This document shows, piece by piece, positions 1-64,000 of a stretch of 64,000 nucleotides of DNA. A program made the position numbers and the translations under genes. The notes under the pieces were generated by a model. That model was not told the origin of the DNA, did not search any database, and saw only the letters and a program-made list of their open reading frames with translations. Position 1 is the first letter of the stretch. Each line of letters begins with the position of its first letter. Source of the DNA: a virus. The DNA is taken from IMG/VR virus record IMGVR_UViG_3300046532_001046, positions 1-64,000 of that record, one strand, 5' to 3'.

Positions 1-367
1 CGCGCTTGATAAAGCGCATGAAGATAGTGCCCAGCCCAGCGTCAGTCATATCGTTGGGGTCGTTGGGCACGTAGCGATACCACGCTACACGGGTACTGTT
101 GAAGTCAACCCCGTTTACCTGTGGTGCGATAAACCCAGTTGGTTGCTCTTCTTCAGGGCCGAGTTCCTGTCGCTCCTTCTCCCGCTCAATGGAGAACGAG
201 TAGGTAGCAGATCCAGCCTGTTGTCTGTCGGCTGTCGTGGGCTCGTCACGAGCATCGAAGTGCTGCGGATCAAGAGGCCCAGACGTAGAAACTGATGACT
301 TGAAATCGTCAGTCAGGTAACTGTCAAAGCCCTTCCAGTTAGGACCTAAACCTTTATTCCTCGGCAT
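1..367 (-). CDS. hypothetical phage protein (3' partial)
   Basis: Manually read ORF MPRNKGLGPNWKGFDSYLTDD...RVAWYRYVPND...IFMRFIKR running off the window edge; start overlaps the upstream small gene. Confidence 0.7.
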   Translation of the reverse strand, partial: MPRNKGLGPNWKGFDSYLTDDFKSSVSTSGPLDPQHFDARDEPTTADRQQAGSATYSFSIEREKERQELGPEEEQPTGFIAPQVNGVDFNSTRVAWYRYVPNDPNDMTDAGLGTIFMRFIKR

Positions 368-524
368 CCTCTGTAGACTCCTTGTCCTGTGACTCCACCA
401 GAAGGGACCGAAGTTCAGTGACCATCGACGCCAGCACGACGTTCTCGCCCTGCAAAGCATTCAGCCGTGACTGAAGTTCGTTGATGACCGTCTGGGGGTT
501 GAGTTGAATGTTGTCTACGTCCAC
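354..524 (-). CDS. small coiled-coil protein (56 aa)
   Basis: Manually read GTG-start ORF MDVDNIQLNPQTVINELQSRLNALQGENVVLAS..., GAAAGGG upstream. Confidence 0.7.
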   Translation of the reverse strand: MDVDNIQLNPQTVINELQSRLNALQGENVVLASMVTELRSLLVESQDKESTEDAEE

Positions 525-569
525 GTAGTGCCCTTTCGTTGGAACGGTTTGTAGGACTATTACAGTGTA

Positions 570-1382
570 TCAGGTGCCCTCTAACTCATCAGCCAACGCA
601 CGAAGACGGTCAGATACACTGGGTGGTTCAGGGCACAGGGCCTCAGATTCCTCAGTTTCCTTAGCAGCCGCTTCCTTATCAGCAATCATCTTGGCGATGG
701 CATCCCAGTCGATGCCGGGGGCGGCAATATCAACACCGAGATTCTCCAACTTGTAATCGGAGATGTCCCATGCCATGTTTTCGGGGGCTACGGCTGGTCC
801 GCCGTAGTAGGCATCCAGCCATGCCCAAGTAACAGCAGTTTTATCTGTTACAACTAGGTTATGTCGGACCCAGTCGCCTCCATCCAATCGGGCACGGATG
901 AAACCCTCATCGAAATCGGCCTCACACTCAAAGAGAACAGCAGTACCGCCCACCTTGAGTTGCCCAACCTTGACCGAATCGCCCCACTTTGGACCCTGAC
1001 CCAGATGGTAGAAGTACATGCCGATGGGCATGAATCCGTCTTTGGTCTTACCGAACCATGTGCGGAACGAGAAGCCGTCGGGGTTGGGCTGCCGGTTGCC
1101 GTGACCATAGGACTGGCCCCTCTTGTTCTTGTAGCGTAGATCAGCGAACCCCAGTGTCTTTCCCGTACTGTGGGAGTTCCAGTTGCCGAGTGCCCTAACC
1201 ATGTAGGACACCTTCACATGGCGGGAGGGAGGCACCTCCTTGTAGAGGGCGCATCCGTAATGGTTGCCCTCACGGAACATCAGCCGTAGCGAGTCGCCAC
1301 TCACATAGGCGTTCTTGATGTCGCCCTTCCACGAGTCTTGCCATCCTTCTTTAAAGGTTTCATGTACTAAGACAGTCATCAC
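570..1382 (-). CDS. polysaccharide lyase family 14-like jelly-roll protein
   Basis: GKTLGF...PDGFSFRTWF...GMYFYH resembles the PL14 GKLPG...GFSxRxMWR...YxY pattern; AAGGAG RBS. Confidence 0.55.
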   Translation of the reverse strand: MMTVLVHETFKEGWQDSWKGDIKNAYVSGDSLRLMFREGNHYGCALYKEVPPSRHVKVSYMVRALGNWNSHSTGKTLGFADLRYKNKRGQSYGHGNRQPNPDGFSFRTWFGKTKDGFMPIGMYFYHLGQGPKWGDSVKVGQLKVGGTAVLFECEADFDEGFIRARLDGGDWVRHNLVVTDKTAVTWAWLDAYYGGPAVAPENMAWDISDYKLENLGVDIAAPGIDWDAIAKMIADKEAAAKETEESEALCPEPPSVSDRLRALADELEGT

Positions 1383-1396
1383 TTCTCCTTCTACCC

Positions 1397-1669
1397 CTAT
1401 TCTACCTCAATATAGATGCACTCACCGGGACACTCATCTGCCGATTCAATCACGGCTTCTAAATGCTCCTCAGGGACATCAGCCAAACCCGTAGCCATCT
1501 GGTAGACGGGTTCGCCCTTGGCTGCTCCGTCTGGTCCGTACATGGTCGGCCATCCAACTTCTTTGACGTAGGCCAACCCGTCGTCGTGCATCTCAAAGAT
1601 GTCCGGGCAAATCTCAGCACACAACCCATCACCGGTACACAGGTCTTGGTCGATCCAAACTTTCATCAT
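1397..1669 (-). CDS. ferredoxin, actinobacterial single-cluster type
   Basis: MKVWIDQDLCTGDGLCAEICPDIF...ECPGECI: CxxDxxC...CP ligand pattern. Confidence 0.92.
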   Translation of the reverse strand: MMKVWIDQDLCTGDGLCAEICPDIFEMHDDGLAYVKEVGWPTMYGPDGAAKGEPVYQMATGLADVPEEHLEAVIESADECPGECIYIEVE

Positions 1670-4600
1670 TCAACCTCTTCAATGGTCAGGCGGTACCAAC
1701 CGCTGTTCGTTGTGTTGTAAACCGAAGCCTGCACCACATAGTTACCCACAGCCATGTCCGTGCGGACAATGCGGGCATCCCACTGATCACTCACGTTGTC
1801 GATCACGGGGACACCATCAGAGCAAGCCCCTCCGGTGTCGCAGTAGGTGATCGTCGGTGTCTCATCAACATCCACCGCACTGCTAGGCGGGTTGGTGCAA
1901 GTGCTTCCACAGTCGCTCCCACCGTCATCGTCCGTTTCAATCGTGCCGCCGGGTGCGATGCTGTCCGTATCCCCTGAGTGGTCCCCCTGATCAGAGTCCG
2001 TATCTTCTCTGAGGTAGAGATACGGGTCGGCAGCCTCGTTACTTGTATTGAACTGGGCGCGAGTCAGATTTGTTTCAGCGTCGATGCGGACACTGGTCAC
2101 CTCGGTCAAAGAAAACTGGATATGGTCGCGGTCTTGGCGGCTAGAGGATTGCACGATGCACCAGTCCCCCATGCCTCTCCAGCCACCCTCAGCACAGCCC
2201 TCCTCGGTAGCCACCGTGGCATTCGTCGTAGAGGCTGACGTGTAGGCGTCGCCAGCGGTAGCCGTCGTCGTTGCGTCTTCCCATGTCCTCTGGGTAGAGC
2301 AGCCGCTCTGTATCCCATCTACGAGGAGGCAGGACACAAAGTCAGTTCCTGTCCGCGCTACCACGGTCGTCGTGTCTACATGAGTCGTCGTAACCGTTGT
2401 AGCGGTAGTGGTATCAAGATGCCAGTGACCGTCGTTGCTGTTGTGGGTCAGGATTCCCGAATCAGCGGTGGTGGTCGCCACCGTCGAAGCCGTGGACGAG
2501 GACGTAGAGATCGTTTCCTGTAACGCTACGGCAATGTTCGTATACGAATAGGTCGGAACATAGACCGGGGGGGGAGGAGGAATGTATGCCTCTTGGACAT
2601 CTTCGGGGAGGTATTCACCGGCTACCTCTGCGCTTACTTCCCCCGATTCCACAGCCTCCGTAAAGCCCGCCCACCCGACGTACCCGACTGGGGCTTCCCC
2701 CCAGTCTTCGTAGTAGCCGGGATCGTTGGCTTGGTCGTAGGCTTCCCACGTAGTGAAGCCCCCCGGTGCTGAGGAGCAGGCGTCTGTTCCCCGGCAGTCT
2801 GCGTAGGGGTCCCAACTGGGTTCGGGCTCTGGTTCCGGCTCTTCCACTGGGGGTTCTTCCCACGGATCGCCCTCATCTTCAGGTTGCTCTTCCGCCTCAG
2901 GTTCTTCTTCAACCGGTTCTGTCGTTGGCTCTTCTTCAGTTTCAGGAGAGTCCTCCGGCCACTCTTCGTCCCCTTCTTCAGTTTCCTGTTCTTCTTCATC
3001 TACTTCCTGTTCTTCTATCTCGGGCTCGGGCTCGGGCTCTTCCTCTATCTCGGGCTCTTCCCACTCTATCCCTTCCTCGTCCTCCTCTTCTACCCCACTT
3101 TCGTCTTCCCACTCTTCTTCAAGTGTCTCTTCCCACTCCTCTTCCTCTATTTCAGGCTCTTCCCACTCCTCTTCCTCTATTTCAGGCTCTTCCCACTCCT
3201 CTTCATCCCACGGACCCTCTTCGCACTCGTCGCACCACTCGGCATCCTCAGGCCAGAACTCCTCTTCCCAGTCTTCCCATTCCTCTTCGGTGTCTAGCCA
3301 GAACTCCTCTTCCCAGTCTTCCCATTCCTCTTCGGTGTCTAGCCAGAACTCCTCTTCCCAGTCTTCCTCTTCCTCGTCTACCTCTAAGAACTCCTCCTCC
3401 CACTCTTCCCACGTTGTGGGGTCTTCCCACTCTTCGGCAAACTCTTCTTCCTCCCACTCTTCCCACTCTTCTTCTTCCCACTCCCATGACTCCGTCGGAG
3501 AAGGACCCCAGTCCTCCGGCCACTCTTCTAGCCCCTCTTCCTCCAGAATCCACTGTTCCTCGTCCTCTCCACTCCATTCATCCCAGTAATCATCCTCCCA
3601 GTACTCGTCAATCTCCATCTCTTCTACGAACTCAAATACTTCTTCTAGTTCTATTTCCTCGTTAAAGAACTCTAGGAACTCCTCCTCCTCAGCCTCAAAC
3701 CACTCCTCGTCATAATCCACCTCTTCCCACTGCTCATCCTCCCAGTACTCAGCGTCCACGCTAAGTATGACCGCCACCAGATCGAAGTCATTGTCCGTCT
3801 CCAACGGTTCCCAGTCATCTATTTCCTCAATCTCTTCGACATACGTTTCCCCGAGAACCTCATCCAAGCGATCCTCGGCTACGGCTTGGAAGTACTCGGC
3901 GTCAGAAGCGACCCATGCTTCGATCTCCTCTTCCTCCTGCACCACCTCTGCCAGCACCTCGTCGTAGGTGATCTCTATTTGGACAGGTTGCATTACCGGT
4001 TCTGGGATAGGGCTATCTGGCTCATCCGATGATGGGGTAGTCGTCTCCACACGGTAAACAGACACGTCCACCGCCACCTCTGCCAGCACCTCCCCCTGTG
4101 CATCCTGAATAGACAGGTCCAACATCTCAGGCTCGGTGGCACTCACTGCCTCTGCGAACACCAGTTCGATCTGCTGTCCCTCGTCCAGTTCCACTTCAAC
4201 TGACAGGGCATCTATGGAGATAGCAACCGTGGCTTCCTCAATCTCCGCAACCTGCACCGACTCCTCGGAGAACGAGAGGAGTGACTGGGGCTCCTCCTCT
4301 ACGGCTACCTCCTCTGCTATGGGCTCCACCACAGCGGCTTCAATCTGAACTGACTTTTCTTCGTTAAGTACCAGTAGAGAGAACTTCTGTGGGGTAGGCT
4401 CTTCCTCTTCCTGTTCCTGCTCTGGAGGTTCCACCCCATTACCATCTGGAACTGGGCTGGGGGTTTCTCCTAAAATCGTGGCATCTGCCACAGCCTCCGG
4501 GGCTGGAACATCAATCTCCTCAACATCAGCGGTGAACGACTCCACGTCTGGTGGCAGGAACACCAGCACCGGGTCAGCCGTTGAGGGGCCAGATATCAGG

Positions 4601-5724
4601 TAGCGGTAGGTGGCACCGGGGATCTCATTGACGAAACCCTCGTCGTAATACCCCAATCTTTGACCACTCTCCGTGACTATCTTGAGGCTCATCTGCTTGC
4701 TTCCAGAGGCAGCAACCGTAAGCAGGGTTCCTGACTTGGCCGTCCCTTCCTGTGGGCAGAACCCACAGGTAAATGGGCCACTACGGACACTCATGGGTGT
4801 CAACTCCATAGTGCCCGTGCCACCAGACCACGCTGAGGCTTCCTCGGTGGGGTTCGTCGCTGCTAGGGCATACACCCAGCCGTCCTCATCCACATCAATC
4901 CATCGTTCTGCGGTAGGCCAGTTACTGTCGTAAATGTAGATTCGGTACCCGGTTGGGGTCTGTGACACCCGGTAAGGCGTGACGGCGTGGCCGCCCATTT
5001 CGCTGTAAATGCCGATTGTGAAACCGGTGTGGTTATTACCGGCCTCGGACTCAGCGAAGTCATACAGCAGTACTTCAGCAAGTTCCTTAGGAGACATCTT
5101 CAGGTAGGAGGACGCCTCCTGCTGAACCTCCACAGCGAACTGGGTGACGTACCAGTAGGCGATCTCCGACAGGAGCGCCGGGTCGGCCTGCACCAACTGG
5201 GAGACGGTGTCGGTCCCTTGGAAGGATGCCAACGTCTTCAGGTCCCCCGCCAAGCGGAGACTGAGAACGGCTAACCCCTCGCAGAGCCCTCCACGCATGG
5301 ACTTGTTGGCCTGCGAAATCAACTGGAGGATCACCGGATAGGGCGTACACCGGTTGTCCGTCACATCAGAGCAGACCTGATCGTCCCCATACAGGCGGCG
5401 GGCCATGTTAACTGTCAGGTCAGCAGGGGCTTCACCCCCACCGAAGTTCTCAAAGGAGAAGGAATCAACCTCTGGTGTGAACGAAAGAGCGTGCCCAACT
5501 GGGGTGGGCTCCGGGGTGGGGCTATCTATGGTGGTGGTAGGGGGTGGGGGTATGGTGGTGGTAGACGGGGTAGGGCTATCTGGGACCGTCGTAGGGGGGG
5601 TAGTAGTGGTCTCTACCACTTCTGGGAATAGTGTAGAAGTACTAACTTCTTCTGAAACCCCGCCGGAAGAACACCCTGCAAAGAGGAGTGCCCCGGCAGT
5701 GAGTACCGCCGAGAAACGCCTCAC
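1666..5724 (-). CDS. 1352-aa acidic lipoprotein: papain-like domain, Glu/Trp-rich stalk, C-terminal PPC-like domain
   Basis: Lipobox LFAG-C18; Thr/Pro linker; GLCEG...GHAV...YDSN candidate triad; long E/W/D tract; DPYLYL...DDDGG...GNYVVQAS. Confidence 0.8.
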   Translation of the reverse strand: MRRFSAVLTAGALLFAGCSSGGVSEEVSTSTLFPEVVETTTTPPTTVPDSPTPSTTTIPPPPTTTIDSPTPEPTPVGHALSFTPEVDSFSFENFGGGEAPADLTVNMARRLYGDDQVCSDVTDNRCTPYPVILQLISQANKSMRGGLCEGLAVLSLRLAGDLKTLASFQGTDTVSQLVQADPALLSEIAYWYVTQFAVEVQQEASSYLKMSPKELAEVLLYDFAESEAGNNHTGFTIGIYSEMGGHAVTPYRVSQTPTGYRIYIYDSNWPTAERWIDVDEDGWVYALAATNPTEEASAWSGGTGTMELTPMSVRSGPFTCGFCPQEGTAKSGTLLTVAASGSKQMSLKIVTESGQRLGYYDEGFVNEIPGATYRYLISGPSTADPVLVFLPPDVESFTADVEEIDVPAPEAVADATILGETPSPVPDGNGVEPPEQEQEEEEPTPQKFSLLVLNEEKSVQIEAAVVEPIAEEVAVEEEPQSLLSFSEESVQVAEIEEATVAISIDALSVEVELDEGQQIELVFAEAVSATEPEMLDLSIQDAQGEVLAEVAVDVSVYRVETTTPSSDEPDSPIPEPVMQPVQIEITYDEVLAEVVQEEEEIEAWVASDAEYFQAVAEDRLDEVLGETYVEEIEEIDDWEPLETDNDFDLVAVILSVDAEYWEDEQWEEVDYDEEWFEAEEEEFLEFFNEEIELEEVFEFVEEMEIDEYWEDDYWDEWSGEDEEQWILEEEGLEEWPEDWGPSPTESWEWEEEEWEEWEEEEFAEEWEDPTTWEEWEEEFLEVDEEEEDWEEEFWLDTEEEWEDWEEEFWLDTEEEWEDWEEEFWPEDAEWCDECEEGPWDEEEWEEPEIEEEEWEEPEIEEEEWEETLEEEWEDESGVEEEDEEGIEWEEPEIEEEPEPEPEIEEQEVDEEEQETEEGDEEWPEDSPETEEEPTTEPVEEEPEAEEQPEDEGDPWEEPPVEEPEPEPEPSWDPYADCRGTDACSSAPGGFTTWEAYDQANDPGYYEDWGEAPVGYVGWAGFTEAVESGEVSAEVAGEYLPEDVQEAYIPPPPPVYVPTYSYTNIAVALQETISTSSSTASTVATTTADSGILTHNSNDGHWHLDTTTATTVTTTHVDTTTVVARTGTDFVSCLLVDGIQSGCSTQRTWEDATTTATAGDAYTSASTTNATVATEEGCAEGGWRGMGDWCIVQSSSRQDRDHIQFSLTEVTSVRIDAETNLTRAQFNTSNEAADPYLYLREDTDSDQGDHSGDTDSIAPGGTIETDDDGGSDCGSTCTNPPSSAVDVDETPTITYCDTGGACSDGVPVIDNVSDQWDARIVRTDMAVGNYVVQASVYNTTNSGWYRLTIEEVE

Positions 5725-6149
5725 TGTCGTTGCTTACGCCTATTCTGATACCAGAATAGCAACCCCAGAAGTACTAGGATAACCATAGCCACTAGGATTG
5801 CCGTCAGAGAGCCACCGGGGGCGTCTGAGGGGCTCAGAGACCAGTTCTTAGCCCCACCCCCCAGAAGGTCTCCCTCGGCCTTCAGATCGGCTACAGCGGC
5901 CTCTAACTGGTCAACCTGATACTGGAGGGCAGCCTCATCCGAAGATGAGTCCCACAGGAAGCCGAAGGCTCCGGTGATAGCAGCAGGTAGGCCCAGAACA
6001 TAGGCGATGTTGTCCTTGGCCTTATCAAGCAAGGACTGTGCTGACTTTAACTGTTTACCTGCTGATGCCTTTGTTTCTGGGCCGGGGAGGTCTTGGAGGA
6101 CCTCGTCAATCTTTTGTTTAGCGGTTTGTAGGGATTCTTGGTGGCCCAT
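5721..6149 (-). CDS. membrane protein with two hydrophobic segments and a coiled coil
   Basis: IAYVLGLPAAITGAFGFLW and LTAILVAMVILVLLGLLFWY followed by a basic tail. Confidence 0.75.
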   Translation of the reverse strand: MGHQESLQTAKQKIDEVLQDLPGPETKASAGKQLKSAQSLLDKAKDNIAYVLGLPAAITGAFGFLWDSSSDEAALQYQVDQLEAAVADLKAEGDLLGGGAKNWSLSPSDAPGGSLTAILVAMVILVLLGLLFWYQNRRKQRQ

Positions 6150-6180
6150 CGGGCACCCCCTTCAAATGCTATGTAGGACC

Positions 6181-6561
6181 CTATTCTACCTCAACCCATG
6201 AGGTCGTGTCTTCGTCCCAGACGTAGAACGGTGCCTCACCAACTACGCCGGGGTACGGGACGGGTGATTGCCAGTTCGTGTTCTCATCCAGCGTCCACGA
6301 CGGGAACGGCTGGGGGACAAGAAACGCATCTGAACCAGCGTCGTAGATGAACCCGATACCAGCATATCGGTGACGCTGGTTACCGTGGTATGACGTTTGT
6401 ACCCATGTTCCCGAATCGGGAAACAGGTCGTTGAGGAAGTCGATGCCCCGCTGCTCGTCCTCCACACCGTCAACAGTTGTTACGTCATTGTGGACAACGG
6501 TTACCTGCACAACGGTATTCGTTTCATCCAGTTCTGCGAAGTGTGCCATCAGGTAGTCCAC
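6181..6561 (-). CDS. tail-fibre-associated small protein
   Basis: MAHFAELD...WVQTSY...RYAGIG..YD...PQPFPSWTLD, a family commonly found after glycine-rich fibre genes; likely true start is MAHF. Confidence 0.75.
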   Translation of the reverse strand: MDYLMAHFAELDETNTVVQVTVVHNDVTTVDGVEDEQRGIDFLNDLFPDSGTWVQTSYHGNQRHRYAGIGFIYDAGSDAFLVPQPFPSWTLDENTNWQSPVPYPGVVGEAPFYVWDEDTTSWVEVE

Positions 6562-7439
6562 CTGAGTATCACTATTCCAGAACCACCGTTACCAGTACCG
6601 TATCCCCAACCCCCTCCACCAGTTCCCGAACCGCTATTGGCGGCAGCGGACAGCGCCCCGGGACCCGACGATGCCGTGCCTCCACCGGCCCCACCGGCCC
6701 TATCCCGTGCAGATGCGGGTGTACCGTTGTTGCTCCACCCGCCACCACCACCACAACGTTGTACCGCTACACCTGTACCATAATCGTTTGTTGCCCCGTA
6801 ACCGCCATTCCCAGCGTTGTAGTCAGTGGCGCTATGGCCTACTTGACCCGTGCCACCGCCGCCACCACCCCAGTCGTACCCCGACGGGGTAGCGCCATCC
6901 CCGGCACCCCCTGCAAATCCAGTTCCCGAACCAGTGTGGGAACCCCCAGCGGGAGTGTTATTGTCTGAGCCTCCGCCACCGCCGCACCCACCGGGGCGGC
7001 CAGCGCTTGCGTCGTAACCCCCACCGCCACCACCATTTGATAGGATGTTAGAAGCCCCAGAAGGTGTGAATCTACTATACGTACCATCAAACCCGGAACC
7101 AGTGTCGTAGAATCCCGTTCCAAGGCCGTTCGCGCCCCCACCGACCGCCACCACATGTGTTCCAACTGTAAGGCCAGAGGCCGTGCCTACATACTGAGCA
7201 CCAGCACCACCGCCACCAGCACCACCGCCAGTTGGAACGGCTCCCGAGCCGCCCCCACCGATTATACAAAAGTCAATGTCTCGTGCGCCTGCGGTTATGA
7301 CAAAGTTCCCGCCACCCGTGTATGTGAGGGACGTGTATGCCCCGTAAGTGGTTACTGTAGGAGAGCCTGTAGTGGTGTACTCCATTACCCCACCAGCACT
7401 ACTAGCGACAACCCCGTGATCGGCTGGACGAATAACCAT
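6549..7439 (-). CDS. glycine-rich tail-fibre/adhesin domain protein
   Basis: IIGGGGSG...GGGGAG...GGSGIVILRW glycine-rich domain. Confidence 0.8.
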   Translation of the reverse strand: MVIRPADHGVVASSAGGVMEYTTTGSPTVTTYGAYTSLTYTGGGNFVITAGARDIDFCIIGGGGSGAVPTGGGAGGGGAGAQYVGTASGLTVGTHVVAVGGGANGLGTGFYDTGSGFDGTYSRFTPSGASNILSNGGGGGGYDASAGRPGGCGGGGGSDNNTPAGGSHTGSGTGFAGGAGDGATPSGYDWGGGGGGTGQVGHSATDYNAGNGGYGATNDYGTGVAVQRCGGGGGWSNNGTPASARDRAGGAGGGTASSGPGALSAAANSGSGTGGGGWGYGTGNGGSGIVILRWTT

Positions 7440-8209
7440 TAGGCCAAAGCCCCAATCAGCGACCAGACATCAGTCGCAGTCTTGACGAGTGTCACCGCCG
7501 CCCACTGACCGTCAATAGCCAAAGCAGCGTCCTTAGAATTGATTGTTACACCAGCACCCGCAACCAACGTCACGACACCAGCGAGAATACCCTGAAGAAT
7601 GATCTGTGTACCGACAGCGAAAGCCACCGACGAGTTCGGCGGCACCGTGATCGTCTGCGCTGAACCGTTCGATGAGGTGACCATCTTGCCTGCATCAGCC
7701 AGAACAAACGTGTATGTCGTACCGGTCTGGGCGTTGAACGCCAACGGGGCAACCAGACCCACGACCGCACCAGTCATAGTGCCACCAGCCTTAGGCAACG
7801 CTGCGCCAGCCGTGGTAGTCGTAGAAGTCAGGATTGCATCCCTTGTGGCAATATCAACGCCGTCAAAGGTACTGTTGGTCGTTATAGCGCCTGTCATGGC
7901 ACCACCCGCTTTGGGTAAAGCAGCGTCAGCCGTGGTGGTTGTAGAAGTCAGGATTGCGTCTCTTACTGCAATATCAACACCGTCAAAGGTGCTGTTGGTA
8001 GTTATTGCACCAGTCATTGCTCCACCAGTAAGAGGCAATACGTTGCTGGGCAGTGACGAGTACCCAAGCGAAGTCCACGCTGTCGACCCGTCACCAAACT
8101 TGTATTTGTCGGTGTCGGTTTCCATGGCGAACTCGCCTGCGGCAAGTGTCGGGTTGGCTGAGGTCCACGCTGCGGCAGTACCTCGTCTTATCTGAATCTG
8201 TACAGCCAT
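7439..8209 (-). CDS. tail fibre protein with Mtd/hyaluronidase-like N-terminal anchor
   Basis: MAVQIQIRRGTAAAWTSANPTLAAGE...KFGDG..AW..L.Y; two 40-aa internal repeats. Confidence 0.85.
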   Translation of the reverse strand: MAVQIQIRRGTAAAWTSANPTLAAGEFAMETDTDKYKFGDGSTAWTSLGYSSLPSNVLPLTGGAMTGAITTNSTFDGVDIAVRDAILTSTTTTADAALPKAGGAMTGAITTNSTFDGVDIATRDAILTSTTTTAGAALPKAGGTMTGAVVGLVAPLAFNAQTGTTYTFVLADAGKMVTSSNGSAQTITVPPNSSVAFAVGTQIILQGILAGVVTLVAGAGVTINSKDAALAIDGQWAAVTLVKTATDVWSLIGALA

Positions 8210-8218
8210 GTGTGAATC

Positions 8219-8617
8219 CTAATCTGTGGCGGCGTAAGCCGTGTCGTAGGCGGTTTGCGCTTCTTCAGCGGTACCGCCACTGTCGATGGATGCCTGTCGG
8301 GCAGCCTCACCAGCCGTGACCTTGCGTGTGATTTTGGCGGTGGGTGGGTCTTCGGGCCACACGACCTCAGATACACGCGAGTACACCGATGGCAGATCCC
8401 GCAGGGCCTGCCTGTAGGTTGCCCATTCCTCAGCGGTGTGGTCACCAAGGGCGGCGTCAGCGATCTGGGTCCAGTCTGCTGCGGACAGCATCCCGTTGCG
8501 TTGCGATCTGACCATGTTCATGTCCAGATCAGAGGCTTCAGCCCGTGCGACCAGTTCTGCTTCTTCAGCGTCTGTCAGGTCGTAGTAGACCCCGTTGACA
8601 ACCTTCTGTCTTGGCAT
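8219..8617 (-). CDS. tail fibre assembly chaperone-like protein
   Basis: RNGMLSAADWTQIAD...WATYRQALRDLP...WPEDP. Confidence 0.85.
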   Translation of the reverse strand: MPRQKVVNGVYYDLTDAEEAELVARAEASDLDMNMVRSQRNGMLSAADWTQIADAALGDHTAEEWATYRQALRDLPSVYSRVSEVVWPEDPPTAKITRKVTAGEAARQASIDSGGTAEEAQTAYDTAYAATD

Positions 8618-8619
8618 AA

Positions 8620-9150
8620 CTATGCTCCTGTAACTCCATATAGGGTGAACGTGCTGTATTGGATGTAGTCGCCGCCGCTCTTGGGGGTCAACGTGATCTG
8701 ATTTATGGCAGCCGTGCTATCCCACAACCCCGCCGTCGTAGCCAATTTCCATGTCGCGTCTACCGCTGAGGCGTTTTCCATCGCACATTGGGCTGACACC
8801 TGCTTGTAGCCCGTAGTGTTCGCATAGTTCGGAATCCACAACTTCATAGCGCAAAAGGTGTCTGCCGCAAGAGGCGCACCACCAACGATAAGATTTTCGA
8901 TCTTCGTTGCACCAGCGTTTCGGTTGCTGTAAACCGTCGCACTCACGGCATACAACTGTGTACTGGAATAGTTGGCGCCACTATCGCCGTTGATCGTAAG
9001 CCAATGATCGTCCCAAATGGATGCATTGTCTGTGCGGGCTGAGACTTCCAGCATCAGGTGGTCGTAGGACGACGCGATGCCTGTTTCGGACCATGACGCA
9101 GCGCCTCCGACACCGAGTTCGGTGTGGTCGATAACAGTGAAAGCAGCCAT
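8620..9150 (-). CDS. tail-fibre tip beta-sandwich protein (MAAFTVI paralogue B)
   Basis: YDHL..S.R...NGDSG.NY...W.STAAI..I...FTLYG family pattern. Confidence 0.75.
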   Translation of the reverse strand: MAAFTVIDHTELGVGGAASWSETGIASSYDHLMLEVSARTDNASIWDDHWLTINGDSGANYSSTQLYAVSATVYSNRNAGATKIENLIVGGAPLAADTFCAMKLWIPNYANTTGYKQVSAQCAMENASAVDATWKLATTAGLWDSTAAINQITLTPKSGGDYIQYSTFTLYGVTGA

Positions 9151-9671
9151 CAGGCACTATTCAATCCGTAGAGGGTGAACTCGCAACCACGGCTGAAACT
9201 TCCAGCGTTAGGTGTGAACAAGATGGTGGTAATCGCCGCCGTGTTATCCCACAGCCCCGACCCGAACTGGACCCGCCTATCACTGTGAGGCAACGCACTC
9301 CCAGCCATAAGACTGCATGTCGTGTTCTTGTTCGTGTTCGCATAATCAAGGATGTCCATGATAAACGAGGCGTATTCGGCCGGAGGCAGCGACGACCCGT
9401 GCATACCGTCACTCGTCTGGATGTACGCCGCCCCCGTTTGGGCATACGCACCAGCGGACGAAGTTGATCCACGCATGTTGTGGTTGCTGTAGTTGGTTCC
9501 CGTGTCACCGTTGAGGTTGATTTTCAATCTCATCGCATACACCAGTTCGGTGCTGCGAAGCGACGCCCGCAGTTGCAGATGCTCATACGTCGCAGGGATA
9601 CCAGAGAACGTCACCGTCGCAGCATCAGCCTCCAAATACTGGGTGGCGATTGCCTCAATAACAGCCATCAA
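9150..9671 (-). CDS. tail-fibre tip beta-sandwich protein (MAVIEAIAT paralogue B)
   Basis: TFSGIPATYEHLQL...DILDYANTNK...W.NTAAIT...FTLYG. Confidence 0.75.
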   Translation of the reverse strand: MMAVIEAIATQYLEADAATVTFSGIPATYEHLQLRASLRSTELVYAMRLKINLNGDTGTNYSNHNMRGSTSSAGAYAQTGAAYIQTSDGMHGSSLPPAEYASFIMDILDYANTNKNTTCSLMAGSALPHSDRRVQFGSGLWDNTAAITTILFTPNAGSFSRGCEFTLYGLNSA

Positions 9672-9705
9672 GCCACCATCCTGAACCGAGGATTCGTATG
9701 GTGAC

Positions 9706-10284
9706 TCATGCGGTCACCATCCGAGGTAGAACACCGAACAGGTCGAACACGGAACCTGTCGGCCAGTTGCCCGTATTAGGCGACAACGTAACCTTGTTGA
9801 TCGCTGCTTGCGAGTTCCAAGTATTAGCACCAAGTCTTATAAACCCGTCACCGTCGGAGTCCGAAGCGGCCTGAGTAATAACCGACTTGTATTTCCCGCT
9901 GTTGATGTCGAATACATGACCTATCCATGCAGAAAACTCGTTGGCTCCCGCCGATGAACCCAGCGTCCGAACTGACACGCCAGTAGAAGTACCAGAACCA
10001 GCGGTGGCGGCACTACCGTCCCCTATCATATTCTGGTATGGGTAGTTGCTGCCCGAGTCATCGTTGAACCTCATATAACCGTTGTCGTATATCGCAACTT
10101 GGTTCCCGTGTGTGTACGCGATCACGACCAGATCCATGTACTGGGAGAAGTCACCCGTCTGACCGTCGTCGGTTGAGATCCAATTGACCGAGGCAGCGGG
10201 CAGCGACAGGGATGCGTGGGCGATACCGACCCATGCCTCACCGTCAGTGAGAACACCATCAACAATGTACGCTGGATCAGCCAT
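9706..10284 (-). CDS. tail-fibre tip beta-sandwich protein (MADP paralogue B)
   Basis: MADPAYIVDGVLTDGEAW...FDLFGVLPRMV; paralogue of 13338..13964. Confidence 0.75.
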   Translation of the reverse strand: MADPAYIVDGVLTDGEAWVGIAHASLSLPAASVNWISTDDGQTGDFSQYMDLVVIAYTHGNQVAIYDNGYMRFNDDSGSNYPYQNMIGDGSAATAGSGTSTGVSVRTLGSSAGANEFSAWIGHVFDINSGKYKSVITQAASDSDGDGFIRLGANTWNSQAAINKVTLSPNTGNWPTGSVFDLFGVLPRMVTA

Positions 10285-11114
10285 TATGCGGCCACCGCGT
10301 ATCGGATGATGACAATGCCCGTACCGCCGATGTAGTTGCCGCCACTATATACACCACCAGCGCCGCCACCACAGTTCGGGGTTGGCCCCATTTCGCTGTC
10401 GCCATCGCCGCCTCCACCTGTACCACCCGAAGCATCAACCAGACCTGCACCACCGCCACCACCACCGTACAGTGGGGTCGCTGCACCTATCCCGTATCCC
10501 GTGGCGCCGTTACCACCCGCCCCTGCCGTGCCAGCAACGGCATCCGCACCAGCGGCGCCGTAACCACCACCGCCGCCGCCTGAACGGTCTGGGTGCGATG
10601 TCCCAGCCCCCGCACCGCCAGCGTAGCCTTGGCTGCCAGTTCCAGCACCACCTGCGCCCGCCGCACTAGCCCCACCCGCAGGTCCACCACCGCCAGAACC
10701 ACCTGCTTGGCCCGCAGCGTCGTTGACTGCCCCGCCGTAACCACCATAGGCCGCCGTGACCCCCAACGCTGTGCTGTTCTCAGCGTAAGGCAGGGTTGCG
10801 TTGCCAGTCCCACCCGCACCGACAGCAATCGTATACGTTCCCGCACTCACAGCCATACCCGTGCCCGTCTGAACACCGCCAGCACCACCGCCAGCACCAA
10901 AGCCCGAACCGCCACCGCCACCTGCGACAATCAGATAATCCACATCAGCCGCACCAGCAGCAACATAGAACTTGCCTGAACCACGGAACGTATGCACACG
11001 GTACGTCGTACCAGAATCAACGTACTGCGTGATGATCCCACCAAACGCCGTCAAAGGGTCGCCGCCAGCACCGGCAGCCGCCATCAACCCGAACTTGGCG
11101 GAACCTACAGGCAT
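10284..11114 (-). CDS. glycine-rich tail-fibre/adhesin domain protein (copy B)
   Basis: YRVHTFRGSG...DYLIVAGGGGG...GIVIIRY. Confidence 0.8.
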   Translation of the reverse strand: MPVGSAKFGLMAAAGAGGDPLTAFGGIITQYVDSGTTYRVHTFRGSGKFYVAAGAADVDYLIVAGGGGGSGFGAGGGAGGVQTGTGMAVSAGTYTIAVGAGGTGNATLPYAENSTALGVTAAYGGYGGAVNDAAGQAGGSGGGGPAGGASAAGAGGAGTGSQGYAGGAGAGTSHPDRSGGGGGGYGAAGADAVAGTAGAGGNGATGYGIGAATPLYGGGGGGAGLVDASGGTGGGGDGDSEMGPTPNCGGGAGGVYSGGNYIGGTGIVIIRYAVAA

Positions 11115-11815
11115 TAGGAGAAGTCCTGTCCTGACACTGCTCCGTACCAGAGCGTTCCAGCGTCGATGGTCGTAAAGACGAGGATGTCTGTACGACTAGC
11201 AGTAGTAGTAAGAGTAGGTGCGGTCCCGCCAGCCCACTTCACCGAACCCGGCCAAGTAGCCGTGCGTGAACCGGTCCCGTCCTGATTGAGGAACAGGGTG
11301 AACGAACCCGAGGTCCCTGTGGCGGGAGGATTTGAGAAAGTGAACGTGCAGTTCGCCGTCAGGGTCACGTTGTGGACGTTGCCGTCAGTCAAATCAATCG
11401 TGTCCGTCGCCCCAGATGTGGCGTTGGCGACACAGGTCTCCCCAACGTCCTTGAGGACCGGGGCGCTGATGATCTGGTCTGCGCCGACAATCGCCCCTGA
11501 AAGAGTGCCGCCAGCCTTCGGCAACGCTGCGGCAGCAGTAGTAGTCGTAGAAGTTAGGATTGCATCTCTTGTGGCTATGTCTACGCCATCAAAGGTACTA
11601 TTAGTCGTAATAGCACCGGTCATGGCTCCGCCAGCAAGTGACAGTACATTGCTGGGCAGGGAGGAGTAGGACAACGAGGTCCACGCCGTAGACCCGTCAC
11701 CAATCTTGTACTTATCCGTATCGGTTTCGATAGCGAACTCGCCCTGAGCCAGCGTGGGGTTGTTGGTCGTCCAGTTGCTGGCGGTGTCTCGCCTTAACTG
11801 TATTTGTACAGCCAT
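11114..11815 (-). CDS. tail fibre protein with Mtd/hyaluronidase-like N-terminal anchor
   Basis: MAVQIQLRRDTASNWTTNNPTLAQGE; C-terminal QDGTGSRT.TWP.SVKWAGGTAPTLT. Confidence 0.85.
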   Translation of the reverse strand: MAVQIQLRRDTASNWTTNNPTLAQGEFAIETDTDKYKIGDGSTAWTSLSYSSLPSNVLSLAGGAMTGAITTNSTFDGVDIATRDAILTSTTTTAAAALPKAGGTLSGAIVGADQIISAPVLKDVGETCVANATSGATDTIDLTDGNVHNVTLTANCTFTFSNPPATGTSGSFTLFLNQDGTGSRTATWPGSVKWAGGTAPTLTTTASRTDILVFTTIDAGTLWYGAVSGQDFS

Positions 11816-11824
11816 TACTTACTC

Positions 11825-12223
11825 CTAATCGGTAGCGGCGTAAGCCGTGTCGTAGGCGGTTTGCGCCTCTTCAGCGGTGCCGCCGCCATCCACTGACGCC
11901 TGACGGGCCGCCTCGCCTGCTGCTGCCTTGCGAGTGGCCTTCGCAGTGGGCGGGTCTTCGGGCCACACCACTTCAGACTGACGACTGTACGTTGCTGGTA
12001 AGTCTCTGAGAGCCTGCCTGTACGTCGCCCATTCTTCAGCAGTGTGGGCACCTAGAGAGGCATCATCCAGCCGTGTCCAGTCGGAAGCCGCTAGAGCGCT
12101 GTTACGCGGACTCTTGATGAAACTCATGTCAAGATCATATGACTCATGGGCAGCATCTATCTCAGACTCTTCTTCTGCCGTAAGGTCCATATAAACCCCA
12201 TCTACAACTTTTTGTCTTGGCAT
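11825..12223 (-). CDS. tail fibre assembly chaperone-like protein (copy A)
   Basis: Close paralogue of 8219..8617. Confidence 0.85.
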   Translation of the reverse strand: MPRQKVVDGVYMDLTAEEESEIDAAHESYDLDMSFIKSPRNSALAASDWTRLDDASLGAHTAEEWATYRQALRDLPATYSRQSEVVWPEDPPTAKATRKAAAGEAARQASVDGGGTAEEAQTAYDTAYAATD

Positions 12224-12232
12224 TTCTAACTC

Positions 12233-12775
12233 CTAAGCGTCGTTAGTCACGCCGTACAGCGTGAACGATGAATACTGAGCAAAATCACTGCTTGCTCCCA
12301 GTATCTTGATTCGATTGATTGCAGCCGTGCTGCTCCACATTCCTGCGGTGTAGTAGACATACCATTCGTTGGTACTCGTTGTAAGCCCACCGGCTCCGTT
12401 ATTTATCACTACGGTTTTAAAGTTTGAAGTGCTCGCATAGTTGGGCACCCACATAGTGAATGTACCGAAGGCACTTGCAGTATTGGTGGCACCCGGCATT
12501 CGTGGATATGCAGCCACAGTTGGCTGACTACCATTTCGTTCCACCGATACGGAACCGGCGTGTTGTTGAGTGTAATAGTTGGCGTAATCGTAGTTGGTGG
12601 TTCCTGAATCGTTGTTGAACTGAACCTTGTACGAGGATATCTTTTCGGAGGCGCTACCTCGCGCTGAAGTGACAACGTAAAGGTGGTCATACGCGGAAGA
12701 TATACTCGTTATATCCACCAAGGTGGCATTACCGGAACTGAGTTCGGTGTGATTGATAACAGTGAAAGCAGCCAT
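12233..12775 (-). CDS. tail-fibre tip beta-sandwich protein (MAAFTVI paralogue A)
   Basis: Paralogue of 8620..9150. Confidence 0.75.
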   Translation of the reverse strand: MAAFTVINHTELSSGNATLVDITSISSAYDHLYVVTSARGSASEKISSYKVQFNNDSGTTNYDYANYYTQQHAGSVSVERNGSQPTVAAYPRMPGATNTASAFGTFTMWVPNYASTSNFKTVVINNGAGGLTTSTNEWYVYYTAGMWSSTAAINRIKILGASSDFAQYSSFTLYGVTNDA

Positions 12776-13338
12776 TATGACGACTTCAATCCGTAGAGGC
12801 TAGCCGTAGTGCCTCGCTTGACATCGCCGCTACTCGTCTGGAACCAAATCCTGTCAACGGCACCCGTGTTATTCCACAGACCGTGATTGTTGAAGCCAAT
12901 GGCACTCACATCTGTGGCGTAATGATACTTTCCGCCAAATACTGCTCCACACATTATCTCTGTGGTGGTGATCTTGCTGGTATGGGCGTAGTCCATGATG
13001 GTCATACGGACAAAGCCGAAACAAGGTTCGCCTGTCCAGTTGCCACCCGACGGGGTGTACGTCGTACTAATGCCATAGTTGGCTGTGTACGCTGCTGGCC
13101 TCGGAACCGTGTCGTTGCTCTTTATCTTTATGTAGTGGTTCACATAGTTGCTACCCGTATCAACCGCTCCACCACCAGTGCCGAAACGCAACAATGTGTG
13201 TTCCATCGGGGTGCCTCCATCCCCTCGGTTGGTTATGTGCAACTCCAAATGCTGGTAAGTAGATGGGATGGATGTGAACTCAATACTGGAAGCATCATTC
13301 TCCAATATCACTGTGGCAATTGCTTCGATAACAGCCAT
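12775..13338 (-). CDS. tail-fibre tip beta-sandwich protein (MAVIEAIAT paralogue A)
   Basis: Paralogue of 9150..9671. Confidence 0.75.
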   Translation of the reverse strand: MAVIEAIATVILENDASSIEFTSIPSTYQHLELHITNRGDGGTPMEHTLLRFGTGGGAVDTGSNYVNHYIKIKSNDTVPRPAAYTANYGISTTYTPSGGNWTGEPCFGFVRMTIMDYAHTSKITTTEIMCGAVFGGKYHYATDVSAIGFNNHGLWNNTGAVDRIWFQTSSGDVKRGTTASLYGLKSS

Positions 13339-13964
13339 TATGCGTTCACCATTCTTGGCAGGATACCGAATAGGTCGAAAGTAGAACCTGTCTTGAAGTT
13401 GTTAGTGGAAAGGGAAAGAACTATTGAAGAGAGATTGAGGTCATGTCCTCCGTATAGACCACGCCACCCAGAAAAGATTGTGGCAACATAGTCACTGCCT
13501 CCTGAGGCACCCAGATTTCCGACTCGGGACGATGCGTTTTTGAACTTGGTATTACAGTTGATGTCATAGAAATAACAGACCGTGGTGGCGAAGGCATTAG
13601 TCGGCTGACCATCTGCGGCAATCGCTCCGACGAACATCAAACTAGTCTTAAAGTTCTGCCCAGTGGCACTTCCCGACCCGGTGTAGTACAAGCGGTGACT
13701 TTCGTAACTGCCCCCATCTGTGGAAGTGTTTGAATCACTGTTCAACTTCGCGTACATTGTCACTCCCCCAGTGCCCGTATAAGTACCCCGTCCTGAGACT
13801 ATGAGAACTAGGTCCATGAACTGGGACCAGTCCTTGGAACTTCCGTCGTTGGGTGATGTAAACGTGACTGTTGAAACGTCCGACGCCAACGTCTGTTTAC
13901 TGAGGCCAATCCAAGCCTCTCCATCTTCCAAAACTCCACCTGAGATATAACTGGGGTCAGCCAT
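13338..13964 (-). CDS. tail-fibre tip beta-sandwich protein (MADP paralogue A)
   Basis: Paralogue of 9706..10284. Confidence 0.75.
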   Translation of the reverse strand: MADPSYISGGVLEDGEAWIGLSKQTLASDVSTVTFTSPNDGSSKDWSQFMDLVLIVSGRGTYTGTGGVTMYAKLNSDSNTSTDGGSYESHRLYYTGSGSATGQNFKTSLMFVGAIAADGQPTNAFATTVCYFYDINCNTKFKNASSRVGNLGASGGSDYVATIFSGWRGLYGGHDLNLSSIVLSLSTNNFKTGSTFDLFGILPRMVNA

Positions 13965-13966
13965 GA

Positions 13967-14854
13967 CTACACCTCATACCTGATGACGACAATGCCTGAA
14001 CCGCCATAACCACTATCCCGAATATAAGTGTCGGTGCCACCATAAGCCCCACCACCACCACCTGAACTTGGTCTGCCCCCTTCTCCGGGCATTGCAGTCT
14101 GCCTCGCAGCACCGCCACCGCCTGAACCACCAACGCCATGCGTATCACCAGTTTGGTATGACGCTCCACCACCCCCACCCGCATAGGTCGGGTTAGTAGC
14201 GGTGCGACCAATGCCGGTTGCTCCTGCACCACCGGCACCACCCGTGTCCGATGATGCGTCGACTCCAGCAGCGCTCTTGCCTCCACCACCACCGCTTGCA
14301 CCAGTGTTTTGGTAAGTGCCTCCTCTGTACCCATCGCCACCATCATTGCCTTGACCGGATGTACCAGATCCACCAGTGGGCGTCCCGCCCGAATAGCCAG
14401 AACCGGCACCGCCACCGGAACCACCACTACTAGCATTGTTGTTAGAGATAGATCCAGCCCCACCACCAGTTGCGGTCAAACCAAAGGCAGAACTGTTGGA
14501 GCCACTAGCACCGTTGTAGTTCATAGTGCCACCCCAGCCTCCCTTTCCGACAACAATCGTGTACGTCTGAGCGGTCACGGTGTGGCCTGTGCCTGACAAC
14601 ATGCCACCGGCACCGCCACCACCGGCTGATCCGGCATAGGTGCCTTGGGCGTTACCCCCACCGGCAACAATCAAGTAATCCACATCAACCTCGTTATTTA
14701 CCACATAAAACTTCCCCGAACCTCTGAAGGTATGAACCCGGTATGTCGTTCCAGAATCGGTGTATTGCGAGATAATCCCACCGAACGCCGTCATGCCACC
14801 ACCGGCTGATCCGGCTGCTCCTAATAGGGCTACTCGCCCAGCACCAAGAGGCAT
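13967..14854 (-). CDS. glycine-rich tail-fibre/adhesin domain protein (copy A)
   Basis: Shares TAFGGII.QY.DSGTTYRVHTFRGSGKFYV with 10284..11114. Confidence 0.8.
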   Translation of the reverse strand: MPLGAGRVALLGAAGSAGGGMTAFGGIISQYTDSGTTYRVHTFRGSGKFYVVNNEVDVDYLIVAGGGNAQGTYAGSAGGGGAGGMLSGTGHTVTAQTYTIVVGKGGWGGTMNYNGASGSNSSAFGLTATGGGAGSISNNNASSGGSGGGAGSGYSGGTPTGGSGTSGQGNDGGDGYRGGTYQNTGASGGGGGKSAAGVDASSDTGGAGGAGATGIGRTATNPTYAGGGGGASYQTGDTHGVGGSGGGGAARQTAMPGEGGRPSSGGGGGAYGGTDTYIRDSGYGGSGIVVIRYEV

Positions 14855-15759
14855 TAGGCCATCGCCAACCCGGCGGCAAAGCCGTACCAGATGACGCCAC
14901 CATCAACGGTCAGGAACGTCAGAATGTCCACGCCTGAAGCAGTCAGAGTGGGTGCCGTTCCACCAGCCCAATCAACAGAGGTGGGCCAAGTCAGGGTGGC
15001 GCTCGCCCCATTGGTGACGATCAAAGTGAACGACCCGGCACTACCCGTCGCCGGAGGGTTGGTGAAAGTCAACGTCTGGGCACCGGACAGCGTGTAGGTC
15101 TGCACGTTCCCCAGAGAAAGGTCCACGGCATGTGCTGCCATAGCCACCTTGGTTTCGGCGTAATCCTTCATCACCGGGCGTTGGAGAATCTGATCGGCAG
15201 CGTCAACTGTGCCTGACAGGGTTCCACCAGCCTTCGGCAACGCTGCACCAGCCGTGGTGGTTGTAGAAGTCAGTATTGCGTCTCTTACTGCGATATCAAC
15301 ACCGTCAAAGGTGCTGTTGGTTGTGATCGCACCGGTCATTGCCCCACCAGCAAGTGGCAGTACGGTGCTAGTCAGAGCAACCGTTCCTGTGCTGTCGGGC
15401 AGGGTGAGTGTGCGGTCTGCGGTCGGGTCGGTAACCAGAAGGGTGGTCTCATAAGCATCGGCAGTGGCACCCTCAAAGACTATCCTGTCCTTCGCCAGAA
15501 TACTGGCAGCGTCAACTGTAACGGTGGTACCAGAGACAGTCAGGTCTCCGGTGATGCGGGCAGAACCTGTCACATCAAGGGCGACAGTGGGCGTGGTCTG
15601 GTTGATACCTACCCGGCTATTGCCAGAGTCGACCTTCAGCACACCGGGATTGAGGGACACGCCATAGGCGGTCCACTTCTCGCTATCCCACTGCCACTGC
15701 TTACCGCTTACGGTATGTATGTCACCCGTGGTTGGGCTGTTTGGAAAGTCAATTGCCAT
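14854..15759 (-). CDS. tail fibre protein
   Basis: MAIDFPNSP N-terminus, VGIN.TTP..ALDV and FEGATAD.YETTL..TDPTADRT.TLP fibre motifs, WPTSVDWAGGTAPTLT tip. Confidence 0.85.
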   Translation of the reverse strand: MAIDFPNSPTTGDIHTVSGKQWQWDSEKWTAYGVSLNPGVLKVDSGNSRVGINQTTPTVALDVTGSARITGDLTVSGTTVTVDAASILAKDRIVFEGATADAYETTLLVTDPTADRTLTLPDSTGTVALTSTVLPLAGGAMTGAITTNSTFDGVDIAVRDAILTSTTTTAGAALPKAGGTLSGTVDAADQILQRPVMKDYAETKVAMAAHAVDLSLGNVQTYTLSGAQTLTFTNPPATGSAGSFTLIVTNGASATLTWPTSVDWAGGTAPTLTASGVDILTFLTVDGGVIWYGFAAGLAMA

Positions 15760-16367
15760 TACGCTGAGGCTCCTCCGTCAAGAGCGGTTAGGCCACCGAA
15801 TACAGTGCCCGATTGCCCTCCGTCGATATTGAATACTAAACTGAAGTTTGGTTCTTCTATGGCGTGACCCATTTCTACCCAAGTACCATCGTACCTGATG
15901 AATGTCCTGCCTGTATCAGACTCAAACCAGAACTGTCCGGGGTCCGGGGAGGTGGGTGCAGTATCAGAGGCTGTTAGTAGCAGATTCTCTGCTGCGTGAC
16001 CGAGTTCAACCCACTGAGACGAGTTGGCGTCCGTGTAGTATATGAACGTCTTACCAGTATCCGACTCAAACCAAACGTCTCCAACGGTGGCACTAGCGGG
16101 AAGAGTGTCACCGACCTTGAATGACTGTCCATCGCTGGCGTGTCCTAGTTCAACCCAAGTGCTGTCGTAGTAGATGAAAGCCTTGCCGGAATCGGACTCG
16201 TACCACAGGTCCCCCAGTGTGGGGCTTGACGGGGCAGCATCGGCAGCGGTGAACTTGTTGGTGTTGGCGCTACGAGCCCAGTAGGTGCCATTCCAAACCC
16301 AAACGGTATCCCCAACGGTCTTGGTATCGTTGACAGATGGGGAGGCAGGAAAGTCGATAGCCGCCAT
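15759..16367 (-). CDS. virion structural protein with three GDxWFESDTG...WVELG repeats
   Basis: Repeat visible three times in the translation. Confidence 0.8.
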   Translation of the reverse strand: MAAIDFPASPSVNDTKTVGDTVWVWNGTYWARSANTNKFTAADAAPSSPTLGDLWYESDSGKAFIYYDSTWVELGHASDGQSFKVGDTLPASATVGDVWFESDTGKTFIYYTDANSSQWVELGHAAENLLLTASDTAPTSPDPGQFWFESDTGRTFIRYDGTWVEMGHAIEEPNFSLVFNIDGGQSGTVFGGLTALDGGASA

Positions 16368-16948
16368 TAGACGCCGCCTCCGTCAAGGGTGGGCGTCCCG
16401 CCATAAGAACTGCCGGGGACACCCCCATCCATGTTGATGAAGAACTCATGTGAGGAATCGACACTCTGGCCGAGTTCCACCCACTGCGAAGTGTTTGCAT
16501 CCGTGTAATACACGAGAGTGTTGCCGGTGTCTGACTCAAACCACAGGTTGCCTGCGTCAGGAGCGGCGGGGGGCGTCTCGGAAACGGTCAGGCTTGCCCC
16601 ACCGCCAGACACTTCCTGCCATGCACCACTGGACCGGAAATAGAACGTGTCGTTCGTGGTGTCTACAGCAAGAGCACCATTGGCTAAGGCTGTGGAGGGA
16701 GCACCGTTGGTAGCCAATGTGACTACCCCGAGGGCGGCTTCAAAGGTGTCGTCGGTCTTTAGGACATTTGCCGCAGAGCGGTAAAGGGTTGCATCACCAC
16801 TAGCAGACCCCGTACCCCATGTAATCTTGCCGCCAGCATCCATTGACATACGGGCATTGGAGTCTCCAGCAACTTTGGTGCGGAGGGCCTCCGAAGACGC
16901 TGACGCTTGGTCATCAACAGATACAACGGTCTTGAATGATCTAGCCAC
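16367..16948 (-). CDS. virion structural/tail protein
   Basis: LYRSAANVLKTDD motif and one WFESDTG...WVELG repeat. Confidence 0.75.
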   Translation of the reverse strand: MARSFKTVVSVDDQASASSEALRTKVAGDSNARMSMDAGGKITWGTGSASGDATLYRSAANVLKTDDTFEAALGVVTLATNGAPSTALANGALAVDTTNDTFYFRSSGAWQEVSGGGASLTVSETPPAAPDAGNLWFESDTGNTLVYYTDANTSQWVELGQSVDSSHEFFINMDGGVPGSSYGGTPTLDGGGV

Positions 16949-16987
16949 GGCCTCAACCGATCCTATGTACTTGGTAGCCCCTCAGGA

Positions 16988-18175
16988 CTAACCTATAATA
17001 ACAACCTTGTAAGCGTTGGACGCTGGTGCGGACGCAAAGGTCAGGGTCACTGCGTTCGTGCTCGTGCGGTCCACGTCACAAACCACTGTTTCCTTGGTGG
17101 AAGCGTCGTAAACCTCAACCACGACATCATCTGTAGCAAGGCTGTGTGTTACAGCGATTGCTGTAGCGCTGCCGTCCCCAATGGTTCCCGTGACCTTAGT
17201 GGTCGCTCCGAGATTGGTTCTGGCTGCTGCTGCGGTAGAGGCCCCGGTACCACCGTGGGCGACTGCAACATCTGTTGCCGCCCACGTACCGGTGGCGATT
17301 GTGCCAACCGTCGTAAGAGAGGAAGTAACGATTGTGCTGCCCAGAGTGGAACCAGACAGGACGGTGTTGGCCCCGATGTTGTAGGCGAGCACACTGACGG
17401 TGCCCTGCGTGCCACTGAAGACCTCTGAGGTGTTAGTGGCATCGGGGATGTAGGTGAAGAATCCGGTGGAATCGTCGTATCCGAAGTAACCGACCTTGGC
17501 AGCCGAGCCAGTGTGGTAGCGGAACTCAATACCACGATCCTTGTCGTCGTCCGACGACGGGGCGACATCCCCACCCAGAGTGAAGATCGGATCGTCAACC
17601 GTGATGGTGCTGGAGTTGACGGTAGTAGTTGTACCATTGACTACGAGGTTGCCTGTAACGGTAAGAATGCCACCGACAGTGACATCATCTGGCTGCCCAA
17701 TGGTCAGGGTGCCAGCGGCGTCATCGTAGGAGACGCTAACCTCGTTAGCGGTACCGGCAACAAGGGCACCTGCTACGTCCTGAACGGCCTCGGTGAAGTC
17801 GGTTACAGCCGTTGAGGGAATGGCTATGGTCGTAGTAGCAGCGGCGGTTAGGCGTCCCTGAGCGTCAACAGTGAATGTGGCTACTGCGGTGGCGCTGCCA
17901 TAGGCAGCAGCGGTCACAGCAGTATCAGCAAGAGCAATACTAACTACCCCGCTGGTTCCCCCACCACTCAGCCCAGTTGATGCAGTGACGCCAGAGATAT
18001 CACCGGCAATGTTTACCCAAGCCGTTGCGTTTCGGAAGTAGACAGTGTCATCGACAGTGTCATAGTAAATCTGGCCTTCAACCGGGCTACCGGGAGCCGT
18101 TGCCAGATTCTGGACACGGGCGTTCTGGAGTTCGTTCTTGTTGAGATCAAGATTGGTAACGAACTTCATTGCCAT
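16988..18175 (-). CDS. tail fibre/virion structural protein
   Basis: DLNKNELQNA.VQNLA..P.SP.EGQIYY; GNL.VNGTTTTVNS; C-terminal TH.L.T.DVVV. Confidence 0.8.
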   Translation of the reverse strand: MAMKFVTNLDLNKNELQNARVQNLATAPGSPVEGQIYYDTVDDTVYFRNATAWVNIAGDISGVTASTGLSGGGTSGVVSIALADTAVTAAAYGSATAVATFTVDAQGRLTAAATTTIAIPSTAVTDFTEAVQDVAGALVAGTANEVSVSYDDAAGTLTIGQPDDVTVGGILTVTGNLVVNGTTTTVNSSTITVDDPIFTLGGDVAPSSDDDKDRGIEFRYHTGSAAKVGYFGYDDSTGFFTYIPDATNTSEVFSGTQGTVSVLAYNIGANTVLSGSTLGSTIVTSSLTTVGTIATGTWAATDVAVAHGGTGASTAAAARTNLGATTKVTGTIGDGSATAIAVTHSLATDDVVVEVYDASTKETVVCDVDRTSTNAVTLTFASAPASNAYKVVIIG

Positions 18176-18187
18176 TGTTGGAAACCT

Positions 18188-18595
18188 CTAAGAGAAATAT
18201 GCCTTCCCGGCGAAGGCACTACTAAAGGATACCACGATTTGATCTACGCTAGAGTAGGTAACTGTACCCACAACTATGGTTCCAGCACTGTCCACAACCG
18301 ACACACCTCCGGGCTCATATCCCAAGTTATGGGTAATGGTCCATGTAGCGGAGGCACTGCCTTGAGTGTGCTTATACCGTCCACCTATTGGTATGGTCAG
18401 GTTTAGAGTCTGTGTGGGAGCAGTCCCAGTGATTGTTGCTGCCGCTGGTCCCGTGCCCACTGTTCCTATTGCCAAAGTGTTTGCAGGACCGGGCTTGCCG
18501 GTGGCTGCTACCGAAACTACGCTTGTTTTCCCCTCAGTGACAACAGAGGCTGTCTTGGTCTTGGTGACCGTGACTGTTTCGGAGTTATGGGGCAT
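18188..18595 (-). CDS. virion structural protein
   Basis: HTQ.SASATWTITHNLG..P...V.FSSAFAGKAY. Confidence 0.75.
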   Translation of the reverse strand: MPHNSETVTVTKTKTASVVTEGKTSVVSVAATGKPGPANTLAIGTVGTGPAAATITGTAPTQTLNLTIPIGGRYKHTQGSASATWTITHNLGYEPGGVSVVDSAGTIVVGTVTYSSVDQIVVSFSSAFAGKAYFS

Positions 18596-18597
18596 GA

Positions 18598-19326
18598 CTA
18601 ATAGGGATTACTGGAAGTTGCGGCTTCAACTACTAGGCTCCCGGCGGCTAGGACATCCCAGTCCCCGGCAGAATCCTGTATAAACAGATCATAGGAGTAG
18701 GTGCCTGCGGCCACGTCATTCTTGTCAGAGATATGCAGGTCCAGTGTGGCCGTAGCAGTCTCCGAAACAATCAGGTAGCCCCTAGTGTTCGCAGGAGTTA
18801 ATGCAACAACCGTTGCCTCTGTGGGCTTAGACGCATACCACCGGAGGTCCACGACGGTGGCGCCCGCAGCGGTCTTGGCCTGCATGTAGGCAGACTGCAC
18901 AGCCTGAACCGCATCGTCTGAATCCTTCCAAGTGAAGGTACGATAGAAATCTGTTTTCTGTGTGTATCTGAGTTCCAAGGCTTTAGAGTCCTCCTCCGGT
19001 GTCACCCGGTCTTCGTTAGAAACATTGACCAGACCTTTGCTGACCTGCTTTTCAACGTCTGCCCCATACAGTTTACACGTTGCGTATACGTCGTATGCGA
19101 GTTCCCCCGTAGGGAGATCCTTGGTCTGAGCGGCGGTAAGCGACAACGACACGCCGTTCTCACCCGTGACCACTGCCGTAACTTCCAGTACTGAAGTCGT
19201 GCTCGTCTGGATGTACGCACGGGCCGTAGCGGGAGTCACAACCCGATGGGACCTTCTGTCCTTGATAATGAGCAGCCTCTCCCACGGAAGGCCACGGACA
19301 ATGTCGTAGTTTACGTACCAGACCAT
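18598..19326 (-). CDS. baseplate-upper (BppU)-like protein with two tandem beta domains
   Basis: LSLTAAQT..L..G...YD and GTYSYDL motifs; heads the tail operon. Confidence 0.6.
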   Translation of the reverse strand: MVWYVNYDIVRGLPWERLLIIKDRRSHRVVTPATARAYIQTSTTSVLEVTAVVTGENGVSLSLTAAQTKDLPTGELAYDVYATCKLYGADVEKQVSKGLVNVSNEDRVTPEEDSKALELRYTQKTDFYRTFTWKDSDDAVQAVQSAYMQAKTAAGATVVDLRWYASKPTEATVVALTPANTRGYLIVSETATATLDLHISDKNDVAAGTYSYDLFIQDSAGDWDVLAAGSLVVEAATSSNPY

Positions 19327-19338
19327 AGTATTAGTTTA

Positions 19339-19527
19339 TCACTCCTCGGCGTCATCCTCGTAAAGTTGGCTTTCGGGGGTACCCTCAATGTCTAGCAAGA
19401 GGCGGTCCACGTCATAGTCTTCAATCTCTTGTGAGAATCTTTCCGCCAGCACGTTCTCCTGCCACATGGGGTCCTTCCCCACTGTCACATTTATCGTTTC
19501 CCACTGGGGTCCGTCTGGTGCTGGCAT
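19339..19527 (-). CDS. small acidic protein with N-terminal GPQW tag
   Basis: MPAPDGPQW...; GAGG RBS. Confidence 0.65.
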   Translation of the reverse strand: MPAPDGPQWETINVTVGKDPMWQENVLAERFSQEIEDYDVDRLLLDIEGTPESQLYEDDAEE

Positions 19528-19531
19528 ATGC

Positions 19532-19693
19532 TTACCTCATCACCTGTAGTTTTACTTCCCATTGGCCTCCAGAGCCAACTTTCAGTATGGACAGGACCGT
19601 AATACGTTTGTAACCTTGAGCCTGAGCCAGACGGACGGCCTGCTCCCGAGCATCATGGAGCATCGGCGTGTCCACCGTGAACGTAACGATCAT
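19532..19693 (-). CDS. small hypothetical protein (53 aa)
   Basis: Manually read MIVTFTVDTPMLHDAREQAVRLAQAQGYKRITV...; TACAAT six nt before the ATG. Confidence 0.65.
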   Translation of the reverse strand: MIVTFTVDTPMLHDAREQAVRLAQAQGYKRITVLSILKVGSGGQWEVKLQVMR

Positions 19694-19875
19694 GTCCCCA
19701 TTGTACTACTATATGTAAGTGCAGTTGCCCAGTATCGTGGTCTGTGGTCTACCAATGCTGACCGTACCGTGGGGATGCTGGGAATGTGAGGTCTTCTGGG
19801 TGGCCCCCAGAACTGCTAGGACTTCCGATTGTTGGATGTGCAATAGTCTAGGGCACAAATACACGAAGAATCGCT

Positions 19876-21795
19876 CTACCGGATGGGGCAGGACCCACTA
19901 ACGCAGTCGTCGTCCAGCAGTTCACTCGTACCCCCCTGAAGGCCCACACGATCATCCGTCAGGTGGCTCCTCATCTCCAGATACTCCCCTTCGGTGATCT
20001 CCTCCAGCGGAGCCTGAACGAACCCGTGTTCGGAGTGCAGCAAGAAAGAAACAGACTTCATGGTAGACCAGTTCTCCCTCAGGTACTCCTTGACGTGTTC
20101 AAGTTCCCCCGGACGGATGTAGATGGTGACTGACACGGCATTATCAGCCCACACCTCCTGAAGATTGCGCTGTAGGTCCATCTGCTCAATGGCCGAAACG
20201 TGTTCAGCCAAGACGGTCCCGGTTGGAAACTCACACGGGAACTCCACCAGTTTGGTGCGATCAGACACCGTGCCATCTAGGTTCTTTACCCACTCCACGT
20301 TGTACCCCTTATCGGCACAGTACTGTAGCAGTGGGTCACCAACAGACATCCTGACACGCCGAATGTGGTGGCGGCTGTAGCCGGGATGCACCCCCGGAGT
20401 TACCCCAGCGAGAAGTGACAGTGTCCCACTGGGCTTGACCGTGGTGAGGCGCTTGGACACAGGCCACCCATTCTGCTCAGACCATTCCTGATCAAGCCTA
20501 CGAAGGTTCTCGTAGGCGGGCGACAGCCATCCAAGTTTACCAGCGGACTGTGCAATGCCTGTGACACCCAGCCCCAACCTCATATTCTTACTGGTGATCT
20601 CATCTGATTCTCGGTCAAGGTAGGACATCGCTGCGATAGCCTTCTGGACCTTATATAGCAATCCTGTGATGTCCATGAACTCTGCTTTAGATTCCACGTT
20701 CGGAAGAAAGACCTCGCAGAGATTGCAAGATTCACGATTCGCCAGACCAATCTCCGCGCATGGGTTGGTTCCAACAATGCTTTGATCGGGCAGTACCTCT
20801 GGCACACGACCGAACATGCGACTGGCCGTAAGGTTAAACAGTCCGTAGGGTTCACCATTTCCGCTGTATCCCTCCCAGAACTCCTCAGAGAGTTCATTGA
20901 TGTCATCAACAACTACAGAGTTGTTTGACATTGCTCGGTGCATGGGGATCGTTCCCAGATCCCACCGCTTGGCGTTCAGGTAGTCTACATCATTCGGACG
21001 CCCGAGGGCAATCTCGGCTGATCTCCTCACGTTACCAGCGACTACCACGGACCCAATGATGTTGCCGATGTCCAAGACCTCCACAGAGGTCAAGTGTCGG
21101 CCAACCGCCCCATTGAGCACAGCCGTGATCTTCTCAATGCCCTCCACCAAGATGCCGGGGCCGGACGCCTTTCCCCCGAATGTCCGTATGGGGGCTCCTG
21201 TGGGCCGTATGAGGCTCGTGTTGTAAGTCAGGTAGGTCGGGTCGTCTTCACCACCCAGATACGTCCTGAGGGCCTGTAGGAGGGCCTGAGACCATCCCTC
21301 GCGCTTGTCGGGCACTATGTAGTCGGCATCAGACTCATTGAGGTGCTGTACGGTCCCCTGACGAACCCTTCCCAGAACCTCCGGGGCTGACACTGAGAAC
21401 CCAACGCCCCCACCCAGCATGAGCCTCTCAAACATCCATGAGAAGTCCTCAGGCTTGGTGAGGTCCACGAACCAACAGTTGACGAGGGAATCCCCCCCTA
21501 GACGTTCGTTGTTGGGGGTTCCCAACTGCCAGAGCATCCGGCCACCGACGCTGGCCTTCAGGTTGAACATATAATCGAACAGGCGTTCGGACTCACCCTC
21601 CGTCAATCCAGCCCCGATACCCTCGGCACCATCCACCACCCTGCGGAGGGTTTGCCACCACTCTTCCGTGGTGTTCTCCTTCTCGTCCAAGGACCGGGCG
21701 TAGGTCCGCTTGAACACGATATATCCAAGGCCGTCGAAACCCCACGGAGGTGTTTTGGAGATGTAGGGGGTCAGGAAGTCTTCAGAGAGTGTCAT
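19876..21795 (-). CDS. nrdJ: class II (adenosylcobalamin-dependent) monomeric ribonucleotide reductase
   Basis: KRTYAR, SLVNC, GGGVGF, GNVRRSAEI, TNPCAEI, TTVKPSGTLS and C-terminal C-x3-CP. Confidence 0.95.
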   Translation of the reverse strand: MTLSEDFLTPYISKTPPWGFDGLGYIVFKRTYARSLDEKENTTEEWWQTLRRVVDGAEGIGAGLTEGESERLFDYMFNLKASVGGRMLWQLGTPNNERLGGDSLVNCWFVDLTKPEDFSWMFERLMLGGGVGFSVSAPEVLGRVRQGTVQHLNESDADYIVPDKREGWSQALLQALRTYLGGEDDPTYLTYNTSLIRPTGAPIRTFGGKASGPGILVEGIEKITAVLNGAVGRHLTSVEVLDIGNIIGSVVVAGNVRRSAEIALGRPNDVDYLNAKRWDLGTIPMHRAMSNNSVVVDDINELSEEFWEGYSGNGEPYGLFNLTASRMFGRVPEVLPDQSIVGTNPCAEIGLANRESCNLCEVFLPNVESKAEFMDITGLLYKVQKAIAAMSYLDRESDEITSKNMRLGLGVTGIAQSAGKLGWLSPAYENLRRLDQEWSEQNGWPVSKRLTTVKPSGTLSLLAGVTPGVHPGYSRHHIRRVRMSVGDPLLQYCADKGYNVEWVKNLDGTVSDRTKLVEFPCEFPTGTVLAEHVSAIEQMDLQRNLQEVWADNAVSVTIYIRPGELEHVKEYLRENWSTMKSVSFLLHSEHGFVQAPLEEITEGEYLEMRSHLTDDRVGLQGGTSELLDDDCVSGSCPIR

Positions 21796-21953
21796 TCATC
21801 TACTCTACTAGAGGGGGGGTTGGGAGGGGGTCAGTCTACACCACGACCCCGTCAGTTTCTGAGGTCCTTACTATCTCTCGGACACGCCCGGCAGGGCGTA
21901 CTTACTTAGTCTAGTTAGGAAGTCTAGTATAGAGTCTCTACTACAAGTCACTG

Positions 21954-22116
21954 GTGACTAGGTTGGTAGTCATGGGTGACTAGGTTGGTAGTCATGGGTG
22001 ACTATAGGGTGGTAGTCATGGGTGACTAGGTTGGTAGTCACCAGTGACTAGGTTGGTAGTCACCAGTGACTAGGTTGGTAGTCACCAGTGACTAGGTTGG
22101 TAGTCATGGGTGACTA
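21954..22116. repeat. tandem array of 7 palindromic ~22-bp units plus a partial unit
   Basis: GTGACTA-GGTTGG-TAGTCA(TGG/CCA) repeated; third unit is a 24-bp variant; intergenic. Confidence 0.97.
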
Positions 22117-22234
22117 CCCTAAGAAGCCACGTTCTCCCCAATACAACTCTTCATCAGTCTCATAGAGTTTCCAGAGGTACTGGTTTAGAGTCGCCTGTGT
22201 GTGCTCTTCACGGCGCTCGTCGGGGTAGATTGGT

Positions 22235-24532
22235 TCATTCATTAACGCCCTCACGGGGCCAGAAGGACAGTTGTGTTTCGTCTGGTTTGGCTTCCTCCGC
22301 TAACAACGCTGCATCACTCAAGCGCTGAACATGCTTCTCTGCGGCCTGCATTCCAACCCGCCCAAAGCCGAGGTCTCTTAGGCCGTCTCGGACGTGCTCG
22401 TTTTCATGGTACAACTTGCCCAAAAGCGTGTTGTTGGCTATGTCAGTATTGCGTTCGCTGTGGATGTTAAGGTCACTAGAGGTGCTACTAGAGCGAGCCA
22501 CCGTCGTGGCGGTCCCCCCGTTCGCTAACTTATGGACCGTAGGTCTTACCGGGTGTTCATTGCCATCTGCGTTGAATCCCCTCAGGCCAAACTGCTCCTT
22601 GACCAGATCCACACGGTCTGGGATGTTGGGTTCATCGGACATAGCACTGTGGATACGGGTTGCGGCGTAGACTGCACGTTGGTGATCCGTCTTCCACGAT
22701 GAGTTCTTGGTTCCGTAACCTCGTATCGACTTCTGGTCTTCGATCTCAACGGAGCGTGTGGGGTTGAGAGAGGGGTTGAGAGCATCCTCGTGTTTGTTTG
22801 CGTAGCCGATGGTTCGGTCTGAGGCAGCATCCGCAACACCCTCCATAACCGGGTCTATATGGTATTGACGGGTGTCCCCACGATTTACGGTACGTAGTCC
22901 GATGTTGGGGTCAATGGCGTGTTCCCGCTCATGGAAGGCGGTGCTGGCGTCGGGCCATTCCGTAACCTGCTTCGATTGCCTCTCTACGGTCTCTGTCTCT
23001 GACGGGATGCGGCGCTTGTGGAAGGCAGTGCTGTAGTCAACTCCTGATCGCCATTCGCCCGCTGGCAATCTCTCACCACCGTGTACCCGTTTGGTCAGAA
23101 ACCCCTCAGCCTCCGGGGTAGGCAACATGACGGGCAAGGGACCCTTTCTTGGCTCCCGGTCCTCAGTCATTGGGTGGTACTCTTTCGTAGGTATGTCTGA
23201 CTGAGAAGCCCAGTTCTTGGGCCTATCTGGATTATCCTTCTGTGCTTCTGATTCGACTCCGGGCGGTAGATAGGACTGGTCTCCGGTGTGGCCCGTCCCC
23301 TTGTGCAACTCAGACTGGAATCCGGCCTCGTGGAGGTGTTTCAGAGCATTAGCAGTATCCCAAGACTGCACGTAGCCTGTGTCATTGAACGTGGCCGGGT
23401 TGAACCTCCCTAAGTGCTTAAACTCATCTGCTTTTCCTGTAGTGCCCGTTACCTTCTTGCGCCCAACGTAGGGCCAGTTGCTGTCACCGGGAGCGCTTGG
23501 CTTGTCCACATAAAGATTGTTATCGTGCTTGCTCATCTTACCGTCTTCATCTGGCTCATCCCACGGCAAGGACACAGGTTCGTTTGGACCAGTATGTGGG
23601 TTTAGCGTTTCCCCGGTCTCCGGGTTGTGGAAGGCGTGCTTTAGTATATTCTCCGTGATGTACGGCTCGCCTGCTTCATCTTCCACCTTGCTCCCCTTGG
23701 GCATAATCTCCTTACTCTTTCTACCTTTTCCCCCGGTGTACCAGTCGGGGTTCCACGCAGTTCCAGTACTGGTGGAGTCCTTGGTTGGGCGGTTCATACT
23801 TCTCGTCTGGTATTCAGTGGTCTTTTGGGCGTAGAACTTGTTTACCGAGGCCGTGTTTGTCCTCGTTTGGTACACCCCACCGCCACGCTGGCCTCGCCCC
23901 TGTACTACCTTCGGCCTATCTGCCACCAGTCGCTCGTCACCGTCCCCCTCATAGAACTCGGCTGCCTTCATCGTGGAAGATCCAGCCCTCTCCCCATGCT
24001 GAGACCTCCGAATAGGCCGGTCAAACTCGGAAACGGGGGTGTCCCCCATAGCGTAGGTCTCATGCAGTTGTGGTGCCCCCTTACCCCGGAGGTCCAGTTG
24101 CCGGTCTACCGCTGCTAAACGCTGTTCCTTGCTGACCGTCGGGTCTCGGGGCAGGCCGGTCCCGGTGTAAGGGTCAAACAGCATCCCCTGACGTTGGGTA
24201 CCGGGGGCGGTTGTGGGAGCCGGGGTCCTGTCGTGGTTTACATCAAGTGCTCCAGTCTTATCCCGAACATCAAATGTTGTGATTTCAGAGTCTGTGCCGG
24301 GTCTTATCTCACCGGGCTCACGAGGCGCATGGAAGGCGGTTCCCCCAGACGGCAAGGGGGTCTGGGTACCCGAGTCACCATCCACGACCCTACGACCGTC
24401 CGTGATCACGTTATTAATATTGTGCAGTTTTGTGAGGTGATCAGGTCCCTGATTGGTGTGGTGCTCTGGAGACAGCCAGTCTGGTCGACCCGGCATGTAG
24501 GTGTTCTTGAACTGTTCTCCCTTTAGAGACAT
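22235..24532 (-). CDS. 765-aa largely disordered protein with zincin-like HExxH motif
   Basis: AFHEREHAID...MEGVAD; hydrophilic low-complexity remainder. Confidence 0.75.
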   Translation of the reverse strand: MSLKGEQFKNTYMPGRPDWLSPEHHTNQGPDHLTKLHNINNVITDGRRVVDGDSGTQTPLPSGGTAFHAPREPGEIRPGTDSEITTFDVRDKTGALDVNHDRTPAPTTAPGTQRQGMLFDPYTGTGLPRDPTVSKEQRLAAVDRQLDLRGKGAPQLHETYAMGDTPVSEFDRPIRRSQHGERAGSSTMKAAEFYEGDGDERLVADRPKVVQGRGQRGGGVYQTRTNTASVNKFYAQKTTEYQTRSMNRPTKDSTSTGTAWNPDWYTGGKGRKSKEIMPKGSKVEDEAGEPYITENILKHAFHNPETGETLNPHTGPNEPVSLPWDEPDEDGKMSKHDNNLYVDKPSAPGDSNWPYVGRKKVTGTTGKADEFKHLGRFNPATFNDTGYVQSWDTANALKHLHEAGFQSELHKGTGHTGDQSYLPPGVESEAQKDNPDRPKNWASQSDIPTKEYHPMTEDREPRKGPLPVMLPTPEAEGFLTKRVHGGERLPAGEWRSGVDYSTAFHKRRIPSETETVERQSKQVTEWPDASTAFHEREHAIDPNIGLRTVNRGDTRQYHIDPVMEGVADAASDRTIGYANKHEDALNPSLNPTRSVEIEDQKSIRGYGTKNSSWKTDHQRAVYAATRIHSAMSDEPNIPDRVDLVKEQFGLRGFNADGNEHPVRPTVHKLANGGTATTVARSSSTSSDLNIHSERNTDIANNTLLGKLYHENEHVRDGLRDLGFGRVGMQAAEKHVQRLSDAALLAEEAKPDETQLSFWPREGVNE

Positions 24533-24533
24533 A

Positions 24534-25181
24534 TCAGCACCCCGGCTTGTTGGAGGGCTTATAGAGGGGGCCTTCTGAAGTGAAGGAGGCCGTTTCGATA
24601 CAATCGTCTTCCAAGCGGGCTAGCCCCTTGTTGGACTCGGTGTACGACCCTCGCCAGCCTTCGACCTCAAACTGGGCAATGTCCCTATCAGACTTGTCGA
24701 AGACAACGCCGTGCTGTTCCTTGTTTAGTTGGAAGAGACGACCGGGGTTAGCGCCGAACCCGCGCTGACCATCTTCCCGTAGGTGCTCAGGGTCACGAGA
24801 AGGTCCTAGGAGGTTGCCCTGCATGTGCAGGAATACACCTCTACCTTTGCCGGTTTCCCCTACACTCTTTATGACCCTGTACGCCTGCTCTACGTTTCCG
24901 AAGTGCTGGGTTACATTGCCTAGAGCGAACTCATTGTCATGCCCGATAAGGGTACCAATACCTCCTTGAGGGCCAGTCTCCTTGATGGACGTGGTCCTCT
25001 GAAGGTCTTGGTTTCTTACCTTACGAATATCAGGATGGACCGACAGTCTCTTTCCTAGATCCCCATCAGGGGGATGCACTGGGCTCCCCTCAGGCCAGTG
25101 GTTAAGACCCCGTGTCGGGCCTTCCGGTTCTGACGGGTCTTGAGGGGTATTAGGAAGGTCGGAGCGCCAACGGTAACCCAT
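24534..25181 (-). CDS. hypothetical protein
   Basis: 215-aa ORF tightly packed in the operon. Confidence 0.7.
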   Translation of the reverse strand: MGYRWRSDLPNTPQDPSEPEGPTRGLNHWPEGSPVHPPDGDLGKRLSVHPDIRKVRNQDLQRTTSIKETGPQGGIGTLIGHDNEFALGNVTQHFGNVEQAYRVIKSVGETGKGRGVFLHMQGNLLGPSRDPEHLREDGQRGFGANPGRLFQLNKEQHGVVFDKSDRDIAQFEVEGWRGSYTESNKGLARLEDDCIETASFTSEGPLYKPSNKPGC

Positions 25182-25184
25182 TGG

Positions 25185-25922
25185 TTACCTCGCGTCGGGG
25201 TGCATGTTCCATTGCATGTTGCCCGTGTGCTTGTTACGCTTACCCTCAGCCCGCCACTTACCTTCCTTTAGCATCCCAATGTTATCTGGGGTGCTTGTGA
25301 AGGGAATCATGTGACTATCACTCTCGCCTCCACCGGTAGAAGAGGCATCAATCATAAGTTGCTGATGGTTGTCATGCCCTAGAACCTTAGAGGCAGGTAC
25401 TGACAAGCGATCTGGGTCACCGGTTTGCCATGACTCGGGGTAACTTTCACCCGCACGAGCCTTCTTCACTGCACCCTCTGACTGACGGCGCTTTCCTTCA
25501 GCATTTCCCTCCGGGGAGCCCATTCCCAAGTACTCATTGGCCCCTACGTGCCCCTCAAAGTCCTGACCGTACATGGCCTTCTTGGCGAAGGCTTGGTCCT
25601 CTTCCCCCTCAACCATGTCAACCATCTCGTCGCCTCCTACGGTGTAGCCCCCCTTTTCCCACGGGCCTGCTTCAACAGCATCGCGTTCAACCTTCCCGAA
25701 GGCCGACACGCGCTGGCCGTAGTTGGCGCTTTCATCGAAGACTTCGTGGCCTTCAGGTTGGAGTTCACCTGATCCCAGACTGGCGAGTATGCGAGCGTCG
25801 ACCTCCTGCTCCCTCCACAGGGACCCCCGTGGGTAGGCCCCATTCGTTACACCATGTGGGTCGTCGGGACGGTGACCGTCCTTGGAGGCAGCGTGCTTGT
25901 CGTGGTGGTGCATTCGGCCCAT
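25185..25922 (-). CDS. hypothetical protein
   Basis: 245-aa ORF, TAATG-coupled to the upstream gene. Confidence 0.7.
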   Translation of the reverse strand: MGRMHHHDKHAASKDGHRPDDPHGVTNGAYPRGSLWREQEVDARILASLGSGELQPEGHEVFDESANYGQRVSAFGKVERDAVEAGPWEKGGYTVGGDEMVDMVEGEEDQAFAKKAMYGQDFEGHVGANEYLGMGSPEGNAEGKRRQSEGAVKKARAGESYPESWQTGDPDRLSVPASKVLGHDNHQQLMIDASSTGGGESDSHMIPFTSTPDNIGMLKEGKWRAEGKRNKHTGNMQWNMHPDAR

Positions 25923-26119
25923 TACTCTGAACCCTCCATGAGATCGGTCATAACTGATTCCTGTTCTGCGTCAGATGCCCCTGAGTCCTCGGCCCATGCC
26001 ATCGCACCGGGATCTCCCCAGACGTTGAGGTTGCCTAGATGGGGCTGTGGGACAGATCGGTGCGGACGATCCTGCTGGGCCTGATGTGCCCTTGCATAAC
26101 TATCTGTTGGCTGTGGCAT
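25922..26119 (-). CDS. small hypothetical protein
   Basis: 65 aa, preceded by TGGTAAACT-N6. Confidence 0.65.
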   Translation of the reverse strand: MPQPTDSYARAHQAQQDRPHRSVPQPHLGNLNVWGDPGAMAWAEDSGASDAEQESVMTDLMEGSE

Positions 26120-26153
26120 GTCTCAAGTTTACCATCTTTACACAATAGAGATA

Positions 26154-26558
26154 CTAGACACCCTCTGGGTGTAGGTCCACATCATCATCCGTGAAATCTC
26201 TACTATGCTCATCCCACGGGGTCAAGTCACTCTGGGGCACCCTGCCACTGACAGTTAACTTGTCGGCTCGTACATCTGTGCCGTACCATTCCCCATGTGG
26301 ATCGTTCTCTAGTTTGGTACCGGTGTGTTCCACGCTATACACCAGTGGTTCTGGGTTAACCGGAAACCCGGAGTTCTCTGATGCTACTTTGGCATAAAAT
26401 TGGGCAGCGTTGAGGTTCCGGGTGGCGAAGACACTCCCCCCGTATTCCCCGACGACCCCCTGATCATAGTTTCGTAGAGGTGCGGCCTCGTAGGTGAGGT
26501 CCTCGCCCTCCTTGAGAGGCCAAGCAGTACCGTGGTAGAGGGGGTCTGAACTACTCAT
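26154..26558 (-). CDS. ADP-ribosyltransferase-like protein (Arr-like)
   Basis: LYHGT...VFAT.N..AA.FYA...VYSVE....E.DP matches the Arr-type ART pattern. Confidence 0.7.
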   Translation of the reverse strand: MSSSDPLYHGTAWPLKEGEDLTYEAAPLRNYDQGVVGEYGGSVFATRNLNAAQFYAKVASENSGFPVNPEPLVYSVEHTGTKLENDPHGEWYGTDVRADKLTVSGRVPQSDLTPWDEHSRDFTDDDVDLHPEGV

Positions 26559-27298
26559 CGTCCCTGAGACCTCAAGAACTCAACTGAGGCCGGTTGGCTC
26601 ATACCCCTGTTGTACTCTGTATCTGGATTCGTGGGGTATGAGGTCCATGTCACATCTTCCCCGGTGTCCGGGTCCGGCTTTATCTCAACTTCTGGCTCTG
26701 GTTGTTCTGCCCTGTGTGCTATTTCCATGTTCCGCATGGCACCCAAGGCTTCCATAGCAGGACCGAACTGGTGGTTACCCAGATGGATGGCTGATTGGTT
26801 CGCTAACTGCTGTACTGGGGTGTACACGGGCAGTTTTGCGTGGGCTTTAGAGTAACCTTCCCCCCATTCACGCTGTTCCTCAGAAGGAGGGTTGAGCCAT
26901 TCAGAGTCGCTACTGGCTTGATCTAGGTGCCTTACTGCCTGAGCCGTCTTGCTTGAGTAGGGCGTCCACACATCCCATGCCCCCGTAGGAGGTGAAGGGG
27001 CGGCTGTCATTCGGTGGTATACATCTCCGACGTTCTCCAACGCCGAGCCGTAGTCCCTGTTGATCCAGTTATCGTTTCCCAGTTTCTCACCGTGCCGTTG
27101 CTGCCCCGAGAGGGCATAGGCTTCAGGACGGCTCCGCTGCATGGCCCCAGCGTGCCCCATAACGGTGGTGAACTGGTCTGAGGTCATTGAGGACACTTCC
27201 TCGGAGGAGAAGGTGCCTCCCGACCGATGCCTATCCCGAACATCGTCCTCAAACTGGCCCTCAGTACCGGCCTTGACGTATTCATCTGAACTACTCAT
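26555..27298 (-). CDS. hypothetical protein, MSSSD family
   Basis: Starts MSSSDEYVKAGTEGQF; ATGA overlaps at both ends. Confidence 0.75.
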   Translation of the reverse strand: MSSSDEYVKAGTEGQFEDDVRDRHRSGGTFSSEEVSSMTSDQFTTVMGHAGAMQRSRPEAYALSGQQRHGEKLGNDNWINRDYGSALENVGDVYHRMTAAPSPPTGAWDVWTPYSSKTAQAVRHLDQASSDSEWLNPPSEEQREWGEGYSKAHAKLPVYTPVQQLANQSAIHLGNHQFGPAMEALGAMRNMEIAHRAEQPEPEVEIKPDPDTGEDVTWTSYPTNPDTEYNRGMSQPASVEFLRSQGR

Positions 27299-27750
27299 CT
27301 AGCCCACGGTCCATAGTTGTGCTCTACCGGTATTTCCATATCGGGGTCGATGCTGTAGGCGGCTGCCACCCGGTGGTGCCCCTGAAGCAGAGTGTTAGGG
27401 TCCTGTAGCGTGACCGGGGTGGTGATACCCTCACTAGAGATGCTTTCGTAGAGAGACTCTTCGTTGTTCTGGTACCACGGGTGCTGTGGGTCGGCTTCCC
27501 CCAGTTCAGGACGCCACCCCTCTGGGTCAAGGGTTTCGTTCAACTTCCTATCTTTCAACTGCTGCATACCCTCCATGCGCCAGTCCTCATCGTTAGCATC
27601 CTCCCAAGTACTGGAGAAATCGTTGTACTCTTTCCCTCCATCGACCTCCATGTAGTCCATCGCCTCATTGATATTGAACTTGTCCATGAGTTCCCGCGCT
27701 GGCATGAACATCTGAAGTTGCTGCGGATTGAGACGGTCTGAACTACTCAT
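27295..27750 (-). CDS. ParB/sulfiredoxin-like domain protein, MSSSD family
   Basis: LYESISSEGITTPVTL...QGHHRVAAA; start moved to MSSSDRLNPQQL. Confidence 0.8.
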   Translation of the reverse strand: MSSSDRLNPQQLQMFMPARELMDKFNINEAMDYMEVDGGKEYNDFSSTWEDANDEDWRMEGMQQLKDRKLNETLDPEGWRPELGEADPQHPWYQNNEESLYESISSEGITTPVTLQDPNTLLQGHHRVAAAYSIDPDMEIPVEHNYGPWAR

Positions 27751-28423
27751 TAGGGAAGTGATCTTCACGATCTACGAGGAACTTCCTAGTCTCGCCGTCG
27801 GACATGCCATGCTCTTGTTTTACCCAGTTGTCGGCCCCTCGGTCGTAGTGATGCTGATGCCAAAGGTTGGTGTCATCCTCTCGCTGTACTTTGTAGGGAC
27901 CACCGGGTATTTCACTCAGGGACCAGCGTAAGCCCCCTTCCAAGGGGTCTTCCTCCGGCTCTGGCGGTGGTGGGTCGTTTGGCCTGCCTAACCTGTCGTG
28001 TTCCCAATGTACGTTACGTTCCCACTGAACAGGTACTTCCATCTTGGGGTCAACACCGGCAGCCGCAGCAATGCGGTGCATACCATCACGTACTAGCGCC
28101 TGTGGATTAACACCTTTACGCATACGTATAATGCCCTCGTCGTGCTGCTCCTTTAGATCCGCTTGGCCCACCAGTCTGATGGGCTTCTGTATCTGAGCCC
28201 CGGAACTAAGGCTGTTCCAGATGCCCCCTCCGTGTGGCTGTTCCCCCGTGTCAGTCGCATACGGTTGCTTGGATTCCTCCAACTTGCGTGTTTGTACATC
28301 TTTAGTAGATTCTCCCTCAAAGTGCTCAAAGGCATGAACACCGTACTGCTTAGGGTCCATGAGTTCACCAGCGGGAATAAACATACGCAACTGCTGCGGA
28401 TTGAGGCGGTCTGAACTACTCAT
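27743..28423 (-). CDS. ParB/sulfiredoxin-like domain protein, MSSSD family
   Basis: IQKPIRL...RDGMHRIAAA; start moved to MSSSDRLNPQQL. Confidence 0.78.
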   Translation of the reverse strand: MSSSDRLNPQQLRMFIPAGELMDPKQYGVHAFEHFEGESTKDVQTRKLEESKQPYATDTGEQPHGGGIWNSLSSGAQIQKPIRLVGQADLKEQHDEGIIRMRKGVNPQALVRDGMHRIAAAAGVDPKMEVPVQWERNVHWEHDRLGRPNDPPPPEPEEDPLEGGLRWSLSEIPGGPYKVQREDDTNLWHQHHYDRGADNWVKQEHGMSDGETRKFLVDREDHFPNE

Positions 28424-29163
28424 AGCAGTTCCAGTTGCTTGGACGTGTCTTTGGCCGGTTCTGGCTGTGGGGGCAGTTCTCCCCGCCTCGTGGCCCAATC
28501 AGCGACGTTTCGGGGCTTGTTTTCGGGGTGTTCGCCGCTTGGGCCGTGAATCATGGTCGCATTTGCCAAACGGGTCTCGGCTGCGAGCGCCGGAAGGGCG
28601 TCATCGGTGAACATTCGGGAGTGGGACTCGTAGGAAGCCTCCTCGCCGTGCCTTGAGAAGGACCTACCGGTCGACAAATGACCGAAAGAGTCGTGAACGG
28701 CCCTAAACTCGTCATTTTCCTCGTCCGACCAGAGGGCATGGCCCCCCGTGGAGGCTGTTGAGAGCACCTTTAGGCGTCGATTGTCCTCAACGTCCCTAGC
28801 AGCGGCTCCGGGGTCGTCGGGGTATGGGTCCTTGTCAGTGACCTCAACAGACACTCCGAGTCCCCCGGACTCCGTAGGGCCGGTTAAATGCTGATACTGC
28901 TGCTGAACCTGAGTCCTCAGGGAGCCATAACTCTTGAGAGTTTCTGGCGAGGGGTCCTCATGGTCCCGATGACGGTGCTCGGTGAAGGTTGCTAAGTGTG
29001 AACTGTCAGCAGTAATGTTGGAGAACTGATCAGACGTGTGGTGTTTACCCATCTTCTCGGCCCAGCGCCCAGCGGCGTCAGCAAGGAGCCCCACAGGCTT
29101 GAAGGTACGCAGGGTACCGCCACCGTGACCAAAGTCTAAGGGCAGTTCCTGCTGTTCTTCCAC
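28420..29163 (-). CDS. phage protein with RAVHDxxGH/GEE motifs (possible metallo-enzyme)
   Basis: NDEFRAVHDSFGH...FSRHGEEASY..H..MF...ALAAETR. Confidence 0.7.
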   Translation of the reverse strand: MEEQQELPLDFGHGGGTLRTFKPVGLLADAAGRWAEKMGKHHTSDQFSNITADSSHLATFTEHRHRDHEDPSPETLKSYGSLRTQVQQQYQHLTGPTESGGLGVSVEVTDKDPYPDDPGAAARDVEDNRRLKVLSTASTGGHALWSDEENDEFRAVHDSFGHLSTGRSFSRHGEEASYESHSRMFTDDALPALAAETRLANATMIHGPSGEHPENKPRNVADWATRRGELPPQPEPAKDTSKQLELL

Positions 29164-29192
29164 AGTACAAGAATACCAGAATAAAGAGACAT

Positions 29193-29345
29193 CTAGAAGC
29201 GTTGTCTTCTTCCTCTGACGCCGGTACCCATGTACGCCTTCATCAGTTCCCGCTCCAACTCATCGGTCATAGCCTGATTAGGGTAGTAGTGGCCCCTCGG
29301 CGGACGATTCCATCGTTGCTTTAACAAGTTTGCTATTTTCTTCAT
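29193..29345 (-). CDS. small basic protein (50 aa)
   Basis: Manually read MKKIANLLKQRWNRPPRG...; GAAAGG RBS. Confidence 0.5.
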   Translation of the reverse strand: MKKIANLLKQRWNRPPRGHYYPNQAMTDELERELMKAYMGTGVRGRRQRF

Positions 29346-29426
29346 TTCGCCTTTCAAGGCTGGTTTGGCATTAAGAATCTATCGTACTGTCTTGACAGGG
29401 AGATGCGGTGTGGTACGCTTGGTCAT

Positions 29427-29576
29427 ATGACCGATACACATGCACCGGAACTCATTGCAGAGATTGAGACCTTCTTGGCAATCACCGCCAAACGTGAGAT
29501 ATTCACGTCTGCCGAGATTCAGGACCTACTACTGGATCTTCGTGGTCTCCTAAGCGAGCGGGTCGTCACTCTCTGA
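29427..29576 (+). CDS. small helical protein (49 aa) with its own promoter
   Basis: Manually read MTDTHAPELIAEIETFLAITAKREIFTSAEIQDLLLDLRGLL...; TTGACA-N16-TACGCT upstream. Confidence 0.6.
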   Translation: MTDTHAPELIAEIETFLAITAKREIFTSAEIQDLLLDLRGLLSERVVTL

Positions 29577-30059
29577 GGCGGGAGAGGCCAATCCGGCCCC
29601 TCCTTTGCCCTTCAGTTCACTATTTTGTGAACCAGCCCCCCACTTTTCCTTACCCTTAGCAATCGCCTGCCCGACCAACTCTTTACCCTTTTCCTTAACA
29701 GCCGCTTCCCCAGCCTTGACTAGGGGTCCTGTCTTCGGATTCGACCGTGCCGCCATGTACCCCTTAGCGGCTGCTTTACCGACTGTTCCAACGGCCAACG
29801 CTAGGCCGTGCGTGCCTTCTTCTTCGTAGGTGTCATTCTGGGGGTCTACTAGGTCCCCCAAGTCGTTTGCTTCCATATCTTCGATGGCACTGGGCACGAA
29901 GGTGGAAGCCTCGTCAAACGAGATCCCCTCGTCGCGTGCCACGTCAGAGATTACTTCCCGCTGCCCGTGGAACAAGTTGTGCATCACGTCGAAGTCCAGA
30001 TTGAACCCAGAGGTGTGCCCAGCGTTCTGGTGACCGTCGTCAAACGACTTACGTGACAT
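29550..30059 (-). CDS. protein with acidic N-half, YEEEGTHG motif and amphipathic basic C-half
   Basis: DLGDLVDPQNDTYEEEGTHGL is identical in 52802..53167. Confidence 0.75.
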   Translation of the reverse strand: MSRKSFDDGHQNAGHTSGFNLDFDVMHNLFHGQREVISDVARDEGISFDEASTFVPSAIEDMEANDLGDLVDPQNDTYEEEGTHGLALAVGTVGKAAAKGYMAARSNPKTGPLVKAGEAAVKEKGKELVGQAIAKGKEKWGAGSQNSELKGKGGAGLASPASESDDPLA

Positions 30060-30358
30060 TAGTTAGTCCAACTCTGGTGGCCTGCATCGAAGTGTGAGCC
30101 ACGTCCCTGCTGTTCACCACGGTAATACTTCTGTGGCTCGGCCACAGGGTTGTTTGGATTGACGTACTTAGCGGGACTGTCAGGGTGTCCGGGGGACGTA
30201 CCACAGGTTGGGCAGGAGTCATCCTTGTTAGGGGTGTCGGTGGGGCCTTCTGAGCCCTGTCCCGGTATATCCCCTATCCAACCCTTGCTAGGCTTGGTCT
30301 TGCCGGGGTAGTCACCGGGCACGCCACCGTCGGGGGTTGGCTGGGTGTTGAACTCCAT
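30059..30358 (-). CDS. Pro/Gly-rich small protein
   Basis: 99 aa, CPTC, ends HFDAGHQ; TGGTATCAT-N6-ATG. Confidence 0.7.
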   Translation of the reverse strand: MEFNTQPTPDGGVPGDYPGKTKPSKGWIGDIPGQGSEGPTDTPNKDDSCPTCGTSPGHPDSPAKYVNPNNPVAEPQKYYRGEQQGRGSHFDAGHQSWTN

Positions 30359-30393
30359 ACGTATATGATACCAGATTACTGTACAATAGGGGT

Positions 30394-30807
30394 ATGACTG
30401 CTTCAGATCATGTACACCCGCAGCAGTTGCGAATGTTCATCCCCGCCAAGGAACTCCATACTACTGAGATGGTAGCCTTAACGGAAATGCAATGGGTAGA
30501 CGAGAACGCTGGAGAGCACAAAGACTGGCAGGAGGCGTTCGTTAACGCTAAGTTTTCACGTCAAGAGGGACCAGAGCAGGTGTGGGACCGTAAGTTGACC
30601 GAATCCAAGCGTAGTGAGCCCTTAGACATCAGCCGCCACGCACAGATTTCCCGGCACGGCATCCTGCGCCCTGTTGTTCTAACTGAAGGTGGAACCAAGA
30701 TCAGGGACGGGCACCACCGTGTCGCCATCGCCAATGACCTAAATCCCGACACAGAAGTACCTGTAGAGTACAAAGAGCGGTCGGAAGCACATGACTTTGT
30801 GGGCTAG
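30394..30807 (+). CDS. ParB/sulfiredoxin-like domain protein
   Basis: MTASDHVHPQQLRMFIPA...HGILRPVVL...RDGHHRVAIA; paralogue of the 27295 and 27743 genes. Confidence 0.8.
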   Translation: MTASDHVHPQQLRMFIPAKELHTTEMVALTEMQWVDENAGEHKDWQEAFVNAKFSRQEGPEQVWDRKLTESKRSEPLDISRHAQISRHGILRPVVLTEGGTKIRDGHHRVAIANDLNPDTEVPVEYKERSEAHDFVG

Positions 30808-30828
30808 CCTCCATGGTAAACTGTTGAC

Positions 30829-31191
30829 ATGCCTCATCGCCTAGGAGACCAGTGGAATAGGGTACAGGCTATGACGCCTTACCAGAAGGGGACGCTTGGT
30901 CAGGTTGGTGCCAAGCCGGGTCTAGCCCGTAAGGTACTTGGTACCCCGTCTGCTCGTCAGGCTGCTGCCAATAGGGATTATCAGGTCGCTGACGACACTC
31001 TGAGTGTGCTTGACGACGCTATTGGGGGGACACCTTTGGGAAAGACCGTGGGGTGGGCTAAACCCAGAGTCGAACGTGGACCAAGGTTGCGGGACACAGC
31101 ATCTAGTCTCTGGTTCAGGGACGAGAAGCGCCTTAAAGAAGGCAAGCCTGCTGCTCCTAGGACCAACGAACAGCCACAGGGCACCCCCTGA
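30829..31191 (+). CDS. basic hypothetical protein
   Basis: MPHRLGDQW...; TGGTAAACT-N6-ATG. Confidence 0.65.
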   Translation: MPHRLGDQWNRVQAMTPYQKGTLGQVGAKPGLARKVLGTPSARQAAANRDYQVADDTLSVLDDAIGGTPLGKTVGWAKPRVERGPRLRDTASSLWFRDEKRLKEGKPAAPRTNEQPQGTP

Positions 31192-31259
31192 GCCGTTTTT
31201 CGCCCTCTATCCGCTAGACCTAGCGGGCCTCAGTGTGGAGAGACACCGAGTCCATCCGG

Positions 31260-31730
31260 TCAGGTGTGACCCGCATCGAAGTGTCCACGAGAGCCATTTG
31301 CCCGCTCCTGCTTCGACCGTTCCTGATCCCGTGCGTCCATCCCCATGCGAATCAGGCCCCATTTCTGGTCGTTTTCGCCCCACTGCCCTTCCGTGCCCTC
31401 TTCGACGTAATCTAACGTACCGTCGGGGTCCTCCGGGTCGGAATCCTCGCCTTGGGGCTTCCGGTTGGCGTAAGCCGCAGCCGGGTGTGTGTCACTGTGC
31501 ATGGCCCAGTGGTTGAACTGCCCGTGGGTGCCCTCTTCGACGTAGTCATCGCGGGATTTCATCGGTAGTACGGGTCGCTCCTGCTGTGGAGCGGCTGGCT
31601 TCTCTGAGAATAGTGCCGCCAACCCCTGCCCGAGGCCGTCAAACGCACCTGTGATCTGCTTGCCGGTTTCCGTCTGCTCGCCGGGGCTCTTGGGTGTTAG
31701 CGATTTCGTTGGGGGTCGTTGCTTTGGCAT
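31260..31730 (-). CDS. disordered protein with two YVEEGTxGQ(F/W) motifs
   Basis: DDYVEEGTHGQF and LDYVEEGTEGQW; ends HFDAGHT. Confidence 0.75.
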   Translation of the reverse strand: MPKQRPPTKSLTPKSPGEQTETGKQITGAFDGLGQGLAALFSEKPAAPQQERPVLPMKSRDDYVEEGTHGQFNHWAMHSDTHPAAAYANRKPQGEDSDPEDPDGTLDYVEEGTEGQWGENDQKWGLIRMGMDARDQERSKQERANGSRGHFDAGHT

Positions 31731-32433
31731 ACCTCAATAATACCAGATTTAGGGCTATATAGCGAAATGGCTGTCTGTGGGGATTCGACCCTACCCACGC
31801 TCTTCCACAGTAAGGCCCATTAACTATGGGGGGGGTCAAATCTATAAAGAAATAGGGCAGTTGCTCGCCATAAAGTATCGGATAAGCCGACAGCATTATG
31901 GCTGAAAGAATGACGCTAAACCGGAGGTTTGTCTGCCTATCTTTGGGCCTATTGGCTGCGGGCGCACAGCGATGCGCTGATGTAGGTAGGAACCACCTCT
32001 ATTCCCCGTGGTGGGTCGTTGGTATCCACATGGATCGCATGGACTTCTCAATCACATGGTGACTCCCCCCACCTACCCACCCTCTCTCCTCCCTCCTCCT
32101 CTCTCCCTGTTGTTGATGCTCTTGGTCTGGGCCGACTGGGTTGGCCGTGTCACCTGCTGGCTGGTGAGATATCAGAAGACTGCCGCACCCGGTAGGTTTC
32201 TGCTATGTCACCTCCTCCCTCCTCCCCTGTGCTCCTCGTGGTGGAGAGGTGGGTGTGTGTCCCTCTTGGGCCTCGTGGGCTCTCTGAGGGCCTGTGAGGG
32301 GGCCTGAGGGTACGTCTAGTTGCCCCCATCACCACGAGAGCCCCCTAGGAGCCTCTGTGAGGGCCTTGGGGGCTGTCATGCGGTTATCCCCCTCTGGGGG
32401 GGTGGAGGGCTCTCAGGTGCCCTGTGTGTCCCT

Positions 32434-32718
32434 CTACTGGAACTCGGACACGTCCACCTCGGCTAGTTCCTTGTACTCGTCGTTGGTGACCCAGATCCTG
32501 CCCACCGTGAGGAACTCGGCGGGGCTCTCCAGTGTCTGGGCGTAGGTCTGGCGGGTCTCCATCTGGCAGCCCCACATGAGTCCGTCCCACGGGTGGGTGT
32601 CGTCCTCAGTCCAGAGGGACGCATCCAGTTCGGTGCAGTCCTCGCCGTCGGTCTCGCCGTCGTTGTTCTCCTCCCAGATCAGGCTGAAGATCCGGTCGTA
32701 GGTCAGGTTGGTCATCAT
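32434..32718 (-). CDS. small acidic early protein
   Basis: 94 aa, ATGA-coupled, GC-rich codon usage. Confidence 0.7.
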   Translation of the reverse strand: MMTNLTYDRIFSLIWEENNDGETDGEDCTELDASLWTEDDTHPWDGLMWGCQMETRQTYAQTLESPAEFLTVGRIWVTNDEYKELAEVDVSEFQ

Positions 32719-33482
32719 GCACCCAGCCCGAGGTCTAGGTGGACGAGGGCCGGGTGGTCCTCGGTCAGGGTCGGGCTGGTGTTGAGGAGGTCCTGTAGTT
32801 GCTCGGCCTCCTCCTCGGTCATCACCACGACTACCGTGCCGTGCTCCTCCAGTAGGTCCTGCCGTTCTTCCTCGTCAATCGCTTCATGGATCTCTTCAAG
32901 GCACAGAGCGTCCCTCTCGGTCTTGCCGGGGCCGTCCCACGATTCCCAGAGGGGGCACCAGTGACCCTTGCCGCAGTCGCACAGCCGGGGGTCTTCGGTG
33001 GACTCATCGACTGACTCAAACGCCTCCCGGCGTGCGTCGTACTCGTCGCTGTCGTAGTCAAAGCCAGCCGCAGCACGCTCGTCCTCACCGTGGCCTTGGC
33101 AGTAGTCGATCACGTCGCCGCAGTAGCCACAGCGACTGACGTGCTCCTCATCCTGGAGATCACCAGTACTCTCACTGTCGGTGGTCTCGCCGGGGGGTAC
33201 GTCACTGTCTGTTGACCACGTCTGGTGGTCGAACTCCCCGGAGACCACCCGTGCGATGACCTCGTCCCACGTCAGGCTGAACCCCTTGCTCCGGGGCCGG
33301 TCACGCCACCCTGCTGACTGGTCGTCCAGCACGAGGTCCAGCCCGGTGTCGGAGACCGTCAGCAGTACGGCGGTGTCGGCTGGCTTCGGGCCGAACGCCT
33401 CGGACACGATGAACAGGTGGTCGACCCGGTCACCTCGTGAGTAGTCAATGTGCTTGGTCGTGTGGATGGTGTGGATGGTCAT
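32715..33482 (-). CDS. acidic early protein with Cys/His clusters
   Basis: CGYCGDVIDYCQGH and CDCGKGHWC; GAGGAG RBS. Confidence 0.75.
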   Translation of the reverse strand: MTIHTIHTTKHIDYSRGDRVDHLFIVSEAFGPKPADTAVLLTVSDTGLDLVLDDQSAGWRDRPRSKGFSLTWDEVIARVVSGEFDHQTWSTDSDVPPGETTDSESTGDLQDEEHVSRCGYCGDVIDYCQGHGEDERAAAGFDYDSDEYDARREAFESVDESTEDPRLCDCGKGHWCPLWESWDGPGKTERDALCLEEIHEAIDEEERQDLLEEHGTVVVVMTEEEAEQLQDLLNTSPTLTEDHPALVHLDLGLGA

Positions 33483-33610
33483 GCTGTCTCCTCAGGGATC
33501 GGGTAGCGGCAGTTCAGGCAGAGTTGGTTCTCGTCGTCGGCTGGCTGGTGCATCACGGCCTCACACTCGGCGCAGGCAAACGCCACGATCCGGCTAATGG
33601 GGTAGGTCAT
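33479..33610 (-). CDS. small zinc-ribbon protein (43 aa)
   Basis: Manually read MTYPISRIVAFACAECEAV...LCLNCRYP; ATGA overlaps on both sides. Confidence 0.65.
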   Translation of the reverse strand: MTYPISRIVAFACAECEAVMHQPADDENQLCLNCRYPIPEETA

Positions 33611-34050
33611 GCTGCCTCCTCGGCATCGTTGGTGAGTGCGGTCAGGATGACCCACGTCAGGCGGTGGGCCACCTCGTAGAGGATGCTCGTGGCCTGAGCG
33701 GTCATGTCCACGACCGCAGCGTGTGGCCCTGACTCGGTCAGCACCGGGATGTCGTCAGCGGCCTCGTCCTGCCAGAGGCAGAGGTCAGTGAACACCTGCC
33801 AGAGGTGGTAGGTGGCGATGGGGATGGACTCGTCGGCCAGACGGTGGGTGGCCTCGTGCCACCAGTCGTCGTCACCGGCCTCCACGGTCCCCCTGCGCTC
33901 CTCGGTGGCCTCTACCCACCAGTTAGCCACGGCGTCCCTCACGTCCAGCAGCCAGAGCGCTCCGGGGGACTCACGGTTGTCCGGGCTCTGCACCCCGGCC
34001 ACGCCGGAGAGGTTGTAGGCGGTCCAGTCTTGGGGGGTCAGGTCAATCAT
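33607..34050 (-). CDS. Ocr (T7 gp0.3)-like DNA-mimic anti-restriction protein
   Basis: HEATHRLADESIPIATYHLWQVF...DMTAQATSILYE aligns by eye with Ocr [23 protein letters not shown]...DVIRILQARIYE; acidic; start moved to MIDL. Confidence 0.7.
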   Translation of the reverse strand: MIDLTPQDWTAYNLSGVAGVQSPDNRESPGALWLLDVRDAVANWWVEATEERRGTVEAGDDDWWHEATHRLADESIPIATYHLWQVFTDLCLWQDEAADDIPVLTESGPHAAVVDMTAQATSILYEVAHRLTWVILTALTNDAEEAA

Positions 34051-34157
34051 GTCGTGTGGTCTCTTTCGTGTCGTTGGTCGTTGGTCGTTGGTTGTGTGGG
34101 TGTGGTTGGGAGGGCCGACCGGGGGGGCCACACACTCCCCCGGCCAGCCGATCTGGG

Positions 34158-35771
34158 TCAGCCGCCGTAGTACTCCATCAGGGCGTCTGCGATGCTCTGG
34201 TCGTCCACGAGGCCGTCCGACTCCACGCCATCGTGGATCATGCTGGTGGCCTCAGCCTTGGCCCGGAGGAGGCCGAAGACCTGAGCGTCGATGGAGTCTC
34301 GCCCGTCTGGGTGAGCGGCGATGGCGATGGTGCTGTGGACGGTCCTCGTCTGGCCGATGCGGCAGAGGCGATCCTCCACCTGAGCGAGGTCGCTGGGCGT
34401 CCACGGGAGGCTGCCCACGATGATGGTCCGGCACTTGCCAGAGCCGTGGAGGGTGAGGCCGGTACCGGCTGCAATGATGTTCCCGACCAAGACCTGAGCC
34501 TCGTCGTCACAGTCGGTCGTGAACCGGCGCTGGGCCTCGGCCTTGGCGTTGTCACTCATGCCGCCGACGATCCTGACGGCCTTGTCGCCCAGAGCCGCCA
34601 CGATGGCCTCGGCCTCGGCCTTGTACCACGTCGCCACGAAGACTCGCTCGCCCTCGGCCAGCAGTTCCTTCGTGCGCTCCACGATGGTCTGCACCTTGCC
34701 CATGCCAGCCTGCTTGCGGAGTTCCATCAGGAGGCGAAGACCCTCGGTCCTCATGCCCTTCTCCACTCGTGCCCACGGGAGGCCGAGGTCGTTGGTCAGG
34801 TAGGCCCTCAGGTCGTCCTCGGCGCTGGCGTAGAGGCGGGCCTGCTTGGGGGCCATCTCGGCGTACCAGACGTTGCGGGCCTTGCTCAGGTCCTGAAGTT
34901 CCGGCACGTCGGAGCGGAGCCGACGGTACATGCCCACGTTGTCCACGAGGTTGCGGTGGAGCACGTCCAGATCCGCTGCTGCCCGACGCCCAAACCGATC
35001 ACCATGCACGCGAGGGGCGAACGTGTTGAGGAAGCGGAAAATGTTGGCGTCGGCCAAGGTCTTCGGGTTGATCTTGCCGAACCCGAAGGAGCCATCCTGC
35101 TGGGGGACAGCCTCGCCCAGACGGTCCAGAATCGACAGGGGCTGGGACAACTCGGTGGGCCGACCGTTGGTCGTCAGCGTGCCCGTGAGGAGCAGGCGCA
35201 GGCCGTCCTGCGGGAGCGAGCGTGCGACCTTCAGGACGGCAGCGGAGCGCTGGGAGAGGCTCTTGGTGCGCTGGCACTCATCGACCACGAGGCCGGAGCA
35301 CTTGCCCTCCAACTCGTCGGCCCATGCGGCCATGACGGAGTCACCCACGAGGAGGACCTCCACGTCGGTGGGCAACTCGTAGACCCGGCGACCGGTGATC
35401 TTGTGGACGGTGGTGCCCGGACGGAACTTGTCGAACTCGTCCAGCCACGTCCGGCGAAGGGTCGGCGGCACGACCACGAGGACCGGGCCTGCGTCGGGCA
35501 CCTCCACGAGGCTGGCGGCGATGGCGTGGATGGCGGTGGGCGTCTTCCCCATGCCCATCTCCAGCGAGAGGAAGGTCCGACGCCCCACCGGGGAGGTCAG
35601 GATGTGGTCCAGAGCCAACTGCTGGAAGTCGTAGAGCGGCAGCCCACCGGGGCAGGCGACAGCAGCCCACGGGGCGAGCGTGGGGTGGGGGCGACCGACC
35701 ACCGTGGCGTCAGCCGGGCGGGGGGCCGTGGTCGTCTCCAGCGAGGAGAGGAAGGAAGTCAGGTCGGTCAT
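34158..35771 (-). CDS. SNF2-family (HARP-like) helicase/annealing ATPase
   Basis: EMGMGKT, VVDECQ, LTGT, AAGTGLTL, QVEDRLCRIGQ. Confidence 0.92.
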   Translation of the reverse strand: MTDLTSFLSSLETTTAPRPADATVVGRPHPTLAPWAAVACPGGLPLYDFQQLALDHILTSPVGRRTFLSLEMGMGKTPTAIHAIAASLVEVPDAGPVLVVVPPTLRRTWLDEFDKFRPGTTVHKITGRRVYELPTDVEVLLVGDSVMAAWADELEGKCSGLVVDECQRTKSLSQRSAAVLKVARSLPQDGLRLLLTGTLTTNGRPTELSQPLSILDRLGEAVPQQDGSFGFGKINPKTLADANIFRFLNTFAPRVHGDRFGRRAAADLDVLHRNLVDNVGMYRRLRSDVPELQDLSKARNVWYAEMAPKQARLYASAEDDLRAYLTNDLGLPWARVEKGMRTEGLRLLMELRKQAGMGKVQTIVERTKELLAEGERVFVATWYKAEAEAIVAALGDKAVRIVGGMSDNAKAEAQRRFTTDCDDEAQVLVGNIIAAGTGLTLHGSGKCRTIIVGSLPWTPSDLAQVEDRLCRIGQTRTVHSTIAIAAHPDGRDSIDAQVFGLLRAKAEATSMIHDGVESDGLVDDQSIADALMEYYGG

Positions 35772-35884
35772 GTGTGGCGCTCCTGTGTGGGGGGCTGGGG
35801 GCGGGGGGGAGGGTTCCCCCCCGCTGTGCTCAATACTACAACCAGTGCAGGGAGATTAGCAATGGCTGGGGCAAGATTCCTGTA
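35766..35884 (-). promoter_or_regulatory. early promoter-leader module copy 1 (TTGCTA-N18-TAGTAT, GC hairpin, AGGAG RBS)
   Basis: 119-bp exact direct repeat of 38169..38287. Confidence 0.88.
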
Positions 35885-35960
35885 CTGCTCACTCCCAGTG
35901 GTCAGGCCCTTCGGACGTGTCTGTCCGTTGACCACTGGGAGTGCTGCTGTACTGCTGTCG

Positions 35961-37109
35961 TCAGGCGGTGACGGCCTTGCGGCTGAGGCTGTCCACCGTG
36001 GCGGTCAGGAGCCCGGAGGCGAGCCTCGGGAGCACGTAGCCGTCGGCAGTCCAGCCAGCCCGGTCGGTGCCCTTCACGAAGACGACAGAGCGTGTCCGGT
36101 AGGTCTCGTGGCCGACGACCACGTAGTTGGCCGGGAGGTAGGCGGCGACCCTCTCAGCGGTGGCCTCCACGTCGTCCACGGAGGGCACGTTGACCGTGAT
36201 GTGCTTCACCTCTTCGGAGGCGTGGTGGCGCTCGTAGACACCAGCGGCGATGTCCTCCCACGAGGCGTCGCCGTAGACCTGCTGCCATGCGTAGGTGATG
36301 GCTGCGAGGGTCGACGCCTTCAGGCCGACGAGGCTGTCGCCATCCGGGGTCTCAGTGTCGACCTCTCCTGAGTAGCCGCCCTCGTAGTCCAGCGACCAGT
36401 CGCTCACGCCGAACTTCTGGGCACGCTCCACCGTGTTCCCCAGACCGTTGGAGGTGTTCTCCACGAGGGCGTCGGGCACGTTGGCGAGGGTCGTCACGAG
36501 GAACGACTTGGCCTCGGTGCGGAGGACCTCACGGGCCGCAGACTTCTCAGCGGAGTGAGCATTGCGCTCGGCCACCTCGGCCCGGTGGACGAGTTGCTCG
36601 GCAGCCTTCTCGGTCTCGTCAAAGGGACCCTCCACCCCGGACAGCGGGACGGTGCCGACGTGGTCGCCAAGGCTGACGAGGGAGGGACGGCCAGTCGTGT
36701 CCCAGTAGTACTCGGTGCCCCACTCAGCGATCAGGGCGTCACGCTCGCCGTCCAGCCACCGCTCGTCGGAGAACGGGTTGGAGTACGTCAGCAGGTGCTG
36801 ACTGTGCTGCTGGAAGGGCTGGGGCTGGAAGGTGAGGTCCAGAGTCTGGTCACCGTGGTGGACGACGCTGCCACGAGCGTTGTCGATCCAGCGGAGGACC
36901 TCCACATGGTCGATCCACCTCGTCCCCACGGTGATGTCCCAACCCTCACTGGTCTGGACGAGCAGGTGGTTGTTGGGGGCCTTGTCGGACTCCGACCGGG
37001 GGGACTGCACAGCGGTCACCGTGTCACCGGTTCGGAACCAGAACGCATCACGCTTGGTGTTTCCTGCGTAGCGGTAGATCGTGTTCGGATGGATGTCTTT
37101 GATCTTCAT
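35961..37109 (-). CDS. hypothetical early protein
   Basis: 382 aa, AAGGAG RBS; C-terminal GTDRAGWTADGYVLPRLASGL. Confidence 0.8.
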   Translation of the reverse strand: MKIKDIHPNTIYRYAGNTKRDAFWFRTGDTVTAVQSPRSESDKAPNNHLLVQTSEGWDITVGTRWIDHVEVLRWIDNARGSVVHHGDQTLDLTFQPQPFQQHSQHLLTYSNPFSDERWLDGERDALIAEWGTEYYWDTTGRPSLVSLGDHVGTVPLSGVEGPFDETEKAAEQLVHRAEVAERNAHSAEKSAAREVLRTEAKSFLVTTLANVPDALVENTSNGLGNTVERAQKFGVSDWSLDYEGGYSGEVDTETPDGDSLVGLKASTLAAITYAWQQVYGDASWEDIAAGVYERHHASEEVKHITVNVPSVDDVEATAERVAAYLPANYVVVGHETYRTRSVVFVKGTDRAGWTADGYVLPRLASGLLTATVDSLSRKAVTA

Positions 37110-37158
37110 ATTGGTGTGGTCTCCTTGTGTGGTTTATTGGTCGTTGGTTGGTCGTTGA

Positions 37159-37920
37159 TTAGTTGAACTTTGCCCAGCAGATTGGTCCGATTCCTCGGGC
37201 CACCGACTGCTCGTCTTCCAGTGCCCGGAAGCAGCAGCCGCAGGTGGACGTGATCTGGCCGTAGGCCGCTGCACTGGCCTGCACGTCGGCCAGCATCCGG
37301 GCGAGGGTGGTGGCGGCGTCGCCCACGTACTCCGCACCGGGGCGCTGGGAGCCGTACTGGGTGCCGTGGCCGTAGGCGGCGTCATCGCTCACGTTGACCC
37401 AGCCGGTGGTCTGGTTGTACGACACCTTGACCTTCAGGCGGGTCTCACCGGAGACCTGCCCATCGACGTGGACAGGGTCGGCCAGCCGGAGGGTGTACGA
37501 GTCCTTGCCGTTCCAGTTGGAGTGCCGACCGAAGGTCTCACAGGCCACCCGGAAGTCGATGCCAGAGGTCTGGACCTCGCCCTCCGGGCACTCCCCGGCG
37601 AAGTGGTACGAGGACCAGACCTTGGCGACCACAGAGGCGTGGGCCTGACCGGCGAAGGTCGGGTGGGCGCACAGGGCGCACTTGGCATGGCGCTTGCTGA
37701 CCATGACGTGGTCGGCCTCCGGGCCTTGGTAGGCGTCCGGGGTCGGAGCCGGGAGGGCCAGCAGGTGGTCGATGAGTTCGCTGGCCGACTTGGTCGTCAG
37801 GGTCGGGATAACTGCCCCATACTGGGCAACCTCGGCAAGGTCGGTGACACGCTCGGCAATGAGTTTGCCGAGGAATGCCAACTGCTTGTCGCTGGCTGGG
37901 TTGGCGGTGGTCTGGGTCAT
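37159..37920 (-). CDS. DUF6011-like zinc-binding protein
   Basis: ASDKQLAFL N-terminus; CGCCFRALEDEQSVARGIGPIC C-terminus. Confidence 0.8.
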   Translation of the reverse strand: MTQTTANPASDKQLAFLGKLIAERVTDLAEVAQYGAVIPTLTTKSASELIDHLLALPAPTPDAYQGPEADHVMVSKRHAKCALCAHPTFAGQAHASVVAKVWSSYHFAGECPEGEVQTSGIDFRVACETFGRHSNWNGKDSYTLRLADPVHVDGQVSGETRLKVKVSYNQTTGWVNVSDDAAYGHGTQYGSQRPGAEYVGDAATTLARMLADVQASAAAYGQITSTCGCCFRALEDEQSVARGIGPICWAKFN

Positions 37921-38174
37921 GCCGTCACCGACAGGCCACAGCGGAGGAGGAACAGGTCACGGGAGAACGAGGGCGAGTCTGCGAAGAACTCGTCAGCGAT
38001 CAACTCCATCACCCACCGGGGGACATCAGCCGACGGGCGGTCACCAGTACCCCAGAGCGCATCGGACAGGCGCAGGGCGATCAGGGGGGACACCGTCAGG
38101 TGCTCCCAAGAGTGGCAATCGCTCCGGGTCTCCATCGTGCAGTGCTGGCAAGGTGTGTGTACTGGCTGGGTCAT
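37917..38174 (-). CDS. small early protein
   Basis: First gene after promoter copy 2; ends F.RDLFLLRCGL. Confidence 0.7.
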   Translation of the reverse strand: MTQPVHTPCQHCTMETRSDCHSWEHLTVSPLIALRLSDALWGTGDRPSADVPRWVMELIADEFFADSPSFSRDLFLLRCGLSVTA

Positions 38175-38287
38175 GTGTGGCGCTCCTGTGTGGGGGGCTG
38201 GGGGCGGGGGGGAGGGTTCCCCCCCGCTGTGCTCAATACTACAACCAGTGCAGGGAGATTAGCAATGGCTGGGGCAAGATTCCTGTA
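38169..38287 (-). promoter_or_regulatory. early promoter-leader module copy 2
   Basis: Identical to 35766..35884. Confidence 0.88.
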
Positions 38288-38290
38288 TTG

Positions 38291-38632
38291 TCATCCGTAG
38301 ACCGGCACACCGAAGAGGGCGAACTGGACGACCATGTCTGCCGTGTCGGCGTCCTGCACGTCCTCCCACGCCTCGGTGTCCTTGCCACCGGAGTACAGGA
38401 GGCTGCGGGCTGCGGACCTGACCTCGGCCAGTACTTCTCCACAGCCGCTGTCGGCCAGCCGTCGGAAGCCCCGCCTGATCGTGTCCTCGGTGATCCGGTG
38501 CTGGTCGCCTTCGATGTCTTCGATGACAGCGAACCAGTCGGCCCGGTCCCAGTCGTACTGGATGACCTCGGACCAGTATCCGATGCCACCTTCGATGGCC
38601 GTCACGAACTCGTCGTGGTAGGTGGGGGTCAT
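38291..38632 (-). CDS. small phage early protein
   Basis: TAIEGGIGYWS...DADTADMVVQFALFG..VYG; start moved to MTPTY (ATGA overlap). Confidence 0.75.
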   Translation of the reverse strand: MTPTYHDEFVTAIEGGIGYWSEVIQYDWDRADWFAVIEDIEGDQHRITEDTIRRGFRRLADSGCGEVLAEVRSAARSLLYSGGKDTEAWEDVQDADTADMVVQFALFGVPVYG

Positions 38633-39033
38633 GCCGTCACCTCTGCGCCCGTGAGGTTCACCACGGTCTCCTCGGTGCCAGCGTCGGCCTGACGCTTCTG
38701 CTCGGTAAGGGCAGCCAGCAGGGCGTCCAGCACACGATGCTCGTGGCCCTCTGGGAGGTCGACCGACACGTCGCCAATGTCGATGCTGACGATGCCGTCG
38801 ACCACGTTGCCGTGGATGCCGAAGGCGTGGTCGGCAAAGGGCTGGTTCTCCGGCGGGAGAGCCCACTCACCACGAGGGTGGATGGTCAGGTTGATCCGGT
38901 TGCATGGCTCGCCAAGGTCACCGAACTCGGTGGCGTGGGCCCTGTACGTCCGACCCGCCACGTCTGTGTGTCGGGACCAGTGGGAGCCGGGGAACTCGGT
39001 CGTCACGGTGGCGGTGATGGTGGGGGTTCGCAT
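38629..39033 (-). CDS. hypothetical early protein
   Basis: 134 aa after promoter copy 3, AGGAG RBS. Confidence 0.75.
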   Translation of the reverse strand: MRTPTITATVTTEFPGSHWSRHTDVAGRTYRAHATEFGDLGEPCNRINLTIHPRGEWALPPENQPFADHAFGIHGNVVDGIVSIDIGDVSVDLPEGHEHRVLDALLAALTEQKRQADAGTEETVVNLTGAEVTA

Positions 39034-39043
39034 GTTGGGTGGG

Positions 39044-39146
39044 GCTCCTGTGTGGTTGGGCGGGGGGAGGGTTCCCTCCCGCTGTGCTCCACCTTACGCC
39101 CAGTGCAGGGAGATTAGCAATGGCTGGGGCAAGATTCCTGTACTGC
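39044..39146 (-). promoter_or_regulatory. early promoter-leader module copy 3 (TTGCTA-N18-TAAGGT)
   Basis: Shares GGAATCTTGCCCCAGCCATTGCTAATCTCCCTGCACTGG and the leader hairpin. Confidence 0.85.
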
Positions 39147-39355
39147 CACTGTCGGCGGTCGACCTCGGCGGACGTGTCTGTCCGTTGACCACCCGCCGTG
39201 GTCAGCGTGTGCGCCCGCCGTAGGGGAGGTGCCCGTCGACCACGGCCCGGAGGGTGTCGGAGTCCGGAGTCATCGGTCCCGGCGGAGAGGTGGGGGCAGG
39301 TCCCGGTCCCTGCTTCGGTGTGTCTGGTGTACCCATGTGCGTATGTAATCTTTCT

Positions 39356-39403
39356 CTTAAAGCGACCCTTAAAGCGACCCTTAAAGAGACCCTTAAAGAA
39401 GTC
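39356..39403. repeat. four tandem 12-bp units CTTAAAG(C/A)GACC, last one degenerate
   Basis: Directly visible, intergenic. Confidence 0.9.
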
Positions 39404-39428
39404 GACTGTACAGTGTGTTCCTGTACTG

Positions 39429-39791
39429 CTACTTGCGACTAACTTTGATCTGCCGGTAGGGGACAGTCTTGGAGACCGATGCAGCGAGGTCCACGTTGAT
39501 TATTCCAGCGGTGATTCCTGCACGCCACAGAGAGAGGTCGACTTTTAAGGCACGGACTTTCTCTGCGGTTTCTGGATCGGACTCCTCCAGAGCCCCATAG
39601 TCAACGTCCAGACGCTCGCCGTTGATGAGAGTAATGGTGGCCTTGCCAGACGAGGTGGGGACCTTCACTACGTCGGCCTCATCCATTGCCGCCATCATCT
39701 TCTCCTTGGCCTCGTCCAGCCTGTCCTTGGCTGTCTTGGCTGTCCGATCCAAGCGGGCTAGTTCCTGTGCTAGTTCATCCAATGATGACAT
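39429..39791 (-). CDS. coiled-coil protein, Gam/gp157-like architecture
   Basis: N-terminal coiled coil then short beta region. Confidence 0.6.
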   Translation of the reverse strand: MSSLDELAQELARLDRTAKTAKDRLDEAKEKMMAAMDEADVVKVPTSSGKATITLINGERLDVDYGALEESDPETAEKVRALKVDLSLWRAGITAGIINVDLAASVSKTVPYRQIKVSRK

Positions 39792-39978
39792 TGCTGGTGA
39801 CCTTCTCTCCGTCGATTGGCGTCCGTCGTGCGTACTCCAGCGCCTCCTTGTGGCGACGCTTCTTATCCTCGGCAGCGATGGCCCACTGGACCCTCAGTCG
39901 CTGCGCTTCAGTCTCTCGGAGCGCCATGACCCTCTGCCTCGTGCCCGTGGTGTCCGTGTGTTGTCCGATGTTAGCCAT
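39775..39978 (-). CDS. small hypothetical protein
   Basis: 67 aa, GAGGAGGG RBS. Confidence 0.6.
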   Translation of the reverse strand: MANIGQHTDTTGTRQRVMALRETEAQRLRVQWAIAAEDKKRRHKEALEYARRTPIDGEKVTSNVIIG

Positions 39979-39979
39979 G

Positions 39980-40165
39980 TCAGTTCCCCCTCCTCAATGA
40001 CAGTTCACTCAGGGCGTGGCGGTACTCGCTCCGCAGTTCCGTGATGAAGGCGATGGCGGCAGTACGCTCGTCGTCGTCGTCGGCGTCGCCCACCAAGCCA
40101 CGGCCCAGCAGAAAGTCACAGTGGTAGATGCGGTCGTGGAGGGTGGCCCGGTAGCGCTCGGTCAC
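39980..40165 (-). CDS. small hypothetical protein
   Basis: 61 aa, GTGA overlap. Confidence 0.6.
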   Translation of the reverse strand: MTERYRATLHDRIYHCDFLLGRGLVGDADDDDERTAAIAFITELRSEYRHALSELSLRRGN

Positions 40166-40755
40166 GACGGGTCCTCAATCTGGAGCATGTCGTCTTCGGA
40201 CAGGCGGAAGGGTGACTCGTACCGTTCAGTCACCGGCCACTGGTCACGCTGGGTCACACCAGAGCCGTACTCATCCCACGCCTCGTCCTCTCCACAGTCA
40301 GAGCAGACGTAGACAGGAATATCGGTAGCCTCACGAGTCGTGCGGCTCAGGGCGTTGTGGGTCACTGGCACCACGAGGCTCTGGGACTCGCACCGGGGAC
40401 ACAGGCCACCGTCCCCAGCGTACTCGTTGTTGATGATGGAGAGGCCCACGTCGATCTCATCGACCTGAGCCCAGCCCATACGGAGGATCGTCCAGTAGGT
40501 GTTGTCGGGAAGCCCGACCACGTCACCCACTGAGAGGGAGCGCTTGCCCTTCTGGACGTTGATCTCAGTACCGTCAACAGCGTTGTTGTCGCGGTACACG
40601 TCGGACAGGAAGGGGAGGGGGTCGACGCCGTCGGCCTCCTCGTCCCATTCTTCGTCAACGTATGCGTAGGCAGTCTCCAGCGTGTCTCCGGCTGAGAACT
40701 CGTCCCAGCCAATGCCTTCGTCGGCCACCCGATGGTAGATAGAGATGATGTTCAA
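40162..40755 (-). CDS. YodL-like domain plus zinc-finger protein
   Basis: RSLSVGDVV.....YW.....GW then CPRC...NALSR...VCSDCG..EA. Confidence 0.65.
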   Translation of the reverse strand: MNIISIYHRVADEGIGWDEFSAGDTLETAYAYVDEEWDEEADGVDPLPFLSDVYRDNNAVDGTEINVQKGKRSLSVGDVVGLPDNTYWTILRMGWAQVDEIDVGLSIINNEYAGDGGLCPRCESQSLVVPVTHNALSRTTREATDIPVYVCSDCGEDEAWDEYGSGVTQRDQWPVTERYESPFRLSEDDMLQIEDPS

Positions 40756-40794
40756 GGTATTCCCTTCCCTTGTTAGTTGTTCCCTCTGCGCTCC

Positions 40795-40824
40795 ACCTTA
40801 CGTCCAGTGCAGGGAGATTGTCAA
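40795..40824 (-). promoter_or_regulatory. promoter copy 4 (TTGACA-N18-TAAGGT)
   Basis: Spacer ATCTCCCTGCACTGGACG matches the other copies. Confidence 0.85.
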
Positions 40825-41186
40825 GACCCAGTACCAGAATCTTTGTCTTGGTCATACGGGTGCGGACGCTGCTTGAACGGATTGCGGTACGGCTCACGGT
40901 ACTTGTCCTCTGCCCACCCAGCCCACCTGTCGTCCTCGTGGCCTCGCTGTGTCCTGTGCTTAAAGGGGTCGTACATCCCGTAGGACGAACGACGGTGCTC
41001 GCCCCCCCGGCGCTTCTCCTCGTCCTCAATCCACTTCAGTATGGTGTCGATGAGAAAGCCAAGGCTGTTGTTCACCTTCTTCAACTCGTCCTCTACACGA
41101 GAGAGTCCACGGCCCTCAGTCTGGTAGTACTCTTGGAGTCGCTTCTGCTTCTCGTTGAACTCCTGAGCCCCTTGGTCTAACCCCAT
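40821..41186 (-). CDS. hypothetical protein
   Basis: 121 aa, GAGG RBS, coiled-coil N-half. Confidence 0.65.
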   Translation of the reverse strand: MGLDQGAQEFNEKQKRLQEYYQTEGRGLSRVEDELKKVNNSLGFLIDTILKWIEDEEKRRGGEHRRSSYGMYDPFKHRTQRGHEDDRWAGWAEDKYREPYRNPFKQRPHPYDQDKDSGTGS

Positions 41187-41190
41187 GTCC

Positions 41191-42804
41191 TCACTCCTTC
41201 TGTACTGTTGGTTTGCGAACCCGAAGCACCTTGTGCTTCACGACCAACTCACCGTCGTCGGGTCCCTTCATGTATGCCTTCACCCTAACTCGTTTGACCA
41301 CCGTCCCGTTCCCGTCTCGGAGCCGCCTCCAATGTGAAGCAACTGGGAACCGGTAGGTGAGCACCCCCTTGAACTCGGGATCACTCTCGGCGGTTGGCCT
41401 GTATGCCTTGGGCAGGTCAACAACGATGACGTTGGAGACAGTCCGTTCCTTGCCAGACTTGTTCCTCTTCTTGCCGTACACCGGGACGGTCTCCACTACT
41501 GCGATCTCCTGCATGATCGACCACAGGGCATGGAACGCTTGGGTGAGAAACAGGAAGCCGTCTCCATGACGACGCAGCACCTCCTCCTCGCTAACGTCAA
41601 GGAAGGTGAGCACGTCCCAGACGAGGTTTGCCTCACCCTGTGCGCTGAAGTCCGACCACCCCAACTGATTGACAGGGTCAGTGAGGACGGACAAGTTTCG
41701 TAGGGCTAAACGAACACTGTCCAAGAAAGGGAAGTGGAAGTCGTAGGCGCTGCCCTCGTCCCAGTCGCCAAGAGTCTCCACGCCGTCAGTAATCTCGTCG
41801 GGGAGTACACCGATCAGCCCGGTCTCCCGTGGGTCTGAGTACAACGATAGAACGACGGCCAGCGGCTCGGCATGGTCAGGACGTTCAACGTCCCTAACAA
41901 TCATCCCCGGATCGTCCACGCCTTTACCGGAGATCGTGTGCCACGACATCGCTCGGATGGGTCGGTGGCTGAACCCGGCCCTCGCTTGGTTCATGTCGGG
42001 ATCGCAGGGTAGTACCAGAGGCTTCTCCAGATACATCCAGCCACTCTGCGTCGGCAAGTCGTCAAACGTCAGAGGTACTATGGGAATGTCCGCCCACTCA
42101 TTCGCCAGCAACTCAACCATGTCCGTGGTACACGACCCAGCGGTGGTGTTCTTCCACTCGTGTTCCAGTGCTTCGGTAATCGTAGCGGGGAAGGGGCTCT
42201 GACCGGGGTGAGCAGAGGTGTGTTCAACCAGTCGTCGGTAGTTGCTGCGAGACGAAGGATGGATGGATCGAACGTAGGACTGCTTGGCGTTCACCAAGTC
42301 CTTTGACGACAGGTGTCGGTTGGGGTAGTTGGACGTGCCAGTAAGTGTGGCGTACAGCGAGGTAAACAATGGAAGTGTCTTGTCGGAGGACAGATAATCT
42401 CGGACCATGTTCCGGTGGTCCCTGTGGAACACATCCCGATCACCAAGGTCCTCTCGGAGAGTGATGTTGGAGTTCTCGTCATCGCCCAGCCGTGTGCCAT
42501 CCAGTTCCATGTCCAGTTCCATGTCCAGTTCCATGTCACGTTCCAAAGCCCACACGTCGTCCTCGTCAGCGAGGCGCTCCATAATCTCTGTGGCAAACGT
42601 GTGGGGGTTCCACTCGTCGCTGAACACGTTGATGTTGCGTCCCTCTCGGAGCACCATGTCGTACAGCACCAGTACGGTGCAGCGCACCAGAAAGTCTGAA
42701 CCGTGTTTAGCCATCGTTCGTCCCTCGTTGTCGTCTGGGAGCAGTTTCAAGTCATGCTCAGGACTGACGCGACAGTCTTCGACCGTGAAGTCTCTAACTG
42801 CCAA
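41191..42804 (-). CDS. phage protein with C-terminal VxxHWR...YxKGP motif
   Basis: RFPVASHWRR...VKAYMKGPDD; start uncertain; DMEL x3 micro-repeat. Confidence 0.75.
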   Translation of the reverse strand: MAVRDFTVEDCRVSPEHDLKLLPDDNEGRTMAKHGSDFLVRCTVLVLYDMVLREGRNINVFSDEWNPHTFATEIMERLADEDDVWALERDMELDMELDMELDGTRLGDDENSNITLREDLGDRDVFHRDHRNMVRDYLSSDKTLPLFTSLYATLTGTSNYPNRHLSSKDLVNAKQSYVRSIHPSSRSNYRRLVEHTSAHPGQSPFPATITEALEHEWKNTTAGSCTTDMVELLANEWADIPIVPLTFDDLPTQSGWMYLEKPLVLPCDPDMNQARAGFSHRPIRAMSWHTISGKGVDDPGMIVRDVERPDHAEPLAVVLSLYSDPRETGLIGVLPDEITDGVETLGDWDEGSAYDFHFPFLDSVRLALRNLSVLTDPVNQLGWSDFSAQGEANLVWDVLTFLDVSEEEVLRRHGDGFLFLTQAFHALWSIMQEIAVVETVPVYGKKRNKSGKERTVSNVIVVDLPKAYRPTAESDPEFKGVLTYRFPVASHWRRLRDGNGTVVKRVRVKAYMKGPDDGELVVKHKVLRVRKPTVQKE

Positions 42805-42835
42805 CTCCCCTGTTATTTAGTTGTGTTGGTACCAA

Positions 42836-42890
42836 TGGCACCGGGAAGGACTGGGGCGGCTTACGGACGCCCCAGCCCAACCCGCTGGCA
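42836..42890 (-). terminator. GC-rich hairpin after the DUF932 gene
   Basis: GGGCTGGGGCG...CGCCCCAGTCC inverted repeat; no clear U-tract. Confidence 0.45.
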
Positions 42891-43955
42891 TCAGACCCCG
42901 ACGGTCTCCAGCACAGCGTCAAGGACGAACTTGTCGGCCTTGGAGGTGGACCCATTGAGGGCGTTCACCATGTTGCGCTCGGCACGCTTCTCAGCCTTGC
43001 CGGTGTAGTGGTGGCTGTAGGTGTTCCACGCCTGCACCACACCAAGCGCCGTGCCCTTCCAAGGGGCCACACGGGGGTCTGAGGTCCAGAGGGACCGGAG
43101 ACGCTCCGTCTTGTTTTCGGCTCGGGTCACCCCAGCCTGATTGCTGGACTCCAGCGTGGGGACCGGGACCAGACGCTGGATGATCCGGTCGAACTGGAAG
43201 TTGTCCACCTTGATGTTGGACAGCCTCTCAATCTCGGCCATCATCTCGTCACCGGCCACATGGACGATGTCCAATGCCTCCCGTACTGACTGGAGACGGA
43301 ACCCGGAGTTGGTGGTGTGTCGGGTACGACTCACCTGCCCCTGATCCTGAAGGCCCCACGACAGGGTGTTGTCACACACGACCGCTGTGGCCGTCTGCTT
43401 GAACGTCGTGGCGAGGGTCCCGTTGTGGCTCGTGGTAGCGAGCAACTGGGGACGGATGGTGAACCCCTGTGGGGTCTCAAGGTTCTCGGGGAGTTCGACA
43501 CTCACCCAAGCAACTCCACCGTTCTGGAGGAGGCCAGCGCTGGCGACGGCGAGTTCATCGTCGTCAATCAGGTTGGCAACCGTGTTCAAGAGCCATTCAC
43601 GGTACTGGTGGATGGCGTAGGAGGTCTTGAACATGCGGAACACCTCGTTGGTGTCCGACCGTCCAATGGCCTTGTAGTCACCGACCGGGACGTGCTTGTA
43701 GGCAGCCCCCGTGAGGGCGTCCAGACCAGCGATGTCCACATCCGACGTGGAAGTCGGAACGGTGATGGTGACGGGGAACTCTTTGGCCTCCCAGAAGAAG
43801 AGGCGACGTTCCACGTCTTCAACCGGGATGGCGAGTTCGTAGTGGTTGGGCTCGTCGCCCTGATCGCTGGCACGGTAGTGCCATGCGTTACCACGCTTGG
43901 AAGTGAAACCGACCAGAACATTCTGGTTCAGCCACTCGCTGGATTCTTGACTCAT
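42891..43955 (-). CDS. DUF932/DUF945 phage-plasmid protein
   Basis: AWH, SAGLLQNGG..W, TTSHNG, VVCDNTL, RHT, GTA.G...A. Confidence 0.9.
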   Translation of the reverse strand: MSQESSEWLNQNVLVGFTSKRGNAWHYRASDQGDEPNHYELAIPVEDVERRLFFWEAKEFPVTITVPTSTSDVDIAGLDALTGAAYKHVPVGDYKAIGRSDTNEVFRMFKTSYAIHQYREWLLNTVANLIDDDELAVASAGLLQNGGVAWVSVELPENLETPQGFTIRPQLLATTSHNGTLATTFKQTATAVVCDNTLSWGLQDQGQVSRTRHTTNSGFRLQSVREALDIVHVAGDEMMAEIERLSNIKVDNFQFDRIIQRLVPVPTLESSNQAGVTRAENKTERLRSLWTSDPRVAPWKGTALGVVQAWNTYSHHYTGKAEKRAERNMVNALNGSTSKADKFVLDAVLETVGV

Positions 43956-43994
43956 TATTCCCCTCCTTGTGGGGTAGGTGTTTCGCTAATGAAG

Positions 43995-44042
43995 ATACTA
44001 CTGGCAGTGCAGGGAGATTAGCAAGGGCTGGGGCAAGATTCT
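43995..44042 (-). promoter_or_regulatory. promoter copy 5 (TTGCTA-N18-TAGTAT)
   Basis: AATCTTGCCCCAGCCCTTGCTAATCTCCCTGCACTGCCAGTAGTAT. Confidence 0.85.
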
Positions 44043-44043
44043 T

Positions 44044-44412
44044 TTACCACCGGTTCTGGGAGAGCAGCGGACCACGCCCATCACGAACGTCTGGCTCCAT
44101 CTCGTTCATAGTCATCGTCTGGATTGGAGCGGTGGCATTCTGTACTCCGACGGCCATCATACTGTGGCGCTTCACCAACGTGCGGACGAGCGACATGATG
44201 CCCTCAGCCTTCCGGTCGTAGACACCCATGTCCACTAGGTTGGTAATGAGAGACAGACTGGGGTACGTGGGTTTGACCGGGGCGGGCATGTCGGCCTCCA
44301 CCCTATCCAGTACACGGGTCGCTGCTACCTTGGCAGCGTCGACCTCCTTCTTGGTGTGGAACTTCCCAAGGTGGTACTCCTTACCCTTGCGCTCCACTCG
44401 TGCTCGGATCAT
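44044..44412 (-). CDS. AP2-like DNA-binding domain protein
   Basis: RARVERKGKEYHLGKFHTKKEVDAA; start moved to MIRAR (GAGG RBS). Confidence 0.7.
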   Translation of the reverse strand: MIRARVERKGKEYHLGKFHTKKEVDAAKVAATRVLDRVEADMPAPVKPTYPSLSLITNLVDMGVYDRKAEGIMSLVRTLVKRHSMMAVGVQNATAPIQTMTMNEMEPDVRDGRGPLLSQNRW

Positions 44413-44507
44413 GCTTCCTCGTTTCGTAGTCGTTGGTTTCGTAGTGTGGGGGGCCGGGGATGGGGATGCTGTGGGAAGTAGCAACATCCCCGACCCTCCA
44501 CGGTCTG

Positions 44508-44846
44508 TTAGAACGGTTCGTCCTGCGGGGTGTACCTCTCTGCGAGGGTGACAGCCCGAACGTCGTTCACGATCACTCGTCCCTTGCGGAGGGCCAGCCC
44601 GAAGCCATCGCTGTCGATGAACGACTGAGTCAGGAAGCCTTCCATGATCTGCTGTGCGATGAATGCCACCTCATCCATGAATGGGCGTTGCTCATCGAAC
44701 TGATGCTGATGGATCTGGCGGATGTACTCATCGTGTTCTCGTGCGAGGTCCACGTCGAAGGCGATGGTCAGGTTGTGACCACCTCCCTCTCGGGGTGCCT
44801 CAGGCACCATCCTGATGATTGGTCGTTCGGCTTGTGCTTCGTTCAT
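44508..44846 (-). CDS. hypothetical protein
   Basis: 112 aa, GAAGGG upstream. Confidence 0.65.
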   Translation of the reverse strand: MNEAQAERPIIRMVPEAPREGGGHNLTIAFDVDLAREHDEYIRQIHQHQFDEQRPFMDEVAFIAQQIMEGFLTQSFIDSDGFGLALRKGRVIVNDVRAVTLAERYTPQDEPF

Positions 44847-44894
44847 ACTCTTAAAGCGTCCCTTCGTGTTGTGTTACGTGTTTGGTCAAGATGC

Positions 44895-45068
44895 TCAGCG
44901 GTGCTTCTTCTTCAACTTCATGGGGCGAGGTGGCGGGTCCTTATACACCATCTTGGTGGTGCCAGCCTTGTGTCCCGCAGCCCCCGGCTCGTCCTTGGTG
45001 TAGACGGTGACCAGCCCCATGGCTGTCTCGTAGGTCTTGTACCCGATGGTATCTTCATCTTCGTTCAT
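44895..45068 (-). CDS. small hypothetical protein
   Basis: MNEDEDTIGY..., GGGAG RBS, downstream of a degenerate promoter copy (TTGCTA-N18-TACGGT near 45090-45119). Confidence 0.6.
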   Translation of the reverse strand: MNEDEDTIGYKTYETAMGLVTVYTKDEPGAAGHKAGTTKMVYKDPPPRPMKLKKKHR

Positions 45069-45138
45069 GGTTCTCCCTTCCACTGGGAACCGTACTACCA
45101 ACGCAGGGAGAATAGCAAGGGATATTAGAAGAAAGTTA

Positions 45139-45528
45139 CTATCGGGGTGGAGGATTACCCGGAGTCTGCATCAGTCCCTTGACAAACCGTACTGGATTGA
45201 GCGCTTGCTTGACCGACATTCGATCTGGATTAGCCCGCATAGAAGCGAGGTGCTCCGCACCTTGACGAGCGAACGGCAGGATGGGAGAACTGGCCGCAAT
45301 CATCAGACCAGTGTCTGCGGGCAACGCTCCAGTAGCGGCTCCAATAACTCCAGCGGAGTACGTAGCCAGCGTGGCTGCCTGAGTGCTCCTACTGGCTGAG
45401 TCAAAGCCCTTCCTTGCTATGGTCGCACCCGTCTGTGCAGCCCCCTTGACACCCTCACGCACACCTACAGGGATCTGGTCCTCCATAGGGCTGAAGTCAG
45501 ACCATTGAGGTCCAGTGGGCGTGGGCAC
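45139..45528 (-). CDS. hypothetical protein with N-terminal GPQW tag and hydrophobic Ala/Gly segment
   Basis: MPTPTGPQW; TGGTATTAT-N6-GTG. Confidence 0.65.
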   Translation of the reverse strand: MPTPTGPQWSDFSPMEDQIPVGVREGVKGAAQTGATIARKGFDSASRSTQAATLATYSAGVIGAATGALPADTGLMIAASSPILPFARQGAEHLASMRANPDRMSVKQALNPVRFVKGLMQTPGNPPPR

Positions 45529-45649
45529 ACCACAATAATACCACGATCACCCTGACACCTTAGTGTACAGGATCAAGTATCCCATAAAGATACTTAAAGC
45601 GAGGATGATTGACAATGGAATGAGTGTCACGTACCAGTTTCTTAGAAAC

Positions 45650-46441
45650 TTAAGCAACCGAACCTTCCCAACATTTCTTTGACGGATTCCAGTGATGTAC
45701 GCCACTGCTGTAGTATAGCCATGCGGCGGTGGCGACATTGGCTCGCCCGTGGAACGGGGGGTAGTCCTTAAAGCCCGCCTTACCGGAACGCTCAACCCAG
45801 TACTTCGCCAAGTGTTGAAACCAGCCGATGGCTAGAGCCGATGACACCGAGGTAGACCCTATGTCCCAACTCCGTCCACTGGACTCACAGAAGGCGATCC
45901 TCTGAGCGAGTGCCCTGTCCTCGGGCAGGAAGTATTCGTTTATCAGTTCTCCCAGAGTCGGAAGTTCATAGTGCTCGTCACCCGACAAGCACCCGTGTGA
46001 ACAGGGCGTCGGTGATTGCATGACCTCAGGGTAGAAGTACAGGATGGCAGACATGGGATTACCGAACGATTTGATGTGTGCCTTGCGGGTCTGTGGTCCG
46101 TAGACGCCATCGACGTAGTCCATCCCCAGTTCCTCTTGGAGGGCCACAATCTGTGGGCCTTTGTCGTAGTAGTTATAGCGCTCAGTAAGCGGACTACGAG
46201 TATTGCTGGGTGACGATGAAGTGGTGGTAGACGACGGGGAGGTGGTTGAGGTGGTGGGGGGATCAACAACGACCCCGCCGTCTACCGGGTGGAGGTGCGG
46301 GGAATCGAACCCCGGTGCAGCAATCGTCCGCGTGCGGGTTTCCTTGCTATCGAAGCCATCCTCACCCCCTAGGTCACTAGCATACCACCCTAGTTGCATG
46401 ACTGTGAGTATTCCTAAGGTTAGTACTCGTGCCAGAAACAT
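45650..46441 (-). CDS. secreted lytic transglycosylase with peptidoglycan-binding domain
   Basis: N-terminal hydrophobic signal, Thr/Ser linker, G..IVALQ..L....DGVYGPQT, then IAFCESSG...AIGWFQ...ANVATAAWLY....HW. Confidence 0.85.
   Translation of the reverse strand: MFLARVLTLGILTVMQLGWYASDLGGEDGFDSKETRTRTIAAPGFDSPHLHPVDGGVVVDPPTTSTTSPSSTTTSSSPSNTRSPLTERYNYYDKGPQIVALQEELGMDYVDGVYGPQTRKAHIKSFGNPMSAILYFYPEVMQSPTPCSHGCLSGDEHYELPTLGELINEYFLPEDRALAQRIAFCESSGRSWDIGSTSVSSALAIGWFQHLAKYWVERSGKAGFKDYPPFHGRANVATAAWLYYSSGVHHWNPSKKCWEGSVA
46288..46369 (-). ncRNA. miniature tmRNA-like RNA (tRNA-like domain only) nested in the transglycosylase CDS
   Basis: GGGGGUG/CACCUCC acceptor stem with G3-U, A discriminator then CC; tmRNA-type D-loop AGGAUGGCUUCGA; P2a UAGCAA/UUGCUG; T-arm CGGGG-UUCGAUU-CCCCG. 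Confidence 0.78.
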
Positions 46442-46464
46442 AGTTCCCCCTACACTGTTGGTGG

Positions 46465-46851
46465 CTACAGAATGTCAAAGAGCATCCTGCTTGGTTCATC
46501 ATACTCGGGGTCACCTTGGTTTGGCAAGAGGTCCGGGTCGATTGGTTCCGAAAGCATACGTTCCTCGTGTGCTAACCAACACTTACCACACCGGCAGCCA
46601 CGTCTGTAGTCCTCCCACTTTCCATGAGCCGTGGATGACTTCTTACGCTCCTTGGGAGTCAGCCCACCGAACATTCCCCACTTCTCGTCCTGTCCCACCT
46701 TTAAGCATGTCTCCCACACGGGACAGGTTGAGCACACGACTCGGCCCATCTCGTACCACTGGTTAGGGTCCTTGGCCTCCATCGGGGGGTACCACATAAA
46801 CTGGGCTTTCCCCCGGCAGGGGGCCTCTTTTATCCAATCGGGTGTTTCCAT
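46465..46851 (-). CDS. whiB: WhiB-family transcription factor with extra C-terminal HG...Y..GCRC..C module
   Basis: W...APCRG...CSTCPVWETCL...WGMFGGLTPKER. Confidence 0.92.
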   Translation of the reverse strand: METPDWIKEAPCRGKAQFMWYPPMEAKDPNQWYEMGRVVCSTCPVWETCLKVGQDEKWGMFGGLTPKERKKSSTAHGKWEDYRRGCRCGKCWLAHEERMLSEPIDPDLLPNQGDPEYDEPSRMLFDIL

Positions 46852-46874
46852 CCAACCATCCCATGTTGTCCCGG

Positions 46875-47048
46875 CTAGTCATCATCGCATATCTCACACT
46901 TTCTGCACACACCATCCCACGTAAGGTCAGAGAGTGGTACTGCTGTCTGTCCTTTGATGCAGTACCCATACTCAACTCCTGAGGAGTCAACCAACGTAGG
47001 ATCGTCGTCGCTGTCGTCGCTGTCGTAGTATTCGATTACAGGGCTCAC
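46875..47048 (-). CDS. small acidic Cys-containing protein (57 aa)
   Basis: Manually read MSPVIEYYDSDDSDDD...GVCRKCEICDDD; fits the gap without overlap. Confidence 0.5.
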   Translation of the reverse strand: MSPVIEYYDSDDSDDDPTLVDSSGVEYGYCIKGQTAVPLSDLTWDGVCRKCEICDDD

Positions 47049-47052
47049 CTTA

Positions 47053-48483
47053 TCAGTCCACTACCTCGGCGTCATGGATCTCTTCTAACAGCCGATTACT
47101 CTGCTCTGCGTTAAAGCCACCGCCGGGGAGGGTTTGTGCAGCCCTCCCTGCCTCGGCTCCAAACAGGCGGGACAGCACCCCGCTAGTTCCTCTGGTCTCC
47201 ATTGAGATGGACAGCATCTCACGAGATTCGTTCACGGTCTTCATCTTGTCGATGAGTGTGAACAGCCGATCCATCTCGGCAGAGAGGGCCGGGTCCAACC
47301 CCTGCCCCTCCAGTTCTTCGGCAAAGCGAGCGAACAACACACGACTCGCCTGAATCTCAATCATCACCCGCATGGCTGCATTCAGTTGGTCCTTGGTGCG
47401 TATCTCCACGGGCAACTTAAAGCCACACTCGGAATGTTCCTTGAATGCCGGACACCTCGCCGCCAGATAGCAACTATCGCACTGTCTCAGGAGGGTGTCG
47501 CCGGTAACTAAAGTGTTTACGACGTTGGGAGCGATTTCGGTGTATTGTCCCTGCTCATCAGTGGTTTGTTCCCCCAATGACGTGATGGCCTCAATACCGA
47601 TACCCGGTAACAACACCTTCTCATCTTCGTGCCGCTTTAACACAACACCGATAGCAAGATCAGATGTGTGTGAAACCCCAGCATGTCCATCAGGGTCTCC
47701 TCCCCCGATAGCAACTATCTGGGGGTCATCTGTACCCCCATCACCGTCTGCGTTGTAGTCACGGGAAGGGTCATAGCCCGACGAACCCGACCATGCTTGC
47801 CACGACCGGATCGCCAATAGTCCCATCGCTGACACTGAGTCTTCCATGACCTCCCCGAAGTCCACACCCAGCCTCAGGATGTCAGCCCGGTGGCGCTTGC
47901 GTGCGCTCTCCTTCTGCTGGGCAGGGTACCGACGCAGACCATGCCCGTCCCACACCTGTGTCTCTCCGTACCGTATTACTGAGGTCCATGACCCAACCAC
48001 CACTGAGTCCCACGGTCCAGCGTCGATGGAGTCCACCTTGGACGTGAGGGCAATCATCTTGGTGCCCCACCTCTGGTGGAGTTGGTTGATGCGGGGCAGG
48101 GTCTTACCAGTAATGGCTTTGTCACTTAAAGCGACCCTTCCATGCTTCTGGCACAGCCACGCCAGACGCTCTAGGTCCTCTTTATCGTTCCAGATCGGTA
48201 CGTACTTTTCGCCCAGCCAGTCCCCCTCATAGTTGGGTGGACAGATGACTACGTCTAGGTCCTCCTCATGCTGGCGAATGAACGAGTCAAACCTATGGAG
48301 ATCCTCGTCGGTTTCTGAGGTGTACACGAGGATGTCTCCACCCTCAAACTTATCGCTGAGGATGAGTTCCTTACGTTTGGGGATGGACAACTGAGTGAGG
48401 TTGACACCGAACGACGTGACTCCAGCGGACAGGAGAATGGATAGATAAGAACCCTTCTCAGCGCCACCAAAGTAGACCTTCAA
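47053..48483 (-). CDS. two-domain phage protein: degenerate TGT-like barrel plus Cys4/helical C-terminus
   Basis: VYFGG start, PWDSVVVGSW..VIRYG; CDSC.....CP......C; helical tail. Confidence 0.6.
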   Translation of the reverse strand: MKVYFGGAEKGSYLSILLSAGVTSFGVNLTQLSIPKRKELILSDKFEGGDILVYTSETDEDLHRFDSFIRQHEEDLDVVICPPNYEGDWLGEKYVPIWNDKEDLERLAWLCQKHGRVALSDKAITGKTLPRINQLHQRWGTKMIALTSKVDSIDAGPWDSVVVGSWTSVIRYGETQVWDGHGLRRYPAQQKESARKRHRADILRLGVDFGEVMEDSVSAMGLLAIRSWQAWSGSSGYDPSRDYNADGDGGTDDPQIVAIGGGDPDGHAGVSHTSDLAIGVVLKRHEDEKVLLPGIGIEAITSLGEQTTDEQGQYTEIAPNVVNTLVTGDTLLRQCDSCYLAARCPAFKEHSECGFKLPVEIRTKDQLNAAMRVMIEIQASRVLFARFAEELEGQGLDPALSAEMDRLFTLIDKMKTVNESREMLSISMETRGTSGVLSRLFGAEAGRAAQTLPGGGFNAEQSNRLLEEIHDAEVVD

Positions 48484-48962
48484 TCCCTCTCTCCCCAGTT
48501 AGCCTCAGCCCGCATGATCCTCTGTCGGTCAATCTCTGCCACCAGATCGTCCCACGGCTTGTTCCCACCAACCAGATCGCTCCGCCACTCAACACGAGGA
48601 ACAGAAGGAGCAACGGCTATTAACGTGGGTAGTCCGTCCTCCAGCGCCAACTGTGCTGTGTACGGGTCAATGTCCACGAACCAGCGGACATTACCGAAGG
48701 CATTACGCAACTGTGTGGCCCGGCGGACCTTCTCTTTCGGGGTGCTGTCCTTGGAGAAGTCAATCATGCTGGGCTTATAGCCCTCGGCCTTCAACCAGTG
48801 CTCTAAGTGGTCCTTGTCGTCCCTAATATCAGCAATGAGGACAATACTGCCGTTGTACTGCTGAAACAGCATGTTCCAGAGTCCACGACCTTCCACGCTG
48901 GGCTTCCGGGTACCGACCGTCTCGGAGGGTAGAGCCAAGGTATCCATCGTGATGAGGATCAT
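48480..48962 (-). CDS. HAD-fold-like protein
   Basis: MILITMDTL (degenerate DxD), WL...G, K, WFVD.DP. Confidence 0.55.
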   Translation of the reverse strand: MILITMDTLALPSETVGTRKPSVEGRGLWNMLFQQYNGSIVLIADIRDDKDHLEHWLKAEGYKPSMIDFSKDSTPKEKVRRATQLRNAFGNVRWFVDIDPYTAQLALEDGLPTLIAVAPSVPRVEWRSDLVGGNKPWDDLVAEIDRQRIMRAEANWGERD

Positions 48963-49499
48963 TTAGGACCCCGGTGTCCACAACTTCTTACCACCGACTC
49001 CATCGTTCGTGACTGTCCTATTGCGATTCACCGTGTCACCCTTTGTGCTATAAAGGCCCTTAGCACTACGGATCTTATACTGGTAGTACTCCTGCACCGG
49101 ACAGAACATGCAGAGATACATACGCTTATCCTTGGGTACCCCCATCTTTCGCCCGACAGTCTTTTCCTCACTGCAATAGTCCAAGCAGTCGGCCTTGGGT
49201 CGACCATGATTGGAGAAGCACTTGAGAGCGTCCTCTTTGAGGTCGTTACGCATCTCCCGCACTTCAACTTCATTCTTCATCAACTCCTTCTTGACCTCTG
49301 TCTCCATGTCAAGTTTGGAGGCTGTGTCGTCATCACAGCGGAAGATTTGAGACATATGGGACTCAGGGCGGGGGTCGTTGGCCTGATGCAGATGCTTCTT
49401 GATGATCTCCTGTAGTTCCATGTCGTACTCAGGAGGACCATCGTAGTCCAGCATGTTGTAGAGGGTGCCGCAAGGCTTACACACCAGTAGGCGTGGCAT
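48963..49499 (-). CDS. Cys/His-rich zinc-binding protein
   Basis: CKPC, CF..HGRP...C.DY, YLCMFCPV. Confidence 0.75.
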   Translation of the reverse strand: MPRLLVCKPCGTLYNMLDYDGPPEYDMELQEIIKKHLHQANDPRPESHMSQIFRCDDDTASKLDMETEVKKELMKNEVEVREMRNDLKEDALKCFSNHGRPKADCLDYCSEEKTVGRKMGVPKDKRMYLCMFCPVQEYYQYKIRSAKGLYSTKGDTVNRNRTVTNDGVGGKKLWTPGS

Positions 49500-49539
49500 A
49501 TGTTGTACTCCGGGTTGTGGTTACTTGTTTAGAAACCTA

Positions 49540-49725
49540 TCAAACGATCTTAACAGGAAACCCATCTGGGTCTAGGCCATAGTGCCACGGTAGTTCACGG
49601 GCACGAGTGGAGACGTTAGTCATGTCCACCTCACCACCACGATCAGGGGCGAGGTACTTACGTACACCATCGTTCTTCCCCTGAGCCATGTCCTGATTCA
49701 TTGAGCGAGATTCGTTAACTGCCAT
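49540..49725 (-). CDS. small hypothetical protein
   Basis: MAVNESRSMN...; TGATAGGAT-N6-ATG. Confidence 0.65.
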   Translation of the reverse strand: MAVNESRSMNQDMAQGKNDGVRKYLAPDRGGEVDMTNVSTRARELPWHYGLDPDGFPVKIV

Positions 49726-49737
49726 GTCTATATCCTA

Positions 49738-50529
49738 TCAGAAGTTGAGGGAGCGATTTGTACTATTAGGCATGTTGGGGAACGGAGTAGACTGCTGTGT
49801 AGCAGACTGCTGTACCCCAGACTGGCGGGTATGCGAACGTGATGAGGCTATTGACTGCACTGGTCCATGCTGTGGCTTCTGCCCAGTACCCAACCCCTGC
49901 TGGGGTCTGGTGCCCTGACCTGCTCCCCCGTAAGGGGCACCGGGAATCATGGAACCCAGACCCTGTGCTCCGGGGTTTAGGGCCTTTGGAGCGGGGTTGA
50001 GGGCCTTAGGAGAACTGCCAGTGGTGATCTCCTTAGAATCTGCGTCAACCGTGTTACCACGGGATGATGGGGTATAACGTGGTGGGGGCTTTCCCTGTTC
50101 ACCACCGGCCCATCCGCCTTGACCGCCTGCTCCCGGTGACGGGATTGGTCCGCCTTGGTTCCCAGTACCGCCTTGACCGCCTTGGTTCCCAGTGTTGTCA
50201 ACGAAGACATTGGCCGTGAACCGGTCGTCCTCCTTCTTCTTCTTTCCAAGGATGGACTCACCCTTGTCTGGGTATCCCGTGATGGACTGTTGTGCAGCAT
50301 CGCTACCTGTACGGTCAGCAGATACTCCTGCGCTCCCACCGGAGCCCTTGCCCATGACGTTGGTGCCCCCGCCACCGCCGCCCTTCTCGTAGGAGCCGGG
50401 CTGGAGGCCAGTATAGAAAGACTGGCCCTGAGCGGCCACATTCTCTGGGTTTACATAACGTGCTGCCATCGCTCTACGCCCACATCGGTTGCATTGTGTA
50501 CCGGTCGGAACCGGAGAATGTATCGTCAA
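49738..50529 (-). CDS. Gly/Gln/Pro-rich disordered protein
   Basis: Low-complexity ORF; likely start at MAARY. Confidence 0.7.
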   Translation of the reverse strand: MTIHSPVPTGTQCNRCGRRAMAARYVNPENVAAQGQSFYTGLQPGSYEKGGGGGGTNVMGKGSGGSAGVSADRTGSDAAQQSITGYPDKGESILGKKKKEDDRFTANVFVDNTGNQGGQGGTGNQGGPIPSPGAGGQGGWAGGEQGKPPPRYTPSSRGNTVDADSKEITTGSSPKALNPAPKALNPGAQGLGSMIPGAPYGGAGQGTRPQQGLGTGQKPQHGPVQSIASSRSHTRQSGVQQSATQQSTPFPNMPNSTNRSLNF

Positions 50530-50845
50530 CTAGAGAACCATTGTGAAGCATTACTGGTGCTCCAGACACCCACGAGCGGTAAGCCGGTACCTCTCGTGAT
50601 GTGTTTAGTACACTCATTATGCCATGTTCCATCTTGACGAAGCCTCGTACCTCAGGAAACAACTCCATGGGAACGACGGGACGTGTATTCCTGATGGTCT
50701 CGGGGTCGGAGATTGCCGACTCCAGAGCGATGTCAACCAAGAACTCTTGACGGGTCTGCCAAGGCCGCTTCGTCTGCCGATACTGCTGCATCGGGAAGGA
50801 CTGGGCAACGGGGCTCCCACCGGGAGTGATCTGTTCGTTACTCAT
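50474..50845 (-). CDS. hypothetical protein
   Basis: 123 aa, ATGA-coupled. Confidence 0.7.
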   Translation of the reverse strand: MSNEQITPGGSPVAQSFPMQQYRQTKRPWQTRQEFLVDIALESAISDPETIRNTRPVVPMELFPEVRGFVKMEHGIMSVLNTSREVPAYRSWVSGAPVMLHNGSLVDDTFSGSDRYTMQPMWA

Positions 50846-51375
50846 GTAGCCCGCCGTATCTGCCGTCTCTGTGCGAAAGCCGCTGTGATGACTCTGGTAC
50901 TATGTTCCCCAGCCAGTCTGGTGCCCTCGGCACGCTGTTGGCGGTCCTTTCGCATGTCTTCGTCAGTCTCGCCTGCGTCCCACTGATCACGCACGGGCTC
51001 ATGCTCACCGCCGACATACTCGGGGTGATTCATCCACGTAAACTGGTCGGGGGATACGTTGTAGTACGCCCGTGTGTGCGTTGCGGTTATGTAGTTGCCT
51101 CCGACGTTGGAGGTCGCATGGGTGCTCAGATCAGCACGGACGTTGGTTTCTAACTTGCCCTGCTTGACTAGGGCCTGTAGGTCTGTCCGTCGGGGGTGCT
51201 TCTCACCGTGACCGGGCGGGATAGGGCTAGGGGCAGGAGCACGTTGTGGCCGGAGTTCTACCTCACTGACTGCCTGACTACGACCCTTGGCGGCGCGGTG
51301 TTGACCAATCATGGCTACCCGATTGAGGATGTCTCCCTGATCCTGCTCTATGGTTTCTGGAGACCTACGTGCCAT
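50842..51375 (-). CDS. basic hypothetical protein
   Basis: 177 aa, TAATG-coupled. Confidence 0.7.
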   Translation of the reverse strand: MARRSPETIEQDQGDILNRVAMIGQHRAAKGRSQAVSEVELRPQRAPAPSPIPPGHGEKHPRRTDLQALVKQGKLETNVRADLSTHATSNVGGNYITATHTRAYYNVSPDQFTWMNHPEYVGGEHEPVRDQWDAGETDEDMRKDRQQRAEGTRLAGEHSTRVITAAFAQRRQIRRAT

Positions 51376-51854
51376 TAGGCGATCCAGTCGTCGTTCTCGT
51401 CCAGCCCAAGATGCTGGTCCACCTCATCATTAGATCCGGGCTGCATCAGCCTTGAGATACGATCAAACTTGATCTCTTTAATCACCTCTGGGTGATCCGG
51501 TGGCAGGGGCGTGGCCTTATAGGGATCTAAAGCCCTAGCGATAGTGTCGGGGTGCTCACCCTCCTGCCCACGCCCACGCCCAAGAATCTCTTGAGCGTGT
51601 AGGGAGATGGCCTGCGTAGCACGTCCTCTGCCACGGCTGCTGTCGGTTATTCCTTGCTGCCTTGCAGCAGTACGGCCACCGTGTACCTCGTGCTCCTGCC
51701 CCTTGTGGTGGGAGAGGGAGTTCTTGCGACCGTGTGACTTAGGCCGTTGTTGTGCGGCCCAACCCTCGGTGTCACCCTTGCCACCGGGACGATAGGCCCC
51801 CTCTGCGGCACGGGCACGAGCGTCATCTTCAGAGAAGTTGGACTGGGAACTCAT
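51375..51854 (-). CDS. hydrophilic hypothetical protein
   Basis: 159 aa, in operon. Confidence 0.7.
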   Translation of the reverse strand: MSSQSNFSEDDARARAAEGAYRPGGKGDTEGWAAQQRPKSHGRKNSLSHHKGQEHEVHGGRTAARQQGITDSSRGRGRATQAISLHAQEILGRGRGQEGEHPDTIARALDPYKATPLPPDHPEVIKEIKFDRISRLMQPGSNDEVDQHLGLDENDDWIA

Positions 51855-51856
51855 GG

Positions 51857-52090
51857 CTATCGTTCCCTCTGCCAGCGACCTGTCGGGCCTGTGTCAGGGC
51901 CTGTCAAGGCTGCGAACTCAATGTCCCCCAAGGCACCCTGATCCTCTCTTTCACCGTAGATGCCCTGCATGTACAGGTACTGCCGAAGTCGGGCAGCCTG
52001 AACTGGGTCCTTCTCACGAATGTTCTTAGGCCGACGTGGAGTGTCTGCCTTAGTACTATCGTCTGGTTGCTGTCCTCGGTGTGTTTGCAT
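51857..52090 (-). CDS. small hypothetical protein
   Basis: 77 aa, TAATG-coupled. Confidence 0.65.
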   Translation of the reverse strand: MQTHRGQQPDDSTKADTPRRPKNIREKDPVQAARLRQYLYMQGIYGEREDQGALGDIEFAALTGPDTGPTGRWQRER

Positions 52091-52602
52091 TATCGGTAAA
52101 GCGGCATCAGGTGACGGAGGCGAGACTGCCTCTCGGGGTTAATCGGTGTCTGTTCTGATCCCGGCTGATTCCTCCTCAACGCTTCGGCTCCACTTATTTT
52201 ACCATCATTTGTGAGTCTCTTCGCTTCCGTCCCCACCGGAGCGAACCTCAAACCCTGTGACTCCAACTGGAGACTGGTGAACTTGTTGAACTCGTTGGGC
52301 CAGATGTAGTCAGTAGGGTTAATACGTTCACCCTTGTGAACACCACGGCTGTACTGCCGCAGGTTCATGCGTTCGATGTGGCCCAGTATCTTGTCGGCCC
52401 GCCTGTTGCCCTCCATGTTCCCCAGATAGCCATCTGGGAACTGGGTCTCTACGCCTGTGCGGTAGCCGGAGAGCAGGTAGTCCTTGGAACTACGGAAGTT
52501 CGGGGCCGGTCCTAGGGACGCAGTGGTAGCAGCCCCCGGTGGTTCGTTGGGGCTATTCCAGTTAGCGAATACTGCTGCGTTAGCAGAGGTGCCCTCAGAC
52601 AC
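52090..52602 (-). CDS. phage protein (PDGYLG...YSRGVHKGERI)
   Basis: 170 aa, GGAGG RBS. Confidence 0.75.
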   Translation of the reverse strand: MSEGTSANAAVFANWNSPNEPPGAATTASLGPAPNFRSSKDYLLSGYRTGVETQFPDGYLGNMEGNRRADKILGHIERMNLRQYSRGVHKGERINPTDYIWPNEFNKFTSLQLESQGLRFAPVGTEAKRLTNDGKISGAEALRRNQPGSEQTPINPERQSRLRHLMPLYR

Positions 52603-52802
52603 TACTTACCTCCGTCACTGCTCAGTTTGGCGTCCGGCGCTTCATAGGTGCCCTTCCAAATGTTCTTCAGGTCACGGCCTGTCTGGACCATCCCTCCATT
52701 GGGTCCGTCGAACTGGGGGTCCTTCTCTAGTTCTGCGAAGAATCCTTTAAACCGGGAAGCACGGGGTGATCCCTGTCGGTCGGTGTCTCGTCCTAGTGGC
52801 AT
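52602..52802 (-). CDS. small protein, MPxGxDTDRQG family
   Basis: Start moved to MPLGRDTDRQG (TAATG coupling). Confidence 0.7.
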   Translation of the reverse strand: MPLGRDTDRQGSPRASRFKGFFAELEKDPQFDGPNGGMVQTGRDLKNIWKGTYEAPDAKLSSDGGK

Positions 52803-53167
52803 TAGTACCCCGTACTCCCGCCAGTTGCCTTGTCGGCTAGATTGGAACCGGCTTTCATACCGAAGGACGTGGCCGCAGCCCCAGCCATCTTGCCCAGCAG
52901 GGGGCGGGCTGCGGCGGCGAGCAGTGGGAGGCCGTGAGTGCCCTCTTCCTCGTAAGTGTCGTTCTGAGGATCTACGAGGTCCCCCAAGTCGTCCCGGAGC
53001 CAACCGTGGGCAGGGTCGTGTTCCTGTATTGACCCATCATCGTAAATGATAGGGGCCGGGTTGCCTGCTTCAGCGGCCTGCTCCTCGGCCCAAGCGTATT
53101 GGACCGGGTCAAAGTCACGGTGGGCTCGGCCACTGCCCTGTCGGTCGGTATCTGGTCCTATTGGCAT
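52802..53167 (-). CDS. MPIGPDTDRQG family protein with YEEEGTHG motif and amphipathic tail
   Basis: Start moved to MPIGP (TAATG coupling). Confidence 0.75.
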   Translation of the reverse strand: MPIGPDTDRQGSGRAHRDFDPVQYAWAEEQAAEAGNPAPIIYDDGSIQEHDPAHGWLRDDLGDLVDPQNDTYEEEGTHGLPLLAAAARPLLGKMAGAAATSFGMKAGSNLADKATGGSTGY

Positions 53168-53469
53168 TAGAGAGGGTTGTCCTGCTTCCACTGCTCATGG
53201 CCGGGGAAGTGCTGTTCGTGATCGGGGTCGGCAGCCTGCTTGGTGTATGTGTTGGAGTGCATGTACCGGTGTACATCGGCCTTTCCCGCTTCCCAATCCT
53301 CATGGCCCTTATCACCGGGCTTGGGGCCTCCGGCTTTGGAGAAGTAGTTGTGCATACGGGCCCAGTTCGGCGTCATTTCTATGGCCTCACCGGAGTGTAA
53401 GTCATCCTCCAACTGTTGACGGTCGGAGCGGGACACGCCCTGTCGGTCGGTATCAGGTCCTATTGGCAT
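53167..53469 (-). CDS. MPIGPDTDRQG family protein
   Basis: First 33 nt nearly identical to those of the next gene. Confidence 0.75.
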   Translation of the reverse strand: MPIGPDTDRQGVSRSDRQQLEDDLHSGEAIEMTPNWARMHNYFSKAGGPKPGDKGHEDWEAGKADVHRYMHSNTYTKQAADPDHEQHFPGHEQWKQDNPL

Positions 53470-53497
53470 ATTAGTTACGCTCTCTCATCGCTTGGCA

Positions 53498-53710
53498 TTA
53501 CGTACCTGCTACTTGGCTGCCAGTGCCGCCAAAGTCTGGACTCGTCGGAGGACTGCTGACGTGACCAGCAATCGTAATATGGCGTGGGCGACCAGTGCCA
53601 GCCTTGATCTTTCCACCCGGACCAGAGCGCTCGGGCAGTAGTCGGTTAGGCCCACGGTACCCGTGGGGCTTGAGTTCCTCTAGGGCCTGCTTCTGATTCG
53701 GTATTATCAT
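53498..53710 (-). CDS. small basic protein
   Basis: 70 aa; TGGTAAGAT-N6-ATG. Confidence 0.6.
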   Translation of the reverse strand: MIIPNQKQALEELKPHGYRGPNRLLPERSGPGGKIKAGTGRPRHITIAGHVSSPPTSPDFGGTGSQVAGT

Positions 53711-53714
53711 ACTA

Positions 53715-54017
53715 CTATCTTACCACGGGCTTGAAGAACATGGCTGAGATTTGGTCCCCGTTGTCCCCTATAATGTCATCAAACCCAATAATATAGGAGA
53801 CATCCAGACCTCTCGGGGCTACGAATCCTCGGGCGATGGCGCACGCCTTCACCGCCTGATTCACGGCACTTGCCCCGATGGCACGCATCTTGGGGATATG
53901 CCCAGCGGTGATCGCTCGGGCGAGAATGGAACCGACACTCTGTGGGTTGCTGGAACCAGAAACCTTGATTATCGAATCGGTATTGACGCTGCTTGTAGAC
54001 CTCACTTCATCAGCCAT
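53715..54017 (-). CDS. spoVS: SpoVS (Alba-fold) family protein
   Basis: IKVS.SSNP.SV...A..I.......RAIGA.AVNQAVKA.AIARGFVAP.G.D; start moved to MADEV (GGAG RBS). Confidence 0.92.
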   Translation of the reverse strand: MADEVRSTSSVNTDSIIKVSGSSNPQSVGSILARAITAGHIPKMRAIGASAVNQAVKACAIARGFVAPRGLDVSYIIGFDDIIGDNGDQISAMFFKPVVR

Positions 54018-54060
54018 TTGACTACTCCAATAATGTAGAACGATTGTTACTGTTCTAAGT

Positions 54061-54426
54061 TTAGAGGTAGTCGGCCTCTTGAAGTAGACAGACCAGATCA
54101 CACAACCGCATCATGGCGTAGGTGTCATCTAGGGAGTGCGCTCCCTTTCCGGGGCGCTTGACCACGAGTAGTGGTACCGCATTATCCAGCCTCTCAGCCT
54201 GCTCCACAGTGGCGTCCAGCCAGCCACTGAAGTTAAACTTCTTCTGGTTCTTACACTGGACAGCAACTTCCCGACCTGTCTCAGTGTTAGCAATACCGTT
54301 GATGTCTCCAGTGTCATATGCACCAGACAGGGCGGTACGTTTGGCGGAAGTGAATCCTTTGGAGACCAAGTACTCTCGTATCAGCGTCTCAAAGGCCGTA
54401 CCCTTCTGCTTAGACGGGTTGCTCAT
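54061..54426 (-). CDS. Holliday junction resolvase, Hjc-like PD-(D/E)xK
   Basis: SKQKGTAFE, G.YD.GDI, VQCKN, W...T..QA, LLVVKR. Confidence 0.85.
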   Translation of the reverse strand: MSNPSKQKGTAFETLIREYLVSKGFTSAKRTALSGAYDTGDINGIANTETGREVAVQCKNQKKFNFSGWLDATVEQAERLDNAVPLLVVKRPGKGAHSLDDTYAMMRLCDLVCLLQEADYL

Positions 54427-54704
54427 GCAAGGTAACCATGCGACAAACTGAAGCCCGGACACTTGTTTACGTCACTCGGTTCGACAGTCTCAACCACCTT
54501 AAACATATCGGCTCCGACGAGGAGGGCTTGGAGGTCCGCTTTGGAGTCAAGCATTCCGGGGGTGATCTTGTTACCATCAGTTGGAAGGGCGTTGGCGATG
54601 TTCTCCATCGCTACCTGTGTTTCCTTTTCTCTGCTTCTGTCGGTAATGCCCTGAGGGGAGTTTCGCAGTATGGCATCACAAATAACTGGTCTGGTGTCCA
54701 TCAC
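54423..54704 (-). CDS. hypothetical protein
   Basis: 93 aa, coupled at both ends. Confidence 0.5.
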   Translation of the reverse strand: MMDTRPVICDAILRNSPQGITDRSREKETQVAMENIANALPTDGNKITPGMLDSKADLQALLVGADMFKVVETVEPSDVNKCPGFSLSHGYLA

Positions 54705-54844
54705 TTCACCCTATCCTCGTCAGAACTGATTTCAGAGTCACACTTGTTACAACGGCCATCATAGCGACCCAACGCCAAGCCTCCAATGAAGTGGCGGGGG
54801 CAGTATGGGCACTTGTACAGGGAGTCCTTGGGGTACTTCAGCAT
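54701..54844 (-). CDS. small zinc-ribbon protein (47 aa)
   Basis: Manually read MLKYPKDSLYKCPYC...GRCNKC. Confidence 0.55.
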   Translation of the reverse strand: MLKYPKDSLYKCPYCPRHFIGGLALGRYDGRCNKCDSEISSDEDRVK

Positions 54845-55077
54845 CATGCTGGCCTGTCCATGAACAGATCCCGACTGCTTGGATACGTCCCGGTGGGCTT
54901 CTGCTTAACCTCGTCCTCGTACCCACAGTGCGGGCACGACAGCGTGCTTAAAGCGTCGGGCACCTTTAGGGAATACTTCACCTGAGCGTGTGCGTAGGAC
55001 CACCAGTTTTCGCACTGACCACAGGTGAAGTGGTAGATGGTCTCTGCTGTGAAGGCGTGACTCATGCACCTGTCCAC
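54844..55077 (-). CDS. small zinc-ribbon protein
   Basis: YHFTCGQC.NWWS...CPHCG. Confidence 0.7.
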   Translation of the reverse strand: MDRCMSHAFTAETIYHFTCGQCENWWSYAHAQVKYSLKVPDALSTLSCPHCGYEDEVKQKPTGTYPSSRDLFMDRPA

Positions 55078-55535
55078 TGTAGTTTGCGCTCGTTGGGGGT
55101 GAGACTGATACGACGGCTCAGTTCACGAGACAGCACTGTGGCGTTACGCTCTCCACGGTCAAACACTGTGTCCACCAACTTACGGTAGGCCCGTGACTCG
55201 TGGTGACGTTGATGGTACTCCCTCACCGTTGGGTCGACATCTCGTCGGGCCTTAGCCATCGTCACGGTGTCCCCCTTGCTATCCGCCTCCCACTGCTCCA
55301 GCAGTGCCAGCGCCTCGCCATGCCTTAAAGCGCTCAAGGCGTTCTCTTCAATGATCTCTGCGTGAACCAACTCGGACTTGGCGTAGTTGACCCACGACAC
55401 CATCTCGGCGTACTGGCTCATCAAATCACCGTCGGACAACACGTCCAGTTCCTCCGGCAGGGTCGGCATAGCGTCCCCCGGCTTCCTCGGACTGTCGAAC
55501 TTCAGATTGAACTTCGCTTGGGCCTTTGCCATCAT
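55062..55535 (-). CDS. helical coiled-coil protein, possibly UvsY-like recombination mediator
   Basis: All-helical 157 aa in the recA/exonuclease block. Confidence 0.55.
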   Translation of the reverse strand: MMAKAQAKFNLKFDSPRKPGDAMPTLPEELDVLSDGDLMSQYAEMVSWVNYAKSELVHAEIIEENALSALRHGEALALLEQWEADSKGDTVTMAKARRDVDPTVREYHQRHHESRAYRKLVDTVFDRGERNATVLSRELSRRISLTPNERKLQWTGA

Positions 55536-56406
55536 CGTTACTCCAGCATGTCTTCTTGTACGTGCAGTACTTACACGCTTGGTGGTCCTTAGTGTCTATC
55601 CATTCTGGTCGTGGTGCTATCCTACCCTCACATATGGAGTGTAGTCCAGCACTACAGTTGACTAGAATATCGCTGATAACCTCAGGCTGGTAGGACACCA
55701 CGAACTCCTTGATGTCCTGAGAGGCTTTCCACTCATAAATGAATATCATCTTCTTAATGCCAGTGCAGTGCATGTAGAGGGTGCCCTGCTTCAGATGTGA
55801 CAGGAACGGGCGGTTCACCTCACCCCACATCTGATCAGCCGTGATGTCCCTCTTTGCGTACCTATTGAACAGGGGAAAGTTCTCGTACCGGAAAGTACCA
55901 ATACCTACACTCTTAATCTCAATCAGGTAGTCCTCTCCGTGCAGGTTCACATGGCCGTCAGCGTGCCCGATGATGTGGTGGTCTTCATCATAGAGTGGAA
56001 CCTCTTGGTAGTCCACCTGTTTGGAGTGGCACTCCTCACACACTGGCTTTCCGTACCAGACGTGGGAGCACTCCCTACAGTACCACTGCCCTTGAAGAAG
56101 CCCGATGTCTTGAAGCCACCCCTGCCACTTCCGGTGTATTCGGTTGCCCTCTTCAAAGATGTTGAGGGTCTTAAACTGCTTGGGCTTCTCCGGGTTGGAC
56201 TCCTCATACCCCATCATCCGGTAAGACGACTGACGTACACACCAGTCACGCTTGCAGACTTCACTGGGATGGAAGTGTTCGGTGTCCCGAAGTAGATTCT
56301 TAGCGGTGTAGTCCTCCAGCAAATGGGGATGTATCAGAGACACCAACTTGGCCTTATTCTTCATTGACGCCTTCATGGCCTCAATCTTCCAAGCATCATC
56401 AGTCAT
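55426..56406 (-). CDS. Cas4-like PD-(D/E)xK exonuclease
   Basis: HPSEVC...C.R, G..IH, GHADG, IEIKS, Q..LYM, C..C.Y...CW, plus an inserted Cys4 finger. Confidence 0.88.
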   Translation of the reverse strand: MTDDAWKIEAMKASMKNKAKLVSLIHPHLLEDYTAKNLLRDTEHFHPSEVCKRDWCVRQSSYRMMGYEESNPEKPKQFKTLNIFEEGNRIHRKWQGWLQDIGLLQGQWYCRECSHVWYGKPVCEECHSKQVDYQEVPLYDEDHHIIGHADGHVNLHGEDYLIEIKSVGIGTFRYENFPLFNRYAKRDITADQMWGEVNRPFLSHLKQGTLYMHCTGIKKMIFIYEWKASQDIKEFVVSYQPEVISDILVNCSAGLHSICEGRIAPRPEWIDTKDHQACKYCTYKKTCWSNDDGKGPSEVQSEVRQSEEAGGRYADPAGGTGRVVRR

Positions 56407-56704
56407 CGTGTATCATCTCCAAGAAGTCGTTTTCCAGTAGTACTACATAGGACCGTCCGCCAAGATCAACCTGTAACACAGGAATACGATCCTCCAAAAT
56501 GGCTGTCCTTGACAGTTTAACCATCTCCTGTGACACTATGGAATATGACTTCTTATCCGTAAACTTGTTCTCTACGAGAAGATCAATAGTGCGAACATCA
56601 TTCTTACGCACCCAACCAGCGCCAGACATGACGTTTCTACTGCCATTGTACTTCTCCGCAGTACGCTCCTCCTGCTTCTTAGAGCGCCTGTGGATGTCAG
56701 TCAC
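56399..56704 (-). CDS. small PD-(D/E)xK nuclease (resolvase-like)
   Basis: SKKQE...A....G....SGA...K.DV....LVENK.T. Confidence 0.75.
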   Translation of the reverse strand: MTDIHRRSKKQEERTAEKYNGSRNVMSGAGWVRKNDVRTIDLLVENKFTDKKSYSIVSQEMVKLSRTAILEDRIPVLQVDLGGRSYVVLLENDFLEMIHDD

Positions 56705-57719
56705 TGAGAGTACCCATTAGTTCTACTCGGAGGGCCTCCTGAGCCCCCAGATCGGCTCTGAGAGCCTCTAGGACTTTCTCCTTGCCCTGCCATTTCTCAC
56801 CCTTGTAGGAGTAGAACGCACCGGCTCTGGTAATCACCTCGTAAGCGATGGCAATGTTGACCATGTCCTTAACTGTATCGAAGTCTCCTACGTGGAATCC
56901 TCCAGAGTCAGCGAAATAGAAGTCCACCACGGCTTGCTGCTGAGGTCGGTACGTCTTATTCTTAATAGTACGTCCCTTGATGGTCTGGCCGACGGCGACC
57001 TTCCCGTCCTTGAGCCACTCATCCTTCTTCACTTCTACACGGGTGAAGTAGGAGAAGTTCTTAGCCAACCCGCCGGGGGTGGTGCGTGGGTCTCCCCACA
57101 TCACCCCGATCTTCTGTCGCCACTGGTTGATGATGAGCCCGGTACAGCCTCGGTCCTCAGAAACCAGAGAACGCCTCTGAGCCTTAGCAGACTTCCTAAA
57201 GAACTTACCAGTGAGGCGAGCACCCAGACCAACGGTGAACTCATCCATACTCTTCTCGTACTCGGTCTCCGGCACTAATGCAGGCAGGGAGTCCAGCACA
57301 ACACAGTCCACGGCTCGGTTGTCCATAGCCCTGACGATTAGGTCGTATGCCTGTTCCATGAGGTTGGTCTCAACCACCCACAGGCGGTCTAGGTCCACAC
57401 CAATTGACTCGGCGTACTCTGGCACGTACTCCTCTGCTGCCACCCACATGGCAGTCCAGTTGGGGTCCAGTGCTTGGTTTGCAGCAATGGTCTTGTAGGC
57501 AACAGCGGTCTTGCCGGATGACTCATCCCCTACGATCTCTGACCACTGGTTGACAGGCCAGCCGCCACCCAACATCAGATCAAAGGCCAGCATACCAGTC
57601 GTGATGCGTGGGAGAGCCTCCTGTATCCGGCTCCCCTGTACTATTACTTCGCTACCTAACTTCTTGTTAACCTCTCGTGCAATCTCTTCTAACGTCTCGT
57701 ATCTCGTAGTACCCGTCAC
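56697..57719 (-). CDS. recA: RecA/UvsX recombinase
   Basis: GGGWP, GDESSGKT, VVLDSL.AL.P, IINQ.R.KIGVM.G.P.TTPGG. Confidence 0.95.
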   Translation of the reverse strand: MTGTTRYETLEEIAREVNKKLGSEVIVQGSRIQEALPRITTGMLAFDLMLGGGWPVNQWSEIVGDESSGKTAVAYKTIAANQALDPNWTAMWVAAEEYVPEYAESIGVDLDRLWVVETNLMEQAYDLIVRAMDNRAVDCVVLDSLPALVPETEYEKSMDEFTVGLGARLTGKFFRKSAKAQRRSLVSEDRGCTGLIINQWRQKIGVMWGDPRTTPGGLAKNFSYFTRVEVKKDEWLKDGKVAVGQTIKGRTIKNKTYRPQQQAVVDFYFADSGGFHVGDFDTVKDMVNIAIAYEVITRAGAFYSYKGEKWQGKEKVLEALRADLGAQEALRVELMGTLSD

Positions 57720-57737
57720 CTAGTACCCTTCTTGTTG

Positions 57738-58160
57738 TTACGCTATCCAGTTTGCTTCCGACCCCTGATTGTATATGCCGTTCCAACCGCACTCATAGCA
57801 GCGTGGAGCGGGGGCATTACCGTTGATACCAGCACCTGCCCCCTTAGCCATACGAGAGAACACGTTACCACTCCCACACTCCGGGCAGGTGTTATTCCCT
57901 TCCTTGCGAGCCGCTTCCCCACCCTGCCAGTTGCGTATTGCTTCACCAATAGTCGTCTGACCGGTGGGGTCTGACCTCTGTTCAGTATTAACCGCCGCCG
58001 CCTGAGCCATGTACTGAGCCTGCGGCGTGGGCTGGGTCGTCAGAGGGACGCCCAGCACCCCCGGAGGGGTAAAACGCAAAGTAGGGGTGCTGCCCTCACG
58101 GGCAGGGGCTTTAGGGGCTACTGCCTTACCAGCCAGCCGATCTGACCACCAATCGCTCAT
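57738..58160 (-). CDS. zinc-ribbon protein
   Basis: CPECGS.N...RCYECG. Confidence 0.75.
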   Translation of the reverse strand: MSDWWSDRLAGKAVAPKAPAREGSTPTLRFTPPGVLGVPLTTQPTPQAQYMAQAAAVNTEQRSDPTGQTTIGEAIRNWQGGEAARKEGNNTCPECGSGNVFSRMAKGAGAGINGNAPAPRCYECGWNGIYNQGSEANWIA

Positions 58161-58170
58161 GTACTACTCC

Positions 58171-58647
58171 TCAGTCAACTTGTAGGTTAGACAATGTGAT
58201 CAAGTCTTCATCCAACAACTTAGAAACCGAGGCTACCAGACAACCGAGTACGGTGTTATAGGTTGAATCCTTGATATGGCGGTGCATCTTGCGAAGTTCC
58301 CCTAGTGGTACGTAGTTCAAAGCCATAAAGTCGTCTTCATCCTCGGTGTTACTAGGGTCGAACCCAACACCAACCATCTCGTCATCGTCCAACCCATCAG
58401 GCAGCATGTTGTCGTCCACCATGATGTCTGACATCCAATCAGCAGTGTCTGACAAAGATTCAACGATTCCCGCCATGGTCAAGTACGACCAACTGCGGAG
58501 GATGTCTCTCTCCTCCTCCTCAAACACGTCATCAGACGAAGGAAGAATACCAGCGTTAGACGCTATGTCCTGCTTGTCAGGGGGCGACAGCATGTTGTAG
58601 AAGTTACGCTTCGCTGAGTCCGTTACTTGGCTGTACACGTCGCTCAT
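58171..58647 (-). CDS. acidic hypothetical protein
   Basis: 158 aa, TAATG-coupled to polA. Confidence 0.7.
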   Translation of the reverse strand: MSDVYSQVTDSAKRNFYNMLSPPDKQDIASNAGILPSSDDVFEEEERDILRSWSYLTMAGIVESLSDTADWMSDIMVDDNMLPDGLDDDEMVGVGFDPSNTEDEDDFMALNYVPLGELRKMHRHIKDSTYNTVLGCLVASVSKLLDEDLITLSNLQVD

Positions 58648-60710
58648 TAGCCCTTAGCCTCATACCAAGTCACACCAGAATGGGAGGAAACTATCAACGG
58701 AACGTCCTTTATGGACTTGCAGTGGCCCATCGCTTCTCTCAGAGCCTCTGCCTTTAAGTCTACATCACCAGTATCGGGTACGTTGACAACTAACTCATCG
58801 TGCACCTGAACGAGCAACTTACCACCGAAGGCAGTCACCACTGGGAACGCCTTTATCATGGCTTTCTTGCAGATATCGGAGGCACTTCCCTGTACTACAG
58901 CGTTGACTGCCTGTCTTTCCGCCCTAGCACGTAACTCCTCCTTTGAAGAGTTTATGTCGGGCAATCTACGGCGGCGCCCGGAGATCGTAGTCACAAACCC
59001 ATCTCGCTGGGCTTGGGCAACAATCTTACGCTTCCACTTGGTCAATCCAGAGAACTGTGCGTAGTACTGGTTGATAACGAACTTAGCCCGTGTCTGGGTA
59101 ATACCTGCCGTAGCCGCTAGTTTCGCAGAGCCACCCCCGTAGGCAGTGAGGAAGTTGGCAGCCTTTCCCAGTTGTCTTTCCTCAGGGGTAACGTCCTCTA
59201 CAGCCTTATCGAAGACCAATGCCGCAGCACCTGAGTGGATGTCAATACCTTTGAGGAAAATGTCCATCATGTTGGGGTCCCGGCTGAACATCGCCATGAC
59301 CCTGAGTTCAATCTGATCGTAGTCAGCCACGATTAGAGTACAGTCAGGGTCTGCCTTGAACAGCCCACGGATGCTGGAGTCACGGGGAATGTTCTGAAGG
59401 TTAGGATTGGAGGAAGAAAGCCGCCCTGTGGCAGTCCGGTGGAGGTGAAAGTTGGGGTGCAGCCTCTCCTTGTTGATCTTCTCCAAAAGACCATCCACGT
59501 AGGTGCTTTTCAGTTTCTTGTATTCCGACCACGCTAAGAACAACGGTATTACTGGGTGCTTGGATTCTAGGGCCTTCAGGGACTCATGGTCTACTGATGC
59601 CTGACCTTTCTCGGTCTCCTTGTTAGGCTTTAGTCCCAATCCACCGTCGGCCTTCTTATCAAACAGAAACAAGCGCTTGTCTTTAACAGAGTCAGGGTTG
59701 AATCCGGGGTAGGTCAGGGCAGTGATCTCTAAGTGAGTTTCCTGCATCTTCCCATCCAGTTCCTTACCCAGTGCCGCCATACCGGAGCGGTTGACGCACA
59801 TACCATTGTGCTCCATAGCCATGAGCACCTCTAATACCTCTGAGTCCTGTGTGAACACATCCATCAGTTTGTCGATGCCCTTTACAGAGCGGACCAGCCG
59901 CTGGTACAACAGCCATGTCCAACGGGCGTCAAGGTGAACGTAATCACAGGCTATTGAGAACGGGGTACGTCCAATAACTGCTCCCACCTTCCCATGTCTT
60001 GCATAGGGATCATGTCCGTGGAAGTTGTTGGATAGCAGAGAGGTCAGCCGGAAGGACGGTAGGTTTTCGTCCAGAGTGTGCTGTAGCAGCATGGTGTCAT
60101 GGAACGGTCCCACCGGTAGTTCTCCGTAGTACTTCGCTATGGTGCGAGCATCGAACTTGACGTTGTGTCCCACCTTGATAATGGCCGGATCAAAGAACAA
60201 AGGTTTCAATGCTGCAAAGACCTCTGTACGGGACAACTGCTCCGGGGGGTCGGAGTACACGGCAGGCTTCAGGTACCTAGCCTTAGCCATAGACCCAGTG
60301 CCGTCCTTTAGTATCTTTCGGTAGTTCGCTGGAGGTACCGTCTTACCATCCCCCCGCTCCTCCTCCTCTATGATTTCCCCCTTAGGGTGACCCATAGGTA
60401 TGGCCCAAGAGTGACCATGCGTAGCAATACCCATCCAGATAACCTCATTCCGATGAGGGTCCAGAGCGATGCTCTTGGTGGTGGCATCCACTTTGGTTGT
60501 CCTAGTCCGCGCAATGACGGACTCAGAGGTGGTCTTAAGCCCCAGTACATGACTACGTACCTGTTGCTCTACGAACTCCCCCAGATCCGGGTGGTGCTCA
60601 AGAACCCCTAGAGTCTCCACATCGAAAGCAAATGCTCCCGCCTGAGTAACGGTAGCAACTACCTCGTGGATTTCCGAGAGGGTTAGTAAATAGCGGGGGC
60701 CGGGCAGCAA
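58647..60710 (-). CDS. polA: family A DNA polymerase with 3'-5' exonuclease
   Basis: FDVET, GHNVKFD, TGRLSS.NPNLQNIP, ADYDQIELR, KAANF..AYG, QVHDEL; probable TTG start at 60710. Confidence 0.96.
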   Translation of the reverse strand: MLPGPRYLLTLSEIHEVVATVTQAGAFAFDVETLGVLEHHPDLGEFVEQQVRSHVLGLKTTSESVIARTRTTKVDATTKSIALDPHRNEVIWMGIATHGHSWAIPMGHPKGEIIEEEERGDGKTVPPANYRKILKDGTGSMAKARYLKPAVYSDPPEQLSRTEVFAALKPLFFDPAIIKVGHNVKFDARTIAKYYGELPVGPFHDTMLLQHTLDENLPSFRLTSLLSNNFHGHDPYARHGKVGAVIGRTPFSIACDYVHLDARWTWLLYQRLVRSVKGIDKLMDVFTQDSEVLEVLMAMEHNGMCVNRSGMAALGKELDGKMQETHLEITALTYPGFNPDSVKDKRLFLFDKKADGGLGLKPNKETEKGQASVDHESLKALESKHPVIPLFLAWSEYKKLKSTYVDGLLEKINKERLHPNFHLHRTATGRLSSSNPNLQNIPRDSSIRGLFKADPDCTLIVADYDQIELRVMAMFSRDPNMMDIFLKGIDIHSGAAALVFDKAVEDVTPEERQLGKAANFLTAYGGGSAKLAATAGITQTRAKFVINQYYAQFSGLTKWKRKIVAQAQRDGFVTTISGRRRRLPDINSSKEELRARAERQAVNAVVQGSASDICKKAMIKAFPVVTAFGGKLLVQVHDELVVNVPDTGDVDLKAEALREAMGHCKSIKDVPLIVSSHSGVTWYEAKG

Positions 60711-60744
60711 GGAAGGGGAACTACTCCGACCCCCGCTAAACTTG

Positions 60745-61395
60745 TTAGACGAGTCCAACGTCTTCATTGACGATGGTGACCATCTCAGCGTGAGTAGAGA
60801 TACGCATGATGTCAGCGTCATACGCCTTTTCTGTGGCCTGTGTCAGAGCCTCTGCGGACAAGGGCTCTACGTTCCACTCTTCCTTCAAGTCCCGCTCCTT
60901 GATGAGCAGGTGGTTGTACTGGGTCTGTGGGCCAGTGCCGTTGCGGCTAACCGCCCAGTAGTGCTTGGACAAGGGTCCCTGACGCTCATCCTCACTGAAG
61001 TTGCGAAGGGTGGCAATCACACGAGTGCCTGCCTCATAGGAGCGCAATGATGGCTCCTCGCCACGAGCCAACACCAGCACGTTAAAGCCGAACAAGGGGC
61101 GGGGGCGGTTTCCGGCGTCGCACAGGGGACAGCCATTGCTGTCCATGCCGTCCCTACACACAAAGGACTTCTGACCGGTCCTGCTGACCCAGTGCTGCTT
61201 CCACGCGGCGTAGGGCTCGTCCTGTATGAACTTGATCAGCACAGCGTCTGGTCCAGTCTTTAAGCGAACGGCATAGTTGGCGTCGTCCTGCTTCATACTG
61301 TCCACGGCAGCCCAGCCCGAGCGGATCACCTTTCGGACATTCTCAGTTTCAGTTGGTGTGGCAGAATCCTCTGTCACGGCATATTCAATAGGCAT
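60745..61395 (-). CDS. single-stranded DNA-binding protein (gp32-like)
   Basis: IKF......W.QHW....SFVC.....CPLC, V.R.GTG..T.Y; adjacent to polA. Confidence 0.75.
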   Translation of the reverse strand: MPIEYAVTEDSATPTETENVRKVIRSGWAAVDSMKQDDANYAVRLKTGPDAVLIKFIQDEPYAAWKQHWVSRTGQKSFVCRDGMDSNGCPLCDAGNRPRPLFGFNVLVLARGEEPSLRSYEAGTRVIATLRNFSEDERQGPLSKHYWAVSRNGTGPQTQYNHLLIKERDLKEEWNVEPLSAEALTQATEKAYDADIMRISTHAEMVTIVNEDVGLV

Positions 61396-61416
61396 AATCG
61401 TCTCTCGTTTCTGTCG

Positions 61417-61917
61417 TTACACCGGCCACTGCGTGGAGGTGTGTTTCTTAAAGCCAGTCCAATCGGCTTTCTTGTGTTCGTTAAGGCGATAAGCCTCAAC
61501 GGCGGTAAGCAGAAAGACTACCTGCTCCCGACTGTAGAGACGGCGACCCTTAGGTTCACCGCCCTGAACCCCTACACCCCTCGGGGCTGGGGTGCGATAG
61601 TTGGCGTGTGGAATCCACCCGCTGCTTTCCCACTTGCGAATAGTCACAGCCTTGCGGTGCAGCAACTTCGCTAACTCACCGATGGAATAGAACTCCCTCA
61701 GTTCTCCTCCCACCTTGTATCTTGTGAACTTGGCTGCGTCTAACACCTCATCCATAATCGTCTTTGATTTAGGGCTATCTTCTCGATTTCGTGGGGGGGT
61801 ACTACCCGGATAGTCACTTTCCTCAGAATCTACATCTTCCATAAGATCAGAATGATCACGCTTCATCAAGTGCTGGAAGTACGTGTTGGACTTGGTGCTC
61901 ATAGTTTGAAAGCCCAC
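61417..61917 (-). CDS. MerR-like winged HTH DNA-binding protein
   Basis: YSIGELAKLL.RK.VTIRKWE..G.IP...RRLYS. Confidence 0.82.
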   Translation of the reverse strand: MGFQTMSTKSNTYFQHLMKRDHSDLMEDVDSEESDYPGSTPPRNREDSPKSKTIMDEVLDAAKFTRYKVGGELREFYSIGELAKLLHRKAVTIRKWESSGWIPHANYRTPAPRGVGVQGGEPKGRRLYSREQVVFLLTAVEAYRLNEHKKADWTGFKKHTSTQWPV

Positions 61918-62306
61918 GTCTCACGCTCTACATAGAAAGCCTCAATCTCTGATCTGATAGCAGGATCATCCCACGCTAAGGCGAGGACCTTGTCCTCACT
62001 CAGCCTCTCAATCACTTCACTAACAGCATCCCACAGACCAGTTGCCTTGGCCCACTCCGCACATGCCGCTGCGTCAAACGACTTACTGACTCGGCGCTCG
62101 CGCTTGAGTTTGTGCTCCCCCACCTCAAACCAGCGGTGCCCATTCTCCCCTTCGTACCCACGTTCGTCCACTAGTTCTATCAGTTTGACCTTTAGTCCGT
62201 CGGCTCGCTTCTTTGATGTATCCGCCATATCCTTGGCAGCCTTGTACTCCTGCACGAGCCTCAGATTGAAGACAGCGTCGTCATAATCGTCATAATCGTC
62301 CATCAC
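61899..62306 (-). CDS. coiled-coil protein, Gam/gp157-like architecture
   Basis: Coiled coil, then KRERR, DEDK-like and TWAF motifs. Confidence 0.6.
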   Translation of the reverse strand: MMDDYDDYDDAVFNLRLVQEYKAAKDMADTSKKRADGLKVKLIELVDERGYEGENGHRWFEVGEHKLKRERRVSKSFDAAACAEWAKATGLWDAVSEVIERLSEDKVLALAWDDPAIRSEIEAFYVERETWAFKL

Positions 62307-63841
62307 ACCTCCGATGATGATAGGAAGTCGGACAACGAGCCCAGTGTTATCTCGTACCGACCTTGGGAATCATAGCCCTTGTCAATGAAGGCCCTGTTAA
62401 TCAGGCGCTTCTCTTGTAGCATCTCGTACTGTCGCTCCTCAATGCTCCCACGCATGACAAACGAGGTCACAGTGACGTGCGGAAACTCTGAGGACAACCT
62501 GATGATACGTGACTCACGTTGATCCAACTTCCCTGCCGACCACGGTAGGTCGTAACTTATCAGATGGTTAGCCATCGGGAGGTCAACTCCGTAGCCCCCC
62601 GCATCCGACGACAGGAACAAGCGGGTGTCGGGGTCGTTGGCGAACTTCTGCTTGGCAGCATCCTTCTCTTGCGAAGACATACCCCCCATGAACACGACAC
62701 TCCCAACCTTTCCGTGAAAGGCCAGTCGCAGAAGTTCAAGGTTCATCCTAAAGAACGAGAAGAGCACGACCTTGTTGTTGGCATCTTCGTCCAGAATGTT
62801 GGTCACGTACTCAACAACAGCATCCAACTTAGGTGAACGGGTAGCAGCCTTAACCCAACCCGCCTTGACTATTGCACTGGCATAAGCACTACCCTTACCT
62901 GAGGATTCGTCATACTGTCTGGCCGAAGTACGAACCAACTCCGGGTTGTCGCAGAGCATCCTAAGGACGGTGAGGCGGGCCATGATTTCCCCTTGGGCCT
63001 CCCCTCCAGCAGAGTTGTAATGCCTCCAAAGATCGAAACCTCTACCTGACTTACCTATGGCCTCGTGTATCTTCTTGAGCAGATCATTGGCAATGTTCTT
63101 GTATGCCTTAGCCCCGGAGACATCAAAGGGGACCGGCACTACTGTGCTGATGACCTCAGGCAACTGGTCCTGAATGTCCTCACGGGTCTTGCGAATCATT
63201 ATGTCGGACAGGCTGTCGTGGAGAGTGTTCAGGTTCCTGTACTTCACCGCTTTCCCCCATGAGTCCCTGACGATGAAGGTCCGATCAAACAGAGCGAAGC
63301 CTCCAAGGACTGACGGGTCAACGAACTCCATGATGGAGAACAGTTCCTCGGGTCGGTTCTCAATGGGCTGGCCGGTGAGGGCGTAGCGATATGGCACTGT
63401 CTTGCCCAGCCGCTTGAGGAAGCGTGAGCGCTTCGCAGACGGGGATTTGATCATCGTGGCCTCGTCTATGACCATAGCGTCAATACGAATACGGTCAAGG
63501 TAATACAGGTCTCGTTGCAGCATCTCCACGTTCACGATCACGTACTTGCATGAGATGGCTGCACGCCACAGAGTCTCACGGGCCTTGGGGGCTCCGTCTA
63601 TGACGATGGCACGGGAGGTGGAGAAGCGGTTGATTTCAGACAACCACTGGTACTTCAACGATGATGGTACAACTATCAACGCCCTAGAGATGTCGTCCCG
63701 CTCAAACATGGTCTCTAAGGTGGCTATGGTGGTAGGAGTCTTACCGGCTCCCATGACCATGCAGAGCATCATCTGCCCACGATCACACATGGTCTCGTAG
63801 GCTTCTTCTTGGAAGGGGTACAGGGTACCTGTGAAGGGCAT
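62303..63841 (-). CDS. SNF2-family helicase
   Basis: MGAGKT, IDEAT.IK, LTGQPIEN, AGGYGVDL, QRESRI.R; start moved to MPFTG (TGATG overlap). Confidence 0.93.
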   Translation of the reverse strand: MPFTGTLYPFQEEAYETMCDRGQMMLCMVMGAGKTPTTIATLETMFERDDISRALIVVPSSLKYQWLSEINRFSTSRAIVIDGAPKARETLWRAAISCKYVIVNVEMLQRDLYYLDRIRIDAMVIDEATMIKSPSAKRSRFLKRLGKTVPYRYALTGQPIENRPEELFSIMEFVDPSVLGGFALFDRTFIVRDSWGKAVKYRNLNTLHDSLSDIMIRKTREDIQDQLPEVISTVVPVPFDVSGAKAYKNIANDLLKKIHEAIGKSGRGFDLWRHYNSAGGEAQGEIMARLTVLRMLCDNPELVRTSARQYDESSGKGSAYASAIVKAGWVKAATRSPKLDAVVEYVTNILDEDANNKVVLFSFFRMNLELLRLAFHGKVGSVVFMGGMSSQEKDAAKQKFANDPDTRLFLSSDAGGYGVDLPMANHLISYDLPWSAGKLDQRESRIIRLSSEFPHVTVTSFVMRGSIEERQYEMLQEKRLINRAFIDKGYDSQGRYEITLGSLSDFLSSSEV

Positions 63842-64000
63842 CACAACCACCAAGGGAGGGCTGACGCACCGGTCAGTGCCTCTTCTAGTTCATCATTCGT
63901 CATGTCGCCAATATCTTTTGCGTTCGTATGTTCATAGCGCAGGAAGTTGATGCCACCCCGTGGCCTCGGGCAATCCCGAGCAACCCTCTCGGCAGCACAG
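63841..64000 (-). CDS. DNA primase (TOPRIM) C-terminal fragment
   Basis: Manually read ...INFLRYEHTNAKDIGDMTNDELEEAL..., KDxGDM motif. Confidence 0.7.
   Translation of the reverse strand, partial: CAAERVARDCPRPRGGINFLRYEHTNAKDIGDMTNDELEEALTGASALPWWL

What the first reader, a model, noticed from the sequence alone, without database searches (positions are those of the whole stretch)
46288..46369. An 80-nt tag-less mini-tmRNA written in frame inside a secreted transglycosylase gene
Seen: the minus strand from 46369 to 46290 reads GGGGGUG AGGAUGGCUUCGA UAGCAA GGAAACCCGCACGCGGACGA UUGCUG CAC CGGGG UUCGAUU CCCCG CACCUCC A, followed by CC. This gives a 7-bp acceptor stem with G3-U and an A discriminator, a stemless D-loop ending GGCUUCGA, a 6-bp P2a helix, a 3-nt linker and a perfect T-arm. 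Established: these are the tRNA-like domain hallmarks of tmRNA (E. coli GGGGCUG..GGAUUCGAC / GAC GCGGG UUCAACU CCCGC CAGCUCCA), recognised by AlaRS, SmpB and RNase P; tag-less tmRNAs are known from jakobid mitochondria. Here the whole pseudoknot and mRNA-like region is replaced by 20 nt. The element occupies codons 25-51 (GGEDGFDS...PGFDSPHL) of the open 263-aa ORF, between the signal segment and the PG-binding/catalytic domains, on the same strand. Inference: it is a dual-function sequence. It could be a processed RNA that sponges SmpB or rescues ribosomes without a degradation tag, and/or a cis element whose RNase P/3' processing cuts the cell-wall hydrolase mRNA and so times its expression. 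I am not aware of this arrangement being described, but cannot verify novelty.
Basis: partly seen in the sequence, partly recalled or inferred. Interest (0 to 1): 0.92.

Follow-up and report, generated by a model that had tools for sequence, protein, structure and literature searches.

The report
Mini-tmRNA gene nested inside phage gene
An 80-base RNA gene, the tRNA-like head of the bacterial ribosome-rescue RNA (tmRNA) without its tag-coding part, sits in frame inside the coding sequence of a secreted cell-wall-cutting enzyme of a marine actinobacterial phage, and relatives conserve both the RNA fold and the reading frame, which I could not find described.

Summary
Window 46290-46369 (minus strand) is a tRNA-like-domain-only (TLD-only) mini-tmRNA. 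It scores 54.2 bits on Rfam tmRNA (cut-off 47), with 303 model positions deleted. It fills codons 25-51 of the 263-codon ORF 45650-46441.

TLD-only tmRNAs are known from mycobacteriophage DS6A, where the gene is intergenic. This scan has noted such RNAs on other DNA many times. My scans gave 94 distinct copies, mostly stand-alone.

What is new is the nesting:
- In 29 of 155 loci the RNA lies in frame in homologues of this gene, after a conserved ribosome-binding site and signal peptide. The encoded stretch is predicted to be disordered.
- Among nested copies the P2 helix covaries at 7 of 8 pairs.
- Third-codon-position divergence is 0.046 inside the RNA against 0.36-0.51 in the flanking coding sequence.
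- All 17 distinct nested copies are exactly 80 nt and open in frame 0, against 42 of 77 stand-alone copies.

The phage has no integrase, SmpB or tRNA gene.

The most likely reading is a dual-use sequence: the RNA is cut out by tRNA-processing enzymes and acts on host SmpB and trans-translation. That function is untested. No expression data could be obtained.

The parts
46290..46369 (-). TLD-only mini-tmRNA, 80 nt from G1 (46369) to discriminator A (46290). Acceptor 5' strand 46363-46369; D-loop 46350-46362; P2 5' strand 46342-46349; inner 3-bp hairpin 46328-46337; P2 3' strand 46318-46325; T-arm 46298-46314; acceptor 3' strand 46291-46297. Equals codons 25-51 of the ORF.
   Evidence: Rfam RF00023 at 54.2 bits, above the gathering score; own model R1 at 96.5 bits; covariation among nested copies and across the family.
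46287..46289 (-). CCC in the place of the CCA tail. CCA is not encoded here; most stand-alone copies encode CCA.
46226..46286 (-). Conserved 61-nt hairpin that starts 3 nt after the discriminator. The 14-bp outer stem pairs GGUAGACGGCGGGG with CCCCGUCGUCUACC, and there are inner stems. No U-run follows it. It encodes linker residues VDGGVVVDPPTTSTTSPSSTT.
   Evidence: Present in every nested locus with different sequences. 98.4% of cells paired, 8 of 19 pairs changed on both sides, 0 of 500 shuffles reach the observed values. Mean downstream energy is -35 kcal/mol for nested copies against -18.6 for stand-alone copies.
45650..46441 (-). 263-codon ORF (stop included): signal peptide, TLD-encoded 27 aa, hairpin-encoded Thr/Ser/Pro linker, peptidoglycan-binding-like domain, lysozyme/lytic-transglycosylase-like domain.
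46370..46441 (-). Codons 1-24, signal peptide MFLARVLTLGILTVMQLGWYASDL. Homologues carry a lipobox Cys (LGCYP); the window copy has Trp in its place.
   Evidence: Codon position 2 is the most conserved (0.169 against 0.316 and 0.363), as expected for translated hydrophobic sequence.
46445..46450 (-). Shine-Dalgarno-like GGGGGA, 3 nt upstream of the ATG; conserved in the sister loci.
46031..46183 (-). Residues 87-137, peptidoglycan-binding-like domain (conserved VDGVYGPxT motif).
   Evidence: VIA-align matches to PG-binding domains at Z 4.5-4.8; invariant columns. No Pfam match.
45653..45970 (-). Residues 158-263, lysozyme/lytic-transglycosylase-like catalytic domain with invariant FCESS (E186).
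   Evidence: VIA-align: Slt/Slt70 Z 6.9-7.1, MltE 6.5, phiKZ gp144 6.4, RpfB 5.9; alignment A1.
46498..46527 (-). Sigma-70-like promoter match (TTGCCA, 18 nt, TATGAT; 10 of 12) in the 3' end of whiB. This is weak evidence.
   Evidence: 2 sites found against 1.1 expected by chance.

Best explanation
The 80 nt at 46290-46369(-) are a working gene for a tag-less mini-tmRNA. The RNA has the alanine-type acceptor stem, D-loop, P2 helix and T-arm of tmRNA, and lacks the pseudoknots and tag frame. It is nested in frame in the part of a phage gene that encodes the disordered tether between the signal peptide and the cell-wall-binding and lysozyme-like domains.

Shown:
- The RNA fold is kept by selection in the nested copies.
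- The reading frame and the upstream translation start are kept.
- A second structured element, a 61-nt hairpin, always follows the nested RNA.

Inferred:
- On transcripts, or transcript stretches, free of ribosomes the domain folds. Host RNase P cuts at G1, and 3' processing plus CCA addition finish an RNA of about 83 nt.
- The hairpin marks or protects the 3' boundary. It sits where the terminator hairpin of some stand-alone copies sits, but has no U-run, so transcription can read on into the enzyme-coding part.
- The released RNA is charged by AlaRS and binds SmpB and EF-Tu. It then either titrates SmpB away from host tmRNA or enters stalled ribosomes without adding a degradation tag, as proposed for the DS6A-type RNA.
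- When the same nucleotides are translated they give 27 tolerated residues in the tether.
- Excision cuts the mRNA, so RNA and enzyme are alternative products of one transcript.
For: RNA identity:
- Rfam tmRNA at 54.2 bits against a gathering score of 47, matched end to end.
- G3.U is invariant in all 97 aligned family members. Across the family 96.6% of cells pair and 18 of 23 pairs change on both sides; slid controls pair at 49-66%.

Selection on the nested copies themselves:
- 17 distinct copies pair at 97.7%. The P2 helix, which the search pattern left free, has 7 of 8 pairs changed on both sides, and 0 of 500 shuffles reach the observed values.
- Among 13 sister genes, third-codon-position divergence is 0.046 in TLD nt 8-55, against 0.363 (signal peptide), 0.438 (catalytic domain) and 0.513 (PG-binding domain). 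Inside the RNA, position 2 varies most, which is not a coding pattern.
- In homologues found by protein search alone, the paired codons change together: K(AAG) with L(CUU) in 6 proteins, M(AUG) with H(CAU) in 4, R(AGA) with S(UCU) in 1.

Translation through the element:
- The GGGGGA-ATG-signal-peptide unit upstream is conserved.
- Frame 0 is open in 17 of 17 nested copies against 42 of 77 stand-alone copies. All nested copies are exactly 80 nt, while stand-alone copies range from 74 to 92 nt.
- Residues 17-80 have pLDDT below 50.
- The downstream domains have PG-binding and lytic-transglycosylase folds and need export.

Persistence:
- The arrangement holds in a syntenic dpdA-whiB-gene lineage with WhiB identity of 62-96%, and in a 215-aa subfamily with only 42-44% identity in the catalytic domain.

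Hairpin:
- It is present and covaries in all nested loci.
- No comparably strong hairpin follows most stand-alone copies, including the five closest to the nested ones. Some stand-alone copies have a hairpin plus U-run terminator instead.

Context:
- Stand-alone relatives lie in tRNA arrays, which suggests shared processing.
- The 3' 29 nt equal the real tmRNA 3' ends of many Actinomycetota, and WhiB points to an actinobacterial host.
- A DS6A-like RNA inhibits tmRNA in E. coli, as reported in PMC4131195 and PMC11915505.
Against: - There are no expression data.
- The window copy has a weakened P2 helix (5 Watson-Crick pairs plus one U.G), GAU in the D-loop, and CCC instead of CCA.
- In a 271-nt context fold, the T-arm and the hairpin form but the acceptor stem does not.
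- The acceptor stem and most of the T-arm were fixed by the patterns used to collect the loci, so their invariance in that set carries no information.
- A strong ribosome-binding site suggests heavy ribosome traffic, which would unfold the RNA.
- The inhibition experiment used a DS6A-like RNA in E. coli. I could not read the primary paper, Mao et al. 2009.
Confidence: 0.6

Rival explanations
1. The element acts mainly in cis on the mRNA. The tRNA-like domain and its hairpin recruit RNase P or RNase Z, or stall or terminate transcription or translation, to set the timing or dose of a dangerous cell-wall hydrolase. The excised RNA is a by-product with no role in trans.
For: The hairpin is specific to nested copies. 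This points to a role tied to the mRNA context. Excision necessarily cuts the message. The phage has a separate endolysin, according to an earlier unchecked note (e1-5967356), so this enzyme may need special control.
Against: The nested copies keep every feature of the stand-alone, trans-acting family: G3.U, discriminator A, the D-loop motif and the inner hairpin. A mere RNase P handle would not need these. Most homologues of the enzyme (98 of 120 protein clusters, 45 of 48 viral loci) do without the element.
Confidence: 0.2
2. A decayed remnant of a mini-tmRNA gene was captured into the linker and now serves only as protein sequence.
For: The window copy is the weakest of its group. The element lies in a disordered, tolerant linker. 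Its presence is patchy on the tree of the C-terminal domain.
Against: Compensatory changes in P2 occur among the nested copies. Third-position divergence is about tenfold lower than in the flanks. Codon position 2 varies more than position 3. Rfam scores of the other nested copies tested are 53-74.5 bits, in the range of stand-alone copies.
Confidence: 0.06
3. It is a phage attachment site (attP) that copies the 3' end of the host tmRNA gene for integration.
For: The 29 nt at the 3' end are identical to tmRNA gene ends of many Actinomycetota, and tmRNA genes are common integration targets (PMC11915505).
Against: The 100-kb, CheckV-complete record has no tyrosine or serine recombinase. The exact mini-tmRNA pattern has no match in one genome from each of 185,579 species. 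The 5' acceptor strand, D-loop and a covarying P2 helix are also conserved, and an attP site would not need them.
Confidence: 0.02
4. The long ORF is an annotation artefact. The RNA gene lies between a short upstream ORF and an enzyme gene that really starts downstream.
For: Several other mini-tmRNAs that appear to lie in long ORFs are in fact upstream of the true starts: a DNA polymerase in L058 and a prohead protease in L113. Some database gene calls of 157-183 aa start after the linker.
Against: Homologues without the RNA also carry an N-terminal signal peptide. The lysozyme-like enzyme needs export. The ribosome-binding site, ATG and signal peptide upstream are conserved and show a coding substitution pattern. 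The frame is open, the offset is always 0 and the length is always 80 nt in all nested copies.
Confidence: 0.04

Closest known systems
TLD-only (CDS-less) tmRNA of mycobacteriophage DS6A (tmRNA Website tmID 11587; Hudson, Lau and Williams 2014, PMC4131195; PMC11915505)
   Same: A phage-encoded RNA of about 80 nt, made of the tmRNA acceptor stem, D-loop, short P2 helix and T-arm, with no tag frame or pseudoknots and from an actinobacterial host. My model R1 finds it at 61.5 bits and Rfam at 43.2 bits.
   Different: The DS6A copy lies in the gap between gp33 and gp34 and is not in a coding sequence. The window copy is in frame inside a translated gene and is followed by a conserved hairpin without a U-run.
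Stand-alone phage mini-tmRNA family
   Same: The same architecture and covarying helices. The closest stand-alone copies (L157, L113, L166, L188) score 93-99 bits with the model built from nested copies.
   Different: They are intergenic, often lie in tRNA arrays or before terminators, usually encode CCA, range from 74 to 92 nt, and carry a stop in frame 0 in 45% of copies.
Tag-less tmRNAs of jakobid mitochondria and some plastids (PMC11915505)
   Same: tmRNA reduced to the tRNA-like domain.
   Different: These are organellar stand-alone genes that co-occur with imported SmpB, and they are not nested in a protein gene.
tRNA-like elements cut out of longer transcripts by RNase P and RNase Z: MALAT1/mascRNA and plant mitochondrial t-elements (from my own knowledge; the Rfam mascRNA model matched only the T-arm, 16 bits)
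   Same: This is the proposed working principle: a tRNA-shaped module inside a longer RNA is recognised by tRNA-processing enzymes, which release a small RNA and define the ends of the host transcript.
   Different: Those modules lie in non-coding or untranslated RNA. They are not in frame in a coding sequence and are not tmRNA-derived. No homology is implied.
Dual-function bacterial RNAs (RNAIII/hld, SgrS/SgrT, SR1; from my own knowledge)
   Same: One transcript carries both a protein-coding role and a structured-RNA role.
   Different: In those RNAs the small ORF and the RNA-acting regions are largely separate. Here the same 80 nucleotides are both codons and a complete RNA gene.

Membership tests
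tmRNA (Rfam RF00023), tRNA-like domain | Scores at or above the family's gathering score, aligned from the 5' to the 3' end of the model | tested here: met
   54.2 bits against 47, model positions 1-374.
tmRNA (Rfam RF00023), tRNA-like domain | 7-bp acceptor stem with G3.U70 and discriminator A (alanine identity) | tested here: met
   Sequence. G.U is invariant in 97 of 97 family members.
tmRNA (Rfam RF00023), tRNA-like domain | Encoded 3' CCA | tested here: not met
   The window has ACCC. Nested copies have ACCC, ACCA, ACAC or ACUC, and most stand-alone copies have ACCA. CCA would have to be added after transcription.
tmRNA (Rfam RF00023), tRNA-like domain | T-arm (5 bp, loop UUCGAnU) and stemless D-loop GGnUUCGAC | tested here: met
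   The window D-loop ends GAU instead of GAC.
tmRNA (Rfam RF00023), tRNA-like domain | P2 helix joining the two halves, supported by covariation | tested here: met
   7 of 8 pairs changed on both sides among nested copies and 8 of 8 across the family. The window copy keeps 6 of the 8 pairs.
Canonical tmRNA (full length) | mRNA-like domain with resume codon, tag ORF and pseudoknots | tested here: not met
   303 model positions are replaced by 19-20 nt. ARAGORN finds no tmRNA. The element therefore belongs to the TLD-only class and is not a canonical tmRNA.
Canonical tmRNA (full length) | Alanylation by AlaRS, binding of SmpB and EF-Tu, entry into stalled ribosomes | not testable with these tools
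   This needs biochemistry. The phage has no SmpB gene, so host SmpB would be the partner.
Lytic transglycosylase / lysozyme-like superfamily (host gene) | Lysozyme-like fold of the catalytic domain | tested here: inconclusive
   VIA-align Z 6.9-7.1 to Slt/Slt70. The top 16 rows and most of the top 40 are lysozyme-fold enzymes aligned to residues 158-263. These Z values are middling. Foldseek's best match is E 0.39, and the model's mean pLDDT is 63.9.
Lytic transglycosylase / lysozyme-like superfamily (host gene) | Match to a sequence family (Pfam SLT or related, PHROG, PDB by sequence) | tested here: not met
   No Pfam, PHROG or PDB sequence match. An invariant Glu-Ser (FCESS, E186) is present.
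Bacterial lipoprotein (host gene) | Lipobox with Cys at +1 after the signal peptide | tested here: not met
   Homologues have LGC, LSGC or MAC directly before the RNA. The window copy has LGW, so it is secreted or signal-anchored but not lipidated.

The most novel reading that the evidence does not exclude
A complete RNA gene and a protein-coding segment share the same 80 nucleotides, strand and frame, and form a built-in switch. A ribosome may read through and make an exported cell-wall hydrolase. Alternatively the tRNA-like domain folds and RNase P cuts it out. That cut yields a mini-tmRNA and, at the same moment, a stop-less signal-peptide mRNA, which is itself a substrate of ribosome rescue. 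The nested-copy-specific hairpin acts as a leaky, U-less terminator or as a block to exonucleases, and sets the ratio of RNA to enzyme. Hydrolase synthesis would then be coupled to the state of host translation and trans-translation.
Probability: 0.2. Interest if true: 0.9.

Novelty: new variant of a known kind. Interest (0 to 1): 0.74.

Why it matters
Structured RNA genes that lie wholly inside a translated reading frame on the same strand, with selection visible on both readings, are very rare in bacteria and phages. This case shows what the sequence signature looks like. The paired codons change together. Third codon positions are almost frozen while second positions drift. The length is fixed at a value that keeps the frame. 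An extra hairpin appears only when the RNA is nested.

The finding also bears on phage mini-tmRNAs, which standard annotation misses: ARAGORN finds none here, and a homologous copy in a cultured Streptomyces phage is unannotated. It shows that they can hide inside protein genes. It also gives a natural system to ask how tRNA-processing enzymes and ribosomes compete for one transcript, and what phages gain by interfering with host ribosome rescue.

Tried and rejected
- ARAGORN found no tRNA or tmRNA in the window or in the whole 100-kb genome.
- blastn of the locus and tblastn of the protein against 50,697 cultured phage records gave no match. Only short or partial matches came from the 96-nt query. 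One was a full-length stand-alone copy in Streptomyces phage pSt2308.
- Pfam, PHROG and PDB sequence searches of the 263-aa protein gave nothing. Foldseek against PDB gave nothing below E 0.39.
The DNA of the ENA- and NCBI-only homologues (P0004, P0014, P0015 and others) therefore could not be fetched by that route. Metagenome loci with the same encoded peptides stood in for them.
- The exact mini-tmRNA pattern had 0 matches in genome contigs, so there is no prophage or host assignment by that route.
- The attP idea was rejected.
- Minimum-free-energy folding of the isolated element was not informative, and the context fold was not informative for the acceptor stem.
- A sliding-window search for hairpins in homologues without the RNA did not discriminate, because these GC-rich linkers often fold at -25 to -44 kcal/mol somewhere. 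The specificity of the hairpin therefore rests on its fixed position and covariation, not on that scan.
- Other long ORFs that cover mini-tmRNAs (L051, L053, L058, L059, L068, L073, L082, L092, L113, L157, L164) were judged spurious or upstream of the true starts.
- Mao et al. 2009 is not in the held library.
- The tree count of gains and losses is an upper bound, because some rows scored 'no TLD' are truncated gene calls.
Full report
**1. The observation**

It has these parts, in order:
- acceptor 5' strand GGGGGUG;
- a stemless D-loop ending GGCUUCGA;
- a P2 helix UAGCAA/UUGCUG around a 20-nt insert;
- a 3-nt linker;
- the T-arm CGGGG-UUCGAUU-CCCCG;
- acceptor 3' strand CACCUCC and discriminator A, then CCC.

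Rfam's tmRNA model matches 46287-46369(-) from its first to its last position at 54.2 bits (gathering score 47). The E-value is 1.8e-20 on 700 nt and 1.7e-18 on the whole window, and 303 internal model positions are replaced by 19 nt. It is the only Rfam match in the window and the only tmRNA match in the record. That record is a 100,418-nt IMG/VR virus that CheckV rates as complete. ARAGORN calls nothing in the window or the genome.

G1 is the first base of codon 25 of the ATG-started ORF 45650-46441(-), and the element ends in codon 51.

**2. A large family of mini-tmRNAs**

TLD-only tmRNA is published for mycobacteriophage DS6A, and a similar RNA inhibits tmRNA in E. coli (PMC4131195, PMC11915505). 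I checked the DS6A copy. It lies in the gap between gp33 and gp34, outside any coding sequence.

Together they hold 94 distinct RNAs of 74-92 nt with one architecture.

A covariance model built from the nested copies finds all of them, plus DS6A and an unannotated copy in a tRNA array of Streptomyces phage pSt2308. In that alignment:
- 96.6% of cells pair;
- 18 of 23 pairs change on both sides;
- G3.U is invariant in 97 of 97;
- slid controls pair at 49-66%.

One caveat applies. That alignment is fitted to the model, and the search patterns fixed the acceptor stem and part of the T-arm.

Earlier notes of this scan had already reported such stand-alone mini-tmRNAs on other DNA many times. None that I found mentions nesting in a coding frame.

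**3. What is special here: the nesting**

Of 155 loci, 29 carry a homologue of the window's catalytic domain. In all 29 the RNA lies upstream in the same ORF at frame offset 0. Other long ORFs that cover mini-tmRNAs are high-GC noise, or the RNA sits before the true start of the gene.

The nested loci share a conserved GGGGGA ribosome-binding site, an ATG and a signal peptide. In most the signal peptide ends in a lipobox Cys (MFLVRV...LGCYP), which in the 215-aa subfamily directly abuts the RNA. In the window copy this Cys is Trp.

The arrangement persists in two settings:
- a syntenic dpdA-whiB-gene lineage with WhiB identity down to 62%;
- a shorter 215-aa subfamily with only 42-44% identity in the catalytic domain.

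In an independent sample drawn by protein similarity, 22 of 120 homologue clusters carry the encoded peptide GG...PGFDSPHLH. In 48 viral loci found through C-terminal motifs, 3 carry the RNA. The nested state is therefore a minority within the enzyme family. It is patchy on the tree of the C-terminal domain, consistent with shuffling of the N-terminal module. That count is an upper bound.

**4. Selection on both readings**

RNA reading:
- Among 17 distinct nested copies, 97.7% of cells pair.
- The P2 helix, which the search pattern left free, has 7 of 8 pairs changed on both sides. No shuffle out of 500 reaches the observed values, and slid controls pair at about 50%.
- Among 13 sister genes, mean pairwise divergence at third codon positions is 0.046 in TLD nt 8-55. 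It is 0.363 in the signal peptide, 0.438 in the catalytic domain and 0.513 in the PG-binding domain.
- Inside the RNA, codon position 2 varies most. This is the reverse of a coding pattern.
- The protein-only sample shows the same effect as paired amino-acid changes: K (AAG) with L (CUU), M (AUG) with H (CAU), R (AGA) with S (UCU).

Protein reading:
- Frame 0 is open in 17 of 17 nested copies but in only 42 of 77 stand-alone copies.
- All nested copies are exactly 80 nt, while stand-alone copies range from 74 to 92 nt.
- The signal-peptide codons show the coding pattern, with position 2 the most conserved.
- The AlphaFold model puts residues 17-80 below pLDDT 50, so the RNA-encoded 27 residues lie in a disordered tether.
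- Residues 158-263 align to lytic transglycosylases and lysozymes: Slt/Slt70 Z 6.9-7.1, MltE 6.5, phiKZ gp144 6.4, RpfB 5.9. Residues 87-137 align to PG-binding domains at Z 4.5-4.8.
- These Z values are moderate and no sequence family matches. 'Transglycosylase' is therefore a fold-level reading. It is helped by the invariant FCESS motif.

**5.

Three nucleotides after the discriminator, a 61-nt hairpin begins (46286-46226). Its 14-bp outer stem pairs GGUAGACGGCGGGG with CCCCGUCGUCUACC.

- Every nested locus has it at the same place, with different sequences and different encoded peptides.
- 98.4% of cells pair, 8 of 19 pairs change on both sides, and 0 of 500 shuffles reach the observed values.
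- The 75 nt after nested copies fold at a mean of -35 kcal/mol, against -18.6 after stand-alone copies.
- None of the five stand-alone copies closest to the nested ones is among the 45 strongest downstream folds.
- Some stand-alone copies have a classic hairpin plus U-run terminator instead.
- The nested hairpin has no U-run.

Its role is inferred only. It may be a 3' boundary or protective element, or a leaky terminator that still lets the polymerase reach the enzyme-coding part.

**6. Rivals**

- An attP site is unlikely. The record has no integrase of either class. The exact pattern has no copy in genomes of 185,579 species. The 5' half and the P2 helix are conserved. The identity of the 3' 29 nt with real tmRNA ends of Actinomycetota fits derivation from, or mimicry of, host tmRNA, and WhiB points to an actinobacterial host.
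- A dead relic is contradicted by the covariation and the frozen third positions.
- An annotation artefact is contradicted by the conserved translation start, the signal peptide and the frame.
- A purely cis-regulatory role cannot be excluded. It is partly implied, because excision cuts the message.

**7. Mechanism and limits**

The best reading is a dual-use sequence. tRNA-processing enzymes release an Ala-type mini-tmRNA, which binds SmpB and either blocks tagging or rescues ribosomes without a tag. The same bases, when translated, supply a tolerated tether segment.

The phage has no SmpB gene and no tRNA genes, so host factors must be used.

Nothing about expression, cleavage, charging or binding is shown. 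The window copy is one of the weaker members of its group.

**8. Novelty**

The RNA class is known. What I could not find in the held literature or in the scan's notes is the combination of in-frame nesting in a translated gene, selection visible on both readings, and a hairpin specific to the nested copies. I rate this a new variant of a known kind and of high interest to RNA and phage biologists.

Noticed in passing
L061:6093-6154(-), L099:690-754(-), L065:5916-6012(-): Pistol self-cleaving ribozymes (RF02679, 50.7-51.9 bits, gathering score 34.5) lie on the same strand about 100 nt upstream of stand-alone mini-tmRNAs in L061 and L099, and 2.2 kb upstream in L065. They may be a 5'-processing or transcript-unit partner.
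   Followed up: no
window 47053-48483 (-): The 476-aa gene two genes upstream matches phrog_887, queuine tRNA-ribosyltransferase (DpdA-like), at E 7.5e-34. This hints at 7-deazaguanine DNA modification. The dpdA-whiB-enzyme order is conserved in the sister loci.
   Followed up: partly
window 46465-46851 (-): A WhiB-family gene (Pfam PF02467, E 1.7e-10) ends 23 nt before the enzyme gene. A weak sigma-70-like promoter match lies in its 3' end at 46498-46527.
   Followed up: partly
P0033 (protein cluster): This 230-aa homologue has a C-terminal domain identical to that of the RNA-bearing P0016 and P0018. It reads GLDLRKAACRSLRDRGTLPRTAP, a mini-tmRNA-like stretch partly in another frame, and has no signal peptide. 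It is a frameshifted or decayed variant, or an assembly error.
   Followed up: no
L061, L075, L096, L186, L204: ARAGORN-324-nt 'tmRNAs' with odd tags (AWDYNPMWVQCSA, AARFMFYELFVY) that end exactly at the 3' end of mini-tmRNAs. These are probably false extensions of the mini copies.
   Followed up: no
L325:1501-1581 (Streptomyces phage pSt2308, record 33356-33436): An unannotated mini-tmRNA (Rfam 61 bits) lies inside the tRNA array of a cultured 113-kb Streptomyces phage.
   Followed up: partly
window 45547-45795 (-): An 82-codon ORF overlaps the 3' end of the enzyme gene in another frame and ends in a hydrophobic segment. Weakly similar ORFs occur at the same place in sister loci. Whether it is a real gene was not examined.
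   Followed up: no
A1 / proteins P0023, P0027, P0029, P0053, P0056, P0061, P0079 and L056-type loci: Many homologues without the RNA, and the L056 type just before its RNA, share a short N-terminal motif (S/T)(F/Y)SEA(F/H/T)R in an otherwise variable linker. Its meaning is unknown.
   Followed up: no
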